NCBI GenBank assembly: GCA_965240325.2
Contig: OZ251254.1
Coordinates: 1-64,000, forward strand
Direction of reading: 5' to 3'
DNA length: 64,000 nt
Source of the DNA: Rebecca billardiae RCC1528
Lineage: Eukaryota; Protista; Haptophyta
Under the pieces are notes generated by a model that did not search any database, was not told the DNA's origin, and worked only from the letters and a program-made list of their open reading frames with translations. Both the position numbers and the translations under genes were made by a program. Positions 1-64,000 of this stretch are shown here, piece by piece. The first letter of the stretch is position 1. The number at the start of each line of letters is the position of its first letter.

Positions 1-84
1 ACCCTACCTGCAACCCCTAACCCCTAACCCTAACCCTAACCCTAACCCTAACCCTAACCCTAACCCTAACCCCTAACCCTAACC

Positions 85-116
<32 letters not shown>

Positions 117-140
117 CTAACCCTAACCCTAACCCTAACC

Positions 141-181
<41 letters not shown>

Positions 182-287
182 CCCTAACCCCTAACCCTAA
201 CCCTAACCCTAACCCTAACCCTAACCCTAACCCTAACCCTAACCCTAACCCCTAACCCTAACCCCTAACCCTAACCCTAACCCTAAC

Positions 288-324
<37 letters not shown>

Positions 325-458
325 CCCTAACCCCTAACCCTAACCCTAACCCTAACCCTTAACCTAACCCTAACCCTAACCCTAACCCTAACCCTAACCC
401 TAACCCTAACCCTAACCTAACCCTAACCCTAACCCTAACCCTAACCCTAACCCTAACC

Positions 459-499
<41 letters not shown>

Positions 500-762
500 C
501 CCTAACCCTAACCCCTAACCCCTAACCCCCCTAACCCTAACCCTAACCCTAACCCTAACCCTAACCCTAACCCTAACCCCTAACCCTAACCCTAACCCTA
601 ACCCTAACCCTAACCCTAACCCTAACCCTAACCCTAACCCCTAACCCTAACCCTAACCCTAACCCTAACCCTAACCCTAACCCTAACCCTAACCCTAACC
701 CTAACCTAACCCTAACCCCTAACCCTAACCCTAACCCTAACCCTAACCCCTAAACCCTAACC

Positions 763-803
<41 letters not shown>

Positions 804-1183
804 CCCTAACCCTAACCCTAACCCTAACCCTAACCCTAACCCTAACCCTAACCCTAACCCTAACCCTAACCCCTAACCCTAACCCTAACCCCTAACCCTA
901 ACCCCTAACCCTAACCCTAACCCTAACCCTAACCCTAACCCTAACCCTAACCCCTAACCCTAACCCTAACCCTAACCCTAACCCTAACCCTAACCCTAAC
1001 CCTAACCCTAACCCTAACCCTAACCCTAACCCTAACCCTAACCCTAACCCTAACCCTAACCCTAACCCTAACCCTAACCCTAACCCTAACCCCTAACCCC
1101 TAACCCTAACCCTAACCCTAACCCTAACCCTAACCCTAACCCTAACCCTAACCCTAACCCTAACCCTAACCCTAACCCTAACC

Positions 1184-1215
<32 letters not shown>

Positions 1216-1268
1216 CTAACCCTAACCCTAACCCTAACCCCTAACCCTAACCCTAACCCTAACCCTAA
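1..1268 (-). repeat. Telomeric array (CCCTAA)n / TTAGGG; chromosome end
   Basis: About 200 tandem CCCTAA units with occasional CCCCTAA, CCCTAAA and CCTAA variants from base 1, C-rich strand on +. Confidence 0.98.
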
Positions 1269-1374
1269 CAATGTACATTCCAAATGTACAATGTACACTT
1301 CCGAATGTACAATGTACATTCCGAATGTACAATGTACATTCCAAATGTACAATGTACATTCCAAATGTACAATG
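1269..1374. repeat. Subtelomeric ~20-bp tandem repeat CAATGTACATTCC(A/G)AATGTA, about 5 copies
   Basis: Directly visible; each unit contains the palindrome AATGTACATT. Confidence 0.9.
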
Positions 1375-1650
1375 TGAGGGTGAGGGTAAGGGTTAGGGCG
1401 CAGGTAAGGGTTAGGGCGCAGGTAAGGGTTAGGGCGCAGGTAAGGGTTAGGGCGCAGGTAAGGGTTAGGGCGCAGGTAAGGGTTAGGGCGCAGGTAAGGG
1501 TTAGGGCGCAGGTAAGGGTTAGGGCGCAGGTAAGGGTTAGGGCGCAGGTAAGGGTTAGGGCGCAGGTAAGGGTTAGGGCGCAGGTAAGGGTTAGGGCGCA
1601 GGTAAGGGTTAGGGCGCAGGTAAGGGTTAGGGTTAGGGTGGTGGTTAGGG
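1375..1650 (+). repeat. Inverted telomere-derived array: 13 x GGTAAGGGTTAGGGCGCA plus flanking TGAGGG/TTAGGG units
   Basis: 18-bp period from about 1385 to 1618; G-rich strand on +, opposite to the terminal array. Confidence 0.92.
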
Positions 1651-1658
1651 TCGCCAGT

Positions 1659-1797
1659 ACTAAAATGAGAATTTCTCGAGATTGACCGAACTGATTTCAA
1701 CGAGACTTGGGCTCTGCCATGGAAATGGGAAGGGCTAAGGGCCCTCCAATTTTGAGAGAATTTGGCTCGGTCAATCTCGAGAAAACATACTTCTAGT
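1659..1797. mobile_element. ~139-bp MITE-like element with terminal inverted repeats
   Basis: TTTCTCGAGATTGACCGA (1672-1689) is the exact reverse complement of TCGGTCAATCTCGAGAAA (1767-1784); imperfect outer extension ACTA(A/G)AA; AT-richer than its flanks; no clear TSD. Confidence 0.7.
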
Positions 1798-3636
1798 GGC
1801 AGCAGAGCCTCGAGGACCAGCTGCCCGAGCTCGAGCGCTTCTTTCGCGAGCGCGACGCGGCAAGCAAGGCGCGGCTCGAGGCGCGCGCGCTCGCCGCGGC
1901 CGAGGCGGAGGGCGACACGGGCGCCGAGGCGCTCGCGCGCCACCTCGAGGCGGAGAAGGCGGCGGACGAGGCGAGGGCGACCGAGCGCAAGCGCGTGGCG
2001 AAGGAGCACTGGCTCAAGACCAAGCAGCTGCCGCCGCGCGCCCCGCCCGCGAAGCCCGCGCTCACCGAGTACGAGGCGCGCCGGATCGCGCAGATGGACG
2101 AGAACCGCGCGATGCTCGAGCAGCTCGGGCTGCTCGGCTGCGCGGCCGCGGCGCTGGGCGACGCGGGCGAGCCGGGCGGCGCGGCGGCGGCGGGCGGGCG
2201 CAAGCGCAAGAGCACGCCGCCCGCGCCGGCCGAGGCGACGCGGCGCAGCGCGCGCGCGCGCGCCAACGTCTCGTACTGCGAGGCGGAGCGCGCGCACCAG
2301 CCCGGGCACGCGGGACGCGCGCGCGCCGGCGCGGACGCGGCGTCGGAGGGCGGCTCGTCCGACAGCGAGTCGCGCGGCAGCGGCGGCAGCAGCAGCGGCA
2401 GCGAGGGCTCGCGCTCGTCGGCAGACAGCACGAGCAGCGACTCGGACGGCTCGACGAGCTCGAGCTCCGACGACGACGACAGCGACGACGAGGGCGGCCG
2501 CGCGCGCGTCGCGCGGCGCAGCGGTGCCGCGGTGCCGCGCGCGCGGGCGGCGGCCGCGCCGCGCGCGCGCCTGCCCGCGCACGGCGCGGCGGCGCGCGGC
2601 GCGGCGCCGCCGGCGGCGCTCGGTGGCACGCGGCAGCTGGTCACTGGGCCGTTGCCGCCGCCGATCGTGCGGCCCACGCCGGAGGCGGACGCGCACATGC
2701 GCTCCGTGCGCCGCGTGGACGACGGCAGCGCGAAGCCCTTCTGCTGCCCGTGGAAGGGCTGCAGCCACCGCGCCGATAGTCTTCCGAAGTTGCGGGTGCG
2801 CGCCGTGCGCGGCGGCGGGCGCGCGCGCGCGCGGCGATGTGCAGCTTCTGACACGTGCGCCCCATGCCGCTTGGCGCGCCCATGCGCGCCCGCGTCCTCC
2901 GTGGCGGCGGCTGGTCCGCTGCGCGCAGAGGCACGTGTTCACGCACACGGGCGAGAAGCCGCACGGGTGCGGCTGGCCCCAGTGTGGTGAGGCCTTCGCG
3001 CATTCTTGGGCTTTGACGGTGCGCGCGCGACCATGCGCACATCCATGCAGCTGCGCGCTCCGCCGCGCCGCTGCTCGCGGCGCTGGCGCGGCGCGCGCGC
3101 TCACTGACTGACGGTGCTGCGCGTCCGCGCGCCCCGCGCGCGCCGCTCCCGCCCTGCGGCGCGGCGCGCAGATGCACGTGCGCACGCACACGGGCGATAG
3201 GCCGTACGTGTGCGAGAAGTGCGGCAAGGGCTTTGTGCAGTCTAGCGATCTGACGGTGCGCGCACGAGCATGCGCACATCCATGCCGCCGCGCGCTCCGC
3301 CGCTCCGCTGCTCGCCGTGCTGGCGCGGCGCGCTCACCGACGGTGCTGCGCGGCCGCGCTCCCTGCGCGCGCCGCTCCCGCCCGCGGCGCGGCGCGCAGA
3401 AGCACGTGCGCACGCACACGGGCGATAGGCCGTACGTGTGCGAGAAGTGCGGCAAGGGCTTTGCGCAATCTAGCGATCTGACGGTGCGCGCTCGACCGCG
3501 CGCACATCCATGCCGCCGTGCGCTCCGCCGCGCCGCTGCTCGCGGCGCCGGCGCGGCACGCGCTCGCTGACGGTGCAGAGCGCGCTGCTCCCACTGCGGC
3601 GCGCAGCGGCACGTGCGCACGCATCAGCGCGAATGA
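1797..3636 (+). pseudogene. C2H2 zinc-finger protein (4 fingers), apparently 5'-truncated; exons 1797-2795, 2929-3018, 3172-3255, 3400-3483, 3607-3636
   Basis: Spliced product KPFCCPWKGC..LR/RHVFTHTGEKPHGCGWPQC..LT/MHVRTHTGDRPYVCEKCGKGF..LT/KHVRTHTGDRPY..LT/RHVRTHQRE*; GT-AG introns. The frame is open back to the TAG at the MITE edge and the first ATG is at 2094. Confidence 0.8.
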
Positions 3637-4199
3637 ACAGTCGAAGATCGACATCTTGCCGAACGTGCGTGTGGGGGGGGTGCAGAGGCTGCATCATATG
3701 CATCGTCCGCCTGATGCGCCGGCCGAAGCCAGTCGAGTCGTGGCTCGTGCAGCATCGTCATCATCGTCGTCGTCCGATGACTTAAATCTTAATGCTACGT
3801 GTAGTAACTTAGGCTTAATACTCCCAGTAGTAACCGCTACGTGAGTTGCAGCCGCCGCTGCACGCCGGCGGCAGCTTCATGAATCACGACCACCTTTAAC
3901 AGACGTTGATAGCCGCTGGTGCGGACAGCGCGCTGCAGACTCGGCACTCACTGATGCAGACGACGCCGCCTTGCGCACGTGCCAGCCCTGAGGACTTCTT
4001 AAATGAACTGCTCAGATTGATGGTTAGCTGGCCTCGCAGCCGCAGCGTCATAAGACAGCTGGCGGTCGTCACATTCGTCAAGGTAGCTGCTGCCGCCACG
4101 GTGGCCCGAGTGCTGCGGACGCTGGGGCGGGTGGCGGGTGCAGCCTGCGTTGACAACTGCGCAGGGCACGCATCAAGCGCGCGCCCCTACTGTCTACAC

Positions 4200-7100
4200 G
4201 CCGCCGCAAGGCGCGCCCACTCCTTCGACGTGAGGCGCGCGCTCGACCAGCCGCACCGCAGTGGGACGGCCGTGCGCAGATGAGCTGGCGCTCGCGCGCG
4301 ATGAGGAGCGCCCTGATGCTTGCCGCTCACTACGCGCACCAGGCGCAGGTTGGATGAAGGGCAGGATGGGGGGCCGGGGCGGGGGCAGGTTCGACGAGGA
4401 CGTCGTGCGCCCGCCGCGCTTTAAATATTGGTCGCGGTGCGCTCGGGCGAGATGACGAGCTATGGCTGGATCCGCCTCGAAAGAGGCGTTCCGACCGACC
4501 GAGCCGAGTCCTCCGACGGCCAGCCACGCCGCGAGTCAGAGTGCCCTCCGCATCGCCGCGTAGTGAAGCCTCACACGCACCGCCGAGCAGTCGCACCCCG
4601 CAACCACCGCTGGACGAGCCGACCGCGCGAGCGCTGCGAACCATAAGCGTGCCAAAGCGAGTCGAGGCGCCGGATGGATCGGCCTCTAAGGACGCGTTCC
4701 GACCGACCGAGCCGAGCGACCCCCTCGACGGTCAGCCACGCCCCCAGTCAGAGCGGCCGCAGCATCGGGCGCCGTCAGCTGCCGGCGTCTGGGGTACGTG
4801 GTGAGGCCTCCGTACACGGCCGCGCCGCGCCGGGTTAGAGCAGCTGCAGTCAGCAGCTGCTGCTCACCAGGGTCGGGTACGACGAGATGGGAGATGGGGG
4901 GGCGGGGCGGGGGCATCGTCGACCGGCGCGAGGCGCTGGGACGGCTGCGGCGCTCCACGCCCGCAGCTCCCGCCTCTCCGGCGCGGCCCAGCCAGCAGCA
5001 GCAGCACCCGGCAGGCGCCGCCGCGCGCGCCGCGCGGTCTGCTCGGGCGCGGAGCGGCAGCCTCGGCGCCGCGGGAGCGTGCGCGGCGGGGCTCACACGC
5101 ACGTCCCACAGCGCAAGAGCCGCGCAATCGGCAGCCGTGACGCGCCGCTCGGCGCGGCTGCGCTCCCGCCCTGACTGGACCACCCTTGCTGCACGCTGGG
5201 ATGCCCTCGCTGGCGTGGCCCGTTCACCAACCGACTCGGCCGTCCAAGTGGTCAGATCGCCCGCACACAATCATGCCGTGCTGCGCCACGCTTGGCGCCA
5301 CAGCACCGAGCCAGCCAGAAAGGCAGAAGCCATCGGCGTCAGTCTTGTCGCACAGCGTGGGGAGAGGCCATGCTGAATTCGCGCGCCGCCGCGACCCAGT
5401 CTGCAGCCAAGCCGTTACACGGCACCCTCCGCCTCCACCCTCCGCCGGAGGCAGAGGGTGCCGTGTAACGGCTTGGCTGCAGACTGCGCCGCGACCAACG
5501 GTCACGTCGCGCGAAAAAGGTAACCAACCGCGATATTCCAGGCGGCGAGAAATCCGCGGCATCAAAGATCAGTATCAGCATGGCCACACTTCATCCGCGC
5601 CGTCCGCCGGAGGGCGGCTGTCGTGCGCGTCGCGTGCGCACGCACGGCAGCCCAGTGGTGCTCGAGAGGACCCACGCGCCGTCGAAGCGTGCGCCCAGAG
5701 CGCCTCGGCCAGCTCGCCACGTCCCACGCGCGGCCATCGCGGCGGCGCGAGCGCACCGCCAGCCCCTTGCTCGCGGCCGCTCGGCCGCGCAAACGCTGCC
5801 GGCCGCGCGCGGCCGCGCGCGAGCGCACGGCCGAGCGGCCGAGCGTGCTTGCTGGGGGGATGCACTCGCGTCTCCGCCACTCGCACGCACGACGCCGCGC
5901 AGTGCGTGGTGCCCGCCAGCCACGCGTGAACACCTGCCAAGTCTGCGTGCAGAGCTCGGCCGCGGCGCGCGCGTGGCTGTTGAAAATGAAGGCTGCGCGA
6001 CTCCTGCTCGCCACCGCCGACTCGCGGTGATCATGCGCGCCGGAGTGTGCGCTCGTCTCGACCGCCACGCACCACGGCAAGGGACGGCCGCTCCCTCGAA
6101 GCGAGGCGCGTGCGCGAGCGGCGGCACCCAGCGGGCGTGCGCAGCACGGCCGTGATGGCGCGCACGGGTGGAGGATGGGGGCGCGGGGGCGGGGGCGGGC
6201 TGGGCCGGTGCGTTGCGCCAGCCACGACCGCTGCTCGCCGCCGCGATGATCGCGCTCGACAGTGCTTCGGCAGTGCTCGTATCGGCCGCCGCGGCAAGGC
6301 GCGCCCGATCCTTCGACGCGAGGCGCGCGCGCACCCAGCCGCACCGCAGTGGGACGGCCGTGCACAGATGAGCTGGCGCTCACGCGCAATGAGGAGCGCC
6401 CTGATGCTTGCCGCTCACTACGCGGCCCACCAGGCGCAGGCTTGACGGAGGGTAAGATGGGGGGCCGGGGCGGGGGCAGCATCGACCGGTGCGAGGCGCT
6501 GGGCCGGCTGCGGCGCTCCACATCCGCAGCGCCCGGCCGCGCGGCCCGCCTCTCCGGCGCGGCCCAGCCAGCAGCGCTCGGCGGTAGCTGCCACAGTAGC
6601 AGCACCCGGCAGGCGCCGCCGCGCGCGCCGCGCGATCTGCTCGGGCGCGGAGCGGCAGCCTCGGCGCCGCAGGAGCGTGCGCGGCGGGGCTCACACACAC
6701 GTCCCACAGCGCAAGAGCCGCGCAATCGGCAGCCGTGACGCGCCGCTCGGCGCGGCCGCGCTCCCGCCCTGACTGGGCCGCCCTTGCTGCACGCGGGGAT
6801 GCCCTCGCGGGCGTGGCCCGTTCACCCACCGATTCGGCCGTCCAAGTCGCCCGATTGCCCGCACACAACCATGCCGCGCTGCGCCACGCTTGGCGCAACA
6901 GCACCGAGCCAGCCAGAAAGGCAGAAGCCAGCGGCAGTTGCCGACTGGTCAGCAGGACATTACTTGCAGGCAGCAGCGACTGAGACTCGAAATGGCGGCG
7001 GCGGGCGCGGGCGCGGGTGACGGCTGCCGACGAGACGACGCTCACGATGCATCGACGGCTCGCCTGTGGACGCCCAGCATCGCGGATCCCCCGCCCGAAC

Positions 7101-8050
7101 CGCCGGGCGCAGCTGTTGGAGAGCCCACAGCGGGCTAGCCGGAGGCAGGTCGGACGACGAGTGGGGCGGGGGCGGAGGCCGCCTTGGGCCGGTGCGAGGC
7201 GCAGGGGCGGATACGGCGCTCCACGTGCGTACCTCCAGGCGCACGACCGCCCCGTGCGACGCGGGCTCGCGCCCATCGCGGGATGCAGACTCGTCCCCGC
7301 GTGGGGAGAGGCCATGCTGAATTCGCGCGCTGCCGCACCAACGGTCGTCGGTGGCGTCGCGAAAAAAGTGACCAACCGATATATTCCAGGCGACGAGAAA
7401 TCCGGCCTCAAAGACCAGCATGGCCGCACTCCATCCCCGCCGTCCGCCAAAGGCGGCTGTCGTGCGCGTCGCGTGCGCGCGCACGCCGGCGCAGTGGTGC
7501 GCGAGGGGATCCACGCGCCGTCGAAGCACGCGCCCAGAGCGCCGCTCACCACGTCCCACGCGCTGCCATCGCGACAGTGCGCGGCGGCGCGAGCGCACCG
7601 CCAGCCCCTCGCTCGGCCGCGCTGCCACGCACACGCTGCCGGCAGTGCGCGCGGCCGCGCGAGTGCACTGCCGAGCGGTGGCGCGCGCGTGCTGGGCGGG
7701 TGCATTCGCGTCTCCACCCATCGCACGGCGCCGTGCAGTGCTCAGTGCCAGTCGGCAGCACGTGAACGGCTGCCAAGTCTGCGCGCAGAGCTCGGTCGCG
7801 GCCGTTCAACATGTAGACTGCGCCACTGCTGCTCGCCACTGCCGACCCGCGCTGACCGCGCTCGAGTGTGCTCGTCTCGACCACCGCGCGCACGCGCCCC
7901 TGCACGGGGCGGCCGCGCCTTCGACGTGAGGCGCGTGCGCGACCAGCTGCATGCAGCAGCTGCGCGAGCGTGCGCAGCGCGGCCGTGGTGGCGCGCGCTG
8001 GAGGCAGCTCGGACGAGGTGGAGGATGGGGGCGCGGGGCGGGGGCGGCTG
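4200..8050. repeat. Diverged ~2-kb tandem segmental duplication (about 4200-6285 vs 6286-8050) with copy-specific insertions
   Basis: Collinear shared blocks 4205-4388~6293-6478, 4892-5330~6456-6930, 5358-5385~7300-7328, 5510-5965~7360-7795; also 6980-7075~8612-8710. Confidence 0.85.
5397..5486. mobile_element. 90-bp hairpin MITE with 10-bp TSD (Mutator-like)
   Basis: ~39-bp arms starting CAGTCTGCAGCCAAGCCGTTACACGGCACCCTC, one mismatch; flanked by CGCCGCGACC at 5387-5396 and 5487-5496; absent from the paralogous site near 7330. Confidence 0.88.
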
Positions 8051-9273
8051 AGCTGGTGCGCGGCGCCAGTCACGTCCGCGGCGCGCTCCCGCCACGCGCC
8101 GCCGAGCAGCACGCGCTGCGGTCGCTCGGCTGGCTCCCACCGCCCCACACGCTGCCGTCGCGCCCGCGCGGGCGCGCGGACGACAGCCCGCGACGGCAGC
8201 GCGCTTCCCAGGCCCAGCATCGGTACGGCCGCAACAGCCCGAGCCTGGGGCACGGGCAGCCCGTGCGGGCCCGTGCGGGCATAGTCGCGGGATGCCACGC
8301 CTCGACCTCGGCCGCGGCGCCGTGTGCTTCGCCGAGGTCAGGCGAGCCCAGCCGAGCCGCACTGGACGCGGGCGCGCCTGGCATCGCGCGCTCGGCGCTG
8401 CCGGCTCCGGACGCACTAGCCTCGGTGCTGCAGCCGCAGCCCGAGGCTGGCTCGCGGTCGTCGCGTGCGCCCTCGTGCGGGCAGCCCGTTGGGCTCCACG
8501 CCTCGCGCTCGGCTTGAACGCCGCGTGCTGCGCCGCGGTTCATCGCACCTCGCCAGCCAGGCCAGCAGCTGCCGCATGGTGTGAGCACTCGGCACAGGCC
8601 GCGCACGGCAACCGAGACTACAAATGGCGGCGGCGGGCGCGGGCGCGGGCGATGGCTGCTTGACTTGACGACGCGCAAGACGCCGCCAAGGCTCGCCAGC
8701 AGGCGCCCGTCGTCGCTCGTCCGCTGCCCAACCCGCCATCCCCCGAGGCCGTCCGACTGCACGCTGAGAACGGCCGGGCTGCCGGCCGGACACCGGCGCT
8801 GAGTCTCACGCTGACGCGGTGGCACAGGGGCTGGCCGTGTGACGTATGCCTCCAAGACGCATGCCTTCGCGTCTGGCACCGGAGGGCGCGCACGCGCCGA
8901 GCCCTGCGTGCTCGCAGTCGGCGCGCGCCGGCGGCGGGCATGAAGCCGTTACACTCAGCGGGCCGCGCGCTTGGCTGCGGCACTCTTTGACGCGACGCTG
9001 CTGCGCGGCGATGGCACTCGCTGTCTCGAGCAGCGGTGCCGCGCGCGACTCGCCGGCTGTGCGAGCACGCGCTCGCGCCGCACGTCGCCGCGCCGCCTTG
9101 AGCGTGCCGTGAGCGCCAACGACACAAAGCACGTGCCAACCGCCCCCTTGGCAGTCATGCTGGCTGCTCCGCGGAAAGAAGGCCCAGGCGACCACACGGA
9201 TTCGTCTCGCGTGAGCCGTGCCATCGTGCGCGGTCGGTTACTCGCTCGCGCGAACACACACAGGCGGCGGCGA

Positions 9274-10164
9274 ATGGCCGACGACTCGGAGGAGGAGGAG
9301 CCCGACGGCGCGGGGGAGGAGGGCGAGGAGGGCGAGGAGGGCGAGGGCCCGCTCGAGCTGACGCGGGAGCACGTCGCCGCCGGCCTCTCCGGCGTCGCGC
9401 CCGTCGGCGCCACCGTCGCGTACACGCGGCTCGGGCTCGGCGCGCTCGGGCTGACCGGGCTGGGCGCGCTGCCGGCGTGCGGCGCGCACGTGCGCGTGCT
9501 CGACCTGTCGGCGAACCGGCTCGAGGCGATCGACGTGCTGGGCGAGCTGCCCGCGCTCCTCTCGCTCGACGTCTCGGACAACCGCCTCGCCTCGCTCGAC
9601 GGCGCCACCTCGCGGCTGCGCCACCTGCAGGTGCTGCGCGCCGCGTCCAACCGGCTGGCGGCGCCGCCCGCCGCGCCGCCCGAGGGCGTGCCCAGCGTGC
9701 TCTTCGAGCTGGACCTGTCGTCCAACCCGCTCGCCACCGCCGACGGCCTCGAGCGCTTCGTCGCGCTGCGCACCCTCGCGCTCAAGGGCGCGGGGCTGGG
9801 CGCGCTCGGCGCGCTCGGCGGCCTGCGCGCGCTGGCGACGCTCGAGCTGTCGGAGAACGGGCTGGAGGAGGTGGCGGCGCTGCGCCCGCTGGGCGGGCTG
9901 CCCGCGCTGCGCGAGCTCCGGCTCGAGGGCAACCCCGTCCTCGACGCCGACGAGTTCAAGAACGAGCTGCTGCTGCTCTGCCCCGCGCTGCGCGAGCTCG
10001 ACGGCGAGGAGGTGGCGTGGGAGGAGAAGGAGGCGGCGCTCGAGTTCGAGGCGGAGCGCAAGGCGGCGGCGGCGGAGGCGGAGGCCGAGGCGCGCGCCGC
10101 CGCCGAGGCGGAGGCCGCCGCCGCCGCCGGGGGCGGCGAGGAGGCCGAGGGCGGCGAGGAGTAG
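9274..10164 (+). CDS. LRRC23: Leucine-rich repeat protein, LRRC23-like (flagellar radial-spoke associated)
   Basis: Acidic N-terminus, LTREHVAAGLS...AYTRL, SDS22-like LRRs (LDLSANRL, LDVSDNRL), LRR cap LEGNPV...LRELDG, acidic tail; intronless. Confidence 0.75.
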   Translation: MADDSEEEEPDGAGEEGEEGEEGEGPLELTREHVAAGLSGVAPVGATVAYTRLGLGALGLTGLGALPACGAHVRVLDLSANRLEAIDVLGELPALLSLDVSDNRLASLDGATSRLRHLQVLRAASNRLAAPPAAPPEGVPSVLFELDLSSNPLATADGLERFVALRTLALKGAGLGALGALGGLRALATLELSENGLEEVAALRPLGGLPALRELRLEGNPVLDADEFKNELLLLCPALRELDGEEVAWEEKEAALEFEAERKAAAAEAEAEARAAAEAEAAAAAGGGEEAEGGEE

Positions 10165-10307
10165 GCCAGCGCGAGATCTACGCCTCTGCAGTAGCGCGCC
10201 GCGATTTTTTTATTGCTGGCGAATAAATCGATCTGCAGCGGCGCAATAAAAATACAGCAGCGCGCACGCGATGCTCATCGGTCGCGTGGCTCGCGGCAAT
10301 CGGCACG

Positions 10308-11440
10308 ATGGCGACGCGCCTGCAGCCCGTCCCGGCCGCCGCGCGCGTGGCGGCGCCGACGTCGCGCATGTGGGGCGGCGTGGTGCGCGGCGGCGAGTCG
10401 CTCGCGCTGCCCTGCGACGCCGACGGCCACATCGTCCTCACCGGCGCCACCCTCGCCGCCAGCCCCGCCGCCGGCACGCGCGTCTCCGTGTGGCTCGAGC
10501 CGCCGCCGCCGCCGGCCGGCGGCCGCAAGCGGCCGCGCGCGCTCGCGCTGTGCACGCTGGTCGGCGGCGCGTGCGCGTCGGCCAAGATGGACGTGACGCT
10601 GCGCGGCCCCGCCGCCGTGCGCGCGACCGGCGCCGGCGCCGTCGCGCTGCACGGCGTCCACTTTGGCGGCGGCGGCGGCGGCGGCGCGGCGGCGGCGGCG
10701 GCAGCCCCGCCCGCGGCGGCGGCGGAGCCCGCGCGCGCGCGCGCGCCGAAGCGCGCGCGCGGCGCGGCGGCGGCCGCGGCGGCGGCCCCCGCCGCCGCCG
10801 CGCCGCCCACGCCGCCCGCCGGCGCCGCCGCCTACCTGCCGTGCGCCCGCTGGTCCGGCGCCAAGTCCGGGTACGTCTTCAAGCGCGGCCTGTCCGGCGT
10901 CGGCTACTACCGCGACACGGCGCCGCGCGTCGCGCCGGCGGCGGCGGCGCGGGGTGCGGCGGCGGGGGCGAAGGGGAAGGGGGAGGTGGCGGCGAAGGGT
11001 GGGGCCGGCGGCGGGGGGCGCGTGCTCAAGGGCGGCGTGCGCGCCGTCGAGCTCGCGCCGGGCTCGGGCGCGGAGGCGCGGCGCGGCCGCACGGTGTGCG
11101 CGCGCGCGACCTCGCGCGCGCCGCGCCGCCGCGCGGCTCGCGCGCGCGCGCTGACCCGACCGCCGCGGCGCGCGCGGCGCAGGTGACGGTCAAGTACGTG
11201 GGCCGGCTGAGCCGCGCGGGCCCGCGCGCGCCGCCCTTCGACCAGGGCACCATCGCCTTCCGCCTCGGCGGCGGCGAGGTCATCCCCGGCTGGGACGTCG
11301 GCCTGGAGGGACTGCGCGCGCGCGGCCGGCGCCGCCTCGAGATCCCGAGCGCGATGGCGTACGGCAAGCGCGGCGCGCCGCCAGCCATCCCGCCCAACGC
11401 CGAGCTCACGTTCGAGGTCGAGCTGCTGCGCGTCGCGTGA
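10308..11440 (+). CDS. FKBP-type peptidyl-prolyl isomerase with an N-terminal nucleoplasmin-like domain; exons 10308-11093, 11183-11440
   Basis: VTVKYVGRL..PFD..FRLGGGEVIPGWDVGL..RRRLEIPSAMAYG..IPPNAELTFEVELL; the N-terminal MWGGVV..LCTL..VALHGVH resembles an NPL domain. Confidence 0.88.
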
Positions 11441-12112
11441 GGCCAGCCAGCGAGGGGCCGGGCCGGCGCCGGTGGCCGCGCCCGCGGCGCGGCCGCGCAG
11501 GCCGGGCGGGCGGCGCAGGCCGGGCGTCAGGCGCAGCATCTCGCAAGAGCTCATTAGCTCGCGGCGTCGGTCCCGGAACCCTAACTAAAGATAGGGCTAG
11601 GCACTGCCACTGAGCCGCCAGCTGCCCAGCCGGAGTCATCCGCCGCCGTTCCGCGTGCCGGTCGGACCCGCGTCGATCCGATCGGCGCGGATCATCGCAG
11701 CCGCCGCGCCCCGCACCGGGGCGGCGGGGCGGGGCGGGTCCGCGACAGACATGAGACAGACCGCGTGGGCCGTTACGGACGCGACGTTATGTCGTGACGT
11801 TATCGCGGATCGGACCGTCATGACTCTGTGTGTGTGCAGTGGTATCTAGTGACCGCCAGCCGACCACCCGGGTACATGTCTCAGGCAGCGACTGGTGATG
11901 CCCGGACAGACTCGGATAGTCAGTCTCGGCGCGCGGCCGCCAGCGCCGCGCGCGCCAGCGAGGGACCGAGTGGCCGTCGGACTGACGAGGGGCCACGCGC
12001 TCGGGCCGCGCGCGGGCGGCGCGCCGCCGCCGCGGTCAGACACGCGCTCGGGCGTGTGTCGGGGAGAGGGGAGCGAGAGCGCGCAGAGCGGCCGGGCCCG
12101 CGGCCGCCGCGC

Positions 12113-13501
12113 TCAGTGCGCGGCCGCGTGCGCGTGCAGCGACGCATTGGTCGCGCCGTGCGGCGTGAAGACGCCGCCGGCTGTGTAGTAGTGCTTCTTG
12201 CTCGCGGCCTCGGCGGCGGCGTCCTCCTGCGCCTTGCGCTGCTTCGCGCGCGCCTCCGCCTTCGCCTTCTCCACCGCCGTCATCGCCTTCCCCTCCGCCG
12301 CGTGCGGCCCGGACTCCTGCCGCACCAGCTCCGCCTCGTCGCCCACGAGGGACGACAGGGAGAAGTGCCCCGCGGCCACGCCCTCGGGCTTGCCGCCGTC
12401 GTGCACGATCTGAGAGAGGTCGCGCGAGTTGCGCCGCTGGCCGAGGGCCTTGGGCGCGGCGCCGCCGTCGGACGGGCGCCTGCCCGTCACCTTCTTCGGC
12501 GCCTCCACCGGCTCCTCCTGCGCGGCGCACGGCGCACGCGGGCGGTTGGGCCATCAGATCAGCTCAGCTCGGCTCAGCTCAGGCCGGGCCGGGGCATGCG
12601 CGCGCGCGGCGGCGCGCGGCGCGCGGCGGGCTGGCGCGCGGCGGCGCGGGTCGCGCACCGGGTCGTGCAGCGTGAAGGCGCTCTGGTACTCGTCCGCGAG
12701 CAGCGACGACACGCTCGTGTTCACCGGCCGGTGCTTCTCCGCGCCGGCGATCGAGATGAGCTCCTCGCGCGTCGTGTTGCGCGAGCGGCTGAGAGTGCCG
12801 TCGCCGTCGGTCGCGCGGCGGCCGTTGAGCGAGGGGCGGCCGCGCGGCGCGTTCTTCGCGGCGAGCGCCGCCGCCTGCGCCCGCGCCCAGGGGCGGGGTG
12901 GGGAGGGCAGGGGGCGCGCACCGAGCGGGCGCGCGTGAGCGGCCGGAACGGGACGGGCGAACGGGACGGGACGGGCGCGGGCGCGCGCCGCGCGCACCTG
13001 CTGCGCCTGCAGCTCCTGGTAGTCCTGCGAGCCGTCGTCGGGGCGCAGCTCGTGCTCGTTGGCGAGCAGCTGCGACACCGACATCGGCACCGGCTTGTGC
13101 GTCTCCGCGAACTCGAGCGTCTGCGAGCGCGACTGCGACGAGTTGCGGTTGCGCATCAGCCCGCGGTCGGGCGGCGGCTGCGCCGAGGGCGAGGTGGGCT
13201 TGGGCGCGGGCTTGGGCGCGGCGGCGTGGTCGGCGGCGCGCTCCTCGTACGAGTGCATGTACCCGTGCGTCGCCACCGCGTCGTCGCCCACCATCTCGCT
13301 CAGGCTCGTCTTCACCGCCTGGTGCGCACCCGTCTTGAACGCGTCGACCGAGTGGCGCGGCGCCGCGGGCTTGTCGGCGAACTTGGGCGGCGCGTCGGCG
13401 TGCTTGGGCGCGGGCTTGGCCGGCGCGGGGGCGCGCTCGTCCTCGTCCGCGCGCTCCGGCGCGTACGAGCCGCCGAGGTCGGAGGCGTTGAGGCGGTCCA
13501 T
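12113..13501 (-). CDS. Hypothetical protein with internal repeats; exons 13501-12998, 12874-12659, 12517-12113
   Basis: Coding-like codon usage; phase-0 GT-AG junctions join in frame; no recognised family. Confidence 0.7.
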
Positions 13502-14217
13502 TTGTGCGGCGTGCGGCGGCGCGAAGGTCGGGGAGAGTGAGCGTCGCCCGTCGTCAGGTGGTTGTGGCTGGTCGGGCGTAGTTAGGAGCGGGTTTGGTCG
13601 GAGCGCGTGGTTCGTCACTGGCGCGTGCGGCGTCGGTTGACGAGGCAGCGCGGGCGCAACATCAGCGAGTGCTGGAAGGGGCGCGATTGCCATTAGGGCC
13701 TCATTATCGGTTACGCGACGAGGCCCGCGCTTCGTCGGCGCGCGTCGCGCCGCCGTGATTGGACGCAGGCCATGGGCGGCTTCGCGGAAACGGCGCGTTG
13801 ATTGGTTGGCGACGGGCCCATCTGCCCTAAGAATTGAGCCTCTTTGATGGCATGTCTGCAGTCGCCTTCGGTTGGCGAATACCGCCCAACCGCCAGATGC
13901 TAGGGAGATTGGCGTCCGGAGGCGACGCAGTTGAGAACCGGCTCTGGGTAGGCCAAAAAGGAGATGTACAGCAACAAAGCCAAGCCGAAGCGGCTTTGGC
14001 TGATGAAACAAAAAGCCGCGGTCCGAAAAAGGCCGGCTTGTTTTTCCCCGCGATTTTTTCAGACGAGTAACGACGACGCTAGATTCAGTGACCGGAGTCA
14101 GTCTTCAAGTCACTGCTATGATGATTCGCAGACTCGACTGCTCGTGGCTGCCACCCGGCGGCAGAGGCCGCCCGGACGCGCCACGCCGCGCGCGCACGCC
14201 GCGGCACGCATCCCGCT

Positions 14218-15408
14218 TCACGGGATCGCGATCGACAGCGACTGGTCGAGCTCGACGTCCGACGAGGCCACCACCTGCGCCCCGCGCCGCGCGGACGTGA
14301 CCGGTCGCGGCGCGCACTCGCGCGTCACTCGTCAGCCACCCGCGCCGCCGCCGCGCGCCCCGCCGCGAGCACGCACGCCCCGGCTGCCGGCGCCGCCGCG
14401 CACCTCGCAGAACTCCTCGAACGACACCTTCCCGTCCTTGTCCTTGTCCGCGAAGATCATCGTCTTGTCCACCACCTGCTGCAGCTGCACGTCGCCGAGG
14501 TTGTCGCCCACCATCATCTTGAGCACGGTGAAGAGCTCGCCGTTGGTGATGAAGCCGTCGCCGTCGATGTCGTAGATCTTGAAGGCCACTGCGAAGGGGG
14601 CGGGGCGGGGGGGTGCGGAGGGAGGGAGGCGCGGCGGCGGAGCGGCGGCGGAGGGCGCGGAGGGAGGCGCACACGCGCACGGGCGCACGCGCGCACGCGC
14701 GCGGAGGGGGGCGCACGCGCGCGGAGGGGGGCGCACGCGCGCGGAGGGGGGCGCAGAGGGAGGGCGCGTGAGCCAGCGGGGCGGCGTGCGCCACGCCGCC
14801 GCCGCCGCTGGCACACGCTTGCCCCCGGACAAACCCCCCTTCCCAACCCCCGCGCGCACTCTTGAGCTTGTCGCCCTCGTTCTCGGACGAAAAGACGGAC
14901 AGCGCGGTCACAAACTCCTGGAACGAAATCTCGTTGTCGTTGTCCTTGTCGAGCACGGCGAGGACGCGGCCGACGAGCGGGTTGGTCGCGATCGAGGGGA
15001 CCTGCATGAACTCTGCCCTCGAGATCTGCCCGGACCCGTCCTGCTCGCGCCCCGCGCCGCGCGCCGAGCGCGCGGCGCGCGCGCCGAGCGGTGAGCGCTG
15101 GGCGGAGCGCGCCCGCCCGCGGCGGCGGTGGGCGTGCGCGGCGGCGCGCACCTCGTCGAGTCGCCTGAACGCGCGCCAGAGCTTCTTCACCTCCGCCTCC
15201 GAGACTGCGCGCGCGCGCGCGCGCGCGCCGAGCACCCGCGTCGGCCGCGGCGCGCGCGGCGCCGCGCGGCGGCGGCGCTCGGCCGGCGCTCGGCGCGCGG
15301 CCGCGCGCGCGCGCGCGCGGCGGTCGGCGGCGCGCGCGCACAGTGCGAGCAGAGGAGCATCTCCTCCATCTCCTCCTGCGACAGGTTCTGCGACGCGCTG
15401 GCACCCAT
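14218..15408 (-). CDS. CNB1: Calcineurin regulatory subunit B (4 EF-hands, N-myristoylation Gly2), 5 exons
   Basis: MGASASQ..; [27 protein letters not shown]; [13 protein letters not shown]; [56 protein letters not shown]. Confidence 0.95.
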
Positions 15409-15605
15409 GCTGCCCCGGCGCGAGCCGCACGCGGGCGGGCTTGAGCGCGGGCTGCGGCTGTCGCCTGCTGTCGCCCCGGCGTGTGCTCGGGGGGGCCGCC
15501 TCCACCGTGGACCCCACTGCGACCGAGAGAGAGTTTCGTCGTCGGCCTTTTCGCTTGTATTTTCAATTTGAATGCGCTGCATTTATTTCTTCGCCTTCCT
15601 CGGAT

Positions 15606-16829
15606 TTAATCCGTGACGACTCGCGCCGAGCGGGCGGCGTCGGCGGCCGCCGCGCCGCGCCAGCGCCACACGCGCGTGACCTCCGCCCACGGCCGCGCGC
15701 CCGGCTCGACGCCCGCGCGCACCTCGAACGCCACCGCGAGCGCGTCGTACCGCAGCTCGAACACCGCGTGCTCCGCGCGCGCCGCGCCCGCGCGCAGCCG
15801 CCCCTGGTGCAGCGCGCGCGGGTCGAGCGCAATCGCCTCCGCCGCGCCGCGCCACCACTCGCCGAGCGTGCGCGCGTGGGCGAGGGCGCGGGCGCGCACG
15901 GCGCAGAGCGCGGCGAGCTCGGCGTGCGGCGGCGCGCCCCGCGCCGCGCCCGCCTCCGCACCGTCCGGCTCCGCCGCCGCCGCGTCGAGCAGTCCGGCGC
16001 GCGCGGCCGCGCTCAGCGCCGCGCGGCCGAGCGGCGGCGCGGCCTCGGGCGCGCACCACGCGGGCCAGCGCGCGGCGGGGACGCGGTCGTGGGAGACGTA
16101 CGGCTTGACGTCGAGCACGGGCGTGCCGTCGAGCAGGTCCACCCCCGACAGCTCCAGCGTCGCGCGGCCCCCCGCCACCGCCACACCCTCCAGCGCGACC
16201 ACGCTCAACCCAAGCGGGCTCGGCCGGTGCGGCGAGCGGGTCGCGAGCGAGCCCACGCTCGCGCCGCCGAGGCGCGGCGGGTGCACCTTGGCGCGCACGC
16301 CGCGCGGCGCGCGCGCGGCGGCCCCGTCGGCGGCGCCGCCGGCGGCGCCGCCGCCGCCCAGCTTCGCGCCGTTCGTGTTCTCGTGGAACACGAAGAGAAG
16401 CCACACGTGTGAGAAGCTTCGCAAACCTTCGACGGCGGCGGCGGGCGCGACGGCCGGGTCGAGCGGCAGGGACGCGCGCGCGGAGGGGGCGAGGAGGCCC
16501 TGGCGCGGCGTGCCGCGCCGGTCGACGAAGGGCGAGGCGATCCGGCCCACCACGCGCCAGCCCGCGAGCAGCGCGGACGCGTCCGACGCGCCGTCGGCGG
16601 GCGCGGCGGCCGCGCCGCCGCACGCGCCGCCGCCAGACGCGCCGCCGCGCAGCCGGCGCTCGGCGGCGGTGCGGCCGGCGCGCTCGGCGGCGCGCAGCTC
16701 GGTCTGGCGGCGCAGATCGGCGGCGAGCCGCCGCGCGCGCCGCGTCTGCACCGCCAGCGCCGCGCCGAGCGCGAGCCCGACCGCCGCGGCCAGCCCGCAC
16801 GCCAGCCGCGCGCCGACGCCGCCCGCCAT
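15606..16829 (-). CDS. TRMO: tRNA m6t6A37 methyltransferase TrmO (TsaA/YaeB-like domain)
   Basis: GRIASPF..RRGTPRQG; EGLRSFSHVWLLFVFHEN; KVHPPRLGG..GSLATRSPHRPSPLGLS; GVDLLDGTPVLDVKPY; N-terminal TM segment followed by ERAGRTAAERRLR. Confidence 0.93.
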   Translation of the reverse strand: MAGGVGARLACGLAAAVGLALGAALAVQTRRARRLAADLRRQTELRAAERAGRTAAERRLRGGASGGGACGGAAAAPADGASDASALLAGWRVVGRIASPFVDRRGTPRQGLLAPSARASLPLDPAVAPAAAVEGLRSFSHVWLLFVFHENTNGAKLGGGGAAGGAADGAAARAPRGVRAKVHPPRLGGASVGSLATRSPHRPSPLGLSVVALEGVAVAGGRATLELSGVDLLDGTPVLDVKPYVSHDRVPAARWPAWCAPEAAPPLGRAALSAAARAGLLDAAAAEPDGAEAGAARGAPPHAELAALCAVRARALAHARTLGEWWRGAAEAIALDPRALHQGRLRAGAARAEHAVFELRYDALAVAFEVRAGVEPGARPWAEVTRVWRWRGAAAADAARSARVVTD

Positions 16830-17080
16830 CGCGGCCTCCCCACCACAGGAGGCAGGAGGCCCAGTCCGGGCGCGCCTCGTCGGGCCGGGCCGCCCCCGGA
16901 CGGCCCGCGCGCGCGCGGCGGCGCGTGCTGCGCGTGCGCGGGTGTGCGCGCGAGTGTCGTCAAGCGCACGCCGCCCCCATCCCACGAGGGGCGCAGCTTC
17001 TGTCGGCCCGCCTCGCAGCCGCGGCCCTCGCCCTCGCACCCGCGCGCACGCAGCCCAGGCCGCCCGCACCGCAGCCCAGC

Positions 17081-18256
17081 ATGACCACGCCCTTCAACTA
17101 CGCCACGCAGGACGACTGCTGCGCCGACTGGCTCGAGGAGGACGAGCACCACCCGCCGGGCGGCGGCGGGCACCACGGCGGCCACGGCGCGTACGACGAC
17201 GGCTCGTGGGGGGTGGACGAGACGATCTACACGACGGCGATCGACACGAGCAAGTTCTCCGCCGAGCAGATCGCCCGCGCCGAGGAGCTCGCGCGCCAGA
17301 TCCAGCGCGAGAGCGTCACGCGCAAGATCGGGCGGGGCGGCGGGCCGGCGGGCGGCGCTCCGGCGTATGGCGGCCTCGACCCGAGCGTCGAGTCGCTGGG
17401 CTCGGCGGAGGACGCGCTGGCGCTGCTGCAGCAGCGGAACCAGCAGCAGCAGCACCACCAGCACCACGCCCAGGCCCACCCGTACCCGCAGTACGCCCAG
17501 CCGCACCAGCCGCCGCCGCAGCAGCAGCCGCAGCACTATGCGGGCGGCGGCGCGCCCGCGGGGCCGGCCGGGGCGTACGGGGGGCAGCACATGCCGCCGC
17601 AGCCGATGGTGACGCCCCCGGACAAGCAGGCGGCGCAGGAGACGCTGCTCGTCGGCTGGCTGCAGCAGGTGCGCCCGCGCCGCGCCGCGCCGCGCCGCGC
17701 CGCGCGCGACCGCCGCGCCGCGCCGCGCCGCGCCGCGCGCTCACGCGCCGCGGCCCGCGCCCGCCGCCCTCCGCCCTCGCCGCCGCCGCCGCCGCGTCCG
17801 GCGCCGCAGGAGCTCCAGCGCGTGATCGCGCTGATCGGCGCGCAGGGCGACCCCACGCCGGCGCAGGCGCGCAACCTCCTCAACGCGTACTGCACCACCG
17901 TCACCGCCACCATTCCCTACTCGCCCGCCGACGTGAAGGCCGCCGTGATCGGCTGCTTCCGAGCGGCGCACTGGGACGTGCCGACGCGCCGGCCGGTGGC
18001 GGGGAGCCAGCCGCCGAACGGCCGCGCGATCTGCGAGCTGATCGCGAGCCTGGGTGCGCGCGCGCGCCCGCGCGCCGCGCGCCGCGCCGCGATGGACCGA
18101 CGCGCGCGCTCGCGCGGCCGTGCGCGTGTGCGCGCGCGCGCGAACTTTCCAGGAACGTTCTTCTCGCCGCGCGTGGGCAAGCAGCCGCCGCCGCCGGGGC
18201 TCGTCGAGCGCAAGCTGGCGGAGCTCGCGGCGCGCGCGCCGCCGGCGCGGCAGCCG

Positions 18257-18291
<35 letters not shown>

Positions 18292-18769
18292 GCCGCAGCA
18301 GCAGGGCCGCGCGCCCGGCGGTTACGCCGGCGGTTACGCGCCGCCGAACGGCGCCGCGGCGAACGGCGGCGGCCGCGGCGCCGGCGGCGGGCGTGGCGCC
18401 GGCGGCGCCGGCCGCGGCTTCCCGCCGCTCGGCGCTGACGGCGGCAGGGGCCGCGCCGGCGCCGGCGCCGGCCGCGGCTACCGCGGCGCCGACGGCGGCG
18501 GCGCGCCGCCCGGCGGCGCCGCCGCGACAGAGCGACGCAGCGGCGGCGGCCGGGGCGGCGGCCGCGGGCCGCGCGCCGAGGGCGGCGGCGAGCTCGGCCG
18601 CGGCGGCGGCCGCGGTGGACGTGGCGGCCGCGGCGCCGCCGACGGCGCGGCGGCCGGGGCGCAGGGGCAAGCTGGCCGCGGCGGCGGCCGCGGCGGCGGC
18701 CGCGGCGGCGGCGGCGGCGGCGGGCGCGCGGGCGCGCGCGGCGGCGGCCGCGGCCCGACCGCGGCCTGA
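17081..18769 (+). CDS. LsmAD-motif protein with Gln/Pro-rich regions and an RGG tail; introns 17669-17809, 18054-18152
   Basis: DETIYTTAIDTSKFSAEQIARAEELARQIQ resembles the Ataxin-2/Pbp1 LsmAD motif; polyQ and RGG repeats. Confidence 0.7.
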
Positions 18770-19543
18770 GCCGCCGCCGCGCCCAACTCCCCCAAGAGCG
18801 CGCGCGCGCGCGCGGCGCGGGTGCGCGCGGGTGCGCGCGAGGCGGCGCGCCAGCCGACGCGCCCGGCCGCCCCGGACGAGGCGGCGGCCGGACTCTCCAG
18901 AGTCCGGGAGAGTCCGGGCCGCGCCGAGCCGGCGCGGACGCGCGCGGCGCGCGACGGCGGCGCCGCTGCCGCCGACTCGGCGCTGGCTGGCGGCAGGCTG
19001 CGGCGTGGCGGCCGCGGCGGCGCACGGCGGGCGGGCCGGGAGTCGGCCCGCGGCGCGCCCGAGCGAGCCGCGCGCGTGCGCCGTGCCACCTCGCTCGCTC
19101 GCTCGTCGGTTGCGGCGGCGCGGCCGTCGGACGGCTGCCTCGCCGCCGCCCGGCCCGGTCGGATGCGCGCCCAGGCGTTCCCGTTGCTGCGACTGTGACG
19201 TCCCGTGCAGCAGTAGCGGTGCTGCCCAGACGCGCTGCCAGGCCGACTACCGTTCTCGACCGGAGCCGCCGTGACGCGCTCCGGACGCATCACCCGCGTC
19301 GTGGCGGTCGCCGCCGCCGTCGAGTTGGCGAGCTTTTCTATCTCTAGATCTATTCAGGCGCGGTGAGATGACGACTCGGTCCGACTAACTGCTGCCAATT
19401 ATAGCACTAGTCGGAGCAGTAGTACAGCATCGCAGCATCATTCGGATCCGCCGTGCCAGCCGCTTAGTAGTTTGGCCAGTTGCCAGTAGCAGCCGCAGTC
19501 CGCGGCCGTGCCGCGTGCGGCGCCTGCCGCCGCTGGGGATTCA

Positions 19544-19575
19544 ATATATATATATATATATAATATAATATAATA

Positions 19576-19664
<89 letters not shown>
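19544..19664. repeat. (TA)n microsatellite in an AT-rich intergenic island
   Basis: Directly visible. Confidence 0.95.
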
Positions 19665-19666
<2 letters not shown>

Positions 19667-20434
19667 TTCCGTATATACGCGACGACTACTACTGTTAGTC
19701 GGTGGCGGCGCGCCACTCTGACACCGCCGGCTGCCCGCGAGTACCCAGCGTGGCTAAGTACGGTGCGGCAGCAGTACGACGTCACGCACGGTCATCCCGA
19801 CCCAGCGGGCAGCGCGCCGCGCCAGCTAACTGCCGCGGCCGCGCCCGTGACTGTGACGCTGCGCCCGTCGTCATATCAGCATCATATATGCGCTACTTCT
19901 AATTGTCTGCCGTGGCGGCAGCCCTAAGCCCACGCCGCGGCCAGCGCGCGCCACTGCGGGCAGCGATGCGGCTTACAGCGCCGAGCCGCATCGGCCCGGG
20001 ATCGTCGTCATTGATTGATGAAGTTCGAACGGGCATGATGTCAGCACGGCGGATCAAGGGGTTCGAGCGGCGGTTGCCGGTAGTTGGCAGGGCATGCAAG
20101 CCTCGCGCGCGCGGTCAATATTGCTGCTGAACGAATAATTAATAATCGCGCCAATAACTACGTACTAGCTAGTTCCGCGGTTTCCCGGACCAGCGCAGCA
20201 CTGAGGCTCACTCGGACTCAGACAGAGTCTGAGGTGACTGAGGCAATAAGGCGCCACGGGCCCGCCGTCATTAATGAAGGGCCGACTACTATGCTGTAGG
20301 TTAGCCACAGCGCAGGGAGTCTGATCAGGGGCCCAGGGCGCGGCCGCTGCTCCGACTCTCCGAGTCCGCCGCGCTAGGGCGGCCGGCGGAGGCGGTGGCG
20401 GCCACTGATTAATAGCAGCTAGTACTACTACTGT

Positions 20435-20482
20435 ATCTCGCCTGCCTGAGCTGTGTGCGTCTCTTATTCTTAGTAAACTGTA
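20435..20482. repeat. Dispersed ~46-bp repeat, copy A (other copies 39237-39289, 39402-39446, 42135-42182; degenerate 42184-42236; fragment 43621-43632)
   Basis: TCGCCTGCCTGAGCTGTGTGCGTCTCTTATTCTTAGTAAACTGTA is identical in copies A, C and D. Confidence 0.92.
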
Positions 20483-21489
20483 GCGGCCCCCGCGCGCCGC
20501 GCTGCCGCCCAGCGGTGACAACTGTCGTGCAGACGGTGCGCCGTGTCCACCGCAACACAGCCAACGTCGAGCTCGTGCGCGCGCCGCTCATCAAGCGCGT
20601 GCTCGCGGGGATGCTGCGCGAGTTCGTGCGTCGCCACGGCTCTGAGGCGCTCCTCCCGCAGCGCAAGGAGCCGCTGGGGGCCCAGCACCTCCGCGACATC
20701 TTTGCGCGCGCCGGCGGCGCGCGCGTGGCGGGGCGCATTGTCGACTGGCGTGATCCATTCTGGATCGGCATGCGGGCGTTGCTCGTCACGCTCTACTTCG
20801 GCGCGCTGCGCAAGGCGGAGGTCGCGACTGCGGACAACGACTCGTTTCACGCCGGCTGCCTATCGCGGGCGTCGCTCACTTGGCGGCTGGGCGGCGTCCT
20901 CGTCGCGATGCCTTCCGCGCAGCAGCTGCGCGCGCGCGCGCGCGGGGATTTTGCAGTGCTTCGCCCGCCGTGCTCCAAAAGCGACGCCTTTGGCGACGTC
21001 TATGGCGCCGATCCGATCTACCTGCCCGTGCTCCCCGGCGATGCGCTCGATCCCGGTGGCGCTCTCGCCGTGCACGTGCTAGCCGACCCGGTCGCGCAGG
21101 GCGCGCAAGCGTCCACGCCGCTCTTCTGCTCGGCGCCCGGCTCGCGCGCGCCGTTGCGGCACCAGCTCGTCGACAGCGTGGTCGACGGGCTGCTCTGCGC
21201 CATCATGCAGCCAGCTGACGCACGAAAGTACTCGGCGCACAGCTTCCGCATCGGCGCCGCCTGCGCTCTTCTCTCGGGAGGCGCCTCCAGGGACCTCATC
21301 CAGCGCATCTGCCGGTGGCGTTCAGACGAGTGCCCCCGCATCTACGCGCGTCTGACCGCCGAGATGTACGCGCAGCAAGTGCTGCGGATGGCTTCCTCGC
21401 CGGTGCACAGTCGCTTTGCGGCGGACCTCCCGCCCATCGACAACGACGATATCGCCGGCGGCGTGAGCACACTCCTCGGCTCGCAGTAG
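20483..21489 (+). mobile_element. DIRS/Ngaro-type tyrosine recombinase ORF, 5'-truncated
   Basis: Catalytic motifs in order: LYFGALRKAE (R), CSKSD (K), YSAHSFRIGAA (HxxR), ICRWRS (W), RIYAR (Y). The HSFRIGAA/RWxS pattern is typical of YR retrotransposons. No RT or RNase H is visible in the window. Confidence 0.9.
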
Positions 21490-21512
21490 GCCCTGTCGTT
21501 AGCCGGCAGCTT

Positions 21513-21736
21513 GTGACCTTTGTAGGCACACCCGTGACCTTTGTAGGCACAGCCTTTGTAGGCACACCAGTGACCTTTGTAGGCACAGCCTTTGTAGGCA
21601 CACCAGTGACCTTTGCAGGCACAGCCTTTGTAGGCACAGCGCCTTTGTAGGCACAGCCTTTGTAGGCACAGCCTTTGTAGGGCTGTAGGCACAGCCTTTG
21701 TAGGCACAGCCCTTGCGGGCCGGACCCTTGTAGGTC
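21513..21736. repeat. Minisatellite of CCTTTGTAGGCACA units (15- and 21-bp variants, about 13 units), followed by a poly-C tract and A8 (to 21838)
   Basis: Directly visible, starting 24 bp after the YR stop codon. Confidence 0.92.
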
Positions 21737-21977
21737 CCCTCCCACCCGCCCCCGGCCCCGAACTCACTCACCCAACCCCCCCCCCCCCCCCCCCCCGGCC
21801 CCCCACCCCACCCACCCACCCCCCCCCCCCAAAAAAAAGCGGCATTGCATTCGAGCCATGCATTTGCTGCTCAGCGTCGTGTGCCGCCTCTTTCGCGTCA
21901 CTCTCATGTACTCGCAGCCGCATCGTCTTCTTCTGCACCAATGCCATCTACGGGATCACTCCTGCTCATTAACGGGA

Positions 21978-22962
21978 CCTTGCCACCACATGCAATCGCT
22001 GTGGCACCGGCGGCTCAGTCGCTCTCCCCGTTCAGCCCGGAACAAATCCCAATCTCGATTATACATCATCGGCATATATCTATAGGCGATGCTACTTGGA
22101 GACAGCTTCGCTCTTCATGCAGGAGGACACGTGGCGTTATAGCGCAGCTATAACCGAGTGTGTCCGGAGGCTAGAAGGAGGCGATGCAGGCGTGCCGCTT
22201 GCGACCAAGGGCTTAATCCATCATCTGCCGCGAGTGCGTGATCCTGCAGGTGGTGACTGCTGGTACCCAATGGTGCCGGCTGCTCACGTTTCCGAGAAAT
22301 TGCTGCTCCACCATCTCGACCGACCCTTCAACAGACAACACCTGGGAGTATGTTTGACAAGATCTTTACTATCATCATGATGTGCTATTATTACGTTCTT
22401 CATCACCACTCATGGCAGCACCTCCTTTATGGCCTCATGTCCAACTCTTCTAAACGGCTCGCTCGTGTCTATTTATTTGGCGGCTCTCGAGATAGCATGT
22501 GCTGAGATCGATCTCTTGGGAGCTTCTCCATCAGCATCCAGGCAGCTTCTCATTCGTCAAGCAAGCGGCCAGCCCCAAGCTCATTATCGTTGTGGCCGCT
22601 TCTAGTAACTACGACCTGCTATCGAGCAGAGCCACTTGGGCATCCTCAGGCCCCCTGCTCATCCGCGCAGCAAAGCACAAAGAGGATCCATCGCCTCCCG
22701 TCGTGCTTCTTTGCGCGAAACCCACCATCCGCCCCTGCAGCCTCCGTATCTCAGTTGTCTGAGCTTGTCAGGGACCTGCAGTCTGTGCTGCGCTCGCCTG
22801 AGCCAGGGCCCTTGCCACCACATGCAATCGCTGTGGCACCGGCGGCTCAGTCGCTCTCCCCGTTCAGCCCGGAACAAATCCCAATCTCGATTATACATCA
22901 TCGGCATATATCTATAGGCGATGCTACTTGGAGACAGCTTCGCTCTTCATGCAGGAGGACAC
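21978..22962. repeat. Pair of identical 153-bp direct repeats (21978-22130, 22810-22962)
   Basis: CCTTGCCACCACATGC...GCAGGAGGACAC occurs twice, 832 bp apart, in lower-GC DNA. Confidence 0.92.
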
Positions 22963-23002
22963 ACATATATATATAGCGGTCATCATCATCAGATATCCTA
23001 CT

Positions 23003-24778
23003 GGCCTGTTTTATTTCTACGAGAGCCCAACGGCGACATTCGCCAAAACGCGGTAAAATGGCGGCGCTTGCCCGCTGGTGGTGCCGGCGCGAGTGCGGAG
23101 TAGTGATGGCACGTCGTTGGCGCATGTTCGTACTAGGGCGCTGAGCTGTAGCGAAGGGTGTTGCCAAGGCATGCTGCTTAGCCTTGGACCCGTTGCACGC
23201 GTGAGCGCCGAAAAAACGACACTTTGGCAGTGATAGTCATCAGCACCGTCGCCGCATCGTGGGCATGCCGCTGCCGCCGCCGGCGGCGGCAGCGGGAGCG
23301 TGGCAGCAGATCTACCACCTTCCGCGTTACGCGCTGCGTCGTGCGCGCCAGGTGGCAGGTTTCCCAGGTCCGCCGCGCGGAAGGCAGCGTGAGCGGTCGG
23401 CGAGCGCACGGAGATGAGAAGTAAGCGCGCATCGTGAGAGCTTCAGCAGCTTGCCCACGCGCTTCACGAAGGCGGTGTGGTTGCGTGCGCACGCCTTCTG
23501 TACCCGTACCCGCGATCAAAGCGTGAGCCACTCCCTAGGTCTTGCCTGCGCATCGCGGGCCGCGCCTCGTCTCCTGAATCCTCGTTCACGAGGACAGCAC
23601 GTGTATCCGTGTACGCGCTCGCGGCCGATGGCGGCTCCCCGCGTCGAGAGCCGTTTGGCTGGAGCCGCATCCAAGGGCATGTATCCTCACGGCCCCACCC
23701 GATGCTGACGCTGAGGTGGCGTGCTTGCCGAAGGTAGCCGCATTGGCTGATCTCTCTGCCTTTGGGCAACCCTTTGCAACCGCGCCGGCTCACGCTGCCA
23801 GCGCGCGCGCGGCGTGGCTTCGTGGTGGACACCTGCCCTGGGTTTTGTCGTTCGTTCTCAGCGACGGTTGGGTCGATTGACATGCGGATTGGATTGGTGC
23901 ATTGCGAATCGGCTTCGCAATGCACCATTGCGCTCGGATCGGCGCGGACGTCAGCCATGCGGCAGCGCGAGCGACAAAACCGCGAGATTTCATACGCTTG
24001 TCGTTTTTTCATACGCTCACGGTTACTCACCCGTGCAACGGGTCCTTGCCATGGTGCTTCGCCATGACACAGAGGTCACTCGCAGCGCACGGCGGTGTGA
24101 CGATCGCCGCGCCGCGGCGGCAAACCGAGTTGCGGGCGCGCTGCGAGCTGCAAGCACTCTGCCTTGGCTGCGTCGCGCCCGTGTCAGTTGGTGAACCAAG
24201 ACTGTTGAACGACAGACGGACTGCAAACGATACCAGCTCCACTCGCTCCGCCGCCCCTTCCTTGTCGAGCGTGAGATGTTTCCGTTGCGTGCGCTCGCAC
24301 TGCAGCCTGCATTTGAACGTGGTCACGGCAGGTTGGTGGGCTGGTTGCTCAGGCCTCCTCGGCGTGGATGACGGTAAAGTGCGTACCGTGCGCACCCATG
24401 ACGCGCGGAAAGGCCGTGCACACGCGTCCTCGCGCATCTGGCAGGCTGCAGTCTTGGCCAAGATGATGACTAGAACAAGCCTGCCAGTGCCTCGCCACGC
24501 GGGCGCGAGTGCGCAGAGAGATCTGGCTTCTGACCCGTGCTCTTCAGTGTACCTCGTGTGCGACGACGACGAGGCGGACGAGCGCCGCAACTGGATTCGT
24601 GCACTCACCGGTCACCGAGGAGTGCACGAATCGCATTCCTCACGCACGTGGGGGCCGCCATCGGCCGTGAGAGGTACTCACTGAACGGGGCGTGACACCG
24701 ATTCCCACTGGCGGGCACGGGTTTGTCGCCGTGACATATAGTAATAAATGGAATCTGGTAGCAGAAATAAAACAGGCC
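23003..24778. mobile_element. Non-autonomous TIR DNA transposon, PIF/Harbinger-like
   Basis: GGCCTGTTTTATTTCT (23003-23018) is inverted at 24763-24778, with an inner ACGGCGACA/TGTCGCCGT pair; no intact transposase seen; TSD unclear. Confidence 0.7.
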
Positions 24779-24965
24779 TATATACTATACGCGATACTAT
24801 ATTTATAATAATATATATATATATAAGTACGACCGGGACGACGACATATTTAATATATTGTCGTCTGCTACTACTACTGGCATACGCGTATAACAGTAGT
24901 ACTCAGCAGTAGTCAGTAGACACCGCCACCGGACCGGCCCCGAGCCCTGCGCCGCAGCGCTCCCC

Positions 24966-27127
24966 TCACGGCAGCAGCCGGCGGCCGGGCAGCGCGGGCG
25001 AGGCGGACGGCCGGCGCGCGCCCGCCGGCGCCGTCGACACGTCGCGCGGCGGCGGCGCGGCGGCGGCGGGCGCGGCGGCGGGCTCGGCGGTGGGCAGCCG
25101 CATCGGCGGCGGCAGGCCGGCGGCGGGGAGCGGCGGCGGGCGGCGCGCGGCGGCGTTGGCGCCGACGCGCGCGCCGCGCACGACGGGGGGCTCGGCCGCC
25201 TCGCTGTCCGAGCCGCCGCTGCTCGCGCCCCACGCGCCGCCGCCGCCGGGCGGCGGCCGGCCGCGCCGCGCCGCGGCGACGCCCGCGCCCGCGGCGCGCG
25301 GCGCGCGCGCGGCGCGCTGCGCGGCGCGCTGCGCGGCCGTCGCGAGCGGCACGCGCGGCAGCGCGGGCGCGACGCGCACCACGGCCTCGAGGGCCGCGCG
25401 CAGGGCCGCCTGCTCCTGCGCGCGCAGCGCGTCGCGCCGCACCGCCCAGCGCGCCTGCTGCGCCGCGCGCATGGCGTCCAGCCGCTTCAGCATGGCTGCC
25501 GCGTCGCCGCCGATCGGCAGCGCGGTCAGGTGCGCGCGCACGTGCTCCAGCCGCTTCTGCGAGGGGGCGGGTGTAGGGTGAGGGTTAGGGTTAGGGTAGG
25601 GTAGGCGCGCGGGTGAGTGCGTAGGGCGGAAGGGGCGCGTGGCGGGGCGCGTGCTGCGGCCGGCGGGCTGAGCGGGGGAGTGGGTGGGGCGGCGGCCATG
25701 CTGACTGGATCAGCATGGCGGCCGCTGCACTCACGCACCTGGTAGGCCAGCTGGTGCAGCCCCGCGCCCACGCGCGCCTCGCGCGCGCGCTGCGACTGGC
25801 GCACGGCCATCGTCGCGCGCCAGTGCACGTCCGCCTCGCCCGGCGTGACCGAGCGCACCGACGCCAGCGTCTGCGCCAGGTGCACCTCCAGCTGGCGGTT
25901 GCTGCGCAGTCGCAACCGGCGCGCGGCGCGCGCGCGCAATGGCGGCGGTGAGTCGCGGTGCGGCGCGCACCACACGCGCAAGCGCGCGCGCGCGCCACGC
26001 ACCGCGTGTTCAGCGCGCGCATCAACTCGTCGCCATTCGCCGCCAGCAGCGCGAGCTGCTCGGGCGTCAGCCCGCGCGGCCGCGCGCGCTCCTCGTCCGC
26101 GTCCGCGCGCGCGCCGTCGAGCTGGGCGTAGACCGCCTGCAGGCGCGAGTCGAGCTCGGCCTCGGTGCGCGCGCGCGCGTACCCCGCCGCGCCGGCGGCG
26201 TCCGCCGCCGCCGCGCCCACCAGCTCGACGAGAGCGCGCGCGGCGCGCGTCGCCTCGAGCGCCGCCACCGTCGCGACGCGCTGCGCGCCGACGACGCGCG
26301 CGCGCGCGGCGGGCACGTCGGCCGGTGCGCCGTCGGACGCGGCGGCGTCGGCGCGCGCCATCGCGGCGTCGACGGCGGCGAGCGCGAGGCGCACCTCCGC
26401 CTCCGCGCTCTCGAGCGGCGGCGGGTCCGACGGGTTCCGTCCGCGCGCGCGCGCCGCCACCGCGGCCTCGGCCGCGCCGCCGCGCGTCGCGAGCCGCGCC
26501 GCGCCGTCGGCGAGCTCGGCTAGCAGTTGGGCGCCGCGCTCGGCGCGGAGCTGGAGCGCGGCGGTGGCGGGCATGGGCACGACGACGGGCGGGCGCGCGG
26601 GCGGCGCCGCCTCGTCGTCGCCCGCCTCCTCCGCGGTGGACGCCGCCGCCGCCACCGCCGCCACCAGCGCGCGCGCGCTCGCCACCCCCGCGACGAGCGC
26701 AAGCCGCGCGCCCTCCGCCGTGACGGCCGCGGCGTGCGCAGAGTCGCGCGCGAACGAGTCGAGCGCGGCGGCGGCGGCGGCGTCGGACTCGCGCGGCGCG
26801 GAGCGCGGGCGCGGCGCGGCGGCGTTGGACGAGCGCCGCGCGGAGAACCCGCCGCCGAGGCTCGACTTGCGCGAGCCCGGTCGGCTGCGCGTCGGCGACG
26901 GCGACACGGCGGCGGCGGCGGCGTCCGCGCCGCGCGCGGGCGAGGGCGGCGCGGCGAGAGCGAGGCGGTCGTCAAGGCCGAGGGTGGCGGCGTCGTCGGC
27001 GTCGGAGGAGGCGGAGGAGGCGGCGGGCGCGGGCTCGGCCGCCGCCACCTGCACCGGAGGCGGCGGGCCGCGCGCCGCCGCCGCCGGCTGCGGCTGCGGC
27101 GCGGCGGCGGCGGGCGCGGCCGGCGGC

Positions 27128-27161
<34 letters not shown>

Positions 27162-28467
27162 GCCGCCCGCCGTCGGCGGCGCCCATGCCGGTGCCGCGCT
27201 CGACGCGGCGCTCCGCGCGCGCGGCGTCCTCGCTCGCGCGCGCCTCCAGGTCCGCCTCGAGCGCGCCGATCCGCCCCTTGAACCGCTCCATCCGCTCCTC
27301 CTGCCCGCGCCGCTCGGCGGTAATCCGCTCGAGCGCCGCCGACACTGTCGCGCGGTGGCGCGCCTCGGCCGCGTTGGCGGCGCGCTCGGCGTCGAGCGTC
27401 GCGCGCGTGTCGGCGAGGAGCTGGCGGAGGCGCGCGGCGTCGGCCTTGTGCCGCTCGCCCTCGTCCGCGCGCGTGCGCAGCGCGTTCGCCGCGCGCGCCG
27501 CGTTCGCGAGGTCGCGCGCCACCGCATTATACACGTCGCGAGGCACCGCCGCCAGCTTCTGCGCCGCCTCGCGCTTGGCGGCGGCCGGCCCGCGCGGCGC
27601 GTCGAGCGGCGCGCCGCGCTCGAGGGCGGCGCGCGCCGCGGCGGCCTTGGCGACGTCGGCGACGGAGGGGGCGGCGCCGGCGGCGCTCGGGCGCGGCTGC
27701 TGCTGCCCCTGCGACGCGCCGCGCCTCGCCACGCCGCCGCCGCCGCCGCCCGCGCCGCCGGGCCCGCCGGGCCCCGACTTGGCGGCGCGAGACAGCCGCC
27801 CAGCCTTGGGTGCGCCGCCGGCCGCGCCGCCGGCCGCGCCCGCCTCCACGCGTCGGGCGGCGCGCACCGCGGCGGCGGCCTTGCCGAGCGAGGGTCGCGG
27901 CTGCGGCGGCTGCTGGGCCTTCTTGGCCGGCGGCGGCGCCGTCGACGTCGCCGACTGCCCGAGCGAGTGCAGCGAGCGCTGCGCCTCCGCCGCCACCTCG
28001 GCCGCGGCCGCGGCGGCCGCCGTCGCGTCCGCGTTGGCCGCGGCCGCGGCCGCGGCCGCGGCCGCCGCCGGCTTACCAAACGAGCCGGGCTGCGAGGCGG
28101 GCTTGGCGGAGGCGGAGGTGCGGCCGGCGGCGCCCTTGCGCGAGGCCTTGGCGGGCGGCGAGGGCGGCGCGGGCTCCGCGGCGGCCGGCGGCGCGGCGGG
28201 CGCGGCGGCGGGCGCGGCGTCCGCGTCCGCGTCCGCGTCCGCGTCGGCGTCGGCGGCGGGCGCGAGCGCGGCCGCCGCCGCGTCCGCCGCCGCGTCCGCG
28301 TCGGCGCCGGCGCCGCTCGCGGCGGCGAGCGCGGCGGTGGCGGCGGCCTCGGCGTCGTCCTCCGCGTCGGCCGGCGCGGCCGCCGCCGCCTCCTCCCACG
28401 GCGCCTCGCCGCGCGCGAGCGCGCCCAGCACGCCCGCGCCCGCGCGCCGCCACGCCGCGCGCATCCA

Positions 28468-28500
<33 letters not shown>

Positions 28501-28693
28501 CGCCTCGGCCGCCGCTGTGATCTCGCGCGCCGCGACCGACGCGGCCTGAAGCGCCTCGAGCATCTTCGCGGCGGCGAGCGGCTCGAAGGCGTGCTCCTCG
28601 GGAGCGCCGAGCATCGCGCGCACGTCCAGCTCGCGCAGCTCGAGCCGCAGCGCGTCGCCAGGCCCAAAGTCCGCGCCTGTCGCCGCCGCGCCC

Positions 28694-28745
<52 letters not shown>

Positions 28746-30072
28746 CGGCGTCGGCGTCGGCGTCGGCAGCATACAGCAGTGCGCGCGCGCCGTAGAGCGC
28801 GGCGCGCGCGGCGGTGTGGGCGTAGCCGCCGGCGGAGGCGTGGAGCTCGTCCTCGAGCGCGGCGGACTCCGCCTCGTCGAGCAGCTGCCACGCGTCCCCC
28901 GCCGCCGCCGCGCGCGCCATCTCGACCGCGCTCGCGCCCGCGGCCGCGCCCGCCTCGGCCGCGCCGTCCGGCGGCGCCGGCGGCAGCCGCAGCACGCGCG
29001 CGCGCACCGTCGCGCGGCGGTACTCGGGGTCGACCTCGAGGGTGAGCGGCTCGGCCTTGGACTCGAGCGTGACGCGCCAGCGCGCGGCCCACGCCTCCTC
29101 GCCCGCGCCCTCGCCCTCCGCCGGCGCCGCCAGCTCGTCCGCGTCCGACAGCGCGGCCGCCCGCACCACGGACCGCAGCCGCGCCAAAAACGCGCCGACG
29201 GCCACGGCGCCCGCGGCCGCGTCGGCGGCCGCGTCCGCCGCCGCGCCCTCCGCCGCCATCTCGGCGGGGCGGAGCTCGAGGACGAGCGGGCCGTCCTCCT
29301 CCTCCTCGCCCTCCCCGTCCCCCTCGCCCTCCGACACGCCGCCGAGCGAGCTCCGCCCGCTCGGCGCCGTCCCAGCCGACGAGCGCCCGACGCCGGAGCG
29401 GCGGCGGCGGCGCGCGACAAAGCGATCGCGCACGAGCGCGGCTTCGGCGGTGGCGGCGGCGTCGGCCTCCATCTCGGCCTGGCGCTGCGCGATGGCCTCG
29501 GCGGCCTCGCGCCGCGCGCGCGCCTCCAGCCCCGCGAGCAGCGCCGGCAGCGCGCCCAGCCGCTCCACCGCCGCGCCCAGCCGCGCCTCGAGCGCGCTCA
29601 GCCGCGCGTCGGCGCGCGCGCGCAGCGCGCGCGCGGCCGCGTCGACCGCGCCGCCGGCGCCCGCGCCCTCGCGCGCCGTCTCGCGGACGGCGGCGATGCC
29701 GGCGGAGAGCGCGGCCTCGGCGGCGAGCAGCGCGCGCTCCGCCGCGTCCTTCTCCGCCTGCGCGTGCGACGCGCGCATCCCCTCCATCGCCGCCTGCGCC
29801 TCCGCCAGCCCCGCCTCCTTCGCGCGCAGCTGCCATTCCGCAGACTCCTGCGCCGCCACGGCCGCGGCCGCGCGTTGCTCGGCCACGGCCCGTTCCATTT
29901 GAAGCCGCTCGGAGCGCTGCTCGGCGAGGTCGAGCGACTCCTGCACGAGGGCGAGCGCGCCCTCCGCCGCCGCGCCGGACGAGCGCGTCGACGCGCCCCG
30001 CGAGCCCACGCCGCCGCCGCCGGCCGGCACGCCCAGCCGGCGCGCGCCGCCCGCAGGCGAGCCCGCCGCCGA

Positions 30073-30109
<37 letters not shown>

Positions 30110-32565
30110 ACACCGCCGCCGTCGGCGCGGCCGCTGACGCTGGCGCGGCCGGCGCGGACGCCGGCGGGGCGGTCGGCGCCACCGTCGGCGGCGGCGCGCG
30201 CCTCGAGGAGCCCGCCCGCGAGGCCCAGCCGCGACGCCGCCGCGTCCAGCCGCGCCGACAGCCCGTCCAGACGCGCCGACAGCCGCTGCGCCGCGCCCTC
30301 CGCCTCGCGCCGCGCGTGCGCCGAAATCGCTTTGAGCGCGTGTGTGACACGCCATGCGGGCAGCGCGCTCCCGCCGGCGGTGGCGGCGGCGCCGAGGCCA
30401 GGCGGCGGCTGCGCGGCGGCGGCGTCGAAGAGCGCCACCGGAGCGCCGCCGCCGCCGCCGCCCGCGGCGGGCGCGCCGCCGGCTGCCGCGGGCGCGGGCG
30501 CGGGCGCCGCGCCGCCGCGCGTCGGCGGCGCGTCGGCGGCGGCGCCGCCGCCCGCGCCCGGCGCGGCCGCGTCCGCGTCCGCGCCGCCGCGCGCCGCGCC
30601 GTCCGCGTCGGCGAGCGCGCCGGCGAGCGCGCCCACCGTCGCCTTGAGTCGGAACTCGGCGCGCCTCGCCGCGCGCTCCGCCGCCGCCGCCGCGCCGTCG
30701 CGCTCGGCCGTCAGCTGGCGGTCGGCCGCGCGCAGCGCGGTCGCCGCCACGCGGCGCAACACTTCGGACTCGGCCGCGGCGCGCGCGAGCGCGCCCGCGA
30801 GCGACGCGCGCTCGGCGAGGGCGGCGTCGAGCGCCGCGCCCATCTCGGTGCGCAGCCGCGCGCGCTCCACGTCCGACGCCGCGCCGAGCGCGCGCGCGTG
30901 CAGCTCGGACAGCCGCTCTATGCGACCTTTCTTGGAAACTTCCAGTCGGTGCACCGCCGCCGCGTACTGCGCGGGCGGCAGCTTGTCGAGCGATGGCGGC
31001 GCATCCGGGTCCGGGCCGCCGAGTCCGGGAGGTCGGCGGCTGCCGCGGCGCGCGGCGCGCGCGCCGCCGCCGCCGGCCTCGTCCTCCTCGTCCTCCTCGT
31101 CCTCGTCCTCCTCCTCCTCCTCGTCGTCGTCGTCGTCGTCGTCGTCCGAACCGGCCGAGTCGGCGGCGGCGGCGGCGGCGGCGGCGCGCGACTTTGCGGC
31201 GGCGGCGACGGCGGCGGCCGAGGGCACGGTGCGCGAGGCGCGGCGCTGCGCGGCGGTGGAGGCGGCTGCGGCGGCCTCCTCGCGCCGCGCCTTGCGCCGC
31301 GCCTTCCGCTCCAGCTTCGCCTCCAGCTGCAGCAGCTCCGCGTAGATTCCTTCCTCCCACGCCAGCGACGCGCGCACGCCTTCCATCGCCGCGTCGCGCT
31401 GCAGCGAGCGCGCTTCGATGTCGCCGACGCGGCGGAGGAGGCGCGCCTTGCGCCACTCGGAGAGCTCGGCGGCGCCGGCGACGCCGTCGGCGAGGGCCTG
31501 GCGCAGCCGCCGCCCGCCCAGGATCTCGCCGCCCTCCGCGCCGCCCACGCCGCCGCCGCCGCCGCCGCCGAGCAGCGCGTCGTCGGAATCGTAATCGTCC
31601 GAATCAAAGTCGGCGCCCGGGAGTCCGGAGAATCCGGGCAGTCCGGGCAGTCCGGGCGGTCCGGGGAGGCCGTCGGCGTCGGCGGCGGGCGCGTCGGCGG
31701 GGTGCTCGTCGTCGTCGCCCAGCGCGGCGGAGAGCGGCGCCGACGGGTCGTACGCCGCCTCCGCGCCGCCGTCGCCGCCGCGCGCCGGCGTGCCGTCGAT
31801 GCGTCGCATGAGCATGCCCACGCGCCGCAGCGTGTGCGCGAGCTCGCGCCGCGCCGCGTCCTCCTCCTGTCCGGGCGTGAGGCCGCCGGACTCGGCGAGG
31901 AGGCGCTCGCGCTCGAGCCGCGCCGCCTCGTCGCGCTCCGCCGCGGTGAGCGCGAGCGGCCCGTGCTGCCGCGCGCCGCCCACGCCCGAGCCGCCGCCGC
32001 CGGCGCGCGCGCCGCCGCCGGCGCGGCCGGCTCGCGACGCGCGCAGCGAGCGGCGCGCGAGCTGCGGCGAGCCGCCGGACGAGGGCGGCGGCGCGTCGTC
32101 GTCGTCGGAGGGCCCGCTCGCGTCGAGCTCGTTCGCCGAGCCCGACGGCCGCGCGCCGCGCCCGCGCCCGCCGCCGCTCCGCGCCGACGACGGGCGCGCC
32201 TCGCCAGCGCTCGGCGGGCGCGCGGCGCGCTCGAGCGCGCGCCGCCGCTCGGCCGCCGAGGTGGTGGGGCGCGGCGGCGGGACGGAGGGCGGGGTGGGCG
32301 GGCGGGGCGGCGCGCCGGGGAACGCAAAGGGCGACGCGTCGCCGCGCTGCAGGCTCGCCAGCGCGCCCGGCGCCGGCACCACGCCGGGCGGCAGCGCGCG
32401 CAGCTCGGATGGCAGCCGCCGGCCGCCGCCGCCGCCGCCGCCCGCCGGCTGGCCGAGCCCGGCGCGGAGCTGCTTGCGCAGCTTGGCGGGGACGGCGGTG
32501 CTGGTGGAGACGCCGCGCATCCCGCCGCCGTGCATGCGGAAGTACACGTCCTGCGACAGGCTCAT
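24966..32565 (-). CDS. Giant low-complexity coiled-coil protein (~2438 aa); exons 32565-26003, 25901-25739, 25556-24966
   Basis: ATG at MSLSQDVYFRMHGG; long Ala/Glu/Arg heptad segments; phase-compatible GT-AG junctions; function unknown. Confidence 0.75.
25570..25605 (+). repeat. Interstitial telomere-like repeat in an intron
   Basis: TAGGGTGAGGGTTAGGGTTAGGGTAGGGTAGG. Confidence 0.8.
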
Positions 32566-32781
32566 CCTCGCCGCTGCCCCCGCGCGGCGGCCGCGAGGCC
32601 GTTTCACCGGAGACGACTCCGCCTGGGACAGGCGGCAATGACGAAGCACGATGGCGGTCGCCCGGACTCGACCACCCGCCCAATGGTTGGGTCCGGGAAG
32701 GCTGGGCGCGCGCCTCTGTCCGGTGCGCAGCAGGTCCTCGTCGCCAAGCACACACGGCGCTTTCGCTTGGGAGCGGGCGCC

Positions 32782-33402
32782 ATGGCTAAGGTGCGCCGCC
32801 CCGCAAGCACGGGGCCCGCCGCCGCGCCGGCCGAAGGGGCGAGCGGCCGGCGGCACGGCCGCGCGCCCGCCCCATCGGGCCGACGACACCCCTCGCCCGC
32901 CGTTCCTCCCACGCCCGCGCTCGCGCTCACGCCGCGCCGCGCCGCGCCGCGCGCCGGCTGAACCCCTCAGGTCACGGAGCGCAGCGGGCTGGCGATCGGC
33001 AAGCTGCGGGGGCACAAGACGACGAAGCGCGAGATCGCGGCGTCGCACCAGGCGCGGAAGGGCAAGCGCACAAAGGGCGTCACATTGGTCAAGGACATTG
33101 TCCGCGAGGTGCGACGGGCGGCCCCGCCCGGCCGCGAGCTGTGAGGCGAGCCGCGGCGCTGCCGGCCGCCGGCGCGCGCGCTCACGGCCGGCGGTTGCGC
33201 GCTCCGCGCGCGCTGCGTGCGCGGCGCCGCGCAGGTGGCCGGGTACGCGCCGTACGAGCGCCGGCTGCAGGAGCTCCTCAAGGTGGGCAAGGAGAAGCGC
33301 GCGCTCAAGCTCGCCAAGAAGAAGCTCGGCTCGCACAAGCGCGGCAAGGCCAAGCGCGAAGAGATGGCCAACGTCCTGCGCGCGTCGCGCGCGCACAAGT
33401 AA
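32782..33402 (+). CDS. RPL36: 60S ribosomal protein L36 (eL36); exons 32782-32790, 32971-33108, 33235-33402
   Basis: [83 protein letters not shown]. Confidence 0.97.
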
Positions 33403-33984
33403 GGCGCGAGTGGGCGGCGCGCGGGGTGCTGCCCGCGGCCGCTCGCCGTGCTGCTCGAAGGCGCGAGTCCGGTCTGCTCGTCCGAGTCGCACGCTCCGGG
33501 GCGTCGAGCTGACCGATTGGGACTTGGGGGCGAGGCGTCAGCCTGAGCGGCCGCGCCGGGCCGTGACTGACGCCGCGCCGCTGGGCGGCCGAGTGCGGGA
33601 ATAAACTGAAGCGCGGTGTCAGGGGCGCCGGACGGCCGGGGCCACACTCGAGCGGAGTGCTGTCCGATGAGAACGTCGCGCCGCGAGCTGCACGACGGAC
33701 GTCGTCGGACGCGTCACTGACATATTCTCTCAGTATGATGCTGACAACTATACGACATCAGTAACTAGTAAGCGGCTCCTAGCTGGGCTTAGTGGCGGAA
33801 AAGCCGAAAAGGCGAAGGGCAAAGGCGACGGTTCCGCGAACTGGCGGCTGCCATCGATCGCCCTGCTCGGCTGGAGGCGCCTCTCACGTCCGCTGCCCCC
33901 GCCGGGGGCCTGCCGAGCAGCACACGCGCGCGCGGCGCCGCCGCCCACACCGCCGCCTCGGCCCGCCGCGGCCCGCGCGAGCGC

Positions 33985-35517
33985 ATGTCGTTCCTCTTCG
34001 GCAAGCAGAAGACGCCGGCTGGTGCGCCTCCGCCCGCCGCCGCGCGCGCCCGCGCGCACGGCCGCCGCGCGCCGCGCCGACCGGCCGCGCGCATCGCGCC
34101 GCGCCGCGCCGCGCCGCGCCGCGCCGCGCGCAGAGCGGCTGAAGGAGTACAAGCGCGCGATCGACCGGTCGGTGCGCGACCTGGACCGCGAGCGCGCCAA
34201 CCTCGAGAAGCAGGAGAAGCGCCTCGTCGCCGACATCCGCAAGGAGGCCAACGCCGGCCGGATGGACACGGCGCGGCTGATGGCGAAGGACCTCGTGAGA
34301 ACGCGCCACCACGTGCAGAAGTTCCACAAGCTGCGCGGGCACCTGCAGGCGGTGGGCCTGCGGCTGCAGACGCTGCAGTCCAACGCGCAGATGGCGCAGG
34401 CGATGCGCGGCGTCACGCGCGCCATGGTCCAGATGAACCGCCAGATGAATATTCCGCAGATGCAGAAGGTGAGTAGCGTGAGTAGCCGGCCGGCCAATCA
34501 CAGCGCGGCGTGCTCCTCCCCGCCGGGGGTCGCGGCGCCGAGCGGCCGAGCGGCGCCCCGGCCCTCCGGCTCGGTGCCCCGCGGCCCCTCCCGCGCGACG
34601 GTCGCCATCGGCGCTCAAGCGCACACGCACACACACAAACGCGCACACACACACACGCACACACACGCACACGCACGCACACACGCACACACGCACGCAC
34701 ACACGCACACACGCACACACGCACGCACACACGCACGTGTCACGCGCGTGTGTGTGCGTGTGCGTGCGTGCTGCCAACTGCCGCCGCCGCTCCTGCCTGC
34801 CCACTGCGGCACCGCCCCGTGCGCAGGTGATGATGGAGTTCGAGAAACAGACAGACCAGATGGAGATGAAGGAGGAGATGATGGGAGATTCTATTGACGA
34901 CGCGTTTGAAGAAGAGGACGAGGAGGAGGAGGGCGACGCGCTCGTCTCACAGGTGCGCACGCACGCGCGAGATTGCGATCTCGGCACAGCGCGGGGGGCG
35001 CGCGCGCATGGCGGGAGATTGCAATCTCGGCTGACTGGCAGGGCGAGATCGACCGGCTGACCGACCGGCCGCGGCACACGCGCGCGAGCGGCGAGAGCCG
35101 AGAGCGCGGCGCGACCGGCCGCGGCGCACCGCCGCGTCAGCGCACCGCCGAGCGCGCCACGGCCGCGCACGCCTGCCTGCCGGCTGCCGCGCTGCGCCCG
35201 CCATCCTGCCCTTTTACATTTCTTTTACGCATTTCTTATTTGTGTATTGGTTGCCCCTGCTTTTTGCCTTTTTGGGTGCGCAGGTGCTGGACGAGATCGG
35301 GATCTCGATGAACCAGCAGCTGGCGGACGTGCCCGCCGCGCAGCCCGCGGCCAAGGTGGCGGAGCAGCCCGCCGCCGCCCTCGAGGGCGCAGTCGGCGCT
35401 GGCTCCGGCCCCGTGCCGGCGGGCGGCGGCGGCGGCGGCGGCGGGGGGGCTGAGGAGGGCGCGTCAGACCTCGACCGCGAGCTGCAGGCGCGGCTGGACA
35501 ACCTGCGCAAGAGCTGA
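33985..35517 (+). CDS. VPS2: ESCRT-III subunit Vps2/CHMP2A, 4 exons
   Basis: [11 protein letters not shown]; [15 protein letters not shown]; [19 protein letters not shown]; [21 protein letters not shown]; VLDEIG; C-terminal [16 protein letters not shown]. Confidence 0.96.
34620..34770. repeat. Intronic (CA)/(CACG) microsatellite followed by its inverted (GT) form
   Basis: Directly visible in VPS2 intron 2. Confidence 0.85.
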
Positions 35518-36223
35518 GCCTGCGCGCGCCAGCACGCCGCGCCACCCGCCGCGCCCCGCGCCGCGCGTGCCTGCCGCCGCGGCCAACCACCTGCGCGAAG
35601 CGCGCCGAGCGCGGCTGCTGCTTGCGGCGCGGAGCGGCGCGCGCTGCGGGCGCGCGCGCGCGCGGCCGCGCCCGATGCCTACCCGCCGGACGCCGCCCGG
35701 ACGAGTCGAGCGGCCCCGCCGGCACACACACTCACGCCGCCGCCTGATGCCGCCTGTGCTGGGCGTCGGTGGGAGTATGGGGCGGCGCGGGCCGCCCGTG
35801 CGGACGGCGCGTCGGCGTCGTCACAGCGCCCGCCTGACGCTGCCAGTCTGACCGACTGACGACGATGGCGCATCATCAGCATGCTGCGCTGACGATGCTC
35901 GTCTTCATCATGGTATGCGCATATATATATATGATACATCATATATATCATCGTCAGCGTCACGATATATATAGACTCGGGGGCCGATCTCAGACGATGA
36001 CTAGTGACGACTGCTACAGGGCGCACTCGGCACTCAACAGCAAGGCTGCTCAGCGATCGGCATCGCAGTGGCCAGTGCTCGGAAGCAGGCTGCGCCCCAC
36101 GCCTGGCCCTGGCGCGGCTCCGAGCTCGGGCGCAGCAGGTGCCGGGCGCGCGCGAGCTGCGCCGCTGAGTGCTGCATGCGCTCATTGTTCAAGCCATCAG
36201 AGTCACGACGGCTACTGTCGCTC

Positions 36224-36663
36224 TCACGGCGCGGCGTGGCGGTGGCCCGCGACTGCGCGCTGCGCGCGCCGGACGTCCGCCGCGCGCAGGCTGAGGCCGT
36301 GGGGCCGCGCGGCGCGCGGCCGCGCGGCCGCGGCGCCGCCACCGCCGCCGCCGCCGCCGCGCGCCGGCCTCGCGCGCCGCGCGCGCAGCCCCGCCTCCGC
36401 CGCGCGCCGGCCGCAGTCGGGCGCGACGTACCCGCCAAAGTCCCACCGCCCCCGCGAGAGGGCCACGGCATAGAGAGAGGCGTTGCGCAACTCGAGCTCA
36501 AGCACACCCGCCGCCGCCGGCGCCGCGCCGCCAACGTGGCCGTCGGCGTAACCGCCGGCGTAACCGTCGGCGTAACCGTCGGCGGTGGCCGTGCGCTCGG
36601 GTAGCGGCAGGTGCACCGCGCACGGCCGCGGCTTGCGCGCGGGCGGCAGCTCGACGACGCGCT

Positions 36664-36704
<41 letters not shown>

Positions 36705-39160
36705 AGCTCCGCGTCCGCGTCGGCGTCGGCGGGCGGCGTGGGCGGCGCGTCCGCGTCGGCGGCGCGCTCGGCGGCTGCGAGCTCGGCGGCGCGCGCGGGC
36801 CGCACGCGCGCGCGCAAGGTGCCGCCGCGCTCCGCGCCGCCGTCGGCGACCGGCTCGACGAGCAGGCTGAGCACCCACGCGCCAGCACCGGACTCCTCCC
36901 CGGACCGCCCGGACTGCCCGGACTGTCCGGACTGTCCGGACTGTCCGGACGGACCGGACGGGGCGGCGGCGCCGCCGCCGCCGCGCGGCAGCGCGAACGG
37001 CTTGCTCGTGAGCGCGCCCGCCGCGCCCGCCGCCGCGGGGCGCACGCCCGCGATCGCGTGCAGCGGCCACGTCGCGCGGCGCGCCGCCACGCGGCTCGGG
37101 TCGCGGCGCTCAAAGTTGGTCCGCGCGAAATGCGTCGAGTTCACAAACACGTGGAACAGGTGTGCGCGGCCGCGCGCGAACACGAGCGAGCCGCACGGGA
37201 AGAGCATCCCGCCCTCGCGCGCGCCGGCGGGCGGGCGCTTGACCGCGGGCTCGCGCGCGTACACCCAGCCCGCGTCGAAGTGCAGCCCGTCTCTCGACGT
37301 CGCCAAATGCGTGTCGATGGTCTCGCAGATCGCTTGGCCGGCGCGCAGCGCGTCGCAGCCGCGGGTGAACTGCGGGAAGTCGGCGGCGGCGCGGAAGCGG
37401 AGCGTCTTGGCGAAGTTGAGCACGGTGAGCGCGCCGACGTGCAGCGGCGCCGGGTCCGCCGGCGCCGACGGGAAGCGCGAGGCGTGCAGCCCGTACAGCT
37501 GCATGCGGTATCGGTCCGATTTCCCGTCCAGGTCGAGGTACGCGCGCACTGCCGGCCTGAACACCGACTCGGCCGGCGCGGTGGAGCGCGCGAGCGCGGC
37601 GGCGGCGCCGGCGCGCGCGACGCGCAGGTCGAGCCCGCGGATCTCGCGCCACCGCGTCCGCCGCTTCGGCGGCATGCTCTTTGGGCCGAGCGTGCAGAAG
37701 TTGACGCGCGTCGCGACGACGTCGGCGCCGCGCGGCGCGCCGCCGCCGCCGCCGTCCGCGCCGCCGCCGCCGCCGTCCGCGCCGCCGCCGTCGGCGGCGG
37801 CGGGCGCGGCGGCGGGCGCACCGCCGCCGCGCCCGCCGCGCAGCGGCCCCGCTTCCGCGCCCGCGCCCGCGCCGCGCGGCAGCACCACCGCGGTCGCACC
37901 CACGGCCTCCGAACCGAGTGCCCCCTGATCCAACCAAGCCTCCGCCACATTCGCCGCGGGCGCGTGATACACCGCTGTGCACACGTCCCCGGGGGACCAG
38001 AGTAGGGAGCGGTTGCTGACTGAGCGCGGGAAGCGGAGGGGCGAGGCGCGGGAGGAGAAGGTGGCGCCGCGGAAGCAGGCGGGGGCGAGGTCGGAGCGGA
38101 GCGGGTCCGCGCCAAAGTACGCGGGCGTCACGTGCGACGCCCCGCCCGGCGGCGCGTCGAGCGAAAACAGCCGCGGCATCACGTGACCACACCAGTAGCC
38201 GCGGCCAGACATGACAAACGCGCGGCCGGCGGCGGCGGGCGCGGCGCCGGCGGCGCGCGAGCCGGGGCCGCCGTACTCGACGCGCGAGAGGCAGCCGTCC
38301 TCGCCCGGCTCCTCGAGCGGCTGCTCGAGCAGGTAGCTCGCCCCGCCGTCGCCCGCGCCCGCCGCGCGCGAAGCGTTGCGCGCCGCGTTGGCCGCGGCGA
38401 ACCGCGCGGCGGGCGGCGCGGCAGCGGGCTCAACGGAGGGCGCGCGCCGCCACGTGCCGCCGTCGGCGGAGGTCCAGACGGTGAGGCGGTGCGTGAGGAA
38501 GAAGGCGCGGGCGTCCGCGTCGTGGTACGCGTAGCAGTACGCGTCGAACCCCTCGCCCTTCATCCGCCGCTTCAAATCCTCCCACGCGCGCGCGCCCGGC
38601 GCGCGCGGCACGCTCAGTCGCTCGTTCTGCAGGTCGGCGTCAGGCACGCCGCGCAGCGCGGTGAGCGAGGGCGTGCGGAGGAAGCGGGCGAGGCCGCGCC
38701 ACGAGGCGAGCAGCCGGTCGTCGAGCAGCGTGAGCGGCCCGTGCGCCAGCAGGTGCGCCGCGCTCGCGCGCGCGTGCGCCGACGCGAGCGCGCGCCGCTG
38801 CACGGGGCACCAGGAGCAGTTACGCATGTGGCGGATGTCGCACGTCGGCTGGAACGGGTACTGCTTGGAGCCCTTGTCCTTGAGCAGGCTGGTCGACATG
38901 GCGTCGAGCAGCCGCGCGAACGCCACCTCGCGCGCGCGCAGCTCCGCCGCCGCCGGCGGCGTCCACGCGCCCCACGGCGTCGTGAGCTTGGGCGGCGTCG
39001 CCGGCGGCCGCTCGAGCGCGGCCGCGCCGCCGGCCGCGGCGCCGTGGTCGGGCGCGGTGGCGTTGGGCGCGGTGGCGTTGGGCGCGGTGCGCGCACGCGG
39101 CGCGCCGCCGCTCGCCACGCCCGCGGCGAGCAGCGCGCACGCGGCGAGGCGCGCGCGCAT
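36224..39160 (-). CDS. Secreted beta-propeller glycoside-hydrolase-like protein (GH32/43 clan-like, Asp-boxes), intronless
   Basis: Signal peptide MRARLAACALLAAGVA; Asp-box-like WTSADGGTW and LATSRDGLHF; C-terminal GALTSKPF...LELELRNASLYAV as in bacterial propeller hydrolases. Confidence 0.65.
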
Positions 39161-39677
39161 GCCCCGAGGCGCCGCGCGACGAGAGGCGCGCGCCAGCGGA
39201 TGCCGCCGCGTCGTCGGCTGCATTCTGAGAAGGGGGCCTGGCTGAGCTGTGTGCGTCTCTTATAATTCTTAGTATGGGGGTAAACTGTAGTATACAGTTT
39301 ATTTGTTTTAACGTGCGTAAGGCTCACGGTGGCAGGTTGCCGCGCCATCCTTCATCGCACGTACCGTCTCATTGTATCATCGTCATGATACAACACTACT
39401 GTCGCCTGCCTGAGCTGTGTGCGTCTCTTATTCTTAGTAAACTGTACAGTCGAATTCTGACCATTCTCCTTTCCCTTTCCGGCACCGCCCAACGTACGGC
39501 CGGGCGGCGGCGGAGGCGGCCCGCCGTTATGACGATGTCAGATCAATCCGTTGACACTCTGTTGGGATGACGCCCGCCCGCCCGCGCCGCGCGACTCCGG
39601 CCCACAGTGTCGCGGTCTACTGATGGCCATGATGTTGCTTGCCGTCAGACTACCCGGCGCGTGCCGTCGGCGGCCGG

Positions 39678-40292
39678 TCAGCACAGGCCAAGGATGCCGC
39701 ACCCCACCCTGTAGAGGGAGGCGAGCACCTGCGGGCGCACACGCCGCGGCGGAGGGTGTGGGCGGCACGGGCAAGCGTCATGGTGCGCACGCCGCGGCGC
39801 AGGCGGCGCTGCTGACGGCCCTGCTCGTCGGCACTTGGCGGGCATCATCCTCGCGAGGATGATGCCGGCCCGGCGCGCGCGCTGCTCGCGGAGCAGCAGC
39901 GCAGAGACTCGCTGCGGAGCGCATGGCAGGCGGCAGGCGCGGGGGCGCGCGGCGGCGCGCGGCGGCGGCGCGCACCGTGAAGAAGCACACCGACTCGCAG
40001 GCATATGGCGGCGGCGGCGACGGTGGCGGCGGCGGAGGCGGCGCCGGTGGCGGCGATGGCGGAGGGCTCGGCGGCGGCGTGGGCGGCGGCGGGCTCGGCG
40101 GCGGGCTGGGCGGTGGTGAGGGCGGCGGGGACGGCGGCGGCAGTGGCTGGAGTGGCGGCGGCGGGCTTGGCGGCGGCGACGGCGGCGGCGGCGGGCTGGG
40201 CGGCGGGAAGGGCTTCGGGGGCGATGGCGGCGAGCTGGGCGGCGGTGGGCTCCACGGCGGGCTCGGTGGGGGCGACCGCGGCGGCGGGCTCG

Positions 40293-40331
<39 letters not shown>

Positions 40332-41859
40332 TCGGCGACGCCGGCGGCGGCGGCGAGCTCGGTGGGTTCGGCGGCGGGCTCGGCGGGCTCGGCGGCGGCG
40401 ACACGCTGGCCTGCCCGAAGCACAGATCCTCGCCCGAGAGGCACTTGCTGAGGGCGCCGTCGCCCAGGTCGATGGGCCGCAGCTGGTCGCCGAGCACGCT
40501 CTGCAGTTCGCTGCCAATGCGGGACGTTTTTTCGCCCTGGCCGAGGAGCGGATAATAGCCGACGCACGCGAAGGTGCAGTCGTCGAGCAGCACGCAGTTC
40601 GTCTCCTCGCCCATGTCGAACTTGCAGACCGTCCGGTTGCGGTTCTCCGGGTCGGACGGGTGCCTGCCCAGGTAGATGGGCTTGAGGCGGTCGCCCATCT
40701 CCCCCGGGTTCTCGCCGCGGTCCACTGTGTCGCCGTTCATGAGCAGGCTGTAGGGGTTGTCGCCCCAGCACACGAAGGAGCCGTCGTCGCGCAGCACGCA
40801 CGTCGTGCCGCCGGAGGGCGACGCGGCTCTCACCGCGACGGCCGTCCTGTTCGTGCCCAGGTCGACGAAGGGCAGCTTGTCGCCCATCAGGTTGGGCAGC
40901 ACGTCGTCCTTCCCGTCGCCGCGATTGAGATCGTCCTCGTACCCGAGCGCGCCGTCGGCGTTGCCGCCCCAGCACTTGAGACCGCCGTTGGCGAAGATCG
41001 CGCAGATGTGGTCCTGGGTGAGCTCCACCGCCACCACCGGCTCGGTGGTCCCGAGGTTGACGGCCGGGAGCTTGTCGCCCATGAGATGGCAGTCCGGGCA
41101 TGCCGACTCAAAGCCCCTCCCCCTGTCGTGTGTGTCGTCGTAGCCGAGCAAGCCGCCCGGGTTGTCGCCCCAGCACTTGAGGTCATCGTTGTCGAGGATG
41201 GCGCAGAACCCGTCGTAGCCGGCGAAGATGTCCACTGCGTACCGCCCCGCCCCAAAGTCGATGGGCGTCAGGCTGTCGCCCATCTCGCCCGGGTCGTCGC
41301 CGACGCTCTGCGTGCTTGAGGAGCTCAGGCCCAGGCCGAGCCACTGCGCGTGGCCGAAGCACCGGGTGGTGGTGTCGTTGAGGAGGAGGCACCTGCTCAA
41401 TTCGCCGACGGCCGCCTTCACGATCGCCGTGCCGGACGGCAGCTCGATGGCCGGCAGCTTGTCGCCCATCGTGCCACTCACGTCGCCTCGGTTGACGACG
41501 TCGCCGGTCCCGAGACGGCCGTATTGCCCCTTGCCCCAGCACTTGAAGTCGCCGTTGTCGAGCAGCGCGCACGCGCTGTCCTCCGTCACCGAGTAGATCC
41601 GCCGCACCGTGCGCCCCGTGCCCAGGTCGATCGCCGTCAGGTTGTTGCCCATCTCGCCGGGGTCGTCGCCGCGGTTCACTTCGTCCCCGTGGCCGTGCCG
41701 TCCGGAGCCGCCTTTCCCCCAGCACTTGGTCGCGCCCGTGTCGAGGATGGCGCACCCGGGGCCGCCGCAGCCGCCCATGGCGAAGTCGAAGCACGCGGCC
41801 GGGACTGCGAGGCACGCGGCGAGCGCCAGGAAGGCGGTCAACGACGAGGGGGGTGGCAT
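39678..41859 (-). CDS. Secreted RCC1/BLIP-II 7-repeat beta-propeller with SPPP stalk, paralogue 1; exons 41859-39976, 39728-39678
   Basis: Signal peptide; 7 repeats of C-A/V-x-L-D..K-C-W-G..G-x-L-G...MGDxLxxVDLG; (SPPP)n; spliced tail FFT/VLASLYRVGCGILGLC* conserved with paralogue 2. Confidence 0.9.
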
Positions 41860-42286
41860 CACTTCGTCTGTACTGGACGCGCAGCACCGTGGCCCTCGCT
41901 AGTCGCTGCAACTACTGAGCGGCGCCTAGGCGCGGGCACCTCCGATGAACGTAGCATACGCCAAAATTAACGTCGAGCACGAAAACTTGGTCACGACCAC
42001 GACTCTGCCCGGGAAGCACCATATTTATGGGGGTACTGCGTGCTACTATTTACTACTGCGCCAGCAGCAGCAGGGCTGCAGGCGCGCTGCGGCGGATTCA
42101 TCCAACGCACGCGCGGTAGTCTTATGATACGTCAATCTCGCCTGCCTGAGCTGTGTGCGTCTCTTATTCTTAGTAAACTGTACCAATCTCGTTCGCATGA
42201 GCTCGGTGTGCGTCTCCTATTATTATCAAACTACGGATTTGCATGCGCCCGAACGACATATCGTCGTCAGTCCGGCAGGTGCGCGG

Positions 42287-43195
42287 ATTGACACTACTAC
42301 TGCGCCACAAGGGGGGGGGGGTCCAAAATTGTCCCCGCCGACGGCTCGATGGCTGCCGCACGTGCGTGCCCCGCGTGCCTTGCGCGTGTACGTGCACGGT
42401 AGGGCGTCCCGACAGCGAGGGCGGGGTGGCGTAGATGGTCTCATGGGAGGTGTGCCCGTGTGCCGGAGACGCTTCGACACCTTGGTGGCGTGCCCACACC
42501 TCTCGTTGCCGCCGCTTGCCTGCTGCGTGCCTGGCCAGCCGTGTTCGGAGAGCACGCCTGCGCGTGCATGGCCAATGTCGGGCGGATCGAGCCGTAGTGA
42601 GTGCGCGTGCGGGTACTCCTATCCGATGCGTCTCTCTACCACTGTCGCAGTAGCTCTTGTACGTCAACCCTAAGCCGTGCACTCGAACCCACGACGTGTC
42701 AACGTTATCATGGTGGTATGCGACATGCTGGCCAGTTTTATTTTCAAATAGCGCATTTGACGCCATTCCTCGGCCATTGTTCGCGAGCATGTTGGGCATG
42801 TGCCCGACTGGATTCGACAGGCTTCACGACGCGCACGAGGGCTTGCGACAGTGGTAGAGAGACGCATCGGGTAGGAGTACCCGCACGCGCACTCACCAAG
42901 GCTCGATCCGCCCGACATTGGCCATGCACGCGCAGGCGTGCTCTCAACACGGCTGGCCGAGCACGCAGCAGGCAAGCGGCGGCAAGGAGAGGTGTGCGCA
43001 CGCCACCAAGGTGTCGAAGCGTCTCCGGCACACGGGCACACCTCCCATGAGACCATCTACGCCACCCCGCCCTCGCTGTCGGGACGCCCTACCGTGCACG
43101 TACACGCGCAAGGCACGCGGGGCACGCACGTGCGGCAGCCATCGAGCCGTCGGCGGGGACAACTTTGGACCCCCCCCTTGTGGCGCAGTGTCAAT
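42287..43195. mobile_element. Foldback/MITE element with ~355-bp inverted arms (42287-42649, 42844-43195) and a ~195-bp spacer
   Basis: Arms are near-perfect reverse complements; mirror-image ORFs 42435+/42670- and 42226-/42938+ in the track reflect this. Confidence 0.92.
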
Positions 43196-43812
43196 TAAGG
43201 CGGCGGGGGTGCGCTGCTTGCCTCCGCGGGCGAGCAGCGCGCAGTTTACGCCGGGCATGTGGACCTGCCCACCCTTCATCTTCCAGTTCTTCCCTTCGGC
43301 TGGGGCTCGATCAGTCGACGCGGCGTCGCTCACAGCGCAGGCGGGTGTTTGGCGTGGCTGCACTCTCGAGGTGGCTGGGATACAACATCCAGGTGCAGCA
43401 CCCTCCCCGTGTGGTGTCTAAGAGCGCGCTAGCTCGAGCGCGTGCCTCCGAGCGCGGGGCGGCCGCTTGCGCTGCAATGGCCGCCTCGATGAGGTGCGGC
43501 AACGCGCCCCTCACCTGCCTGCGCCGGTCTGTTTTGTGGCGGTGTCTTTGTGCAGAATGTTGGACAGATGGCGTTAATCACGCCGCCTTATAACCAAGTG
43601 TGCACGTTAAATCATATATATAGTAAACTGTAATATACTGATACACGCGGCCCGGCCTCGGACTTGATTGATGGCGCGCCGCCCGGGGGCGTCCGAGGAC
43701 GGATGCGGCGTCGGAGCGCGGCCCGCCGAGTGATTGAGCGAGCGGGGGACGCCGGCCCTGGCACCGCCTCTGCGCGCCTTCTGGCTGCATATTTCAGTCG
43801 TGAATTCATTCG

Positions 43813-45069
43813 TCAGAAGCGCAGGTCGGCGCCGATGAGCACGTGGTCGCTCGGCTCGTGCGCGCTCGGGTACGGCGCGTCGGCCGCCTGCTGCGCGGTG
43901 GGCAGCTCGCGCACGCCGTCGACGGCCCAGCCGCGCGAGAGCCAGATGTAGTCGAGCGTCTCGCGGAACAGCGGGCCCTCGCCGACCCACGCGTTATTCG
44001 TAAAGTCCGGCTCCTTGCCGCCGTGCAGCGCGTACGCGGACGCGAGCGCGCCGCCGGGCAGCGCGTCCGGAGTCCACGCGGCGGCGCGGCCGGTGCCGCC
44101 GCCGAGCGGCGGGCGCTCCGGGTGCTCCGCGGGCGGCCCGGTGCCGGAGAGCAGCTGATACGACGGCGAGCCCGGCACGAAGTTGAAGTCGCCCATCAGC
44201 ACGTGCGCGGCCGCCTCCGCCTCGCCGCCCGCCGGCGCGTGCTTCACCGCCAGCCGCCCCACCCACTGCGCGCACAGCGCGGCGTGGATCATCATCACCT
44301 GCCGGCGCCGGCGCGCGCGCGGGGGCGGGGGAGCGGGGGGTTTGGTGGCGCGGTGCTGGGTGGCGGTCGTGGGCGCGCGCACGGCACCGGGCGCGCGCAA
44401 CGGCGCGACAGGCCGGACCTGCCGGTCCGCGACCGTGCGGAAGAGGCAGGGCATGTGGTAGCAGCCGACGACGAACGGCTGGGGCGCGGGCTGGGTCTTG
44501 GGCACGAGCACCGCCGCGATCGCCTGGTTGCTCCGGAACCGCGCCTCCGCCAGCGGGTCGCCCGTGATGCCGCCGCCGAACGCGCCGCGCTTACGGCCGC
44601 CGCCGCCGCCGCCGCCGAGACCGACGAGTGAGAAGAGCGCGCCGAGGCCGCGGCGGAGGACGGCGAGCGCGGCGCCGAGCGCGCCGCGGCCGCGCGCCCC
44701 GCCGCGCGCCTCCTCGCGCGGCCACGCGCGCGTGTCCGCCATCCGCGCGATCTTCACCTCCGAGACTTCATACTCTGCCGTCGGCCACGCGAGCGCTACC
44801 CCCATATACCCGTTAAAATGGCGGCCGTACAGGGCGGTGACGAGGTGGTAGCCCTCGGCGGCGAAGAAGGCGTGGAGCGAGCCCGCCCAGTCCATGCTCA
44901 CCTCCTGCAGCGCGATCACCGACTTGGCCGCCGTCTCCGCGCGCAGCTTGGCGAGCACGCGCGGCAGCCGCGCCGCCGCGTCCAGATCGGCCGGCGCGCA
45001 GCGCGTGAAGTGCGACGGGTCGGCGAGGTGCGAGGAGAGGACGTTGTACGTGGCGACGCGGACGCGCAT
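43813..45069 (-). CDS. EEP-family CCR4/nocturnin/PDE12-like phosphodiesterase; intron 44299-44418
   Basis: VATYNVLS; VIALQEV; VLMGDFN; EPDFTN; TLDYIW; PSDH. Confidence 0.92.
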   Translation of the reverse strand: MRVRVATYNVLSSHLADPSHFTRCAPADLDAAARLPRVLAKLRAETAAKSVIALQEVSMDWAGSLHAFFAAEGYHLVTALYGRHFNGYMGVALAWPTAEYEVSEVKIARMADTRAWPREEARGGARGRGALGAALAVLRRGLGALFSLVGLGGGGGGGRKRGAFGGGITGDPLAEARFRSNQAIAAVLVPKTQPAPQPFVVGCYHMPCLFRTVADRQVRPVAPLRAPGAVRAPTTATQHRATKPPAPPPPRARRRRQVMMIHAALCAQWVGRLAVKHAPAGGEAEAAAHVLMGDFNFVPGSPSYQLLSGTGPPAEHPERPPLGGGTGRAAAWTPDALPGGALASAYALHGGKEPDFTNNAWVGEGPLFRETLDYIWLSRGWAVDGVRELPTAQQAADAPYPSAHEPSDHVLIGADLRF

Positions 45070-45291
45070 GCCGGCCGGCGCCGTGGGGGCGAGGGCCGCG
45101 AGCGCGAGGAGGGCGAGGCGCGCGCGCGCCGTGGCGGTGCGAGGAGCAGCTGGCGGGCGCGCGTGACGAGCCGACCGGTGCGCAAGCAAGCACCCCAGTC
45201 CGGGCCCGGGCGGCGGCGGCGGTGGCGCCCGGACTTGGCGCTTTGGGCAGCGATCGCGGGCGGGAAGCTGGGCTGCGGCGCGCGGCCGGAA

Positions 45292-46134
45292 ATGCCCGAC
45301 GAGTGGCTGCAGCGCCCGCGGCGAAGAGACGCGCTCGTGCTCCTCGGCTGCGTGGGCTGCGCCGCCGTCGTCATCCTCGTCGCGCAGGGCGAGGCGCCGC
45401 AGCTCGAGTCCGTCCACACGCGCCTCACCGCGTCGCGCGCGCGCTACAGCCGCGCGCAGCCGCAGCCGGCCGCGCCGCGCAACGCGACGGGCGCGGCGGC
45501 GCACGCGGCGGTCGCGGCGCCCGTCGCGCCGGCGAGTGGGCCGGCGAGTGGGCCGTCGAGCACCGCAGCAGCGGCCGGCGCCCGCGCCCAGCCGGCGGCC
45601 GGCGCCAGCGCGGCCGGCGCGGCCGGCGGCGCGGCCGGCGGCGCGGCTGCGGCAGGCGGCGGCGCGGCCGGCGGCGGCCTGCAGTGCCACCACTACGACC
45701 ACGCGGGCTTCGACGGGACGTCGTTCACGTGGGGCATGTCCTTCAAGACGGCCGACGCCGCCGAGTGCTGCGACGCCTGCCGCGCGCACAACCGCGCGTG
45801 CGGCAGCATGGCCGCCCGCGGCACACATTACTGGACCGCGTCGGTGACCGGTCAGCGCGCCGCGTGCGGCAAGCACGGCGTCGGGTGCAACGTGTTCGCG
45901 TACTGCCCGCACGCGCTGTGCTGGGCGAACGACATCCACAACCACACCCTCGGCGAGTGCTGGCTCAAGCACCAGCCGGACCCCGCGCGCCCGCGCTCGC
46001 CCGCCATCGGCGCCTATCCGGAGCCCTACCGGAAAAAGCATCGCACGGCGCCGGCGCTCGTGCAGTGGGCGAGCGGCGCGCTGCTGCGTCCGGGCGAGCG
46101 GCTCGTGCCGGACGGGCCGTACTGGCGGTACTGA
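45292..46134 (+). CDS. Type II membrane protein with a Cys-rich PAN/Apple-like domain
   Basis: N-terminal TM segment; FDG..FTWG..AAECCDAC..CNVFAYC..GECWLK..WASG. Confidence 0.8.
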   Translation: MPDEWLQRPRRRDALVLLGCVGCAAVVILVAQGEAPQLESVHTRLTASRARYSRAQPQPAAPRNATGAAAHAAVAAPVAPASGPASGPSSTAAAAGARAQPAAGASAAGAAGGAAGGAAAAGGGAAGGGLQCHHYDHAGFDGTSFTWGMSFKTADAAECCDACRAHNRACGSMAARGTHYWTASVTGQRAACGKHGVGCNVFAYCPHALCWANDIHNHTLGECWLKHQPDPARPRSPAIGAYPEPYRKKHRTAPALVQWASGALLRPGERLVPDGPYWRY

Positions 46135-46192
46135 GCGCGCGGGGCGGCGCGCCCGACGCGCAGCTGGAGGGCGGCGCCCCCACCGACAACGG

Positions 46193-46269
46193 GGGCGAGA
46201 TCGGGCGAGATCGGGCGAGATCGGGCGAGATCGGGCGAGATCGGGCGAGATCGGGCGAGATCGGGCGAG
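46193..46269. repeat. 10-bp tandem repeat GGGCGAGATC, about 7.5 copies
   Basis: Directly visible in the 3' flank of the Apple-domain gene. Confidence 0.95.
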
Positions 46270-47115
46270 CTCGTTGGGTGGAGTCGAATGGGGCGGCCTT
46301 CGAGCTGTGCAGCACTTCCGCTTCCGCTCGCCGTCCGAGCACCGGACCATCACCGGGCTGCTGCGGTGCCCGTTTGCTCGCGGGCACTATAACTACGCCG
46401 CCGCGCGCGGCGCCGCTCCGGGACCGGCGCCACGGCGAGCGCCGTCGGTGGCACGGACCACGGTCCGCCTGGCGCCTCTGGCACTCTCAGTCGTCTCAGT
46501 CTCAGACTCAGTCTCGGGACTCTCGGCCGCCGGGAGCCTACTGGCAAGGGAGCCCCTTGCTACTGGAGTACGACTGCTGCCTAGTCATACGGCACTGCCG
46601 ATGGGCGATGGCGACTCGCGCGGGCCCGTGACGAGCCTGAGTCGACGAGCCGCCGGCTGCGCGCCGACCGGTACCGTCCCGACTCCGTCTGGCCGTGGGC
46701 CGCGCGCAGCAGACCGCCGCGGTCGGCGGCCAGAACGCCGCGGCACCGATGCGCGCAGCTAATCTGAGTCAGGCCGAGCGACTTATCGGACCGCGACGGT
46801 CCGTGCCGCCGGGCGGGCCACGGCCGCTGGATCGCTGACCACACTGGGCCTGGCGCTGCCCCGGTGGCCGGTACAGACTTAGACTACAGACCGCGCCGTA
46901 CCGTGTCTGACGAGGCCGTGCTGACGGTCCGGCGCGCGGTCGGGGCTCGGTCGTGTGGCGGCCTGTGCGCAACGGCCCGCCCACGGGCGGAGGACGCTGC
47001 GCGCGCGTGTCCGAGCGGCTGCATGCAGCATGGCCGCCAGGCCGAGGCGGCGGCGCGCGCAGTCAGACGAATCACATTTATTCGGGGCGCGTCACGGGCG
47101 GCGGCGGCGGGGCGC

Positions 47116-47979
47116 TCACGGCTTCTTGCGCCCGCCGCCGCCCGGCGACGCGCCGTTCGTCGCGCCGCCGCCGTTCCGCGCGCCGCCCGCCGGCTGCTTG
47201 CGCCCACTCGCCGCCGCCGCGCCGCCGAGACCGGCGTCGCGCGCGAGTTTCTTGAGCAGCGCGGCCGTCCAAAATGCATTTAGAATTAAAGGCAGCACGG
47301 ACATCCAGCCCATCATCTGCGCGGTGCGCGTGGGGCCGCACGCCTCGGCGCCGAGCGGCGGGTGCAGCGCCCACGTGCGCAGCAGGAACGGGATCGGCGC
47401 CGTCCGGACCGCGAGGAACGACGCGCCGAAGAGTCCGGTGCTCAGCCCGAACGCCGGACTCTCCTTGCCGCCGAGCGCGCCGATCAGTGTGCGCGCCGAG
47501 AGAAAGATGGACGAGAGCTCGGTGGAGAGGCAGTAGGCGATCCACGGCTGCGCGAAGGTGACGTCGACCGAGCTCGTCCAGCACGCGATCGAGAGCACGT
47601 GGTGCGCCACCATCAGCCACGAGAACGGCTGCCAGTGCCCGCTCATCGCCAGGTCGTAAAAGAAAAATCCGGCAGACATGGCGGCGGGCGTGTCGAAGCC
47701 GGGGACGCGGGCGTGCCAGAGCGCGGCGCCCGAGAGGAGCGCGCGCCACGGCACGATTGGCAACGATGCCGCCGTCACGAGCACGTTGTGCACGAGGCAC
47801 ACGCACGCGTGTGACGCCTCGGGCACGCGCGCCGCCGAGCCGCCGCCGCCGCCGCCGCCGCCGCTGCCGCCGCCGCCGCGCGGCTTGGTGCCGAGGAGGT
47901 GCGTGAGCAGCGCGCGCGCGAGCGCGTGCAGCGCAAAGCTGCTGCACGCGCCGGCGATCACGAGGCGCGCGGGCCACAT
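47116..47979 (-). CDS. TLC (TRAM/LAG1/CLN8) domain membrane protein
   Basis: SAGFFFYDL; MVAHH; LSTELSSIFL; FLAVR; LNAFW; multiple TM helices. Confidence 0.88.
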   Translation of the reverse strand: MWPARLVIAGACSSFALHALARALLTHLLGTKPRGGGGSGGGGGGGGSAARVPEASHACVCLVHNVLVTAASLPIVPWRALLSGAALWHARVPGFDTPAAMSAGFFFYDLAMSGHWQPFSWLMVAHHVLSIACWTSSVDVTFAQPWIAYCLSTELSSIFLSARTLIGALGGKESPAFGLSTGLFGASFLAVRTAPIPFLLRTWALHPPLGAEACGPTRTAQMMGWMSVLPLILNAFWTAALLKKLARDAGLGGAAAASGRKQPAGGARNGGGATNGASPGGGGRKKP

Positions 47980-48451
47980 GCCCCGCCGGCCGACGGCTCG
48001 CTCGCCCGCGGCGGCGCGGGAGCGCTTGAAGCTTTTCGCGCGGGTGGCTCCGCTGCGAGATGCGCGCGGTCTCAATTTGTGCTTTGCACCCGCGCGGTGG
48101 GTGATGCGGCAGCCATTGTTGATCAGCATCCCTTATTCGTCGTCCATCACTGTTTTTAGTTTTTTCAGTCCGCCTGGCTTATTTCCGTCCTGGCTTTCCG
48201 TGGCGGCCCCGCTGAGCCATCGGATTCCGATTCCAGCAGGATTCGTCGTGTCGTGGTCCGAACGGCTGCGTAGCAGCGCGAGGACGGCCAATCGAAGGGC
48301 GCGCAGGAGGGCCCGTGCCAGGCGCCCCCACGCGCGGCAGCTCGTCCCGTCCAAGCCGCGGCCCGCCGGCCGACCGGCGGGCCGGGCAGTGCGGCGCGCG
48401 TCGGGCAGTGGGCGCCGCGGCGCATCCCGCCATGCAGGCCCGAAGGTGCGC

Positions 48452-50124
<1,673 letters not shown>

Positions 50125-50152
50125 TCAAACTCGCAAGAGGCTGGCTCCGTGG

Positions 50153-50386
50153 ATGGCGGCGTCGGACGAGCAGCTCGTGCACGAGGCGGAGAAGCAGCTC
50201 AAGGCGCGGCTGGCCGCGGCGGCGGAGGGTGCCGAGCCGGACAAGCCCGCGAAGAAGCACCCGCCGCGGCCCAAGCCCAAGCGGCCGGCAGCCGCCGAGC
50301 CGCCGCTCTCCGGACTCGAGAAGGCCACGAAGGCGCGGCGCGCCAAGGCGGCCGCGCGCGCGCGCAACCTGCGGCTGCTCAAGTGA
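50153..50386 (+). CDS. Small basic protein (77 aa) immediately upstream of UXT
   Basis: MAASDEQLVHEAEKQLKARL...LEKATKARRAKAAARARNLRLLK*; strongly G/C-ending codons like neighbouring genes. Confidence 0.6.
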   Translation: MAASDEQLVHEAEKQLKARLAAAAEGAEPDKPAKKHPPRPKPKRPAAAEPPLSGLEKATKARRAKAAARARNLRLLK

Positions 50387-50396
50387 GCGAGTGGGC

Positions 50397-50963
50397 ATGG
50401 CGCCGGCGCGCCAGCACCCGCCGCCGGCGGACGCGTCGCCTGAGCCCTCGCTCACGCCCGCCGAGCGCCGCGCCGCCATCGCCCGCTACGAGGCCTTCAT
50501 CGCGCAGCGGCTGCAGCCCGACTTGCGGCGCGCGCTCGACGCCGCCGACGCCGCCGAGGCGCGCGCGGCGGAGTACGCGGCGCTGCGCGCGCAGCTCGCG
50601 CGGCTGGAGGAGGACGAGGCGCGCGCGGCAGCGCACCACCAAGCCCCCGCCGAGCTCAAGCTCATGACGAACCTCGGCCGCGACTTCTTTGCGCGCGCGC
50701 GCGTGCCGCGCGCCGCACTGCTCTGTGTCGACATTGGGCTCGGCTTTCACGCCGAGCTCACGCGCGCGGAGGCGGCGGCGTGCGCGGAGCGGCACGAGGC
50801 GGCGCTGGGGCAGCGGGCGCGCGAGCTCGCCGAGCGCGCCGCCGCCATCCGCGCGCACATCTCCGTCGTCGTCGAGGCCCTCGCCGAGCTCGCGAGCGCG
50901 GCCGAAGCCGACGCCGCACGCGAGGCGGCTGCGGGCTCGGCCGGGCCGCCGCTGTCCGGTTAG
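50397..50963 (+). CDS. UXT: UXT, alpha-type prefoldin-like subunit
   Basis: YEAFIAQRLQPDL..EYAALR..MTNLGRDFFARARVP..VDIGLGFHAELT..EA..IRAHI..V.EALAEL. Confidence 0.9.
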   Translation: MAPARQHPPPADASPEPSLTPAERRAAIARYEAFIAQRLQPDLRRALDAADAAEARAAEYAALRAQLARLEEDEARAAAHHQAPAELKLMTNLGRDFFARARVPRAALLCVDIGLGFHAELTRAEAAACAERHEAALGQRARELAERAAAIRAHISVVVEALAELASAAEADAAREAAAGSAGPPLSG

Positions 50964-52009
50964 GGCCCCGGACTGCCCAGGCAAGCGCTCCCGTTGATCA
51001 TCCCGTTGCGCAGACCAGTCGTGTGAGACGATCGCGGGCGGCGGGCCCGCGGGCCCCCGGCTTGGCAGGTAGTCGTCGGCCATGTGCGGCGGCGCGCACG
51101 CGGTCTGGCGGCAGCCGCGGACCCGGTCGGATCGACCGCCCGCGGAGCGGCCGAGACGCGCCGCGCGCTAGTGTCTGTAGTAGCATGAGTCATCATGGGC
51201 CCGCTCATGGCGGACCGGCCGGGCCCGCGCAGGTAGTCATTTGAGCAGCGACCGCGGAGATGATCAGGGTGCGCGGTGTTGTTGAATCGCGGGCCGTCAG
51301 CACGAGATGACAAAACTGGCTGGCTAGCTCACAGGCTGGCGGACGCAACTCTCCTGTGGGCTGTGTCCTCGGTTCGCGCTTAGTCGCGTGCGCCGTGTTG
51401 ATGTATAGTAGTGCGGCTTCGGAAATTCTAGCTGCTAGTAACTACGACGCGGACTACTGCTACGATTCTCACCGGCCCCGCGCCAAGGGCCGTCGCAAAT
51501 CCGCACCCGCCGTGCTATAGTATTACTAAATACCACGACCCCTTATTAGTTATTGCGCTCGCAACGCACTGATGCAGCCCGAGCTCTATTTAATCTGGCA
51601 GCAGGTGTTCCATACACATACAGTAATTACGGAAAGCAGGCCATCATCATACTTTACGTTAGGACCCCGCAGGCTTCATATGAGTCACTTCACTCCGCGC
51701 ACTCCTCCCGAAAACCATAACTGCGTCTACCGCTTCGCGGCAATTAGGGCCCTGGCTTATCATCGGTTCAGCAGGTTACCGCGAATGACGATGACGCCGA
51801 GCGGTTGCTACTGTTGAGCGTAGTCATTACGCGGTGTCGCGGTCGGCGCCGCAGGCGGCGCGCGCAGAAAAAAACTGTGCCCTGGCGGGCGGGGGGGTCG
51901 GCGGGCCGTGCCAGTGCTGTCGCAATGTATCCTCTGCGGGTTCGCGTCTTTCCACATTCGCTCGTGGCCGTGGGTGACGGACAGACGAGGGCGAGGACCA
52001 GTGACACCT

Positions 52010-52780
52010 GAAGTAGTTATCTCCCACGTGTACATGTCTGTACTCTGTGCGCATCAGCGAGACCCACATCCACGAGGGAATGTGCAGCACGCGGGGCGGG
52101 GCGGGTAGCCCGTTGCTCCGCGCGAGCGCGGGTACGCGCTGTATGTGCCGCATCTCGACCGCGATGGCGTAATCGAGCGCCTCGCCGCCGACGAAGCCGC
52201 CAGAGTAGATCATGTGCATGTCCTCCTGCCGCCAGCCGAGAGCGGTCGTCGCGAGGATGCTTGCCGATGTCCTCTTCGGGCATGATGGGCTCGGCGCAGG
52301 TCGCGTTGACGTCGTACACGGCCGCCACGCTGAGCACGAGCGCGTTGACGTTCACGCGGTCATCGCTGTTCGCATCTTCGACAGGTCTGGCGCCCGCGTG
52401 TTCGGCGGCACGAGGAGCTGTTGGTTGTGCGCGCGCGCGCGCACAGCGACAGCGTGTGCCACGCGCGATCGAGAGTGGGCAAGAGCTGCTCACGCGGGCA
52501 CACGAATCGCAGCGCATCCGTCACCGGCGTGACGACTTCCGCCTCGTCCTGCAGCGCCTGCGCCACCGACGAGGATGCGTCGATGTTGCATGCTCGACGT
52601 TTCATCTCTCTGCGGATGGCATCACGGGCTTGTCCGTGTCGCGCTGCGGCGTGGGTCGCCAACTCGTTATGACGCGGTTGCTGCCACGGCGACAGACCCG
52701 GGAGGTGCGTCCGCTGCGCGTCGTACGCCGTTGGCGCTGCGCTTCCGTCGCATTGGTCACCGTCGACGCCATGCACGGCG
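52010..52780 (-). pseudogene. Frameshifted coding relic, possibly a transposon-borne Ulp1/C48 protease fragment
   Basis: Protein-like pieces in different frames; DMHMIYSGGFVGGEALDYAI...VLHIPSWMWVSL loosely resembles the N-terminal part of C48 domains; lies in a TE-like island. Confidence 0.35.
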
Positions 52781-53488
52781 GACGCGGGCGTCGGCTCACA
52801 GGCTGAGGGACCGCGAGCGACAGTCCGGTGCGCGGATTCCGGCGATCGAGTTCAGAAGGCCGCGCCAAATCTTGCGTCGCGTGCGATGGCGCTTCCCGCC
52901 CGCGAGACGCCTCGTGATGAGGGCTTTCTCGCACCGAGCCCGACGCGCGACGGTGGATCGCGCGAGGCGGTCATCGTGCGCAGCGCATGATGCTATGGCC
53001 GGTGCGAGCTTTCGACGTGCACGTCGGGCGAGGATCGCCTCAGGTCTCACGATCGTGTCGACGCGCCGAGCGTACCGCTCCAAACGCGTCGATTTAGCCC
53101 CCGTTCGACCTGCACGCGAGACGACGAGGGCAGCAATCGCGAATCGGGCGAAAACACCGTTCGGGAATCCCCGCGCGATGTCCGCGCCGGCGTTGGATTT
53201 GGCGCGCGCGGCCCACGCGCTCCGCGCCACCCGTCTGTTGTTTTCGGCCGAGCGTCCCCAGTGGGAGCTGCGAGGGCGCCCGGTAGTGAGCGAAGCGATT
53301 TTCTTTTCTCTGCGAGGCGATTTTATTTTTTATTTTCCTTTTTCTTATCTTTTTCCCGGGCACTACAAGGGGCGGACCTACGGCCCGCCATTAAGGCGAT
53401 CGAGAAAGTTCTCATCAACAGAAGTTGGCGGGCGCGGGTTATTTGCGGCGTTCACGCTGCGTAGTGCGCGTGCCGCCCACGTACGACG

Positions 53489-55493
53489 ATGCTGATGTCC
53501 GCCCGACCGCCCTCGTCGTCGTTTACCGCCTTCCTGCTGGCGATGGCCGCTTGCCTCGCGGTCCCGGCCGCGTGCTTCGAGTTCGTCATAGGCGGCGAAG
53601 ACGGCCCCGCGTGCGCCATCCTCGACACCAGCGAGACCAAGTGCTGGGGCAGCGGCAGCCGCGGACGGCACGGCCACGGGGACGAAGTGGCCCGCGGCGA
53701 GGTGCCCGGCCAGATGGGCAACAACCTGACGGCGATCGACCTGGGCTCGGGGCGCACGGTGCGGCGGATCTACTCGACGATGGAAAGCGGCGCCTGCGCG
53801 CTGCTCGACAACGACGACTTCAAGTGCTGGGGCTATGGGAGAGACGGCCGCCTCGGGACCGGCGACGAGGTCGACAGAGGCGACGTGAATGGCACGATGG
53901 GCGACAAGCTGCCGGCCATCGAGCTGCCGTCCGGCACGGCGATCGTGAAGGCGGCCGTCGGCGAAGACGTCAGGTGCCTCCTCCTCGACGACACCACCAC
54001 CAGGTGCTTCGGCAACGGGCAGCGGCTCGGCCTCGGCCTGAGCTCCACAAGCACGCAGAGCGTCGGCGACGGCCCTGGTGAGATGGGCGACAACCTGACG
54101 GCCATCGACTTTGGGGCGGGGCGATACGCAGTGGACATCTTCGCCGGCACGGACGGGCTCTGCGCCATCCTCGACAACGATGACCTCAAGTGCTGGGGCG
54201 ACAACCCGACCGGCTTGCTCGGCTACGACGACACACACGACAGAGGGAAGGGCTTTGAGTCGGCATGCCCCGACTGCCATCTCATGGGCGACAAGCTCCC
54301 GGCCGTCAACCTCGGGACCGGCCGGACGGCGAAGACGGTGGTGCTCTCCCAGGTGCACGCCTGCGCGATCCTCGACAACGACGCGCTCAAGTGCTGGGGC
54401 GGCAACGGCCAAGGCGAGCTCGGGTACGAGGATGAGCTCAATCGCGGCGACGGGAAGGACGACGTGCTGCCCAACCTGATGGGCGACAAGCTGCCCGAGG
54501 TCAACCTAGGCACTGGCAGGACGGCCGTCGCAATGAGCCTCGGGGCGCCTGCCTCTGGCACGACGTGCGTGCTGCGCGACGACGGCTCCTACGTGTGCTG
54601 GGGAGACAATCAAGGCAGCATGCTCATGAGTGGTGACAAAGTGGACCACGGCAGGAACCAGGGGGAGATGGGCGACGGCCTTAAGCCCATCTACCTGGGC
54701 AGGCACCCGTCCGACCCGGAGAACCGCAACCGGACGGTCTGCAAGTTCGCGCTGAGCGAGGAGGCGAACTGCGTGCTCCTCGACGACTGCACCTTCGCGT
54801 GCGTCGGCAGCTGGCAGCACGCCGCCCAGGGTGACGGCCAGGACCGCGGCGCAGCGCCAGACGAGGTCGGCGACGGGCTGCTGCCCATCGACCTGGGCGA
54901 CGGCGCCCTCAGCAAGTGCCAGTCGGGTACGGAGACGTGCTTCCTGGAGGCCGCGTCGCCACCACCGAGCCCGCCGGCCCCGCCGCCGAGCCCGCCGCCA
55001 CCGCAGCCGCCGCCGCCGCCGCCGAGCCCGCCGCCGAGCCCGCCTCCAACGCCGCCGCCGCAGCCGCCGCCGAGCCCGCCGCCGAGCCCGCCCCCATCGC
55101 CGCCTCCGCCGCCGCCACCGTCGCCGCCGCCGCCATATGTCTGCGGGTCGATGTGCTTCTTCACGGTGCGCGCCGCCGCCGCGCGCCGCCGCGCGCCCTC
55201 GACCTCGTGCCTGCCACCTGCGCCATGGTCTCTGCAACGAGTGGCACTGGCTATCTGCGCTGCTGCTGCTCCGCGAGCTGCGCGCGCGCCGTGCCTGCGC
55301 TCCGGCTGCTCGCGATGAAGCACCGCGCCATCAAATATTCCGAGCACGACCGTCATCAGCAGCGCGCCTGCACCGCGGCGGCGTGCGCCGTCATGACGCA
55401 CGATTGTGCTGCCTACACACCCCGCGGCGTGTGCGCCCGCAGGTGCTCGCCTCCCTCTACAGGGCGGGGTGCGGCATTCTTGGCCTGTGCTGA
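53489..55493 (+). CDS. Secreted RCC1/BLIP-II 7-repeat beta-propeller with SPPP stalk, paralogue 2; exons 53489-55165, 55443-55493
   Basis: Collinear with paralogue 1, same intron position, tail VLASLYRAGCGILGLC*. Confidence 0.9.
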
Positions 55494-56286
55494 CGATGAC
55501 CAACTTACTCCTTAGCGGACAGCACGTCGCAGGTCGTCCTATACTGCTCGTCATCCACACTCCGGCGCCCAGCGCGGCGGCGCGAGGCGGCATGCCGCTC
55601 GCCCATCTCACCGGCGGAGTGCTGAGCCTCGGGCTCCCGGGCGCCGGCCAGGCCCGACGACCCACGCCGACACCGCACGCCCTCGCGCACCGCGCGCGCG
55701 GCTGGCGGCTGCCGGCGCCGCGCCCGGCGCCCGCCCGGCGCGCGCGTCATCCATAATATATATATATACTTATTATAATAATAATAATATAATAATAATA
55801 TATCCTCATCGCGTCATCGTCATCAGCATTGATTGCGGTTATTGGCGCTGCGGCGCGCGGCGCGCTTATCGCGCCCGCGCTGCTGGTTTAGAGAGTGCTG
55901 AGTGGTCCCGGGTCACACTCACTCACTCACAATGGGGCCGGCAATAAGGTTTAAGACGAGTTTATTTATATATATAGTTATATTATTTGGCGCGGTGGGG
56001 TTAGTTTTGGGGTGCCAATCGGGGCGGAGCACTGGGGTGGCCGCTCGAACTTGGGAGAGCATGCTGGCCGCTCCAGCGGCTCGCCATGTCCCACGAGCAG
56101 GCGACGCTGGGCCGTCAATCAAACGCGGCTGTCTCGGCCCGCGTCTACTCCGGGTGCTGGCGCGCATCGCAAGCAAGTGCTTCGACGCGTCGCTTCCGCC
56201 TTGGCATCAGGAGTGCTTGCGGGGGGATCCCCACGGGCCTGGGCAGCACGAGAAGGCGGCTCGCTTCGTGTGCGTCATCGTCTCTT

Positions 56287-56297
56287 ATATATATATA

Positions 56298-56371
<74 letters not shown>

Positions 56372-56440
56372 TTATATTAGCAGCGCAGCAGTAGTAGTAT
56401 ATATACATATATATCATATATATAATTATATAATAATAAC
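56287..56440. repeat. (TA)n / AT-rich microsatellite (similar tracts at 55753-55802, 24780-24825, 35920-35972)
   Basis: Directly visible. Confidence 0.9.
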
Positions 56441-56725
56441 GTATAAACTGTGATGATCCGGCCAGCCGTGAGCCGGCGCCGCCGAGCCCGAAATCCCGAA
56501 TCGGCGAATGCTGGCCCGCACGAGAATCGCGCCGCGCGTCCGCACGCGCCTGCCGGCAGTTAAATACGCAGCGCGTTTATTATTATATAATATAGATAGT
56601 GATGGGGTGATCGGGGGAGTCAGTGTTTTCAGGCGGGTCGTCGTCAGCACTGGCGGTACGGTACGTGCTGACCGTGAAAGATGAAACCGGCTGGCCCAGC
56701 AGGCGACCAATCAAGCAGCGCATCC

Positions 56726-59700
56726 TCAGATGACCGGCCGGGCGGCGCCGAGCGCGTCGCACACCGCGCGCACGACCAGCTCCGCGGGCGTCGCCTCGCC
56801 CTCCTCGTCGCCGCCGAGCGCGGGCGTGTGCAGCCGCGTGCACAGCACCACGATCGTGAGGTCGCACTCACGCACGTGCACGGCCGCGTGCCCGCTGAAC
56901 GGCCGGAGGCAGAGCGCGCCGAACGCGCCGTCGCGCCGGCGCGCGCCGCCAGCACCGCCGCCGGCGCCGCGAGTCGGACCGCACGCGCCATCCGCTGGGT
57001 GAGGGTTAGGGTTAGGGTTAGGGTTAGCGCTCGGCTCGAGCACGTCGAAGAGGCGCATCCCGCCGGCGAGCGCGAGCCGCTCCGCGCCCGCGCCGCCGAG
57101 CACCGCCTCGAGCGCGCGCGCCCAGTCCACCTCCACCGCGGGCTGCGCGAGCGCGTCGTCGAGCGTGCCGCGCGGCGCGAGCGCGCCGCGGCCGAGCGCG
57201 GCTAGAACGCCGCAGAGCGCGCGCGCGGACGCGTGCGCGTTGAGTCCGGGCGCGCACGCGGCGCGCAGCTGCTGCGCGTTCCACACGCGCGGGTCGGCGA
57301 GGTGCGGCCGCGGGAGGAACAGCCGAGCGGCGGCGCGCAGCAGCGCCCGGCGCGAGCGCCCGTCGTCGATCGCGTCGGCGAGCGCCGCGCGCATCTGACG
57401 CAGCGCCGCGCGCGCACCCGGGCCGAGAGGCGGCGCGGCGGCGGCGGCGGCAGCGGCGTGCGGCGGCGCGGCCGACGAGGCGGCGGCGGCGCCGCCGACA
57501 CCGCTCGCGCCGCGCGCGGCGGCGTCGCCGTCCGCGTCCGCGTCCGCGTCGGCGCCCGCGGCGGCGGCGGTGCGCGCGGCGGCGGCATGGTCAGCAAACA
57601 CCGCACCGCCGCCGCCGCCGCCGCCGTCGTCCGCGTCCGCGTCGGCGGCGCCGCGCTCGCCGCCGCCGCCGCCGCCGCCGAGCGCAGCGCCGCCGCCCGG
57701 CGCGGCGGCGATCTCGTGCGGGGAGAGCACAGTCTCCTCGTCCTCCTCGTCCTCCTCGTCGCTCTCCTCGTCGCCCTCGTCGCCCTCGCCGCCCTCGCCG
57801 CCCTCGCCATCCTCGCCGCCATGCTGCGCCGCCAAGTTCCGAACGGCGCCAGTGTCCATAAGTCCGGACACGGCCGCCAAGTCCGGGAGCTGCAGCTTGG
57901 CGAGTCCGGGGGCCCAGCGCCAGTCGGCGGGGAGCGCGGCGGCGCCGCCGGCCGTGCCGGCCGTGTCGGCATCGGGCGGCCCACCGCCGTCGTCCTCGTC
58001 GTCGTCCGCCGCGCCGCCGCCACCACCGCCGCCGCCGCAGCCGTAAGCGAGCTGTGCGCTATTGGCCGCGATCGCGTCGCCGGGCGCGCCGCCCGGTGAC
58101 AGCTCGGCAGCCGGCACGCCCGCCGCCGCGCACGCGTCCGCGGCGAGCTCGGAGAGCTCGCGGCCGGTCGCGCGGCGCAGCGTCTCGCCGAGGATCCAGC
58201 CCTGCGCCAGCCAGCTGTACGCGGCGGTGGGCTCGCGGGGAGATTGCAATCTCGCGCCGCCGCCGTCGGCGGCGGGCTGCTCCGGCGCCGCCGCCGCCGC
58301 GCCCGCGCCGGCGAGCGCGCACTCGGCGGCCTCCATGGCGCGCACGCACGCGGCCCAGTCGCTCAGCTCGGTGAAGCTGCCACGCGGCGTGCACGCGTGC
58401 TCGAGCCCCGCCAGCCGGTGGCGGAGCACGTCGCGGACGGTGATGGCGGCTTTCCGCGCCGCGCGGCGCGCGGCCGCGCGCGCGGCGGGCGAGGGCGGCG
58501 GCGCGGCGGCGCCGGCGCCGCCGCCACCGGCGCGAGCCGCCGCCCCGTCCCCCGCCGCCGCACCGGCCGCGAGCAGCTCGGGCTCGCGCGCGCCGCTCCC
58601 TGCGCTCCCCTCCGGACCCGCCTTCCCCGCACCGCCGCCTGCAACGCCGCCCGCAGAGTTCCCCGCCGAGTTACCCGCATTACCCGCATTACCCGCATTA
58701 CCCGCGAACTCGGGCCAGTAGGCGCACACGGGCGCGTCGAGCGACAATGCGCCCGCGCCGGCCGCGCGCAGCGCGAGCGCGCCGCTGAGCGCGCGCGAGA
58801 GGTCGAGGAGCGGGAAGAGCGTGGCGGGGACGACGGCCCGGGCGTCCACGTCGGAGAGGGTGCCGCCGCACAGCGACGCGAGCGGCGCGCCGCCCAGCCG
58901 CACCGCGACTTGCACGCCGCCCAGCTGCCCGCGCGCCAGCAGCGGCGCGAGCGCCGCGCGCACCGCCGCGGTCACGCGCTCGGCCGCGCCCGGCGGCGGC
59001 GGCGGCGCGGGGGCGGGCGGGAGCGGGTCCGGGTCGTCCTCGAGCGCCGTCGGCGCGCGCGCCTCCGCCGCGCCCGCGTCCTCCCCGCGCGCACCCGCGG
59101 CGCGCGCGGCGCGCGCGGCGCGCGTGAGCCACGGCGGACATGCCTCGCGCAGCGCGCGCGCCGCGTACGGAGCGACGACGTCGAGGTAGGGGAGGCGGAG
59201 GCCGAGCTGCGAGGCGAGGCCCTGCATGAGCTCGTTCGTGCGCACCCAGAAGAGCAGGTCCCCCGGGATCTCGTCGATCGGGCTCGACGAGCCGTACGCC
59301 GCCTTGTCCGCCTCGCGCTTCGCGACGTAGCCCTGGATGTGTTGTCGGTTACTTTCGCGCGCCTCGGCGGAGGGCGCCGTGTCGCGGAAGAGGTGCTGCA
59401 GGTTGTTGAGGTCCTCGGTCGGGTCGAACCGCCGAAAGTGCATGCCCACGTCCTCGAGCGCGCCGAGCACCTCGCCCGTGTCGCGCGTCGCGACGCCGTG
59501 CACCAGCCGCGCGATCGCGAGGCGCGAGCGCTCCGGCAGCGTCTTGCACAGCCCCCAGTCGAGCAGGACCGCACGATGGCTGCCGCCGCCGTCCGCACGA
59601 TGGCTGCCGCCCGCCTGCACGAGGATGTTGCCTGGGCCCAACGAGGCGGCGCGGGCGGGGGGGGGGCGGGGGCGCGGGCGCGGGGCGGGGCGCGCGAGAT

Positions 59701-62700
59701 CACGCGCGGACGAGGGCGCGGCGACCCTCGAGCGAGACGCGCGCGCTCGCGCCCCGGCCCTCGGGCCGCCGGCCGGCGGCGCGCTTCGGCGCTCGCCGGC
59801 GGCGGCAGCGACTGACGGCTTCATGGCAGCGCGCGGCTCACCTGGGTGCGGGTCTCCGGAGAAGTGGCCGTCGACGTGCACGCAGTAGGCGAACGCGGCG
59901 GAGATGGAGGTGACCAGCGCGGCGCGGTCCACGCGCGCCTCCGCCAGCTTCGCCTCGTCCGTCACCTGCGCGCACGTCACACACAAGAAAATAAACCCAA
60001 AAAATGAAGAAGAAAGAAAGAAAGAAAGAAAGAAATCACGCGCGGCGTGGGCGCGGCGGCGCGGCGCGCACCTTGAAGCCCGGCGCGTACTCCATGCACA
60101 GCACGCGCGCCGTGCTCAGCTCGGGCAGCACGGCCGGCACCGTCACCGCAAGTCCGGAGCCGGCGAGCGCGGCGCGCGCTCGCTCCTGATTGGCCGCCTC
60201 GGTCCGGAAGTCGAGCTCGTGCCTGGCGCCCGGACCGCCGGACCGGGAGCGGAGGGGAGGGTGGCGGCGCGTGAGGCGGCGCGCGACGGGCCTGCGGCCG
60301 ACGCGCGCGACCCCGCGCGCGACCCCGCCAGACGGGCGCGCAGCCATCAAACAGAAAGCAGCCTGCGCAGAATAAGAAAAGAAAAGAAAAGATCGCGCGC
60401 CTGCCGATGACCAAGAAGAAAGAATAAACGGCGGGCGGAGGAAAGGAAAAGAAAAAGGCGCGCACCTCACGGCGGCCACAAACTCGCGGATGATCGAGCG
60501 CAGGTCGTGCTCCGTCAGCATGGCGGTCGCCCACGTGATCAGCGTCACGGCGGTGAGGTCGGCGCGCAGCACGGGCGCGATGCCGCGGTGCTGCACCTTG
60601 AGCACCACCGACACGCTCTCGTACCCGCCCGCCGCCGCCGCCGCCTCGCCGCCGCCAGCCGCGCCGCCGCCGCCGCCCGTGCCGGCGGCGGCCGCGGCTG
60701 CGACAGGCCGAAGCACGGTCGCGCGATGCACCTGTGCGATGGAGGCGGTGGCCAGCGCCTCGGGGTGGACGCGCACGATGCGCGCGCCACCGGCCGCACC
60801 CCCGTACTCGCGCCCACCCACGCCCGCGCCCTCCGCGCCGCCCTCGCCCCGCCGCCCCCCCGCGGCGGCGCGCGCGCCCAATTCGTCCGCCAGCGCCGCG
60901 GCAACGTCAGCAAAGGGGGACGGTGGCACGCGGTCCTGCGAGACGCCGCCGGGCGCGCGGCGCGAGGCGTGGGGCGTGGCGCGCTCAGCGGCCGGCACGA
61001 CGCGGCGGCGCGCGCGCGGCGCGCGGCGGCGGCGAGCGCGCGCATGCGGCGGCGGCGGGCGGGCGCGCATGCGGCGCGCGCGGCGGCGGCGGGCGCGGCG
61101 GGCGGCGGGCGCGGCGGGCGGCGCGCGCGGCGGCGGCGCTTGCGGCGGGCGGCGCTTGCCTGCAGCTTGGAGAGCTCGCGGACGAAGGGCTCGGGCGTCA
61201 CGTCCGCGCGCGACGCGATGAACTGCCCCGTCTTGATCCAGATCCCGCGAAGCGACACGATCGACCGATGGATGAACGGCGCCGTAACGGCATAGGCGGC
61301 GTCCCATAGGAGATCCGACGGTTTCAAAAGTAACGTCTTAGTGAGGCGCGAAACGGCATAGAGGAGAAGGCCGACGTGCAGCGAGGTGACGAGCACGAAG
61401 AGCTGCGCGCGTGCACGCGGGCGGGGCGCCGGGCGCGCGTCAGCGCAGCCCGGCCGGCGCGCGCGCCGCGGCGGCCGCGCGCGCCGCCGCGCGCCGCCGC
61501 CGGCCGCGGCCGCGGCCGCGCGCGGGCCGGCGGCGCGCGCGCGCGCGGGCTTTTTGTGTTTTTGTGTTTTTTGTTTTTTGGGGTTTTTTGGGGCGGCGGC
61601 GCACCTGGCGGTGGAGCAGGCGGAGCGTCGCGGCGACGCCCACGCCGCCGATCGCGCTGCTCGCCTGCGCGGACCCGCGCGCCTCCGCCGTCGTCGCGCT
61701 GAGCGCGACCGCGCGCGCGCGGCGCAGCAGCAGCAGCGCGGCGCCGCCGTGCGCGGCGCGCGCGAGCGCGCGCGCGCTCGGCGCGGCCGCGGCGAGGGCG
61801 GGTGCGCAGGAGGCGGCGGGCGCGGCGAGGGCGGCCTCGAGCGCGAGGCGTGCGGGCCACACCGCTAGCGCCACGGCGCACAGCTCCAGCCCCCACACCC
61901 ACGCGTCGCGGCACGCTCCGAGCGCCGTCGCCGCGCCGCGCGCCGCCGCGGCGCCGTCCGCCGCCGCCGCCGCCGCCGCAGCCTCCAGCGCGTCCACGCG
62001 CGCGGCGAGCGCGCGCAGCGCGGCGGTGGACTCGGCGGCGGCGGCGCGCTGCGCGGCGCTCGCGCCGTGCGACGGCGTCGCCGAGACCGCCGACAGGTTC
62101 GTGTCGCGCCGCGCCGCGAGCGGCGGCGCCGCCGACGCCGCCGACGCCGCCGCGGACGCGGCCGCGCCGCCGCCGCCGCCGCCGCCCGCGGCGCGCGGCA
62201 GCGGCGCCGGCGGCGGCGCGGCGGGCGCAGGCAGCGCGCGCGCGGGCGGCGAGGCGCGCGCGAACGCCGCCGCCTGCTGCGCCTGCGCGCTGAGGCTCGC
62301 CGCGGCGATCGCCGCCGCGGGCTGCGCCACGCCCGCGAACGCCAAAATCAACCCCGCCGTCTGCGGATCGGGGTAAAATCTGAGTAGCAGCAGCGCGCGC
62401 AAATAGACCTCGAGCGCCGCGCGCCGCCGCTCAAGAGCTTGCAGCGCGGCGCGCGGGCGCGGCGGCGCGGCGGCGGCGGCGGCGGCGCGGCGCTCGTGCG
62501 GCTCGGCGGCGCCGCCCAGCGCCGCGCTCAGCCGCGAGAGCGGCAGCGCCGCCGCGGCCGCGCCGCTCGCGCGCGCCGCTGCCCCGAGCGCGACGGAGCG
62601 CGGCGGAAACGGCGGCAGAGGCGGCGGCGCGCCGCCGCCGCGCGCCGCGCCGCCGCCGCCGCCCGCGGCGGCGGCGAGCGCGGGCGCGACGAGGTCGTGG

Positions 62701-63057
62701 AGCTTGCGGAACTGGGAGTACCGCCGGCCGACGGACGAGGCGTGCGCCGCCTCGGCCGCGGCGGCCGCAGCCGCCGCAGCCGCCGCCGCAGCGTCGCCGC
62801 CGCCGCCGCCCGCGCCGCCGCCGCCTCGGCCGCCGCGCCGCCGCGGCGTCGCGGCCGCGTCGGAATGCACCGGTGTGGTTGTGAGGGCGATGGTGTACAC
62901 GGCGAAGGGCGGGCCGGGCGTGTGGATGCCGACGGTGACCGACGTCGTCACGCCCGCGCCCACCAGCGGGTTCGGCACGCCGTAACCGCCGCCGTAACCG
63001 CCGCCGTAACCGCCGCCGTAACCGCCGCCGTGGCCGGCGGCGCCGCCGCCGCCGGGA

Positions 63058-63094
<37 letters not shown>

Positions 63095-63581
63095 TCACCG
63101 GCGGCGACGCGGCGGTGGGCGGCACGGGGGGCGCGGGTGCGGCCGCGCCGTCTCCACCGCCGCGCAGCGCCGCGCCCGCCTCCGCGCCGAGCACGCCGCC
63201 GAGCGCGCGCTGCAGCTGAGGCGCAAGCGCCTGCAGCCGACGAACATCGCCGCGCGCGCGCAGCGCGCCGCGCACAAACGCGGCCTGCGGCTTGAGCTCG
63301 CCGGCGAGGATGCGCTGCGCGACGGCGATGTCCGCGCACGCCAGCGTCACGTCGGGCACCACCGCCGCCGCACCCGCGCCACCACCGCCGCCAGCCGCGT
63401 CGCCTCCGGCCGGCGGCGCGCGCGCCGCGCGCGCCGTGCTTCCGTCGAGAATTCCCAGCCAGCGCTGGCCGGCGATGTCGATGGCGACGGCGCAGGGCTG
63501 GTCGGTGGGGCAGGGCCGGCCGTCGATGGCGGCGGCGATCAGGTCGCACGCCGCCGCGACCGCGTCCGTCGCCGCGCTCAT
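56726..63581 (-). CDS. SCP2 + PX + ABC1/UbiB atypical kinase + beta-lactamase-fold fusion (~1956 aa); exons 63581-61605, 61402-61160, 60935-60466, 60222-60072, 59965-59842, 59631-56726
   Basis: SCP2: PDVTL..ILAGELKPQAAFVRGALRARGD. PX: VYTI..RRYSQFRKLH..LPPFPP..ERRRAALEVYL. ABC1: WIKTGQ, LQ/DRVPP, ATASIAQVH, LKVQH, ELDF..EA, DPHPGN, LDWG. Lactamase fold: GVQVAV, LDAPVCAYWPEF, ITVRDVLRH. All junction phases are compatible. Confidence 0.82.
56997..57027 (+). repeat. Interstitial telomeric repeat inside a coding exon
   Basis: GGGTGAGGGTTAGGGTTAGGGTTAGGGTTAG, read on the minus strand as (A)NPNPNPNPHP. Confidence 0.85.
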
Positions 63582-63817
63582 GCCGGCTGGGCGCGACGGG
63601 GGCCGCGCGGCGGGCGGCCGCGGGAAGCAGAGATGCGCGCGCGAGTGCGCTCCTGCGCACGCGCCGGCGTGGCCGCCGCCGGCTGGCAGAGCCTTCTCGG
63701 CGACTCGCGAGAGTGGAGGCCGGCACAATATCCCACGAGGAAAAGGCCGAAAAGCCCGCGACGAATAAAAAGCCCGAGCCGCAGCGAAAAGCGGAAAAGG
63801 GCGCGCGAACGCCCGCC

Positions 63818-64000
63818 ATGGCTGCGTCCTCGGCGCGAGCGCTCGCGCGGCTGCTCGGGCGCGCGCGGGGCCTCGCGGGCGCGGCGGGCGCGGCGGCGGG
63901 CGTCGCGGCGTGCGGCGTGGCCTTCGCGCCCCTCGCCCACGCCGAGCCGCACCCGCCCGCCGCCGCGCCGCCGCCCAAGCCCGCGCCCGACCGGCGGCCG
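63818..64000 (+). CDS. 5' end of a gene running off the window; mitochondrial-presequence-like N-terminus
   Basis: GCCATGG context; MAASSARALARLLGRARGLAG..AHAE; divergent from the fusion gene. Confidence 0.55.
   Translation, partial: MAASSARALARLLGRARGLAGAAGAAAGVAACGVAFAPLAHAEPHPPAAAPPPKPAPDRRP

What the first reader, a model, noticed from the sequence alone, without database searches (positions are those of the whole stretch)
56726..63581. One gene joins SCP2, PX, ABC1/UbiB kinase and beta-lactamase-fold domains
Seen: the SCP2-PX ORF has a phase-0 donor at 61604 (..LLHRQ|gt) that joins a phase-0 acceptor at 61403 (ag|LFVLVTSL..). That exon has no ATG of its own, and four more introns keep the frame, giving 5871 nt. 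Established: ABC1-beta-lactamase fusions occur in plants and some protists, and ABC1 kinases are normally mitochondrial or plastid lipid/quinone regulators. Inference: replacing a transit peptide with a lipid-carrier domain and a phosphoinositide-binding PX domain would retarget the kinase to endomembranes or contact sites. I do not know this architecture from the literature.
Basis: partly seen in the sequence, partly recalled or inferred. Interest (0 to 1): 0.75.

Follow-up and report, generated by a model that had tools for sequence, protein, structure and literature searches.

The report
Lipid-carrier, PX, UbiB kinase fusion gene
This is almost certainly one real six-exon algal gene that fuses a lipid-carrier domain and a membrane-lipid-reading PX domain to a UbiB-type kinase and a dead beta-lactamase fold. 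The same layout occurs across many protist lineages, yet I found no paper describing it.

Summary
On the minus strand, six exons (63581-56726, 5871 nt, 1956 codons plus stop) encode SCP2, PX, two hydrophobic helices, a complete ABC1/UbiB kinase-like domain and a beta-lactamase fold.

**One gene, not two**
- Exon 2 carries the UbiB KxGQ motif and has no in-frame ATG.
- It aligns from its first residue to a relative with the same four domains in one uninterrupted reading frame (P0003).
- A paralogue in the same genome (contig 13) has SCP2, a PX-like stretch and ABC1 in one uninterrupted ORF.
- RNA evidence for the 61605|61402 junction is still missing.

**Not unique**
- The big protein search found a eukaryote-wide family: SCP2 - [FYVE, PX or PH] - ABC1 - beta-lactamase, with an added START domain in choanoflagellates.
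- Members come from stramenopiles, Chromera, choanoflagellates, ichthyosporeans and a chytrid.
- Eight of nine full-text searches looked for this layout or for ABC1K with beta-lactamase; none found a paper describing it. The scan's notes hold no earlier record.

**In this gene**
- The kinase motifs are intact.
- The beta-lactamase SxxK motif is lost (DLSR).

**Best reading**
- This is a membrane-anchored, PI3P-directed UbiB ATPase with its own lipid carrier.
- The gene model is well supported; the function is inference.

The parts
61605..63581 (-). Exon 1 (659 codons) from ATG 63581: SCP2, low-complexity linker, PX, Ala-rich or coiled stretch, first hydrophobic helix
   Evidence: Sequence read. 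Pfam PX and SCP2. Third-position GC is highest in this frame up to the donor.
63207..63524 (-). SCP2 lipid-carrier domain (residues about 20-125)
   Evidence: Pfam 18.0 bits, below the cut-off. Family-specific SCP2 HMM 27.4 bits at residues 70-126. PDB sequence hits are dominated by SCP2 domains, the best at E 0.006; four weak rows at E 0.1 or more are not SCP2. Profile A2 hits SCP2 structures at 1.3e-5. Foldseek's significant matches are SCP2-fold structures, including the SCP2-like domain of alkylsulfatases and UbiJ-SCP2 6h6n.
62337..62969 (-). PX domain with two low-complexity inserts. Motifs: RRYSQF (62726-62709), LPPFPPRS (62618-62595), ERRRAALEVYL (62432-62400)
   Evidence: Pfam 22.5 bits against a cut-off of 21.6. 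The only PDB sequence hits are sorting nexins. Profile A1 hits Nischarin PX at 1.4e-10, plus KIF16B and SNX1/3/10/11. The AF2 model was too poor to test the fold.
61827..61883 (-). First hydrophobic helix (Kyte-Doolittle 1.68 over 19 residues)
   Evidence: Of the 12 relatives in which a KxGQ motif could be located, 11 carry one or two such stretches in the 170 residues before it.
61403..61604 (-). Intron 1, 202 nt, CAG|GTGCGC ... GCGCGCAG|CTC, with an A-rich tract
   Evidence: The donor hexamer is identical to that of introns 3 and 4, and the acceptor octamer to that of intron 4. Only two AG acceptors exist in the stretch. It contains no ATG.
61160..61402 (-). Exon 2 (81 codons): second hydrophobic helix (61402-61346) and the UbiB N-terminal extension with KTGQ (61234-61223). 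No in-frame ATG.
   Evidence: BLASTP aligns E2 1-81 to P0003 499-579, 43% identity, E 1.4e-16. It hits 89 of 150 relatives. Coordinates.
60936..61159 (-). Intron 2, 224 nt, with a GC donor (CAG|GCAAGC)
   Evidence: It is needed to shift frame from ..SKLQ to DRVPP... In P0016 the match to E2 ends at residue 163 and the match to E3 starts at 164.
60466..60935 (-). Exon 3: Ala-rich loop ASIAQVH (60746-60726) and catalytic Lys in VVLKVQ (60608-60591), with a Gly/Ala insert between them
   Evidence: Pfam ABC1 33.3 bits. Coordinates.
60223..60465 (-). Intron 3, 243 nt
   Evidence: The exon match resumes at P0003 683.
60072..60222 (-). Exon 4: ELDFRTEAAN and MEY motifs
   Evidence: Pfam ABC1 41.2 bits, profile 107-154. 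E4 2-50 aligns to P0003 683-731.
59966..60071 (-). Intron 4, 106 nt, T-rich
59842..59965 (-). Exon 5, ending in ..GDPHP plus the first base of the Gly codon
   Evidence: E5 1-41 aligns to P0003 732-771.
59632..59841 (-). Intron 5, 210 nt, in frame and free of stops. Removing it restores the HPGN motif.
   Evidence: The contig-13 paralogue has an intron at the same codon.
56726..59631 (-). Exon 6: end of the kinase domain (NILV.., LLDWG at 59566-59552), the C-terminal extension of the kinase, then the beta-lactamase fold, then stop TGA 56728-56726
   Evidence: E6 1-166 aligns to P0003 773-937. Pfam results. Coordinates.
56729..58987 (-). Beta-lactamase (S12) fold with long Gly/Ala and acidic inserts. 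The SxxK site reads DLSR (58804-58793).
   Evidence: Pfam 56.6 bits. The alignment with 11 relatives shows Ser and Lys replaced here. Coordinates.

Best explanation
**What it is.** A single six-exon gene encodes a protein of about 1956 residues. In order it has:
- an SCP2 lipid-carrier domain;
- a PX domain;
- two hydrophobic helices, probably a membrane hairpin;
- a UbiB/ABC1 kinase-like ATPase domain with all its signature motifs;
- a beta-lactamase fold that has lost its catalytic Ser and Lys.

It belongs to a eukaryote-wide but unstudied family with the layout SCP2 - [FYVE, PX or PH] - ABC1 - beta-lactamase. I put this part, shown by sequence comparison, at about 0.9.

**How it probably works** (inferred, about 0.35-0.4).
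- The hydrophobic pair anchors the protein in an endomembrane.
- The PX domain reads PI3P on the same membrane or an apposed one (endosome, vacuole or autophagic membrane).
- The UbiB domain uses ATP to loosen a very hydrophobic lipid, most plausibly an isoprenoid quinone or a similar prenyl lipid, from the bilayer, as is proposed for UbiB/COQ8.
- The fused SCP2 domain receives or presents that lipid. This parallels bacteria, where UbiB is listed alongside the SCP2-domain proteins UbiJ and UbiT as supporting factors of ubiquinone synthesis.
- The dead beta-lactamase fold would serve as a binding or scaffolding module rather than a hydrolase.
For: **Gene model**
- Exon and intron arithmetic and splice sites agree.
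- The ABC1 profile is colinear over E3-E6.
- Exons map without gaps onto P0003: E2 to 499-579, E4 to 683-731, E5 to 732-771, E6 to 773-937.
- E2 has the KxGQ motif and no ATG.

**Fusion**
- P0003 has SCP2-PX-ABC1-beta-lactamase in one 1354-residue ORF on a 4.2-kb contig.
- P0060 and P0044 are PX-ABC1-beta-lactamase as uninterrupted ORFs on metagenomic scaffolds.
- P0123 has SCP2-PX-ABC1-beta-lactamase.
- The paralogue on contig 13 of the same genome has SCP2 (24.1 bits), a PX-like stretch (hhalign probability 92%, E 6e-7) and ABC1 in one uninterrupted ORF.

**Family**
- Of 34 relatives with more than 300 residues before the KxGQ motif, 23 have SCP2 and 23 have FYVE.
- PH versions are and START-bearing versions.
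- Named members include Chattonella, Chromera, Corallochytrium, Chromosphaera, Didymoeca, Salpingoeca and Batrachochytrium.

**Domains and motifs**
- PX and SCP2 identity.
- Hydrophobic helices before the kinase domain, here and in 11 of the 12 relatives where the KxGQ motif could be located.
- Kinase motifs KTGQ, ASIAQVH, VVLKVQ, ELDF..EAAN, DPHPGN and LLDWG are all present.
- The N-terminus starts directly with SCP2, with no room for a presequence.

**Function, from the literature**
- UbiB proteins are ATPases proposed to extract ubiquinone precursors from membranes. UbiJ and UbiT are SCP2-domain partners (bioRxiv 10.64898/2026.03.05.709815).
- UbiB proteins control the cellular distribution of coenzyme Q in yeast (PMC8346625).
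Against: - There is no transcript or protein evidence from this organism, so the exact E1/E2 junction rests on consensus and homology.
- The C-terminal 240 residues of E1 show no significant similarity to relatives.
- SCP2 is below Pfam's own cut-off and PX is only just above it. The PX fold model failed.
- PX has Arg where most PI3P-binding PX domains have Lys in the PxxPxK loop. Lipid specificity is not shown.
- Nothing tested here identifies the lipid, the membrane or any ATPase activity.
- Long low-complexity inserts and the lost SxxK motif could be signs of relaxed constraint.
Confidence: 0.75

Rival explanations
1. Two neighbouring genes. An SCP2-PX protein would end at TGA 61442-61440, and a separate ABC1-beta-lactamase gene would have its first exon or start site missed here.
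For: If E1 is read through, it ends in a stop 163 nt past the proposed donor. The 202-nt gap has an A-rich tract that could in principle be intergenic. There is no RNA evidence.
Against: E2 has no ATG in frame, and none lies in its open frame upstream. The first in-frame Met of the kinase part lies after the catalytic Lys. Homology to P0003 starts at residue 1 of E2. Relatives and the same-genome paralogue have these domains in one ORF in the same order. The splice signals are identical to other introns of the gene.
Confidence: 0.05
2. It is one gene but works like canonical ABC1K/COQ8 proteins inside mitochondria or plastids. SCP2 and PX would then be accessory lipid-binding parts, not address labels.
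For: All characterised UbiB proteins act in mitochondria, plastids or bacterial membranes (PMC8346625; PMC1560137, predicts the plant ABC1-S12 protein to be mitochondrial).
Against: The N-terminus begins directly with the SCP2 fold, as in relatives, leaving no room for a presequence or a signal peptide. The slot after SCP2 is filled by FYVE, PX or PH in different lineages, and these modules read cytosol-facing phosphoinositides (established knowledge).
Confidence: 0.1
3. It is one gene but acts as a true protein kinase that signals at PI3P membranes, with lipid domains that only position it.
For: All kinase-like catalytic residues are present. Plant ABC1K proteins have been reported to be linked to phosphorylation of plastoglobule proteins (own knowledge; PMC4915526 was listed but not read).
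Against: The KxGQ extension, present here, occludes the substrate cleft in COQ8A, and UbiB proteins show ATPase rather than protein kinase activity in vitro (background stated, and own knowledge). The family carries one, and in some lineages two, lipid-transfer domains (SCP2, START).
Confidence: 0.12
4. A decaying gene. The frame would be open only because stops are rare in 80% GC DNA, and the protein would no longer be functional.
For: Many overlapping long ORFs on both strands show that an open frame means little here. The N-terminal domain scores are weak, the inserts are very long, and SxxK is lost.
Against: Five introns keep phase and restore conserved motifs exactly. All UbiB motifs are intact. 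Third-position GC is strongly periodic in the coding frame. Three of four other PX-type relatives have also lost SxxK, so that loss is a lineage trait and not decay of this copy.
Confidence: 0.05

Closest known systems
Uncharacterised database proteins of type SCP2-PX-ABC1-beta-lactamase (P0003, P0123; P0060 and P0044 with weak SCP2)
   Same: Same four domains in the same order, hydrophobic stretch before KxGQ in three of the four (none found in P0060), and exon-by-exon colinear similarity at 35-47% identity in the kinase part. Three of the four also lack SxxK.
   Different: The window protein is 400-600 residues longer than three of them because of Gly/Ala/acidic inserts; P0123, at 2056 residues, is longer than it. 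Its gene is split by five introns, whereas P0003, P0044 and P0060 are uninterrupted ORFs. Their organisms are unknown (metagenome or metatranscriptome contigs).
SCP2-FYVE-ABC1-beta-lactamase proteins, for example Chromera velia A0A0G4HLH0 ('FYVE-type domain-containing protein'), a Chattonella subsalsa MMETSP transcript, and choanoflagellate forms with an added START domain
   Same: Same family and layout, with a phosphoinositide-binding module in the same slot and the kinase motifs.
   Different: FYVE instead of PX. SxxK is kept in all FYVE-type members examined. Choanoflagellates add START.
Plant ABC1-S12 proteins (At5g24810, LOC_Os06g48770; PMC1560137) and the streptophyte alga Chlorokybus (P0022)
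   Same: ABC1 followed by a beta-lactamase (S12) domain on one chain. They were recovered by the same search.
   Different: Short N-terminus of about 150-170 residues without SCP2 or a phosphoinositide reader. Predicted to be mitochondrial (PMC1560137).
Bacterial UbiB with the SCP2-domain proteins UbiJ and UbiT; yeast and human COQ8, Cqd1, Cqd2
   Same: UbiB fold motifs. SCP2 and UbiB also occur together as supporting factors of bacterial ubiquinone synthesis. The SCP2 model matches the UbiJ-SCP2 structure 6h6n.
   Different: In bacteria they are separate polypeptides in a ubiquinone-synthesis pathway. Here they are fused, carry a PX domain and have no organelle presequence.
PX-domain kinases and sorting nexins (SGK3/CISK, Nischarin, KIF16B)
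   Same: A PX domain used as an N-terminal membrane address on a larger enzyme.
   Different: The catalytic part here is an atypical UbiB domain, not a eukaryotic protein kinase or a motor.

Membership tests
UbiB/ABC1/ADCK atypical kinase family (PF03109) | Match to the ABC1 profile over its whole length | tested here: met
   Colinear exon hits at profile 35-51 (33.3 bits), 107-154 (41.2), 156-195 (13.4) and 198-241 (12.0). The ORF-level hit is 72.2 bits.
UbiB/ABC1/ADCK atypical kinase family (PF03109) | N-terminal extension with a KxGQ motif | tested here: met
   KTGQ at 61234-61223 in exon 2. Exon 2 matches 89 of 150 relatives.
UbiB/ABC1/ADCK atypical kinase family (PF03109) | Ala-rich loop, catalytic Lys, ExxxEAxN, DPHPGN, and a D-x-G metal-binding motif | tested here: met
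   ASIAQVH, VVLKVQ, ELDFRTEAAN, GDPHP|GN and LLDWG, read from the exons.
UbiB/ABC1/ADCK atypical kinase family (PF03109) | Lipid-stimulated ATPase activity | not testable with these tools
   Needs purified protein.
SCP2-[FYVE/PX/PH]-ABC1-beta-lactamase family (unnamed; defined here from database proteins) | SCP2 at the extreme N-terminus | tested here: met
   Family HMM 27.4 bits at residues 70-126. Profile A2 hits SCP2 structures. Foldseek.
SCP2-[FYVE/PX/PH]-ABC1-beta-lactamase family (unnamed; defined here from database proteins) | A phosphoinositide-binding module between SCP2 and the kinase | tested here: met
   PX: Pfam 22.5 bits; profile A1 hits PX structures at 1.4e-10.
SCP2-[FYVE/PX/PH]-ABC1-beta-lactamase family (unnamed; defined here from database proteins) | Hydrophobic helices shortly before KxGQ | tested here: met
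   E1 567-585 and E2 1-19. E2 1-19 aligns with the P0003 helix at 499-517.
SCP2-[FYVE/PX/PH]-ABC1-beta-lactamase family (unnamed; defined here from database proteins) | All domains on one polypeptide | tested here: inconclusive
   Inferred from splice sites, the lack of an ATG in exon 2, relatives, and the intron-free paralogue. There is no RNA or protein data.
PX domain (PF00787), PI3P-binding class | Pfam score over the gathering cut-off | tested here: met
   22.5 against 21.6 bits.
PX domain (PF00787), PI3P-binding class | PI3P-contact residues: R-[YF] in the RRYSxF motif, basic residue after PxxP, Arg in helix 2 | tested here: inconclusive
   RRYSQF and ERRRAALEVYL are present. The loop reads PPFPPR, with Arg in place of the usual Lys. 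Binding was not measured.
PX domain (PF00787), PI3P-binding class | PX fold | tested here: inconclusive
   AF2 pLDDT 60 and no structural match. The inserts are modelled as long helices.
SCP2 sterol-carrier family (PF02036) | Pfam score over the gathering cut-off | tested here: not met
   18.0 against 21.3 bits. Membership rests on the family HMM, the PDB profile and the fold match.
Active serine beta-lactamase / S12 peptidase (PF00144) | Match to the fold profile | tested here: met
   56.6 bits.
Active serine beta-lactamase / S12 peptidase (PF00144) | SxxK motif with nucleophile Ser and general-base Lys | tested here: not met
   DLSR at 58804-58793, where relatives have SVSK, SVTK or SCTK. 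It is a beta-lactamase fold, not an active member.
Plant-type ABC1-S12 protein (At5g24810 type) | Short N-terminus with an organelle presequence directly before the kinase | tested here: not met
   659 residues of SCP2-PX precede the kinase. The plant-type relatives P0022, P0016 and P0017 start ABC1 at residue 146-174.

The most novel reading that the evidence does not exclude
The family to which this gene belongs would be an unrecognised extramitochondrial arm of UbiB biology. It would be a membrane-anchored, ATP-driven extractor of isoprenoid quinones or similar lipids that hands cargo to its own fused carrier domains (SCP2, and START in some lineages). Interchangeable FYVE, PX or PH modules would address it to PI3P-marked endosomal, vacuolar or autophagic membranes or contact sites. 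That would give a direct handle on how coenzyme Q and related lipids reach non-mitochondrial membranes.
Probability: 0.2. Interest if true: 0.8.

Novelty: new variant of a known kind. Interest (0 to 1): 0.55.

Why it matters
UbiB/ABC1 proteins are ancient and linked to disease, but their mechanism is still unclear. All studied members sit in mitochondria, plastids or bacterial membranes.

A conserved eukaryotic branch fuses the UbiB domain to a lipid carrier and to a swappable phosphoinositide reader. This works as 'Rosetta stone' evidence on two points:
- UbiB ATPases work hand in hand with lipid-transfer domains, as bacterial UbiB is listed alongside the SCP2-domain proteins UbiJ and UbiT.
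- Some UbiB proteins probably act on endomembranes.

The repeated exchange of FYVE, PX and PH at one position argues that membrane addressing is under selection.

For annotating this genome, the result joins what an ab initio caller would probably split into two genes.

Tried and rejected
**Searches and models that gave nothing**
- Word-index protein search with the 1086-residue ORF, whole and restricted to residues 119-330, returned nothing. The likely causes are low-complexity words and relatives at 45% identity or less.
- The ESM Atlas gave no usable hit with exon 1.
- phmmer of exon 1 against the 150 relatives found one weak SCP2 hit (P0130). BLASTP of exon 1 against P0003 or the paralogue found only the SCP2 part, at E 0.004 and 0.019. 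The PX stretches are too divergent for pairwise detection, so I used profiles instead.
- AF2 of the PX stretch on a 4-row alignment gave pLDDT 60 and no fold match, so it is inconclusive.
- The own-genome search with exon 1 failed twice on the server side.

**Questions left unresolved**
- A tree on 183 columns of the exon-6 kinase part left the number of PX origins open, anywhere from 1 to 5. I make no claim about which slot-2 module is ancestral.
- Enumerating alternative in-frame donor and acceptor pairs for intron 1 gave 52 formal combinations. Only four use GT donors, and only 61604/61403 matches the gene's other introns.

**Ideas rejected**
- I looked for a beta-lactamase exon downstream of the contig-13 paralogue and found none.
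- Another ABC1-beta-lactamase gene in this genome: no other PF00144 hit lies near an ABC1 hit.

- I never built, searched or folded the joined spliced protein. Every search was done exon by exon, by reference.


Full report
**Setting**

The window is the first 64 kb of contig 38 of a 72-Mb, 41-contig eukaryotic assembly. GC content is about 80% in this region. In DNA this GC-rich, long open frames occur on both strands by chance. An open frame alone therefore counts for little, and I relied on homology and motifs.

**The observation**

The six exons are:
- E1 63581-61605
- E2 61402-61160
- E3 60935-60466
- E4 60222-60072
- E5 59965-59842
- E6 59631-56726

They sum to 5871 nt.

Intron 1 (61604-61403, 202 nt) has the donor CAG|GTGCGC and the acceptor GCGCGCAG|CTC. 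Both are phase 0. Introns 3 and 4 use the same donor hexamer, and intron 4 has the same acceptor octamer. Intron 2 has a GC donor (CAG|GCAAGC).

If E1 is read through, it stops at 61442-61440. The frame of exon 2 holds no ATG, either within the exon or upstream.

Among in-frame alternatives for intron 1, only four use GT donors. Only two AG acceptors exist in the stretch. Third-position GC stays at 0.82-1.00 in the E1 frame up to the donor, so the poorly conserved C-terminal part of E1 also looks coded in that frame.

**Domains**

Pfam, exon by exon, gives:
- PX 22.5 bits (cut-off 21.6).
- SCP2 18.0 bits (cut-off 21.3).
- ABC1 pieces that follow one another along the profile: 35-51, 107-154, 156-195 and 198-241.
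- Beta-lactamase 56.6 bits.

Exon 2 lies before the start of the Pfam ABC1 model. It carries the KxGQ motif of the UbiB N-terminal extension (KTGQ, 61234-61223).

I checked the weak N-terminal calls independently.
- *PX.* A profile of the PX stretches of the window and three relatives hits the Nischarin PX domain at 1.4e-10, followed by KIF16B and many sorting-nexin PX domains. The motifs RRYSQF, a PxxPxR loop and ERRRAALEVYL are present.
- *SCP2.*
  - A family-specific HMM scores E1 at 27.4 bits.
  - A five-row profile hits only SCP2 structures.
  - A low-confidence AF2 model (pLDDT 55) has SCP2-fold structures, UbiJ-SCP2 among them, as its significant Foldseek matches.
- The AF2 model of the PX stretch was too poor to use.

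**Is it one gene?**

Three lines of evidence say yes.

*First, exon 2.* It cannot start a protein, yet it is an integral part of the kinase fold. The first in-frame Met of the kinase part comes after the catalytic Lys.

*Second, relatives.* The word-index search failed. I then searched all 1.84 billion representative proteins with the first 320 residues of exon 6, which gave 586 hits. Many hits carry 350-900 residues before their kinase domain. Pfam scans show what those residues are:
- SCP2 sits at the very N-terminus.
- Next comes FYVE in most proteins.
- PX takes that place in P0003, P0044, P0060 and P0123.
- PH takes it in P0065, P0077 and P0135.
- ABC1 and beta-lactamase follow, with a START domain appended in two choanoflagellates.

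A local census of the 150 best hits found 34 with more than 300 residues before the KxGQ motif. Of those, 23 have SCP2 and 23 have FYVE.

P0003 is one uninterrupted 1354-residue ORF on a 4.2-kb contig. P0060 and P0044 are uninterrupted ORFs on metagenomic scaffolds, flanked by other eukaryote-like genes.

The window's exons map onto P0003 without gaps:
- E2 1-81 to 499-579
- E4 2-50 to 683-731
- E5 1-41 to 732-771
- E6 1-166 to 773-937

So similarity begins at the first codon after the proposed acceptor.

*Third, a paralogue in the same genome.* On contig 13 one continuous ORF holds:
- SCP2 (Pfam 24.1 bits);
- a PX-like stretch (hhalign against the PX profile: probability 92%, E 6e-7);
- a hydrophobic stretch and the KxGQ motif;
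- ABC1 positions 2-195.

There is no intron between PX and the kinase. The ORF is followed by an intron at exactly the HPGN codon that intron 5 splits in the window gene. That paralogue has no beta-lactamase part. The window gene is the only ABC1-beta-lactamase gene in the assembly.

I put the single-gene reading at about 0.9. The exact junction remains unverified because no RNA data were available.

**State of the catalytic parts**

All UbiB signatures are present:
- KTGQ
- the Ala-rich loop ASIAQVH
- VVLKVQ
- ELDFRTEAAN
- DPHPGN, restored by splicing out intron 5
- LLDWG

The beta-lactamase fold reads DLSR where relatives have SxxK (58804-58793). The same loss is seen in three of the four other PX-type proteins. 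It is not seen in P0060 or in the FYVE-type proteins examined. The fold is therefore best treated as a pseudoenzyme in this lineage.

Two hydrophobic 19-residue stretches lie just before the kinase:
- the end of E1, 61883-61827
- the start of E2, 61402-61346

The second aligns with a hydrophobic helix of P0003. Of the 12 relatives in which a KxGQ motif could be located, 11 have one or two such stretches in the same place.

**How it probably works (inference)**

The N-terminus starts directly with SCP2, as in relatives. I see no presequence or signal peptide, unlike canonical mitochondrial or plastid ABC1 proteins.

The slot after SCP2 is filled by three unrelated phosphoinositide-binding folds in different lineages. 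This argues that binding to a phosphoinositide-marked, cytosol-facing membrane is the selected function of that slot.

What the literature says about UbiB proteins:
- They are ATPases stimulated by quinone-like phenols.
- They are proposed to extract hydrophobic ubiquinone precursors from membranes.
- In bacteria the SCP2-domain proteins UbiJ and UbiT are supporting factors in the same ubiquinone pathway (bioRxiv 10.64898/2026.03.05.709815).
- In yeast, UbiB proteins control how coenzyme Q is distributed in the cell (PMC8346625).

The fusion of SCP2 (and START in some lineages) to a UbiB domain therefore suggests an extract-and-hand-over machine for a very hydrophobic lipid. The hydrophobic pair would anchor it, and PX would address it to PI3P membranes or to a contact site. 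I give this mechanism 0.35-0.4. The lipid, the membrane and the activity are all untested.

**Comparison with what is known**

The ABC1-S12 (beta-lactamase) architecture is published for Arabidopsis At5g24810 and rice, where it is predicted to be mitochondrial (PMC1560137). The streptophyte alga Chlorokybus has it too.

The long form, with SCP2 and a phosphoinositide reader, sits in databases under names such as 'FYVE-type domain-containing protein' (Chromera velia A0A0G4HLH0), 'aarF domain-containing kinase' or 'hypothetical protein'.

Of nine full-text searches, eight looked for this layout or for ABC1K with beta-lactamase, and none found a paper describing it. The ninth was for UbiB function. 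The library does not cover most subscription journals. The scan's own notes hold nothing on it.

The gene is thus a member of an existing but undescribed family. Relative to the described ABC1-beta-lactamase kind, it is a new variant.

**Limits**

All comparisons were made exon by exon, by reference.
- The tree on the exon-6 part (183 columns) places the window weakly with Phaeothamnion (P0001), Chattonella (P0002, FYVE) and P0003 (PX). It cannot say how often PX replaced FYVE, or which form is ancestral.

Noticed in passing
G000:C13 about 513.4-517.0 kb, minus strand (L004:5400-9043): A paralogue has SCP2, a PX-like stretch and ABC1 in one uninterrupted ORF. It has an intron at the same HPGN codon as intron 5 of the window gene, and no beta-lactamase part.
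   Followed up: partly
Relatives P0065 (Batrachochytrium salamandrivorans KAH9249840.1), P0077, P0135; P0009, P0011: The slot between SCP2 and the kinase holds PH instead of FYVE or PX in a chytrid and two environmental proteins. Two choanoflagellates add a START domain after the beta-lactamase.
   Followed up: partly
window 58793-58804 and relatives P0003, P0044, P0123: The beta-lactamase SxxK motif is lost in four of the five PX-type proteins. It is kept in all FYVE-type proteins examined. This could be a lineage effect or a functional link.
   Followed up: partly
window 61158-61159: Intron 2 uses a GC-AG donor (CAG|GCAAGC).
   Followed up: no
window about 62980-63029: A Gly-Tyr repeat, (GGGY)x4, lies in the linker between SCP2 and PX. 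The beta-lactamase fold also holds long Gly/Ala runs and an acidic Glu/Asp run.
   Followed up: no
window 56200-56450: A TA-rich microsatellite lies just 3' of the stop codon. GC falls to 0.49 against about 0.8 in the flanks.
   Followed up: no
window 63720-63800: A T-rich, lower-GC stretch lies upstream of ATG 63581. It is a likely promoter or 5' UTR, with an out-of-frame ATG at about 63819.
   Followed up: no
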